Positions 1 to 64,000 of a DNA stretch of 64,000 nucleotides are shown here, in pieces. Where the stretch lies: positions 496,001-560,000 of the forward strand of contig CDPCPM010000022.1 in NCBI GenBank assembly GCA_976551045.1, in the 5' to 3' direction. The notes under the pieces were generated by a model. It saw nothing but the letters and a program-made list of their open reading frames with translations, ran no database searches and was not told the origin of the DNA. The stretch is from Glaucostegus cemiculus (Eukaryota). The position numbers and the translations under genes are program-made. Each line of letters begins with the position of its first letter. Within the stretch, counting starts at the first letter, position 1.

Positions 1-24319: not shown

Positions 24320-24410
24320 AGAAGCCCTGGTTTCTGCATGGCACCAAAGGAATTTGAGAATTGCACAGCATGTGTGATGCATATAGGGATTATTCATGTG
24401 GTGATGGTTG
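24320..24410. promoter_or_regulatory. Probable orthologue of SRR2 (Sox2 regulatory region 2)
   Basis: AAAGGAATTT...CAGCATGTGTGATGCATATAGGGATTATTCATGTGGTGATG versus recalled mouse SRR2 AAAAGAATTT...CAGCCATTGTGATGCATATAGGATTATTCACGTGGTAATG; ~3.7 kb downstream of the TSS. Confidence 0.72.
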
Positions 24411-27400
24411 CAATTGGCCTCTCATGTACATAAGAAAGAAGTGGACTGAATGTGGCCTTAACGTTCCTGGCGTTCATTTAAAAGGAACACTTCGGTAGCT
24501 CTGTAACAATTATGACGTAAATTATACATTGGGAAAGGTGTCTCTTCTAACACTGACAGAAATTATGCCAGTTTTTAGTTAAGTAGATGTTGTCGGGATT
24601 TCCTCAGTTTCCAACATAAAATCTTTATCTAATTTCCGTAATACAGATCACGAATTAATAAAATAACAGTGATTACCCAACTTTTTGAGGATCATTTGCG
24701 GTTTCCTATATTTAAAAATTATTTAAATAGTTTTAAAATTCACAACGGAGAAGGGTTTATATGCATTTCAACCACAGAATGGAAAATCACCTCCATTCTG
24801 AATATTTCCATTCCAATTTATGTTCCAAATTATGTCCCACGTATTCCAGGCCAATTTGTTTAACTTTAAATCAAACAGCGCGCTAGTGCGAGGAGAAATT
24901 GTATTTTTACATTCGTTGTATTATCCAGACGAATCGCCCTACTTCCTGCGAAGCTGAGACTCCGTTGTCAACGGTGTCAAGCGCGTCTTTGCCGGACAGG
25001 GTCAGACAGCTTTGGTCAAATTAATTATTGATAAAACCTATAGACGCAATCCTGGACAGACTCTTCCGAAGAAGGCTTAACATCCCACTCATTTCCCCCG
25101 CCCCCACCCAAGCGATCTTTAATAGGCTTATATGAATGCAAATAAAATATAAGGAGCACTGTAAGCCCCGTGCATGAGTGTTGTTTAAAAGTAGCATATA
25201 AGATTATTGATGAATTATCATGATAACCTGCGTTAATGCATGGCTTCGTATTCTATGTTTTCTCAGAATTTTGACGTGCATATTTATAATAAAATGTGTT
25301 TTTTTTTGTGTGGAACGACTGCACCATAAACAAATATGTTACGATATAAAGCTAGGGTAATTGTTGGGTAAGATTACCTGACAATAATATACATTGAATG
25401 AGAATAGATAAGCTAACGGAACATGAACTAATAATTACAATGCTGTATTAAATCAGCTAGGAGGTCTCAAACGAGACCTTTGTGTCCTGGTCCATTGAGG
25501 GTTCCAGCTGACAGCTTTTTGACAGAAAATAGCCTAAAACCTGCCTAGTGCCTCGGAGGGACAGGCGATACCTCTTAAATGGAAGTGTGATGGGATTCTC
25601 ATTTAAAGCCATTACATAGAGACAATTAAATGCCGCCGTTATACTAAATGGGTTTAACTTTCAATAACTCACCAACGCTTGCATGGAGCCGAAAAGAAAT
25701 AATAAATAAAGGCAAATCAGATTGTGGAGATTTACTGTTTGTCTAAGAGACTGGAAATGGCAGGAGGTACAACTTACAACACATCAACAGAGAAACTACA
25801 GCAGAGCCCAAGGGGCTGATTATGGTTCAACAGGTGCCACCTTTCCATAAAAATCCTGATCGCGGTTTCCTTTCGAAAAACTGGGCGAGTTCTCATTTCT
25901 AATCTGTCGTCAGCAGAGCCGGACACTGCCGCTGTACTTTCTAAAAATATGGTGTTCCCTTCAAAACAAAATCTTATCACAATCGCGTCGCTTATCCAAC
26001 TGGTGATAGAATCTACCTTATATCCAGTCACATTCTGACTATGTTTTCTAAGTTATAATTAGTGCTGACTAACGAAGGAGGGGGAACTTTAAATGTATCA
26101 TATTTGATTCCTTTTTGTTCTTATTCGGCTCCCAGATTTATAACTTTGTATTAGATTATCGGGCTCCCTGGAAGTTTAATTGCTCGATTAAAGCTATCTC
26201 GTTGTATATCTTGGTTGGTTAACTTTAATTTTTTTAACACCGTAGCGAGCAAACTAAAGAAAACATGGCGCAGGCCAACTTCAACCATGGCTGCTGTAGC
26301 GACTTTCTTTATTAAGCTACTTTTGTCAGATTTTGGGTCCCGCCAATTAAATGAAATACACGAACCACCATCGAGTATATGTCATTAGCCCTGCTTCATC
26401 AATCAACCGCTGTAGGGGTTGAGTGGAAATAAGGAGTGGCGTTTCCCGCACTGTCGATATATATCGCGCTGTATCAGAGATGCGGAGTTATCTTCAATTT
26501 GGTTTTCAGCAAACCATCTTTAAATAAACACCAGAAATGGGACGGGGTGCCAGCTGATAAACTAAATTACAAGTTCAATTCCTTTTTCTCTCGTTTTGAG
26601 GCTCCTGGATAAATAATTGCATTTTTCTCCATGATGTATTTTCCTGCAGATTTTTTTTGCTGCAAAAACAATTAGAAAGAATAGATGGCCGCTTGAGGAG
26701 TCTGAGTAAAGTCGGCGCTGGCAGCGGGGGCAGGTTCACATCCTGACGTCATCGCCCTTTGCGAGTTGGCTCCCAGTTTCCCACGGTTCAAAATTTAGAC
26801 TCTATCCCCCAACATCCACCCCCCCCCCCTCCGCCCCACCTCCCCCCAACACCAATTTAAGTAAGTTTGCTTTAACGATATCTCATGGCATTTTTATAAA
26901 TTGTCCTTGCCGGCGTTCGCGTGAGGGACAAATTTTATGTTCCTAATGAATGTAAAAGTTTTTTTTTCATCGTTCTATGTAATAGAATCGCTTTAAACAA
27001 CACGTCAGGTCCTGCGTTTATGAGAATTCGCGTATTTTCTTATTTCGAGAAAAATATGAACAATATGAGTGGAAACTTTTCCTTCGGTCCTGGGCTGAAG
27101 TGAGCTGTGTATCACCAGCCTCCCTGCGCCCCGACTAGCAGAGCCAGGAAAGGTACGTTATGGATGGACTGAACTGTCCGTAGATGGTTCACAGCAGAAT
27201 CTATCCTGTGGAGTTTCGTTCATTTTCACGCCAGCTATTCGACATTAACCCCCTCCGTGCCACATTTCATTGTCTTTGCACATTACATCTGGCTATAATA
27301 AACTAACAGTAAACAATTACTGATAGCTATTTTAATAGTATGTTTTACATTAATTCTGTGAAGACCTTTAGATGCAATTACATCTAAATTTACCACTATT

Positions 27401-30400
27401 TTAAATTAATAGATAAATCCTCTTGTTGTCCGGAACCTGTCGCAGTCTCATCACTTTGTAATTCAGATTTCACTGTTTCTACGGATCTGGTTGCCGGGCT
27501 CTGTATTTTGTGGACCCAATCGCACTACTTCCATCTACTGAACATTTAAAAATAAATCTGTAGCATTTTTGCAACTATTTGTTAAAGATTCCAAAATTCT
27601 GAGAAACGATTACTATAATATTTAGTTGGTACCTACCATGATTTATGTGTATATTTCTCATTGAAACTAACTTATGCATTCAAAGTGGCGCCATAAATTA
27701 ACTACAGTCATGTAGTGGAGACAGTTGGATTATTGTAAATCTGCTAGTTTATACCAATCAGTGGTTTTAGCTGACGGTCAGAGTGAATTTTCCACCCCGA
27801 GGGGCTATCTAAGAAGAAGGAGACTGGTCCACATAATTCTAACGCTCCTTTCTTTGTATATAAAAAATCAACCGTCATTTTGGGTAGTTAATGCAAAGCG
27901 TGAGTATTTTATAGGCGCTTTAGATTGGGATGACTGTGATAATGCCGAGGTGTAATTTCTGTTTCCGTGTTTAAAATGCTTTGAGTGCCCTGTTGAGCCC
28001 GAGGGGTGAACAGGGTTTTCACCTCTTGGACGTTCACATGCAAGTCACTGGCTTCTGACTTCAGTTGCACATTAGAATGCCACTAACAAAGCACCACAAA
28101 CCTACAGTTTGCTGTCGCTCTATTTTATTTTAAATGATCGAAGAAGATCAGCGGGCAAGAAAAACACCTCGTACTCAACACAAAACAAATGGGTGAAAGG
28201 TCTCCAAAAAGAAAAGCCAGTCAGCTTCTGAAAGATTGGAGTATAATTCTGTGACATTCTGTGACTAAACATTTGTATTAAAACCGAAGTGTAACGAACT
28301 GTTAAATGTCTGTTTAACGTTTTGTGGAATGTTATTTCTTAAGATTTTTTTTTCAAATTACAGAACTTGGAAATAGCTGGCAGATAGAGGGAAAGTAATT
28401 AAGGTATTAAAACAAGCAGTGCATTCCTCCAGAGGACCTTATCAACCAGGAACAGACTCAGCATCCCCTCAATATGCTAATATAGGAAGAATGACGTCAC
28501 AGCCGCAAGTTTGCCTGCACCATTGTGGAAACAAAGTGTGAAGTTCTGTAAACAAAATGATCTTTCCCACTCTCACTATAATCATTTAAGTATGATCTGT
28601 TGTGTTTTAAAACGCCACCCTACTGTTATGTGATATTTTGCCGTAATTTGCTAGAATGAAATGTAACGGTTTTGGGTGACGCCTATAAAGCTTTGCAAAC
28701 GGAAGTGGAATCCATAAATAAAACCAATAAACGTTAATAAGAATAGTATTATTATACATAAAACTGATTGTAAAATATGATATTATGAAACAAAAAGTAA
28801 ATCTTATCTTGCCAGTTTGAGTGTGAGCGTATCAGATGAAGAATGGGTTACAGTAATACACATCCTTTCTATCGGATAATGCTGACAATTTGATTAGTAT
28901 GGTCATTTTCATTCCGGAGGATGCAGGTTTGGGCCAAAATAAAATGCGATAGCAAATGGTTGCATTCTCTAAGAATTAAAGTCAGACCCATTATCAGTGC
29001 ACCTTCTCATGAAGAGGATGTCGTCAACTCGCCTGATGGGCCACTGTCAGTTATGTTACATTGAGTTTAATTCTGGTGTTGGTAATATGCCTAACTTGTT
29101 GTGAATTACCATGCACAATTAAAGTTCCTTTGTTTTATTCAAAATAAAGGACCAGCCATGATGGAAACAAAGATCTGAACATAGATTTTATTTTAATTGG
29201 CAATACAATAGCGTCGAGCTGCACAGAAACGTTTTATGATACTTTATGAGTTTACTATTCAACTGATATTGGAGCTGGTTCTTTTACTTAATTTTCTGTT
29301 TCCTATCTGGCCAATCAAGTTTGGTTAAAGTATTCGTATATTTGCAGTTTTGCAGTAAGGGGATCAATATTGTGAAGCGATCTGTCCCTCGCCAAAGGCC
29401 ATAAGCACACTACTTGCACAAAGACGTCACGAAGTCAACCATCTACAGAGTCATTGAGAGCATTTTGATCATCGTCGAATGAGTGATTAAATCAGTCATA
29501 TGGTCCAAACCTTAATCCAGCGAATTGAATAAAATCAAGGCCGCCACCCCCGCCCCGTCCGCTCACACACCCTTGGAATAGCCATTAAACTGAAGGTGAA
29601 TGTGATTTCTTACTTGACGATTGTTACTTGATCACCCTGGTGGGATAATAGTCACCCCAACAGATTCAGTTATGAGACTGTGCGAAATATTCAAAGGGAT
29701 TATTTTATATTACTTTTGTCTTCCAAGTTTGGGTTTGAAAACATGCAGTAAACTAAATGCGTTCAAAAGTTTTCAGTTACATTTTTATTTACTCTGAGAA
29801 GTGAGTAAATTTAGCTGAAATATAATGAAGGTTCCTATCCCTGCCCTAAGAGCATTTTATATCAGATCTTCGTTGAACCCTCTCTTCGTGGCGTGATTAA
29901 ATGAACGACAGTATACGATCTGCGTAAGGGACTTAATTTCAACCCATATTATGCAGCCGAGAAGAGGTCGGTTTACTTTAGGCGCCATTATTCAACGGAT
30001 TATGTATGCATATGGTGTCAAATACAATACGTGACAATGATGTGCAAACTGCTGCTTCTGAGCTATTCTCAGTCTAATACAGTTTCCCACTTTTCACCCA
30101 AAAGTGCTACTTGATCGCTTTGTGTTTCATCTCTAAACACACCGGGGATTAATCCTCGTTATTAATACTTGCATTTTCCGTCCTAAGGGCCCCTGAAAGG
30201 ATTTTAAAGTTTGCTTGGTAAACCTATTTCCTTTCACGACTGATTTAAATTTGCAAATCCTTATGGATGGTCTGTCACACTTTAGTTTAAATCAATAAAT
30301 ATTCTATGCAGCCGGATTGCATTGAATGCAATAACTGTATTAAATGAAAAGATGAAACCCATAAATGCATACATATTCCAGCACATAGATCTAATTATAC

Positions 30401-32059
30401 TTCCATCTGATAAAAACGCAGATACAAATGGCAATAAATAGAAAACATATCATCTTCCTAAAGTAGATTTTACCTCATACTTTGGAAGTCTAGATCAACC
30501 ATGGGGGATAAGCGGCAAACAGACAGAATTGCATCCTATTATCTCCCAAATATATGTGTTCAAAGTTTGTCGAACTTTCTAAAAGTTTGAGAACTTTACA
30601 TTTGTTCGTTAAACGCCTGGATTAATTTTGTTTTCAGTTCAGTTAAAGGAAAGAATCACGCACAATAGAAACTATATTTTTGTGGCGAAAAGCTGGAAAA
30701 GGTCACGATTTGTTTAAATGCATTTTTAAAAGCTCAATTGTTTTATTACTATAATGTCACACCTCGCCGCGAAAAAAGAATTAAAAACATATGCAGATGT
30801 ACTTAAGTACATTCATCTCAATCATTATGGTGGAAATAGAGTTTAAACGTGTTTAGTTTAAATGTGTGTCCTCTCGGTTTTCTCTATATATTGGTGTCTA
30901 TTGGTAGGGTTGACAAAGAGAAACCAATAATGCTCAATCATAACAGTAATATCACGATCTCGTACTTTAAAGGCTAGCATATTGTTTGATTACTAATTCG
31001 AGTTAATGCGATCTTTATGGAAACATAAGAGCGGATAATTGCCTCTTTTTCTGGGCAACAATATAAATCACAATCGCTTTATTATTTAATAACGTCAAAC
31101 GCTTCGTTGGATTGGCTCCGACAGGGAAGACCTTTTTTCTGCGCAGTGTTGTCGGGAAATACAATGCAGATCTAATTGTGGAGATTTTTAAAGTTGGCTC
31201 CTGTAAATGAACAACAGAGATATGGAAGTTCCAACAGATGTCTGCAGTTCTGCTCTGACACACACAGCCACACACAGACTCTGACGACCTATAGAAGAAT
31301 TTTTGCACCGGACGCCTAGCAACAGTCTAAATCTTTCTCAGACAAATACACCCGCTTCCCCAGTTGCTAGAGAGCACTTCAAACTGCAGAAAAGGTTATA
31401 TTTTGTTAACCAGGGCAGTGCGTTTTGCAATTCTTATTGCGCGGTCTGTACACATTGTGCCACGTAATCCGAAAGGTAAAAATATACTGGAAAGTCAACG
31501 TTGTGATTTTCAGTGCATGTGAACTGAAATGTCAAAGCTTGGTTAAAAAAAAAAGGCCAAGTAAAGACTCGCAATAAACTTATTTCATCCCATACTCCTT
31601 AATAGCCTGTCTTACCATTCAATTTATGTCAATTTATAGCAGTATTTCACAGAACCAAGTGAGGTAACGCAAATGCTTCATCAGAAAAAAAATATTTATA
31701 GAAGACTTTGTTGATCCAAAAAGCACATGTTCACTGCTCAATGCACCTGCTACCAACTTCTTGATTTTTGTTGGTAATTATTGGGGTTTGCACTGGAACA
31801 CTAACAGTAGAAACCAACACTGCCATTTGTTGAAACAGAAAACACTAAATGAGCATACAGTTTCCTGAATCCTGCTGGGTATTATTGGCCGTTCGATTGA
31901 TAAAGCCAATAACCCCAAAGACTGGAAACAGACAAAGCAATGTCGATGTTGGTCGCAAGGCTTCTTGAGAGACTATGAGGGCAATAATACTTTTATATTT
32001 CAAATTTTAAATACTTTTCAGCCCAAGCTACAGCCTTATATATTTCCGGGATGGAGGTG

Positions 32060-32400
32060 GGATTGGAGGAGTGTATTTGGTAGGGTGTCACAATATCCGT
32101 AAGTGATTTCTGCATGGTCCCATTCTCAGCCAGTACATAGTACCTAAACACGTCACGCTAAGCTGAAGCACAATGGATCTTAAAGCATGTTGGGAAGCGA
32201 CTCATGTTAATGTTAGAAGGAAAGTGGCGGAAGCAATGATTCTCTCAAAACATTGAAGAATCACCAGTAAGTTGATAAAGCTTTCAAATGCAGGTTGCGG
32301 TTATACTAAAGGAGGTGGGAAATAGAATATATTTGGACTAGTTGTTACAGGTGGTCCAGTAACTCGGAGAGCCAGGACAGTGACCTCACTGATCAGTTGT
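32060..32400 (+). mobile_element. Very decayed LINE 3' fragment
   Basis: Weak resemblance to a CR1 3' end (GTGGCGGAAGCAATG...CATTGAAGAA...GTTGATAA). Confidence 0.3.
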
Positions 32401-33594
32401 TCCGAGTGTCCTGCCGTGTCTGCATCAGCATCCAAAACCACATCAGAATGGCTGATACTATGAAGAGCATTTGCCAAGTCAAAAACTTGCTTCCTCAGTA
32501 AAAAGTAATAAGGATGCAGTTTCTAGCACGTCACTGTTTTGCTGCTTTTTCAAATCCTTTTGTATTTGGTTTGCCACATGCTTAGAACAATGCGAGCTTT
32601 GATACCAGTGCTCCGCTCAGCAGGGGCTGCGGAGATGTGTAGCACGCACCAACTCAACGTTACTCTGCTATCAAAAATATAACAGGTTATCAGGGCACAA
32701 GGATCTGGGTGTAGAAGTCGCACGGAATAACCACCAAAAAGTTCGTTGGCTTTATTAAAAAAAATTCGTATTGCAAACTCTTCTACTGTCTGACATCTGA
32801 AGGTCGAAAAATCCTGATCGGACACGAGGCTTCAGTGAATAAATGTAATACTTATTAAGGGAGGAACAGGTCCTTTTAATATGCATCGCGTTTAATCGAT
32901 CTCTATTATAGGTTATGCGAGCTGTCCAACAGGGTCGAAAACATATCATTGTAAATACAGTGACACACATGATCGGAGTGAAATGGGATATGGATAAAAC
33001 GTGATACCAGAAGGGGTTACGCCTCTTGCAAGGTCCCGTCACTCTGTGTGTATGCCTCTTTCTAGAATCTGCGTTATTATGCAAGGGCTGTTGACACCCT
33101 GTTAAGTAGAAGATTATTTGAATTGCACTAAAAATAAATTTAGGTTCTGACTTTCAACTGAAGAATAACAAAGGTACTTCTGAAATCACAGACGCAGCTG
33201 GACATTTCCCACCCAGCCACGGATAAACAGCCAACCCAGAAACATGACCGGGCAGATTGATGCTATTTTGAAGATAACGGTTTTGCTAAAGCGAACTAAA
33301 GAAAAACACATTGTTCAATTTGATTTCGTTTTTGCCGATTTTCTTTTAAAGTGAAAACAAAGTTTTTTAAAAGAATTAATCTAAACAAGGATAAAGCACA
33401 GAATAAATTCCAATCATGATCGCCGAGCTACTAAATGTTTTGGAGGGAAATAGTCGGTTTTTGAAATGCAGTAATTGAAATGCATCTGCATTTAATTGCA
33501 TAATGAAAAACCAAAGGTGCAGCACCCACTCTGCGCCCATAACGTTGGGAATGGTGGTTAGGATTTCCCGCTATAACCAGCCAATACTGTTAAT

Positions 33595-33795
33595 GTTATA
33601 GGAACAGAATGTTCCGGCACAGAATGAGGTCATTCGGGCCATCTTGCCTATACCAACTCAGTGAAAGAGTTATCCCATCAACTCCTCCCCCACGCCCTCT
33701 TTTTCTACATAGACTTGTGTTATATTTCCTTTTCAGGCATATTTCCAACTCTCTTTTGAAAGTTGCTGCTGAATCTGCTACCAGCACTCTTTCAG
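33595..33795 (-). mobile_element. Short CR1 3' end
   Basis: ORF 33596-33787 VADSAATFKRELEICLK matches the CR1 ORF2 terminus (A.S...FK..LD); followed by 3' UTR GATGGCCCGAATGACCTC. Confidence 0.65.
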
Positions 33796-34554
33796 CCGAG
33801 CATCGAACTTTGTCCGTGGTGTTGAATGCTTAAGCGCGTTGACATTTAAACAACTTCAGATGCATTTAAAAAGCTCGGAACTACACTTAATCGGATCAAA
33901 CATTTTGCTTTGCCTATAACGGCATTTTCTCGACATGAAGCGACATGTCTTCTATTTTAATGTAAATACAACACCTAATGATGGGAAGCGAATCGTGGAA
34001 CTTCTGGGTAGATGCTGTAATGACTATCGCAGTAGGCAGGGTACTCAAGTCAATAAAATGATAGAATGGTTACTACTAAGTGATTATTGATAGGTCAGTT
34101 TCAGTATCCTGGCGACTGGCAATTGATTTGGAACACGTCCAGTGATGTTTTGGACCTTATCTGCCTCCGAAGTTTCATTCGCAAGTGTGCTAATCAGCGG
34201 CCATCTGGACTTGGCAGCTCTTAGAAACTCCAACTGGCATCTGTAACAGTAATCTGAACGCTACTGAGCAATGGACTGTTCTTCGGGCACCTGCAGTAGA
34301 TGTGTGGTGCTGGCATGCACTCTGTGATACAGTAGTTTGTTTTCAGTTACTCTTCTCTCTCTCATCCTTCTGCCTTTCAGTCTCCATACAACCTTGGCAC
34401 TATTGTGTGACAGAAAATGTGAAATACTAGCGTGTTTAGACTTTTTAAAACGGCAAACCAAGCAAGGAATCAACCCTAATGTCTCTGATCTGAAGACATT
34501 GACTTATGTTTTTAACCAAAAGGATACGATAAAAACGGAAGTTCTCAGAAGTTA

Positions 34555-34700
34555 ACTAAAGTCAGAAAATGCTGGAAGCCCCCAGTAGGCCAGATATTTG
34601 TGGAGAGAACAGTAGTTAACATTTGGGGTATTGCCCCTCGGGATTTTCAATCACACTTTCAGAGTTTTAACTTCAGAAGTTTTGTCTTTGACTTTATTTC
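34555..34700 (-). mobile_element. Penelope-like terminal remnant
   Basis: CAGAAAATGCTGGAA...GTAGGCCAG...TGTGGAGAGAACAG..GTTAACATTT is similar to 51030-51150. Confidence 0.45.
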
Positions 34701-34799
34701 CACTAGCAGGTCTGAAATGAAAGAGGTGAAATTCCCCTGCATTCGAATGCTCAGAGATGAGGAGGTTTTCCATAAAATTAACACAGTGCATCCTGTAAT

Positions 34800-34800
<1 letters not shown>

Positions 34801-34855
<55 letters not shown>
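34801..34855. repeat. Compound microsatellite (CT)6(CA)21
   Basis: Direct reading. Confidence 0.95.
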
Positions 34856-34858
<3 letters not shown>

Positions 34859-34924
34859 ATGGAATGCACATTTAGAGGAAAGGTGCGAAAATTGTATGGA
34901 AAATTCGGATGGCAGAGACCATAA

Positions 34925-35099
34925 NNNNNNNNNNNNNNNNNNNNNNNNNNNNNNNNNNNNNNNNNNNNNNNNNNNNNNNNNNNNNNNNNNNNNNNNNNNN
35001 NNNNNNNNNNNNNNNNNNNNNNNNNNNNNNNNNNNNNNNNNNNNNNNNNNNNNNNNNNNNNNNNNNNNNNNNNNNNNNNNNNNNNNNNNNNNNNNNNNN
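34925..35099. other. Assembly gap (175 N)
   Basis: Run of N. Confidence 1.
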
Positions 35100-36289
35100 T
35101 TAGCACATGAGACTCCCCCGCCCTGGAGTAATGTGGATTGCATTGAAATTAGCATTGCCTCTTTTTTCCCCTTGTTCTAGGATATATTCAGGACTGGAGT
35201 GGGGGCGGGGCAGGATGGGTGGGAGTGGTCCAGACTGCCTGTTTAGCTTAAAATGTCGTTCTGAGACCTACGTTTATATTATAATGCCTTATGAATAGTA
35301 TGAATAAGTAATGAGTATCTGGCGCCTCAGATATTTCCCATTTTGTTCCCAAGCATCAGAGCTGCTGCGCGGGAAATCAGATTTCCGGCGTGATGGCAGG
35401 AAAACACTCATCGAGTCTACACACTTATTCCATTGTTGGCTTCCACATTTATTAAATCGTTCTAAAATGTACAACTTATGGCAATTTAAAACAAAAAAAC
35501 CCATCATGGGTTAACTTTGAATGCTTAATATGGTTTGACCGCATTTACACAAGCACTCATCTATACACCAGCTATTGCAGGCTTAAGCTAAGATTTGAGT
35601 GTAGTGTTAGCGTTCAATTCCAGCCCATACGAATCCTTAGATCTGCAGTTTGCTGTGCAAGTTTGTTGTCCGTTTATCAATAGTAATCGTTTGAGATATT
35701 TCGTTTGATTGCATCAGATAAACAAAACGGTTGAATCTTTAGAGTGGATTAGTAAACGGACAATCTGGCAGTTCTAACGTTCACAAAAAGAAGAGACGCA
35801 TCGTCTCACATTGAAGCCACGTACAGTAAAGTCCAGGTAGCTCAAAGCTGCCTTTATCACCTGTTAACAAGGAACTTCGACTTTGTTATAGAACATATTA
35901 GAACACTTCTCGACAAATATGTTTTTGTTTAAAATCAGAATAAAAGTGTTTTGGTTTAAAATCAGATTAAATTTTGCAATCTGTGAGGAGTGCCTTTATA
36001 ATACTGGGAAAAGGTCTTTTTTTAAACATGCGCATTACTCTTAGTCAAATAATAGAGAATGGTGCGCTACAGGCACAAAAGAAACGAGTCTGTGACAGTG
36101 GGTCCCAGTGCAAGATGGAAATTCCCACACGCAAATAATGTGTTCTTAAATATGCTGCTAAGTGATCATTGTTTAGTTCGGAATTATATATCTTAAGCCC
36201 ATTCACCAGTGAACGGGGCAGATAGCGGATACCCCGCAGGTGCACGGTCTTACTCTGCCATCCGGACATTAATGTAGATCATTCTCAGT

Positions 36290-36520
36290 CCGTTTGATCG
36301 GGCCTTTAAAATCCTATAAAACTGTCTGTGACGAAATGCCAGACCAGTATTTTCTTGAAGACTGCCTCGAGGGTACGTCCTTTGCAGCTTTAAAGATCTG
36401 CTGAAGGTATGACAAGCCTTTGCTGCGAGTGCCTGAGCATGTCAGCTTTCACTAGCGATCAGGTTGCACCGAGTTTACCATTTAGTAAACATGAGACCAA
36501 TAGCTGTACCCTTTGTTTTG
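36290..36520. promoter_or_regulatory. Candidate orthologue of Sox2 enhancer N1 (caudal lateral epiblast / NMP; Wnt+FGF)
   Basis: Paired Lef/TCF-like sites CCTTTGC (36379) and CTTTAAAG (36388); T-box-like AGGTATGA (36405); further CCTTTG at 36417 and ~36510; ~15.5 kb downstream of the ATG, similar to the amniote N1 position. Confidence 0.55.
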
Positions 36521-39500
36521 TGTGCGATTTAATCTACTATTTGTGCATCCAACCTTGGTATTTCTAAAACCCTACGCCAACAATAAAATATTGAAAGATT
36601 TGTTATGCCATTTATAAAGCATATCATTTTGGTGTTGTACAATATGCACGATTATGACGTTTATCCATGTCTTTACTTCTTCGCAAAGAGGCGTTATGAT
36701 TCGCACTTTTACCAGTTTCAAATTCACCACCAACTTCATGATGGACTAACTTAAAAATAATTATAAAAACAATTCAGGACAAACACGATACAAAGAAACG
36801 CACGCTTCGCTCAAACTAATTGTTTCGCACTTAGAAGCTTATAAAAGTGTGGTTTCACCCTTAACCCTTTGCTAGCCTGTCAATATCATGTAGATATACT
36901 TGCTGCTATTCAATGTTAAAAAGTACCAACATTTTGCCAGTGAATCCATAAACACGTTTAATAAATCGAATCTGTAAACTATAATCAGGTCGAATACTGT
37001 ATTTAACATCATACGTGACCTTATGATGGGTCAGCAGAATTGAAAAAAAATGCTAGCAGTGTCCCTTCTTGTTGACCTATGGTCTTTAGTTTCAAACTGT
37101 CAGTAATCATATGCTTAAACTGCAAAAAGTGCAATTAGTTGTGTTTAACATAACTTATTATGCTGAAATGTATTTTTGAATAGTTGCCAAGAAGTTGGCT
37201 TATTACAGAATTACATAACGGTTATGGTACAATATACAGCAGTTTTGTTTAATCGGGATTAGAATGGAAGCTCTTTGGAAGTTTGAATCAGGATGTTCTA
37301 AAATCCCACTCAATGCAATGCGAATCCATTTGCCTTCAGAGAAACAGAGACACTGCGGGATGTAACTAGATCATATTTACATGCTCACAGCAATTTAGGA
37401 ACAGATAACCATTGTAGTAACACTGCACATTCGAATCGAGGAAGCTGTACTCGTCTGATATACTCAGCTACAGTTGAAACATGTGCCTGGAAACTTTACT
37501 GCTCCACAAACTGTCCTAACTAGCACTGCCAACCAGTCACAACCAGGATCAGAAAACAATCAAGATACTGGACGCAAGCAACCATACGGAATTCAATATT
37601 AGCTCGGGTGAATTGAAAGAGGGGATTTTACAACACCAGCCCGCATTGTTCCCCAGATCCCTCCCAATTTCAGGCTTGACTTGCACATCCAAAGTTTGTT
37701 TGTTAATGACGCCGTTACCATCTGCCTCGTTCTACTTTCCAAAAGAAGTAAATCTCTCTTTCATTTGTCGAGAATTGCGTTTTTCCAAATTATCTTTTAA
37801 ACATTTCAAAACAAAAGGAACATTTGAACGTTTTGCTGACACTCACCGTTACACAACCGTGCATTCTACAAAACAAAATGGTTTGGAGAGTTTAGAAGTT
37901 GGTGCTTCTGTTTCCCAATCATTGTTTTATTTTTTGAAACATAACGGGTCATAAATTAGGGCCCCTCGGACTTCTCCTGAAGCGGGAATGTTAGCGAGCT
38001 GGCCATAAATTAGACAGGCAGTGCGGCAGACTGGGTGATCATTCAAGAGACAAAATGAATACACCCAAAGGAAAGGCTTGTCACTATTTACCCTTCATCT
38101 TCTCAGGAAAAAAAAGACCGAAATCTGTTCTCTAGCTTGCTGAACCTAAACGTCGTAGGAGATTCGCATTTTGGGTCTGTTTCCGAGTAATGTCATCTCA
38201 ACAATTTGGTGTCTTTTGCATTGAAAAGCGATTGGGGTTTTGTGTGCTTTTCGAATGAAAGCTTGACAAAAGTTGAGATGGTTTATGTATGGGCCCCACA
38301 ATGGCTCTATTTATCCGCCGCGTACAGCCTGAACCTTCAGTGAATTGGAAAACTGAGTCAAACTCAACCCCGATCGCGTGGTCTTGTTTACAACCCCAGT
38401 AGCTAAGAGAAAGCCATAAAAGAAATTAAAACGATGTACGTAGAGAAAATGCATAGTTCTGCTCTTTGTGCGAAAGGAGAAAAAATCCCTGGCAGCTTAT
38501 TAGTAGGAGGGTAGTCGCACCCTATATTCATCAGCTTGGAAACAGATGGTATTTCATGTTGCTTTTTCAGTCCCCACTTGTTGATTTGCTACAATTATAA
38601 AGACAAGATCGATCTTTGCAAATTTTGAGTCAAATTTGCACATGCCACAAACATTAAAAGTTATATTTGTTTAACTGAAGATTTAAATTCTGTTTTGATC
38701 AGCCAATGGAAGGAGTGATTCTTGAATGGCAAACCGCGATTTCGCTCAAGAACTCAACAGTTGGTTATGAAACGAAAACATACAACAGTTGTTAAGACTG
38801 AGGAGAATCCGATTTTTCTGCAGTAATTTCCGAATTTCATTAGAGGTGGCCAACCAGTGGGCAACAACCCGTTTGCAAATAAAAGTTTCCACATTTAGGT
38901 ACAGTCAAGCACATGCATGCCAATAACGTTATGTAGTAGCTGAATAATGATTAGGGTCCTGTTTTCTTAGAAATGCCAACATTAAAACACATACTAACTA
39001 GGAAAACTTAAATACTTCATGAAACGTTGCTTCACTTATAGGTGCCAGGCACTCAAGGGTAAGGTGTTCAAAACCGTGATACCCCCTCACGTGGTTTGTG
39101 TAGTGAGATATAAGAATAAACCAACAAGCCCGCTACGCATGGAGTACTTGTCATTTCGTCAAAGTAGTTCATTAACTATGAATTACTCTCTAATTGTATT
39201 ACAGCATAGTTAAGGGATGTTGCACTTATTGCGTTTGCTGTAAATTTCACTGTCAAATTCAAAATAACATTTTAATTACATGAAAATTAAAACACGTAAA
39301 TATCACATAGGTTTCTACGTTTGAATCGCATTTTCATTATGATATAAAATGCTATACAATCCATGTGTGAATTTATATAAGGCAAATCTACTTTATAATC
39401 ATGATTGCCTGAATCTTAATGTTAAATTTACTCAATTATTCGCATGACTTCACTTAAACAGTAATTTCTGTTATCCCGTTGTCTACCTATTCTTTAACTG

Positions 39501-42500
39501 CTGCGAGAAGTTGAAACTCGATTATGTCGAATCTGTAGTTCCCTTTAGTTTTTCACGACCTGATTAATGCTTCGGTGTGGTCCGTATACAGACGACGAAT
39601 CGTACTCCTTCTGGCTTCTCTATCATGGACTGCACTGGAATTCAGAGGGGCATTTTAATTTGTCCCACAGTTTGCTTCGTAATTCTTCATATTACAATAT
39701 GTACACTTGCAAGCGTATGCATCACGCAAGACCATCCGTTGTTACCTTTTGGGAAAAAAAGTTAGGAGTATCCCAATGCATTATGAGCAAATAACGATAT
39801 ATTTTGAATGTGACAATTATGACAAAGGAAATGCTTAACCCTCTGGGTTAGCCTACCAACTTATGTGTAAGATATCCGAAGATCCATAAATATAATTTAA
39901 AATTTAAAGTTATACACATATTACTTAATATCAAAGAACAACTGGATAACTTTCCTGTGTTCTGGACATAACCCAGAGCTGACATCAAATGTTATGTCCT
40001 ATAAGTCTGTCTTGGGCATTTTCGCTAGGTAACAAATTACCAGTAATTAAAAGTAAGACTGAGAGACATAGGCCATCATAGTCTAATTAAAATCATTACG
40101 TTTCTCTGCACAACTTTTGAAGATTTTGTCAATGAACAGAATATACAGATAGATGTGGGCTCAATGAAATGCATATTAGTTAATAAAATAAAACGAAGTA
40201 CAGGTTTAGCCTACTTCTGCTGGTACGTAGTAATTAGTCCGGTGAGTATTCCAGTGCACATAAAACAGGGAGAATCAAACTGATGTTTGTATTAAGGTAC
40301 AATAGTGGATTGTGGTGTATGTATGAATGCACTAAATGGTAGTTTGCCAGTGTTCACTGAACTTTTCGTCCCTACCTGTACACTGACAGGGTGGATTAGC
40401 CAATACCGCTGACGTGGAGCAAGGCCATTAATCTGAGGAACATCATCAAATTCCTCATTAACTTTTACAAGCGGTTGCTGCAGCACAACTTAAAGCCTGT
40501 GTTGCTCTCTATTAGGAGCAGTGAGTTGATGGCCGAAATCTGTTGCAAGAAGCGCGTGCAATCGCTGGGGCTCAGGCATCGCACATTATTATAAATAACG
40601 CGGGTTCACACGCTTATCATGTAACGGCAGAACAACCAAGCCATTTTAATCAAGTGGTTATCTTAACCATCATTAGAGATCAGAGCGCTATCACTATGGG
40701 TCTCGTCATTGTGCTTCGCTGGAAATGACAGCTCTCTGACTAATGGGGACCAGTCAGTGGATGAGATTTCAGTATCCTGCACTAAAATTCACGCATTACC
40801 ATTTCATTAAAATACACAGAAAGGAAGCACGCTTTTAAAGCAGTTATTAAGACTGATGCTTAATTGTTCGGTCGAGATCCAGAACTAAATTGCAAAGAAT
40901 TCCCCAAAGTCAGCAGTCTTTTTCTTAACCTTCCTCAGTAGTGGAAACCACCAGGAATCAACACTATGTTCACATTTTCTGCAAAAGCCACTTGTAATAA
41001 ACATTGTATTACTTAATATTCAGCAAACGTTAACTGTTCTCAACATACTAGAGTTTCTTGTTAGATCCGCCGGTCTTAACATTTGTCTTTTATTTTGATA
41101 CGGATTTATTCAGGTTAAAATACATTACTGCATGCAGTTTTCACTGGTGAAACGGAAGCATTGGATCTCTAAGACTTCTGGATTGTTCTATTTATCTTTG
41201 ACCGATGGTAAAGGAGTTAGAAATGGTGATAAAGCTGAGTAATGTAGATCGAAATATAGTTTAATTCTTAAATGTTGTTAATTTCAGCTTGCTTATGAAA
41301 CAACAAAAGACATATTGTGTGATCGTTATGTGTGTAAACCGTTTGGAAGTGTGAAGTTCAGTCTGCAAAGACAGAAACGAAGTCTTTAAAGTATCTCATT
41401 CTTAATGTTTTACTTAAAGATCCCATTGTTACCTTTGAAGACCAAGCATTCAGTAAAAAAAAACCACAGGAGTTTTAAAACATAAATGTGTTTTAGGCAG
41501 GGGAAAATTGGACTTTATGTAGGAATCGGTATTTTTAATAAAGAGCTAGAAACGTACCTTTAAAACGTAAACGCTTTGTGCAAATGTGCACATCTGTGGT
41601 TAATTTTTGTTTACATTTAAATATTCATTAATTAATAGCTAGTTATTTCTTCATATAGATGTGGGTTGTGAAATATATTTCAACTGAAACTGACAAGAAC
41701 ATAACTTCTCAGGCAGTTTTTGGAGAAAATGCAGCCTATTTTACACGCATTGTTTGCCGTTTGAAGTTCAGGCACCACATTATTCCAAATGGCAAAACCC
41801 AAAACTTTCTCAAATGACAAGTCACGTTATCATTTTAGGGAAAGGCGGTCTGAAGATCTATGACAGCTGAGACTCTCACATCGATTATATGACACTATGG
41901 GTCATTTACGCTGCTGTACGCGAAGAATTATAAATATCACACAAGACATCACCTTTCAGACATAATTTGAGATTAGGAGCGAGTAAATTGTCGAATGACT
42001 GTGTATCAGATTTGCTTAACAGATACATCGGTTGGTTGCCTCTTAGGTCCAGGCTTCACGCCCCAAGTAACCTTGCTGGTACAAGGCAGCTGAACTTTGA
42101 AATGTTCTTGTAAGAAAATGCTCCAGCTGAAAATTTCTGTAATTATTCTTTTAGATCCTTCAAAGGTCGCTCCGTCATTTCCAGGAACAAAGGGGATCCT
42201 GAAATGTTCTTATATTGATTATTTGTCACCGTGCATTTGTCACTTCCAATAACTTTTCTTGAAGTTTTACTTACGGGCACTTGAGCTTTTAGATTAGCTC
42301 AGCTCTTTGTATTTCTGAGTAGTTTTGCGCCAAAGGCTTAATTATACAGTGTCCTACTTCCGAATGGCCAAATCCTGAAGCAAACCATTGTGGTAGCCAT
42401 CATAAGGCGAAAAGCATTACTATATGGCACCATTAATCTGCTCTCAGTTCAAGAAATACCACCCTAGAGCACTCTTCATCCAGATCGATAAAAAGTGTTT

Positions 42501-43299
42501 GCATGTTGTTGTATTCCCGGGCCTTTTACCTGTAAACCTCCATCTTCTCATTCGCCCCGCTTTCTCTTCCCAACCATTTCCAACCCAGAACTTTATTCCT
42601 CCTTTTCATTGAAGGCGAATATTCTGCCTGCTTTCACCATACTCTGACCCTCTTTCACATGTTTCAACGATTAGCTACTTGCGCGTATTTGAGATCATGA
42701 ATAAGTACTTCACAAATGGAAATGATATTTGGTGTTGAAAGGTGAGCCGCAAACAAAACCCAAGTGTTTATCTGAATTGTCCAACCAACAACAACGTAGA
42801 AAGTTCACGATATAACATTGCACGTTGGAAATATAATTTGACTTATAGTCTGAAGTGTGTCCCGTTAAATCAGCAGGACATGAAAAATTATGTCTCAAGT
42901 ACTCGAAATATGCTAATATATATGTTTAAATCGAAAAGGAGCTGACGGTCAACCGGTAATGCAATAGAGAAAAGGAAGTCTAACCAGAAAGGGACAAGGA
43001 CAGTTCGCTGGTGTGCGGGTTCATATCCACTGTTGACTGCATAGTCTACAAAAGGGACAGATAACCATCAGGTGCCCGCATTCATGGCTTAACCGCCCGA
43101 TCCATCATTATTCAGTGCAAAGCTTGCGGAGGCAGCAGGCAAAATTCATCAGTCTCAGCTCTCGGTCACTGGGGGATGTGGCGGGACACCGCTCTGGCCC
43201 CCAAACCACCTTTGAACTTGAAGACTTAAAATACTTTGCAACACTTAATGCAACAACTGACTGATTAAGAAATAACTCGAAGTCCTTCGACATTTGAAT

Positions 43300-44270
43300 C
43301 GAAGGTGCCGATGGCTTCAACTCTTTTTAAGATAAAATGTATTTGGTTGGAAAGTCTGCAAACTGCGCTTCAGCGTGCGATTGCTTCGGACACCGCACGC
43401 AAGCGCTTGCTTTCCCCGCTGCGCCGGGTCTCATGTCACCCTGGTGTGGAAACAGGTGTCCGCTATGTGTCAGGTAGTGCGGGTCCCTTGCTGTGCGCTG
43501 GCAGCGTTTAAATGAAGATGCCGCCACTTTGACACGGGGACGTGCGTTAGGTGGAAGTGAAAAGACGGGCATTAGTACTTTGTGTGTGTGTGTGTGGGGG
43601 GGGGGGTAGTAGTTGGGGGGGGGTGGCGGTGTTTGAGGGGGAGGGCGGCCGCTGTTGCTCGGAGTCATTAGCACACGGTAGGCTGCAAAAACAGAAACCT
43701 TCCTTTCTGCTGTTTTTTCTTCGTGTGGTAACTAGGATAAGCTTGGGGTGCCCAGTCGCCACGGTAACTGCCAGAAAAATTGCGCTGAAGTTTGACGAGG
43801 TCACGCAACAAGGTCAACCACTCTGGCCTCCGTGCGATATCCCTGCCGCCGAGGATCCAGCCATCGGGCAGCAGCGCCGGGCCGGGGGCTGGGAGCACGG
43901 CCTCGGCCCCCGCTCCGGCCTCAAGCCTCCCCAGACCTCAGCCAGCACCCCCTGCCTCCGGCCCTCCCCCAGCCCCCAGCCTCCCGCCTCGGTCCCAGCC
44001 CCAGCCCCAGCCCCAGCCCTGGGAGGGAGGCTGCCGGAGCTCTGACAGAAATTGCCTCCGTCAGTTCACGGCCTGGGCTCCCCAGGTGGCCTGTGAAATC
44101 GATTTTGACCCTGGCGACCCTGTCTAGCGGAGGCATGGCTGCCAACATAGCCAGGGATTTAGCTGGGGAAGGCAGATTTACATTAAGTGTTTTGGGCAGC
44201 CTCAGAGTTTTTTTTGTCAGAGCGAAGGATGGGGGGGGGGGGGGGGGGAAATGTGGTGGACACACGTGAT
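43300..44270. promoter_or_regulatory. Orphan CpG/GC-rich island with G-quadruplex-prone repeats
   Basis: Very high GC and CpG; (CCCCAG)n at 43994-44019; G runs; RFX-like GTCGCCACGGTAAC at 43755-43768. Confidence 0.55.
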
Positions 44271-44999
44271 CTTGGAGAAAAGGTGCCTTTTTTTTAGAGT
44301 CCCATTTATTACCAGTGACATTTTGATTTCTGAAAGGGAAGAGAGAAATGCTCTCTGTGTTAAGCTTAAAGCCAAAGGGAAATCTTTCTGGTGAGATCCC
44401 ATCCAGTTTCCTACCCATCCACCAATAACCGCCTTAACACAAAATCTGCTGTCGACCCAATGGCCAGTTTTGCTTTCAAACTGCAGCACAGTGGCACAGG
44501 GAAAAGATCTTCAAACATACGGAGTCAAACCACTTTTTGTTTTGATTACAAAACATGAATTAAATCATATTCCATTGTGAGATATAACTGATGAATGTGG
44601 TAATATTTTTCACGTAGTTGAAGAACAATTCTACATTGCCATATAAACAGGACTGTATATCTTTTAAAGGGGAATAGCAGCTATCTAAAAATATTTTGGG
44701 CTGAGAAAAGTTGCATTCAAAGTTTTGTGCATTACTGTTGATTTTAGCAAATATAATTATTTGCACGGGAACATGTATAGTAGCAACCACCACCATATTG
44801 ATAACAATGGCGTTATTTTACAGATACAAGTAAAATAACAATATCTCACAGTTAAATGTGTTGCTTGATAACTGTATTAAATAGGAACATTTGTTCCTTA
44901 AGTAGCTGCCACTATTGGGAATACCACCACTGCTTCAAGTTTCCATTGATGTCATACATTACCCTGATCTGAAAATTTATACTGGTTCTTTACTGTCTC

Positions 45000-45285
45000 T
45001 GTATAAAAATTCTCCATTCGCAATCTAACAGCACTGGGGAAAGTTCTTCACTACATCACCACCTATAGTAACTGATCATGACTGCTTTTCACAAGGAACT
45101 TGATGGACCACCTACGCTACATTTTCTAAATTGATGCAGTGCAATTTTGACATCACAAAGACGGATAACTAACACAACTCCTGTATGAAATCAACAACCT
45201 TATTGTGACCCAACTGCCAATAAAAAGGGTGGCCAATAAACCTTGATCTTCCCACTTGTGGCTACATTCTGCAAATAAATAAAAC
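45000..45285 (+). mobile_element. Decayed LINE 3' end (family of 1545-2220)
   Basis: Ends GGGTGGCCAATAAA...GCTACATTCTGCAAATAAATAAA, like the 3770 and 50400 tails. Confidence 0.4.
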
Positions 45286-46039
45286 AATGGACCTTTAAAT
45301 TTAAATACTAAGACCTATTGACAGTAATATATTATGCAAAATGAATTATGTAAAATCTAATGTAAATTGCACAAGATAATATGTGGTGACTTTGAATGGA
45401 TTTTGACTAAATTAATAAATCTTTATTCTTTAGTATCATAATTCTAAGTACAGTTGTAATTGTTGGTATGTAGAAATAGCATTTTTAAAATTTCTTCATT
45501 GTTTAATGACTGACCCTGGTTTTGAGTCTTACAGATGAATAAATTCCCAGTTTTGACCCTGTGGCTGTAATGAGTTCTTAGCTTGGGTTTTGAGTCCAGT
45601 GCTCTCAGATTACATGAACAGAATTGGCCAAAATTCACCCCCTCTATAGCTGTTCTGTGATTTCTGCTGCAAAGTGTACACTTTTTAGTCAGTGGCTGAT
45701 GGCAGGAACAGATTAGTTTGTGAAGTTCTCAGTTGGAATGGCCTGTTGACATTACTTTTTTACATAAAGGATGGTAATCGGTACTGGAAAATGCTTGTTT
45801 CTATAGAACTTTACCCAAATGAATGTCAATCGCATGAATTAAGATGAGATGGAAGGGAAGACAAAAGAACTGAGGTGAAGGAATTGGGGAATTCTTAACA
45901 GTTATGAGTCCATACATGTTACCAATATAGTAAATGAAGTTACTGCTGATTATGTGCCATTTACTGAGGTTATATTGGTTTGTAAACTATGGTCAGTGGT
46001 AGGAATTTTCTTTTGCTGATGAAATTTGGCAATAAAGAT

Positions 46040-46700
46040 GAGGGATCTGGGGATTCATAGATCTGTGAAGGTGGCAGGACATGTTGAGAGAGTAGTTAGC
46101 AAAACACATAGAAAACACCACTGATAGATGTATTGAGTCAACATATATGGAAGCCTTATAAAAGTTCTGGTTAGTCCACAGTTAAAATATTGCATCCAGC
46201 TCTGGTCGCCACAATTTAGGAAGGATATGAAGGTGCTTGAGAGGGTGCAGGGGATATTGACCAGATGGATTCCAGAGATGAAGGTTTTTAGTGATGAGGT
46301 TAGTTGGAGAATCTGGGTTGTTCCCCTTGGGCAAAGAAAGTGGAAGGGAGATCTGATGGAGATGTACAGGATTATTACAGTTTTAGATAATGTAGATAGA
46401 GAAAAGCTGTTTCCAGTAGCTGATTGTACAAGGACTAAGTGGGGGACACAGATATAAGATTCTGTGCAAGCGATGCAAATGGGATGTGAGAAAGAACTTT
46501 TTACACAGAGAGTGGTAACAATCTGGAATGCTGTCTGTGGAGGAGATGATCAATAATTTCAAGAGAAGTCCCTTGAGTAACAAGGGTACTAAATGTGCAA
46601 TTAGAACAGGGGAATTAGACAGGATCTCTACAAAGAGTCAGCGTGGACTTGATGTGATGGCAGGCCTCCTTCTCTGCCATAAGGTTCTATGATTCCATAG
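46040..46700 (+). mobile_element. CR1 LINE 3' fragment
   Basis: ORF 46227-46457 KVLERVQ...TR.IP.M...GDL.E.Y.I...D.VD.EKLFP; tail TTCTATGATTCCAT. Confidence 0.85.
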
Positions 46701-49589
46701 TGCTATGCAGTGGACTTTTCCAATGTCAGTAATGGTGAAGTGTCTGCTCTCAATAATCCTTAGAATTCAGCAACAGTAATGTCATCAAGATGGCTCAGCA
46801 GTCAATTACATCAAGAATTAAGCATAATATTAACTAATATTTTGAACAACTTACAATTCTGCAAAATAACATTTGGAACATTACTGTGAGATTAAAGTAC
46901 AGGCTGAAATACTATGCATTTTAAAAAAATATTAAAATACATTTTGATACATATATTGGAAGAATTAGAATACCAAAAAACAAAATAGCTAAATTGTAAT
47001 TACGGCAAGTCCTTCATTCAGATCATTGTTTCTCTTAATGCAGCAAAGGAGAACATTTACAGCCGTTCTTTGGAAATAGTCTGTACTCCTAGGGACACCA
47101 GAAAATTACTGACAGCAGCTTTGGGTTTTCTGCATTTGACTGTGTGAATGCTTATGCCAGAAGTTGTTGTCACTGTCATGATGGCCAGTGCTGACCACCT
47201 TACCATCAGTAAAACTGCAAAACCTGGGCTAGGATATTGAACTTTTCTTCATGATTCAGTGTATTTCACATGCAAAAGAAATATTTCATTGAATCACAAT
47301 GAGAAAAGAGCATTCCTACATTGCAGATTGATAATGTTCCAAGCATGCTGCTTTTCCAGTCCAGAGATCTCTTTTTTCCCCAAGGGACTTTACATCCTAA
47401 TTTTGCAATCTATTCTAGTTTTCTGAAGGTAAGTGCTCTTCATGACATATTCATCAGAGGAGGTATACTTGAAGTTGACTTAGTGCAATGAACTTGATAG
47501 GTCAATTACACTGCAGTTGCTGGATTGATGCAGTGACTAGGTGAGACAGGATGTTTAAAGCCTTGTCCTTGATTTAGCTCTGCTAGTGATAGGGATGCCA
47601 TAAAGTAGAAGAAAATGTAGTCCAAGTTGCCTTTGACGTGCATGTGATGGTCATCTGAATGCAGCATAGGGCTTAGTTGCGATGCACCATGCAGTTGAGT
47701 AAGTGTCACTGTTCATTGTAGAAGTTTGCAATGAAATATGTACAATGAGGAGAGAGATGAGAAGATGAGAAAGCACCTTGCAGTAAAGTGTCAATGTGTT
47801 CCAGAGGAAAGTAAAAAAATTAACAAGGGGGTAAAATAGTATGAAGATGTAAACTGTTTCATCTGAATTAAGGAATTTTAAAAGAAGTAACTGGTGATAG
47901 GTCAAAGGTACCTGTGAATGTAATGGTAAAGTTGAATATGCCTTCACATAGGCAGGTAATGATATAAAAATAACTAATTCATATAAGTAAATCATAATTA
48001 AAGCATATATGGAACTTAATTTCTTTATAAAAAGTGCATGGCAGAAATATAGTTTCATGAGTGTTCTATGTGTAAGAATGTAATATGTATGTATACATAA
48101 GTTCTCAATTTTCTTTAGTATGCTTTGACATCCAATTACAGCATTAACTACAAGAGGCAAAACAAGCGCTTCATTTTTTTTTCTTTTTATTTAGTGCTTT
48201 TGCATCTATTGCAAAGTTGTAGTTTGACTCTGTTGAGTCTGAGCCAGTAAAATTACTGACTGTTGCAATGACATTTCCCTCCAGGCACATGAAGTGCAAA
48301 CTGATATATTTCATCAGTAACATTTCACTAAACTTAATGAGATATAAACTCTGAGATTGGGTTACAGTGTATTACCTTCTCCAGTATCTTTCACTTTGTT
48401 TGTATCTAATGCACATAATGATGTTTTCTAAAATATAAGTTTGTTTGAAAGTTCTGAGATTTATTTTTGTTTTTGATGTTTAAGAGCAGTGCCAAATGAT
48501 TAGCACAAAATCCATTGACTTTATTTGGAACTTTCCTGCATGTATAGATACAAGTGTATGACATGTTTAGCTGGTAGATATGTGCGCAGTACTGTGCAAA
48601 GACTGATGTGCAAGAAATCACTAAACCATGGATAGATTTACTAAACAGAAACCACAACATGGATTGATCATCCAGAAGTTGTAGCACCACACAAAATTGA
48701 TTTTTTTCAATAACAACTATGTTGCAAAGGACTGACCAACTAAGATCTATATACCACTGCACCTGAACTGACCAGGAACCACATTCCTGCCGATTTTTTT
48801 TTTGGTTTCTCCCTTGACCTACTCTGGTACAAATATATACCCAAGACACATCTTCAGCCTGTGAAGTCCTCTTTAATTGCATCTGCACAAAATGCACTTC
48901 TCGTAATGAGTTACCTTATATTGCAGTTGGAAAAAAAAGGTAAAACAACATGTGCCAAATTTCAAAAGTAAAGGAACACAAACTATTTCAGAGGTGTGGA
49001 GGAGTTCCTCAAAGAACCAGAACATTCTTGGATAATTATGTAAATGTGTATTAATTGCATGTTCCAGATAAGATAAACTCCACTGTCAAACATTGAAAAT
49101 GAATTGGTCAAGCCCTATAGCTGTGTTTTGTAGAAAACTGGTGGATGGAATTGAATAAAATTCAGCTTTAATTAACAATATATAAAATATCAATGTGATT
49201 GAAGCAAACTATTAGGCAGAATTTGTTGGAGCAGATCTTCTGTTAGCAAATATTATTTTACACCCAAACTTATTGGTAATACTGCAACATAGGCAACAGA
49301 GCTTCTGGGATTTTAATGATAGGACCAACAGTGATGGTAGATATTCTCAGCAGAGCAATTATGCGGTATTTACCAATAATCACCTTATTAAAACTTAGTT
49401 TGGGTCCTACCAAGACCACATAACTGTAGACCTCAGAACAGCCTTGGTCCAAACATAACAAAAGAGCTGAATTGCAGAGGTGAGATAAGAGTGATTGGCC
49501 ATGTTACCAAGGCAGTATTTGATGGACTGTAGTATTTATAAAGTTTCAGAAAACTGAATGGAAAACTCTGGCTGGGGTCATACTTAGAG

Positions 49590-50410
49590 AAAGGAATATT
49601 GAAGGATACCACCTCAGACCAGAAGATCACTGTAGGAGTTCCTCAGGATATTGCCCTAGGCTTAATCAGGTTTTGGTTGCATTGTCAGTGTCCTTCCCTC
49701 CCCTGTAAGATCAGAGGCTGGAGCATTTGCTGATGATTGCATCATGTTCAGTTCTGTACTCAACATCACAGCACTGATAAATGGCAAGTAACACTAGTAC
49801 CACAGAAGTTTTCATCAGCGGGCAGCTAACACTCTGTTACCATCATTGAATCCCCTATTATCAACCTTGGGTAGCTTACCAGTGATCAAAAATTTAACTG
49901 ACCCTGCAATTATGGGTGTAAGAGCGGGTAGGGAGTCTAAGTTGAGCAGTTTATATCCTGACATTCTCAAACCTTTTCATCGCCTAATATAGAAGGCAGG
50001 AGTATGGTGGAATACTTTCTGCTTGCCCAACCAGTTAGCTTGCCATCACCCCAGAACATTCTTTTACATCCCCACTGGTGCACTATGGCTACAGTGTGCA
50101 CCATCTTTAAGATTCATTACAACATCCTGTCTAGGTTTCATTAGTACTTTCCAAACTCATGATGTCTAGGACTTAGAAGGGCAAGGAGAGCTGGCACATA
50201 GACACCAAAGAATCTACAGGTTCCCTTCCAACTCATGCACCATCGGATATGGAAATGGTTTCTTCATTGTTGCTGTGTTACAAAGCTGGAACACCTACAT
50301 AACAGCACTCACTTAAGGACTGGAGTGGCAATGTTCCACTACCTTCTCAGGCAGTTGAGGAATGGGCATTAAATGTTTGCCTTGCCATTGATGCCTACAT
50401 TCATGACAGA
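49590..50410 (+). mobile_element. Decayed non-LTR retrotransposon RT fragment and 3' end
   Basis: GGAGTTCCTCAGGA (GVPQ), GCATTTGCTGATGATTGC (AFADDC), GGAATACTTTCTGCTTGCC (EY), family tail at ~50360-50400. Confidence 0.7.
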
Positions 50411-51029
50411 TTACTAAGAGAGAAAAAGCAGACAAAAGAAAAGTTAGAATTTACTGAATTTATACTTTAAAATGTCAAAATATGTTTATTTCCAACAACA
50501 ATTCATTACATGAAGGAATGAGACTCCACAGGTTAAATTGATAAATTTCTGTGCCAGTGAGATTCATTGACAATAAACAATTTGTAGACTGTTTAAAGAC
50601 TTGTTCCATGAATTTACCAGACTAAGTTGTGAGTTTATTGAGCAATTGATGTGTAAATTTAGTATGTTCTTATAAGTAACTGGAAAGCTAACTGTAGAGT
50701 AGTTGTCTGACAACTTGTGTCAGTTCATGATCTTGACTGGTATCATAACACCTGCTAGTAAAGGGCATCTTCAGTTGATCAATGCATTAGACTTTAATCA
50801 GCTTTTACCCACTTTTCACCATAGATGAAGCATAATTGCACAGTACAACCACACTAATTATCATAGTGATAAAGAGATGCACAATTCTTAAGGGACAACT
50901 GCTTTTAATTTAAATATAGAAATTTAATGAGATTCTACTAAATTCAATGGCATTACCATCACCATCTGTTACATCTACATTAGTAGATGATTTGAGTAAA
51001 GATAAGGGAAAAAACATTAGAATATATCC

Positions 51030-51360
51030 AAAAGCAAAAGACTGCAGATGCTGGAAATCTAAAATAAAGCAAAATATTCTGGAAATACTTAGCAGGTCAG
51101 GTAGCATCTGTGAAGAGAGAAATGGAATTAACATTTCAAGTTGGTGACCATTAATTAGAATTTGAGAAAAAACATCAGAGATATAACAAGTCTTAAATTG
51201 CAGGGAAATGGGGAAGGGAGAGAGAACAATAGAGACAATCCACCGGAGATTGGAGACAGGAGAGATTGAATGACTGAAGAGGTGGTGAAGAACAAAATCT
51301 GTATATGGGGGAGGTCTCAGGAACAGTAGATGAATGAAATCTGAAGTTACCAGAAGAGGG
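51030..51360 (-). mobile_element. Penelope-like element, terminal part (left half of an interrupted copy)
   Basis: AAAAGACTGCAGATGCTGGAAATCT...CTGGAAATACTTAGCAGGTCAGGTAGCATCTG terminus plus purine-rich tract; continues at 54070. Confidence 0.65.
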
Positions 51361-51370
51361 GAAAGAATTG

Positions 51371-51626
51371 GAGTCGGGAGTTGGAGCCAAATTTGGAGCG
51401 GGAGCTTTGAAAGGAGATGAGTCTCTGTGCGTGTGCTTGTGAGTTTCACCTTGCAGAGTCGGGGGTTGGATCGAGCTTTGGAGTGGGAGCTTTGAAAGGA
51501 GATGAGTCTCTGTGCATGTGCTTGTGAGTTTCACCCTGCAGAGTCGGGGGTTGGAGCAAGATTTGGAGTGGGAGCTTTGAAAACAGGTGAGTCTCTGTGC
51601 ATGTGCTTGTGAGTTTCACCTTGCAA
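51371..51626 (+). repeat. Tandem array, 3 x 85-bp units
   Basis: Units start GAGTCGGG at 51371, 51456 and 51541; shared core GGAGCTTTGAAA..AG.TGAGTCTCTGTGC.TGTGCTTGTGAGTTTCACC.TGCA. Confidence 0.95.
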
Positions 51627-54057
51627 GAGTCTAAAAGAGACACATTTCCAAATTGTTACTAGTTGATTGGCTAATTAAGAACAGTGAATAAAAGGAAGGT
51701 AGGTATAAGCAGAGCGGCCACTTTGGGAGCAGGCATTGTTGGAGTTGACCAGTGTTAAGTGGAGCACTTGAGGCTTTGACTCAAGAGGCTTTGGTGAGAG
51801 GAGGCGGAGGCTAAGGTAAGTCTCTTGTGAGTTTCCTTCTGTCTTTCCTTCTCTGACTCTTCCTTTAGTGCCAGGGTAGAGTAGTGAGAATGGCTCCAGG
51901 GTCAGTGGGGTGTTCATCTTGTGAGATGTGGGAGTTCTGGGAGCCCTCCAATCTTCCTAGTAGCTACATCTGCACAAGACCGTGTAGGGGAACTGACGCT
52001 GCAGCTGGATGAACTTCGGCTCCTATGGGAGAACGAGTTCATAGATAAGAGCTAAAGGGAGACAGGCACTCCTAAACTGCAGGAGGCAGGTAGCTGGTTG
52101 ACTGTCAGGAGAAGGAAGGAGAATAGGCAGGTAGTGCAGAGTAACCACATGATTGTTGCCCTGAATAACTGGCATACCGCTTTGGATTCTGTTGCGTGTG
52201 GAACAACTTACTAGGGGAAAGCCGCAGTAACCAGTTCTCTAGCACTGAGTCTGGTTGTGTGGCGCAGAACGGAAGGGGGAGAAGAGAAGAGTGGTAATGA
52301 TAGGGGATTCAATAGTAAGGGGAGCAGAAGACAGGAGATTCTGTGTACATAAAAGAGATTTGGATGGTATGTTGCCTTCTGGGTGCCTGGGCCAGGGTTG
52401 TCTCCAATCGGATCCACAGCGTTCTGAAGAGGGAGGGTGAACAGCCAGAGGTCGTGGTACATATTGGTACCAATGACAGAGGTAGGAAAAAAGATGAGGT
52501 CCCGAAGAGGGAATATAGAGAGCTCAGTAGAAAGCTGAAAAGCAGGACCTCAAGGGTAGTGATCTCTGGATTGCTGCCTGTGCCATGTGTCAGTAAGGGT
52601 AAGAATAGGCTGATTTGGCAGATGAATGTGTGGCTGAGGAGTTGGTAAGGGGGGGAATGTTTCAGATTTGTTGATTATTGGGATCTCTTCTAGGGAAGGT
52701 ATGACCTGTACAAAAGGGATGGGATACTCCTGAACTGGAGAGGGACCAATATTCTTGTGGGCAGGTTTTCTTGAGCAGTTGGGGAGGGTTTAAACTAGTT
52801 TGGAAGGGGGATGGAACCCAGAGTGATAGGTCAGATCTTGGTTCATTTAATGTACAAGTAGATGCAGAGTGTAGAAAGACTGTGAGGAAGGATAGGCAGT
52901 TGAAAGAGCAAAATTGCAGCCAGTTGGATGGGCTGAAGTGTGTCTAATGCGAGAAGTATCAGGAACAAGGCTGATGAATTTAGAGCATGGGTAAGTACAT
53001 GGAACTATGACGTTGTGGCCATTACAGAAACTTGGCTGTCACAGGGACAGGAATGGCTGCTGGATATTCCAGGATTTTGATGTTTCAAAAGGAATAGGGA
53101 TCAAGGTAAAAGAGGTGGGGGAGTGGCTTTGCTGATTAGGGACAGTATCACAGCTGTAGAAAGGGCGGATGTCCTGGAGGGATCATCTACTGAGTCAGTG
53201 TTGGTGGAAGTCAAAAACAGGAAGGGAGTGATCACTTCCTTGGGAGTATTTCACAGACACCCCAATAGCAGCAGAGACACCGAGGAGCAGATCGGGAGGC
53301 AGATTTTGGAGAGGTGCAAAAATAACAGGGTTGTTGTCATGGGTGATTTCAACTTCCCTAATATTGACTGACACCTCCTTAGTGTAAAGAGGATAGATGG
53401 GGCAGAGTTTGTTAGGTATGTCTAGGAAGGATTTCTGACACAGCATGTGGACAGGCTGACTAAAGGAGAGGCCATACTGGACCTGGTACTAGGCAATGAG
53501 CCTGATCAGGTTTCAGATGTCTTGGTGGGGAAGTATTTTGGAGACAGTGACCATAAGTCCTTGACCTTTACCATAGCCTTGGAGAAGGACAGGAACAGAT
53601 GATATGGGAAATTGGGGAGGGGGAAATTATGATGCTATTAGGCAGGAACTTGGGAGTGTAAATTGGGAACAGATGTTCTTGGGGAAGCGCACAACGGAAA
53701 TGTGGAGGTTGTTTAGGAAGTACTTGCCTGGAGTTCTGGATAGGTTTGTACCACTGAGGCAGGGTAAGGATGGTAGAGTGAAGGAACCTGGTTGACATGA
53801 GACGTCGAATATCTCATCAAGAGGAAGAAAGAAGCTTGCCTAAGATTTAGAAAGCATGGATCAGACACACTGCCAGCAGAGGTGGTGGAGGCAGATGCAT
53901 TAGGGACACTTAAGAGGCTCTTAGATAGCCACATGAATGATAGAAAAATGGAGGGCTAAATGGGAGGGAAGGGTTAGATAGTTCTCAGAGCAGGATAAAA
54001 TGTTGGCACAACATCGTGGGCTGAAGGGCCTGTACTGTGCTATAATGTTCTATGTTA
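51371..54057 (+). mobile_element. 5'-intact, internally deleted CR1 LINE: 5' UTR, ORF1 (zinc finger + SGNH esterase), ORF2 endonuclease, 3' end; RT absent
   Basis: ORF1 from ~51890 MAPGSVGCSSCEMWE; RRVVMIGDSIVRG and PEVVVHIGTND (esterase); ORF2 APE YDVVAITETWL and VVMGDFNFPNID; abrupt jump at ~53866 to the CR1 terminus (LPAEVVEA...) and TGTTCTATGTT tail; multiple stops. Confidence 0.88.
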
Positions 54058-54069
54058 TAATTTTAAAAA

Positions 54070-54260
54070 TCTAGAAATGTGAGACACAAAGGTGGAATTG
54101 GTGATTCCTTGACATTACTGAATTCACTGTTCAGTTCAGAAGATTGTAATGTGCTTATTCAGAAGATGAAGTGCTATTCCTCTAGCTTGCATTGTGCTTT
54201 GTTGGAAAAGTATACAAGGTTAAGGACAGAAAGGTGAGAGTAGGTTGAAGAATTTTAGTG
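54070..54260 (-). mobile_element. Penelope-like element, GIY-YIG C-terminus (right half of the interrupted copy)
   Basis: Minus strand ~54115-54200 reads AQCKLEE*HFIF*ISTLQSSELNSEFS, matching the Penelope endonuclease C-terminal pattern R..EE..LIF.L.TL.P.GLN. Confidence 0.65.
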
Positions 54261-54334
54261 AATTTATCAGAATGTATCTTCAAATACCAGTAAATGTGTT
54301 TGCATGTAATTTTTCAAGTAATTTTAAGATGATT

Positions 54335-55345
54335 GGGATCCATGGTGACTTTGCCATTTGGATTCAAAATTGACTTGCCCATAGGGTAGTGGTTGATGGG
54401 TCTTACTCTGATTGGAGGTCCATGACTAGTGGTATTCCACAGGGATCTGTACTGGAACTGCTGTTTGTGATATTGGGTGGATTAGTAAGTTTGCAGAAGA
54501 CACAAAGATTGGTAGCGTTGTGGATAGTGTAGATTGCCAAAGGGTACTTTGGGATATATAGCAGGTGCAGATATGGGTGAAGAAATGGCGGATGAAGTTT
54601 AATCCATGCAAGTGTGAGGTGTTGCACTTTGGGAGATGAAATGTAAATGGAGAGTACACATTTAATGGCAGGACCCTTAACAGTGTTGATGTACAGAGGG
54701 ATCTCGGGGTCCGAGTCCATAAATCCCTGAAAGTGGCCACACAAATTGGTTAAAAAAGGTGTATGGCATGTTTGTCTTTATTAGTCAAAACATTAAGATC
54801 AAGTGTTAGGAAGTTATGTTGCAGCTCTATAAAGCTCTGGTTAGGCCACATCTGGAAAATTGCATTCAATTCTGGCCACCCTAGTGCAGGAAGAATGTGG
54901 AGGCTTTGAAGTAGGTGCAGAAGAGGTTTACCAGGGTGCACGTGCTATGAGGAGAGGTTGGACAAACTAAAGTTGTTTTCTCTGGAATAGCAGAGGCTAA
55001 GGGGAGACCTCAGAAGACCTGATAGAAGTTTATAAAATTATGAGAGGCATGGATAGAGTAGGCTGATATCTTTATCCCAGGGTCAAAATGTCTAATACTA
55101 GAAGGCATGCATTTAAGATGAGAGGGGGAATGTTGGAAGGAAATGTGTGTGGCAAGTTTTTTTTTTACACAGAGAATGCTGGGTGCTTGGAAGATGTGCT
55201 GGGTGCCAGGAGGCAGATGCGATTGAGGTGTTTAAGAGGCTCTTAGATGGGCTTAAGAAAATGCAAGGAATGGAAGGATATGGATCACGTGCAGGCAGGA
55301 GGGATCAGTGTAATTAGGCATCATTAGTTAGTTAGTCTGGCACAA
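54335..55345 (+). mobile_element. 5'-truncated CR1 LINE (RT and 3' end)
   Basis: GIPQGSVL, SKFAEDTKIG, W.MKFNPCKCEVLHFG and LYKALVRPHLE motifs on the + strand with stops and frameshifts. Confidence 0.88.
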
Positions 55346-55654
55346 CTGGTGGTAGACAAAGTGTACATCAAGATGGTCTCAAGGTGATGATTCACCATAA
55401 GGCCTTAGACACCCTTAAATAATAAACTTTATCAAGTTTATTCATTTTCTTTTGCCTTCAAATCAGTCCAGACATCAGTTTAGAAGATAATTTAGGCAAA
55501 TATAGAAATTAGGAACTTGGATGGTTTTGTGAAAAAAGGATATTATTCATCTAAATTTATATATAAATCTATCCAAGGTTTACATTGAATCATGTTGGAG
55601 TTCCAATGCAGGACTCTGAAATCTCCAGTCAGCTTTTTTCTGATATTTCTTTAC

Positions 55655-55988
55655 AATATAGGATGAGGCTATTTGTCCCATTGAATCTATATTGCCTCTC
55701 AAAACAATCCTATTAATCCTTATTTCCCCGTAAATCAGTCTCTCTTACATGTCTTAACTCGCCTCAATTCTACTATCACTCACTTACACGACAGGTAAAT
55801 TACCCTCCAATTTACCCACCAATCAGCATGTTTTGTTTGTGGGAAGAAACTGGAGCACCTGGAGGAAAGCCATATGGTTACAGGGAGAATATGCAAACTG
55901 CACACAGACACCACCAGAAGTCAGGATTGAACCCCGGCTGCAGGAGCTACAAGGCAGCAGCATTGCCTGCTGCACCACTTTGCCACCT
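55655..55988 (-). mobile_element. V-SINE/HE1-like SINE, older copy
   Basis: GTGGGAAGAAACTGGAGCACCTGGAGGAAAGCCA...GGGAGAATATGCAAACT is the reverse complement of the V-domain; GGATTGAACCC is the B box; tRNA-like head at ~55988. Confidence 0.8.
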
Positions 55989-56789
55989 TCTCTGTGACAG
56001 CAACAATGGCATGTCTTCTACCTTTGATCTTTCCATGGCATATAGGATAGCTAATCATCTTTTCCCTCTCCACTAAATGTTCCCCATGCCTCACGTCTGG
56101 CAGACCACCTGTATCTGGATTCATAGTTATACAGCATGGAAACAAGCCCTTGTACTATCACTTATGATGTATAATGAATAGACCTTGATGAAAATACAAT
56201 GTTGCTAGATTTCACAATTCCACAACCACATTTAGTCAAACTTTTTTCAATTCTTGGTCAAATGGAATTTGTTTCATTAAATTTCCACCAACAAGTCCAT
56301 CTTTTTTATTCTCCCTCTAATCCATCTAGTTGCTCCCCCCAGTTGTGCACTATCTGGTTCAGGCTTCATGTTTGACCTATAGTGGCACATGAAACCCCAC
56401 TGTCTTTCCTGTTACTAAGATCGCATGCTTTCATTGTTTATCACATTCCACCCACTGACTATCTTCAGTGCTACCAAAACATGGCACCATTACCTAATGT
56501 CTTGAAATTATTAAGAACCCCTTTTTGCTAATTTTCTGCATTTTTTTCCTGCACTTTTCCCCCAACAACTTCCAAATTGCCTTGGATAGTTTGTCTCATT
56601 AAATTGTCTTTTGTCTGTATTTTTATCAGAATTAGTTTCCAGTGGTTCCAAATTGTTTACAAATTTCATGGTGCCTTTGCTCCACTCTAGCCCTGACACC
56701 TACAGAGCTCCTGCTAATTCCTCTGATCCTGGCCTCTGGATAAATCCTATCTCTGCACAAGCTAAGTCTGCATGGTGATGAGAGTGACA

Positions 56790-58335
56790 TATTGACGTGG
56801 ATAGGGGACTGGCTAACTAGCAGAGAGCAGACTGATTGAGTGGATTATTTTCACCTTGGTAATCTGTAACCAGTTGGTGGAGGAGGAACAAGGATCAGTG
56901 CTGGGCTCAACATTATTGGTATTGATTTATTGGTATTGGTTTACTATTGTCACTTGTACCAAGGTACAGTGAAAAGCTTGTCTTACAAACTGATCGTACA
57001 GGTCAATTCATTACACAGTACAGTTACATAGTTAGTACAAAGTGCATTGATGTAGTACAGTAAAAACAGTAACAGTACAGAATAAAGCATCACAGCTACA
57101 GAGAAAATGCAGTGCGATAAGGTGCAAGGTCACAACAAGGTAGATTGTGAGGTCATAGTCCATCTCATTGTATAAGGGAACCGTTCAATAGTCTTATCAC
57201 AGTGGGGTAGAAGCTGTTCTTAAGTCTGGTGGTACGTGCCCTCAGGCATCTGTATTTTCTACCCGATGGAAGAGGAGAGAAGAGAGAATGTCCTGGGTGG
57301 GTAGGGTCTTTGATTATGCTGGCTGCTTCACCAAGATAATGAGAGGTAAAGACAGAGTCCAAGGAGGGGAGGCTGGTGTCCGTGATGCGCTGGGCTGTGT
57401 CCACAACTGGACATGGATGAAGGGACCAAGTGTACTGTAGTCAGATTTGCTAATAATACAAAGATAGGTGGGTTAGCATGTTGTGAAGAGGACACAAAGG
57501 TATAGATAAAAGAGATATAGATAGGTTAAGTGTGTGGGCAAGAGTTGGAAGTATTGTGTAGAGAAAATGTGACGTTTGGAAGGAAGAATGAAAAAAACAA
57601 ATTACAATTTAAATGAAGTGAACTACAACAAATTATGGTACAATGGGATCTGTGGGTTTTTAGTACACAAACCACAAAAATGTTACCATGCAGGTACAGC
57701 AAGTAATTAGATGGGTTTATGAAATGTTGCTTATTATTGCAAATTGTATGGAATATAAAATAGGAAGGCTTTAATAAAACTTTACAGGGCACTGATGACA
57801 CTTTCCCTGAAGTACTGTGTACAATTTGGCTTCCGTGTATAAGAAAGGATATACTTGCACTGGAGGCAGTGCAGAGCTGGTTGACTATGTGAATGCATGG
57901 GATTAAGGAGTGGCACATAAAGAGAAGATGAGTAGCTTGGGCCTTTGCTCATTGGAGTTTTCAAGAATGAAAGGTAATCTTATTGAAAGATATAAGATTC
58001 TCAAGGATATTGAAAGGTAGAGGCTGAGAAGAAACCTTTTGAGAAAGTTTCAGAATAGGGGGGTCACCCAGTTAAGATGGAAGAATTTCTTCGCTCAGGA
58101 TAGTGAATTCTCTTTGGAATTCTGTACCTCAGAGAGTTGTGGAAGCAGAGTCATTGAATACCCTCATGTTTGAAACTGACAGGTATTTAACTACAAGGGA
58201 GTCAAGAGGTATGGGAAAAGAGCAGGAAAATGGTTCTGAGGTTAGGTTTAGATTAGAATAGACATAATCTTATTGAATTGTGAAGCAGGTTTGAAGAACC
58301 AATTGTCTTACATCTGCTCCTTTTTCTTGTGTTCT
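56790..58335 (+). mobile_element. Old CR1 LINE RT/3' fragment interrupted by a Rex1-type insertion
   Basis: QGSVLG before 56910 resumes after 57407 as DMDEGTKCTVVRFANNTKIGG; further CR1 C-terminal motifs run to the tail at ~58330. Confidence 0.75.
56912..57407 (-). mobile_element. Rex1/Babar-type LINE 3' fragment
   Basis: ORF 57165-57404 AQRIT...LPSL...A..IIKDPTHPGHSLFSPLPSGRKYR..RARTTRLKNSFYPTVIRLLN; (CAATAC)-like tail at 56912-56940. Confidence 0.8.
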
Positions 58336-58789
58336 CATGGTAATCCTCGCTTATTTTCAGCCATCTTTTTTCCTTGCATCCCTTGAATGTCTTCCTTAAG
58401 CCTCTTTGCCTTCCTTTCTGCAATAACCTGCCCACAAATCCTGCATAAACAGTTGTGTTCTTAGGCAACTTATAAATCAGTTATTAATTGATATCTTAGA
58501 AACAGCTTGGACCATTAAACAGGGTTGCACAAGTGCAAATTGCTGTCATTGAGGACTTTGATCAAGACTCATTTATCTTAATAGCACAAAAGGGACTGAT
58601 CTTATCTGTGTTGTAAAACAGGTGGTCAGTAGAGTATTGGGGGTGGGAGCACCACATGGCCTGACTGTACGTAAAAGTGGACAGAATTATAAGGCCACCC
58701 TTTTAAAGGCACCATCCAAGGTGGTAGAGGCTGAAGTGCCAATGTAAACTGGCAGTACCTGAACCAAGGCAGTTTACAATCCAGTTTAC

Positions 58790-59215
58790 AATTTGCAGAG
58801 CACTAGAAAGGGTTCAAAGGGGACTAATGAGGATGTTATCAGATGGAGAAATTTAGTTGGCTTGTCTGAAGTTGTTTTCTTTGGGGAATAAAGGGAGCTG
58901 AGTTGAGATTCATTCATAATGCTTTTAGAGGACTAGATAGAGTGAATAGAAGAGACCTGATTTCCTCAGCAATAATGAGGAAGTATAGATTTAAGACAAT
59001 ATGTAGAAGGATTATTGAGCAGTTAAGAGGAAAAACTTTCACCCGAAAATTTGCACACACTGCTTGAAAACCTCATTGCACTTAAATGATACACGAATGA
59101 AGGTGAGACGTTCTGTACCTTAACAGGCTGGAGACAGAAGTGGAAAGTAGGAATAGTTTCAGTAGTTTTTTTGTCATGGTGTACTGAATGGTATCCTTCT
59201 GTGATAGAAAACTTT
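58790..59215 (+). mobile_element. Decayed CR1 3' fragment
   Basis: GCACTAGAAAGGGTTCAAAGG (ALERVQR) and a CR1-like 3' UTR. Confidence 0.55.
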
Positions 59216-60859
59216 AGTGATTTTATGATCTTGGGCCAATGTTGCTTCATTTTTATGGATGGCTGGAGTTAAAATTGGCCCCATAGAAGGACACACACAG
59301 AAGTCCATTCAGTCCATTGTAGCTTTAGCCAGAACACTCCAAGTTAATCCTGTTCTCTTGTATTCTGTCCATTTCTCTCTACCTTCCTTACTTCATCTGT
59401 TTATGCACTCTTCCCTTGAATTCTTAAGTAATGTGCTAATTATTATTTATGGCAAAGCACCTCATGTCTGATAAACTTTACCTTAATGTCCAATGTTACT
59501 CTTTCAGTCTTATGACCTAAGCCTAATGATTAGTGATTTGTTCCATTAACTTGGGAGTTTAGAAATAAATTACATAAGAAATGTCAGTGAACAGAAAACA
59601 CCCATTATATTTTAAATTTCCCTATTGCATATTTTCTAATAATGATTAAACATTAGGATGCTAGATATACATACAATTGTGCACAAATATTTTTATTGAA
59701 CCTGTCATATTTGTTATAGCAAGATAATTAACTATTTACTTCATAAAACTCTTAGATCCAAAAATACATATATTTTAGTTTTCATATTGAACACTAATGC
59801 AAGGAATAGGGTCACTAATGGATAAGCAAGAAGATACTGAAATGGGTGTGATATTGATTAAGTATTTAACTTGTTTTTACAGAGGAAGAAACCATAGGCA
59901 TATTGCAATAATTGTGATGGAAAAGTAGGAGATACTGGACAAACTAGCCAGACATAATACGGATAAGTCCAGATCTACTGTACCCTGAGCTAATCAAGGG
60001 GATAAAAGAAATAGCAGAAGACTTGTGAACAGAAATTTCTGTCTTCAAAAAGTGTGAAAGCATAATAGTTGGAACTATACACCAGTTAACATCATTGGTG
60101 GGAAACATATTGGCATGGATTTTACGGATTTAATGGTGAAACCTTAATTGTTCAGCATCATAAAGCTATGAAACTGACAATAACTTCAGATGTCCATACG
60201 TGCCATATTAGATACATCATTGCTGCTCGTGATACTCTGCTCATCCACACACTTCATTGACATACTGTCAAAGGTGGAATCAATTAAAAGTTATCAATTT
60301 AATGAAAGCTTCAACTATTTACAAACTATTTTAATTATGGAAACTATTGGCAACATTATGCCTCATGACTGAGTGTAATTGAGCTTTTATCTATATATGA
60401 AGCCATCAATGATTCTAAATGTTCCCTCTGGTTCTGAAAACCTATATTTGTGTAGAGTCCAATTCTGTAAGTATAATTCTTTTAAAATCACATCATTTCC
60501 AAAATAATTAAAACCTTTTTTTTATTTCATTTTTTTCAAGTTTATCCTATTTCAGCTTCTAGACCTATTTTATGTGCTAGTGGTTTTCCCACTTAGTAAT
60601 TTTTAAAATATGTCTTTTAATTACTGATTTGCTTTCATCAGTGTTACTGGAGATATTTTGTGGCAATCCTCCAACACTACCATCTGGAAAGGTGACAACC
60701 ATGCCACAGAGGTCACATTGTGATCAGCTTTTTTCAACATCAGCAGCAGGTACCACATCACTATGCCACAGGATGTGAAATCTTAGCCAATAAGATCTTT
60801 GTTAAACATAAAATCACCAAATATGTAAAGGCTGAAAATTAAGCAAAATAGTGTGCATT

Positions 60860-61890
60860 TCTCATAGAGAGTTCACAATTGTCCAACTTTGAGAGTAAAC
60901 AAGAGGAATATTTTGGATGTAGTACAAAATATGTAGTACAAGATATTTTGGATGTAGTACAAATGGATTTTCTGAAGTATTTAATAAGATAGCATTGTAA
61001 AGATCAGAATGTTTGGAGGCAGTGGACAGGTAGTAAAATCATTTGAAGTGTGTCTGCAAAACAGGAAATAGAGGCTGGTAGTTACGGGAAGTTTTCTGGA
61101 CTGGCAAGAATTAGGGATTCTTACCTACAGGAATCTCTGATGAGATCTTTGTTATTTGCCATATTCTTAAATGATGTAGATTCAGCAATTGTGTTGAAGT
61201 CTCAAAATGTGTGGAGGATACAAAATTGAAAGGTATAACTAACAATGTGGAAGGCAGCACCAATGTACAAATTGAGATAAACAGGTATGCTGAGTTGGTA
61301 GGTAATTGGCAAATAAAGTTCAATAAAATTAAATGTCAGTTGTTTTATTTTGAAGGAAGCTTTAGCAGCCCATTTATTAAGCAACTAGTGGGGAAGAGGA
61401 ACACAGAGATTTGAGAAGACAGTTACATTAAACACCAAAGCAGCAATAAAAGTTGGTAAAGTCATAAAAAATGCAAATTACCAAGGTCCATTTCTAGAGG
61501 GAAAGAATACAGAAGCTGGGAAATGAAGCTATATTTATATACAAGTTAACATTTGGGGTACTGTATACGTTTTTTGTTTGTGATACAGCAAAATATGGTT
61601 ATTAAAGGAGTGAAAAATGTGTCAAAAAATTAAGAAGATGTTACCAGAAAGGAGATGTTGTAGCAGTCAGTCAATATTAAGCAGTCTGGGGCTCTTTTAT
61701 CGAGAAAACAGAAGACTAAGAACTCATAGGAGTCTTTATGATTATGTAGGACTTTGACAAAGTAGTCATGAAGAAACTGCTTGCACTAGATAGCATATGT
61801 GTAAGAAAGCCACTGTCAGATAAAATAAAGAAGTCCAGACACATTTTCTTTATATTGAGAGTATTGAGAATATGGCATAAATTGGTGGAA
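60860..61890 (+). mobile_element. Highly decayed CR1-type RT fragment (further remnant at ~59790-60110)
   Basis: DVVQMDF.K.F.K; ORF 61211-61414 EDTKL.G.....WQIKFN.IKC. Confidence 0.6.
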
Positions 61891-64000
61891 ATACTCAAAA
61901 GATTAGGCAGCATTTGTTGAGAAAGAAAGGGCCAATGGCTAGTCAATGACTTTTCATCAAAAAAGTTAAGACAAAGTCATTTTCACTGTTGTACAGTGCT
62001 ATATCCTCTCCAAATTTCAACAATGCAAACAAAATCTGTAAAACATTTGTGTTAAGGAATATATGACTGTTAATTTAGCAATGAAAACTGTATTGTGTGC
62101 TTCTGATTGCAATATGCAAAGTAGTACTTAAAGGTACAGTTTATCACTACAAACATCAGTACTACACAAAGAAAAGAGTTTGGTTTATTTGTTGATCAAC
62201 AACTAGACCATAGATAAAATTCTCCAACTGATCCATTCATTTCAAATGCATAGATTATACAAGATCTGGCATAGATAAAATATCATATTGGTCTCTGTAG
62301 CAAAATATTTCAAGGTTCCTGAAAAATACATGTTATGTAACTAAAAGTAAGTGACATATGTGTAATTATTTGCATAACTACTCTGATAATGTGAAAACTC
62401 CTGGCTCACTTAATCAGCAGCAATGCTGCCTTGTACATTGGAACAAACTGGGACTAAAACCAATCTTTTTCTCTCTGCTTTCTCTTGATATCAACTTCTC
62501 CATCAACAACCATCTGATATAATACTGCTATTTCATATGTAACCATATTAGGCTATTTTATCCTGGGGTATTTCACTGTTAATTCCAGTTCTATACTTAC
62601 TTCAGGTTCGGAGATACACTTTCAGCAAAGACCTGGAACCATGAGTGAGGAATTGAAACTGGGACCAAGCAGGTCTCTGTGGTTCACTTAGATATAATCA
62701 GTGATCCATTAAATGCTTAATTAATCAGCATACATTTTGTAAGCGTAATCTATAAAAAGTAATATTTAATTTGATGTGGATTGTGACCCATTATTCACCA
62801 TTTTAACTACAGTACTGTTTAACATATTATTTAAAGTTGTCTCTTGAAGTTATATTAGAATTTAGGCCCTTCTATCCTTTAAGTACTTCCCAAAATCTGT
62901 TATGAATTGTTGAAAAGCATTTAAAGTAGTTTAGGTACAAGAAGTAAAAGAACAATGTATCTTAAGATCTACAAAATCAGGAAATGTTTTGTGAAATTTT
63001 GCTGTTGGATAAAAAAGAATGTACTTTTTATCTTGCATTAAATATTTACTGGTCTTCGTACATCCCAGGGTCATTTGTTAACCCTAAATTTCACAGTCAT
63101 TCTGTGTTCTCTCACAACCTCAGCAGTTAGCTTCAAAAACTGTGTACTGGGCATTCTGGCAAATCGCTATTACTCATCTGTCTCGTGGTAGTTTTGTTTC
63201 AAAACTGCTGTAGTTGGAAAATGGGGATTTTATCAGATCAGCAGTGTATAATGTCAGCACGTAGCTGAACAAAGGAGAGTAATGTAGGCTTTGACCATGT
63301 TTAAACATGGGATCCTCTGCAGTCATGTAAATACATGTTCAATTTAAAAAAAGTCACATTTTTGGGTTCAAATAAAAATATGACAAATGTTCACGCAGTA
63401 AGCGTGACAAGGTTGCTTAATCTGTGTAATTGGATCTGAAAAGACTCACAGTCTTAATTATCATGTATTGAATGAACTGGAATCTCAATGACCTGAAAAC
63501 ATACTTTCCTTCAGTCTTCCATCTTGATTTGTTTTAAAGTAGACAAAACTAAAGGTTCAATGTTTTTTAAATACAAAAATAACCTTTAATTGAAGCCCTA
63601 AAAGATAATGTGTAACAATATGTCTCTTTAGTAATACCAAAGAAAGCCTCTAACTTCATGATGGAGATGTACACAAGCAGAATGCACATGTTTAAGGACT
63701 ATAGATTATGGATGAAATACACAGTTCCAAAGTGTTTATCACACTTTAATGTTCTGGGCAGAAAAGCTAGAATGAATCCCAACACGAAAGTCTTTGCTGA
63801 AACTTGGGTGTAATGCTAAATCAAGTAAGATATAGTATAGGGCTTTCTTATCTCCTGATGGTGCCACAAAAATTCTTTGTGTTAAATATAATAAAGAATA
63901 TTTCAGGAACATTCCAGATGGTACCTCAGAACACGCTGGGAAGAAATTTGCTTTTGGTCATTGAGCTAAATGCACATAATGGTACTGGCTGGCAGTTATA

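Follow-up and report, generated by a model that had tools for sequence, protein, structure and literature searches.

Does the DNA downstream of sox2 in the cartilaginous fish Glaucostegus cemiculus contain an orthologue of the mouse enhancer SRR2, and has that element kept the Sox half of the Sox–Oct composite? We examined a window of 64,000 nucleotides around the gene, in which a sequence-only reading had pointed to an SRR2 orthologue with an intact octamer and a broken Sox half-site. The comparison starts from the following features.

Positions 20879..21811, plus strand: sox2 coding sequence, a single exon of 310 amino acids and the presumed target of SRR2 (open reading frame and protein comparison).
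Positions 24335..24406, plus strand: SRR2-orthologous core (by-eye comparison with the mouse core of PMC3413107, chance estimate and sequencing run X18).
Positions 24346..24355, plus strand: upstream anchor block, 9 of 10 letters identical to mouse.

The linked gene is identified by protein comparison as sox2 and not Sox1 or Sox3, and the presence of N2 on its upstream side agrees with this. The 90% cluster of its protein has 12 members, nine of them named and all nine chondrichthyan; seven of the nine bear the name Sox2, two are otherwise unnamed HMG-box proteins, and no other Sox occurs among them. The protein is one amino acid away from little skate Sox2; four shark entries differ from it at two to four positions and a full-length chimaera entry at 18, which points to a cartilaginous fish and, on few sites, probably to a batoid.

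The mouse SRR2 core was taken from the methods of PMC3413107 and in part from PMC4823094 and PMC5438634, as far as the available text of these papers prints it, and was set against the letters of the window by eye rather than with an alignment program. In this by-eye comparison, 35 of 41 columns are identical over positions 24366-24406 and 31 of 34 over 24373-24406, where the match consists of an exact 15-mer, a 1-nt gap and blocks of 8, 5 and 3 letters split by single transitions; the four further letters at 24366-24369 also equal those of mouse SRR2. The octamer is at the centre of the longest exact block and is equalled in conservation by the block on its 3′ side. Matches of this grade are expected by chance about 4.5e-7 times in the window and 0.02 times genome-wide, under a generous multiplicity in which two mismatches, a 1-nt gap and the start within the query could fall anywhere. 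The 15-mer common to mouse SRR2 occurs once in the window, and none of 100 shuffles held a match at one mismatch or fewer. The mouse 15-mer composite at up to three mismatches gave seven matches against a shuffle mean of 3.5, which by itself is not distinctive. Searched against the 2.85 Gb genome, 24290-24480 matches at one place and is thus single copy.

The octamer lies 2,566 bp beyond the sox2 stop codon on the same strand. Position 20643 is presumably the sox2 start site, a putative assignment by likeness to mammalian SOX2 mRNA, and the octamer stands about 3.73 kb from it, in agreement with the distance of about 3.7 kb from the transcription start given earlier. Mouse SRR2 is placed about 2.5 kb beyond the end of the Sox2 coding sequence in the accessible part of PMC5546531 and at +3.7 kb in that of PMC12005160. 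Sequence, position, strand, single copy number and an expectation of about 5e-7 all bear out the orthology proposed by the sequence-only reading, and the region 24335..24406 is very probably, indeed almost certainly, the orthologue of mouse SRR2; the mouse sequence given in that reading also agrees with the core printed in the available portions of PMC3413107 and PMC4823094. No Rfam family was found at 17000-30000, and no open reading frame of at least 100 amino acids at the SRR2-like site. A (CA)n microsatellite at 24265-24289 adjoins the conserved block on its upstream side.

A second Sox2 enhancer can be recognised on the other side of the gene.

Positions 18056..18343, plus strand: N2/SRR1 enhancer orthologue (exact 14-mer and by-eye match to the primers and probes given in the accessible text of PMC3413107).

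The POU/ATTA-3 site of N2/SRR1 is intact at 18168-18181 as the exact 14-mer. With N2/SRR1 upstream and SRR2 downstream of sox2, the predicted regulatory landscape is collinear with that of mouse. N2/SRR1 resembles the SRR2 described here in having POU and homeodomain sites without a Sox composite, and has anterior neural activity; in the available part of PMC3024949 it is reported as conserved to frog and fish, whereas SRR2 was not.

The motifs within the SRR2-like element are these.

Positions 24369..24376, plus strand: place of the mouse Sox half-site, which reads CATGTGTG and has no TTGT core; same letters in run X18.
Positions 24377..24384, plus strand: variant octamer ATGCATAT, a POU site identical to mouse (sequence).
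Positions 24387..24392, minus strand: TAATCC (GGATTA on the plus strand), a predicted K50-type homeodomain (Otx-like) motif.
Positions 24389..24397, minus strand: ATGAATAAT, possibly a second POU-like site in inverted orientation; its first base is G in mouse.
Positions 24395..24400, plus strand: E-box CATGTG, which differs from the mouse CACGTG by one transition at a CpG.

The element shares with mouse SRR2 its position, strand, variant octamer, the four bases before the octamer, GGATTA and the block after GGATTA. It differs from mouse in that the CATTGTG heptamer is missing, the spacing from octamer to GGATTA is one longer, CATGTG stands in place of CACGTG, the ATTA-4 site is absent, and the linker to the upstream anchor is 2 nt shorter and unalignable. 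The octamer and GGATTA are both intact, and both were found where the sequence-only reading had placed them, at 24377-24384 and 24387-24392. The Otx/K50 label of TAATCC at 24387..24392 is an assumption, and the site is putative. A clear extra G relative to mouse lies between the octamer and GGATTA at 24385-24388, lengthens the POU–homeodomain spacing by 1 nt and is shared with run X18. The second POU-like site is weak, since 8-mers like ATGAATAAT are common (25 in the window). CATGTG E-boxes at 24369-24374, inside the place of the mouse Sox site, and at 24395-24400 flank the octamer; the window contains 44 copies of the hexamer. The Emx2/Brn2 site ATTA-4 of mouse, as given in the available text of PMC3413107, is not retained. 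The extra G, the change from CACGTG to CATGTG and the missing ATTA-4 are differences additional to those noted in the sequence-only reading. Nor is there a MORE palindrome, defined in the accessible part of PMC4576985 as two inverted ATG[C/A]AT half-sites at a spacing of 0 or 1: here 9 nt lie between the half-site at 24377-24382 and the one at 24392-24397.

The absence of a Sox core, as first claimed, is confirmed, TTGT being missing from the heptamer. We compared the site with the zero-spacer Sox–Oct string FF0, in which the TTG core is fixed according to the excerpted text of PMC5314778. The octamer half fits, ATGCATAT agreeing with the POU half of FF0, whereas the Sox half fits at six of seven positions at zero spacing: in the octamer-adjacent register, 24370-24376, the single mismatch is the G at 24372, which stands where the Sox core has T as its fixed third base. 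In the other registers the Sox heptamer has 4, 3, 3 and 5 mismatches to FF0 at spacings of -1, +1, +2 and +3, and a Sox heptamer with a TTG core was found in none of the zero-spacer, compressed and spaced registers. The SRR2-like site is therefore outside the canonical Sox–Oct composite class, yet one step from it. Nearness to the Sox–Oct string alone is no proof of a composite, because one-mismatch matches to FF0 are common, with 56 in the window.

How the heptamer changed can be read in more than one way. The single indel, or "one extra G", of the sequence-only reading is one of two equally good alignments and an interpretation rather than an observation. Deleting the G of the heptamer would yield the mouse heptamer, but shifts the four preceding letters out of register by one; as those four letters match mouse ungapped, the change would consist of three substitutions or of two compensating 1-nt indels. 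Between the upstream anchor and the octamer there are 21 nt here against 23 nt in mouse, thus fewer and not more, and the four Sox-site bases adjoining the octamer are identical to mouse. Lone Sox-consensus heptamers are present at 24290-24296 and 24505-24511 (minus strand), about 80 bp upstream and about 120 bp downstream of the octamer. As compensating sites that arose by turnover they were rejected, such heptamers being expected by chance in AT-rich DNA on a rough estimate.

A miscalled base could in principle account for the altered Sox site, and chance for the whole match. Four of 24 related sequencing runs were compared with the window (X18, X21, X19 and X1), among which only X18 spans the site in a contig. 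This contig, from another species, covers 24295-24898 with 24 substitutions and five indels in 604 bp, and has zero differences over 24329-24443, altered heptamer included, with 0 changes in the 70 bp of the core at 24337-24406. Since the altered heptamer is common to two species, it is most unlikely to be an assembly error, and the doubt about base calls that the sequence-only reading had raised is largely removed by these shared letters. Run X21 covers the site with one read, which carries further differences and is uninformative; the contig of X19 begins at 24423, and X1 gave only two spurious pieces of 36-38 bp. Artefact or chance is hardly credible as an explanation: none of the 24 runs holds half or more of the words of the stretch, which speaks for an artefact, but run X18 carries the same letters without a difference, and a chance match would have to combine an expectation of about 5e-7 with the correct position and strand.

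The same contig bears on constraint. Within the interval first singled out, 1 of 91 bp is changed relative to X18 against 28 of 513 elsewhere (Fisher p=0.05), and with post-hoc boundaries the counts are 1 of 149 bp against 28 of 455 (p=0.002). The core thus changes less than the flank between two related species, a result of modest strength that comes from one contig of one other species, about 4–5% diverged and perhaps close kin. With a divergence of only 4–5%, the eight identical bases are no sign of selection on the altered heptamer.

What such an element might do depends on what SRR2 does in mouse, where it is described as a telencephalic and neural progenitor enhancer in which a POU site is important for function (PMC3413107, PMC12005160, in the parts accessible). 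In mouse embryonic stem (ES) cells the HMG and POU motifs are both essential for SRR2 reporter activity, and deletion of SRR2 leaves Sox2 unchanged, according to the available text of PMC5546531. The name "pluripotency enhancer", used in the sequence-only reading, is accordingly an overstatement for an element that is mainly neural in mouse and dispensable in ES cells. For neural stem cells, the accessible part of PMC4576985 reports that Oct6 binding is unaffected by Sox2, that POU3 factors are without Sox–Oct motif enrichment and that POU3 prefers the MORE palindrome.

We lean, somewhat beyond an even judgement, towards a constrained neural enhancer of sox2 that POU3 and a homeodomain factor would read with no cooperation from Sox2. 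It would build on a single-copy element that, to judge from the comparison above, has the place and strand of mouse SRR2 relative to sox2 and matches its core at 35 of 41 columns, and whose core appears, at modest strength, more constant than the downstream flank between the two related species. A class III POU factor (Brn1, Brn2 or Oct6) would occupy the intact octamer, and a K50 homeodomain factor may help at TAATCC. With G as the third base of the heptamer, Sox2 would be unable to form a cooperative zero-spacer complex, and the element would lack the direct feedback from Sox2 that mouse SRR2 receives. Miyagi is said to have found in 2004 that the same SRR2 core also serves neural activity, so that an element without the Sox site may not act in the mouse way. 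Several other points weigh against this POU3 neural reading: the HMG motif is essential too in the mouse ES-cell reporter (PMC5546531, accessible text); the octamer is a lone one rather than a MORE, and the ATTA-4 Brn2/Emx2 site is not kept; in neural cells the mouse SRR cluster is bound by BRN2 and SOX2 alike, among other factors (PMC12005160, in its available part); and the four octamer-adjacent Sox-site bases, being those of mouse, hint at retained constraint.

Those same four bases, together with a single FF0 mismatch at exactly zero spacing, would suit a site that is still a Sox–POU composite, with Sox2 brought to a degenerate half-site by its POU partner. A POU5 partner may be available. 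Both POU5 paralogues are reported in skates, and chondrichthyan POU5 proteins partly support self-renewal of mouse ES cells (PMC9492771, as far as accessible). In the present genome, among the POU exons tested for POU5, three are class II, one class I, two class VI and one class III, and two are ambiguous between POU5 and POU3; these last two are intron-split exons compatible with POU5, with scores that tie with class III. The top scores belong to four full-length single-exon POU-domain loci, of which the one tested is class III, and further POU-domain matches include four of 74 residues, outside the class assignment. However, the mismatch falls in the TTGT core that is fixed in the published string (PMC5314778, excerpted text) and the one-mismatch matches are as common as counted above, and we regard a surviving composite as unlikely. 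An early-embryo enhancer read by POU5F1/POU5F3 and Otx2 without Sox, in the manner of N2, would use the intact octamer and TAATCC, and would suit both the broad expression of the two catshark Pou5 genes before lineage segregation (PMC9492771, accessible part) and the available description of N2 as POU-dependent and SoxB-independent. This seems quite unlikely, as it is mainly Sox2 that raises the affinity of Oct4 for motifs of this kind (PMC4576985, in the text available) and the loss of SRR2 is without effect on Sox2 in mouse ES cells (PMC5546531, likewise). The conserved function might instead be repressive or E-box based, with docking of bHLH factors or cell-cycle repressors in place of POU activation. 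Mouse SRR2 recruits p21, p27 and p130/E2F4-SIN3A (PMC5546531) and Myc binding is reported there (PMC5438634), each in the accessible portion of the paper; moreover, the octamer lies between two CATGTG, and its 3′ neighbouring block is conserved to the same degree. Against this stand the 44 copies of CATGTG in the window, the absence of the canonical CACGTG and the place of the octamer at the centre of the longest exact block, and we judge a repressive or E-box function improbable.

For the age of the element, the finding of an orthologue in a chondrichthyan implies that SRR2 is older than the split between bony and cartilaginous fishes, and the pre-split age suggested by the sequence-only reading thus gains support from orthology. 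SRR2 had been traced only to platypus in the available text of PMC3024949, and its cartilaginous-fish counterpart contradicts the published "evolutionarily new origin"; SRR2 is likely much older. Given the syntenic match, it would predate the jawed-vertebrate split and would have been lost, or have diverged past detection, in frog and zebrafish. Our search of the available literature found no chondrichthyan or other non-mammalian SRR2 sequence, although figures and supplements of the primary papers may hold multi-species alignments that bear on novelty and on the direction of change; PMC3203875 and PMC4009812 contribute nothing further. Non-coding elements of gnathostomes that are kept in cartilaginous fish and not found in teleosts form a general pattern. 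SRR2 shares with them its deep conservation beside a developmental regulator, and is set apart from them by its long use as a stem-cell reporter element, by its publication as evolutionarily new and by the difference at its defining site.

The direction of change at the Sox site was judged from mouse against two related cartilaginous fish, a comparison on which gain and loss are inseparable. A loss in the batoid or elasmobranch line comes close to an even prospect, and the near-intact Sox relic would suit a recent batoid loss. Long constraint by POU and homeodomain factors followed by a later gain of the Sox site fits about as well; gain in bony vertebrates is only slightly less probable. More tentatively still, SRR2 may have arisen in the common ancestor of jawed vertebrates as a neural enhancer that worked through POU and Otx sites independently of Sox. 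Bony vertebrates or amniotes would then have acquired the Sox2–Oct4 autoregulatory site when one to three bases next to the existing octamer changed. If true, the gain would be a base-level record of how a pluripotency feedback input was added to an older neural enhancer. The weight of this is limited by the near balance of gain and loss, by the dispensability of SRR2 for Sox2 in ES cells and by the familiarity of old elements that survive in cartilaginous fish. Because chondrichthyan POU5 can already support pluripotency (PMC9492771, accessible part), the SRR2 sequences form a natural allele pair that may test a cis against a trans change of the Sox2–Oct4 loop.

Some smaller observations concern the wider locus. 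The N2/SRR1 orthologue has a 2-nt insertion just 5′ of the POU/ATTA-3 site relative to the mouse probe, and lies about 2.3–2.6 kb upstream of the likely sox2 start site, the distance in mouse being about 4.2 kb. A 175-base run of N occupies 34925-35099, about 14 kb downstream of the sox2 start, which is roughly the distance of the N1-adjacent enhancer in mouse as given in the available text of PMC12005160. The interval at about 26240-26680 is motif-dense non-coding DNA with several homeodomain-like cores and may be another conserved sox2 element.
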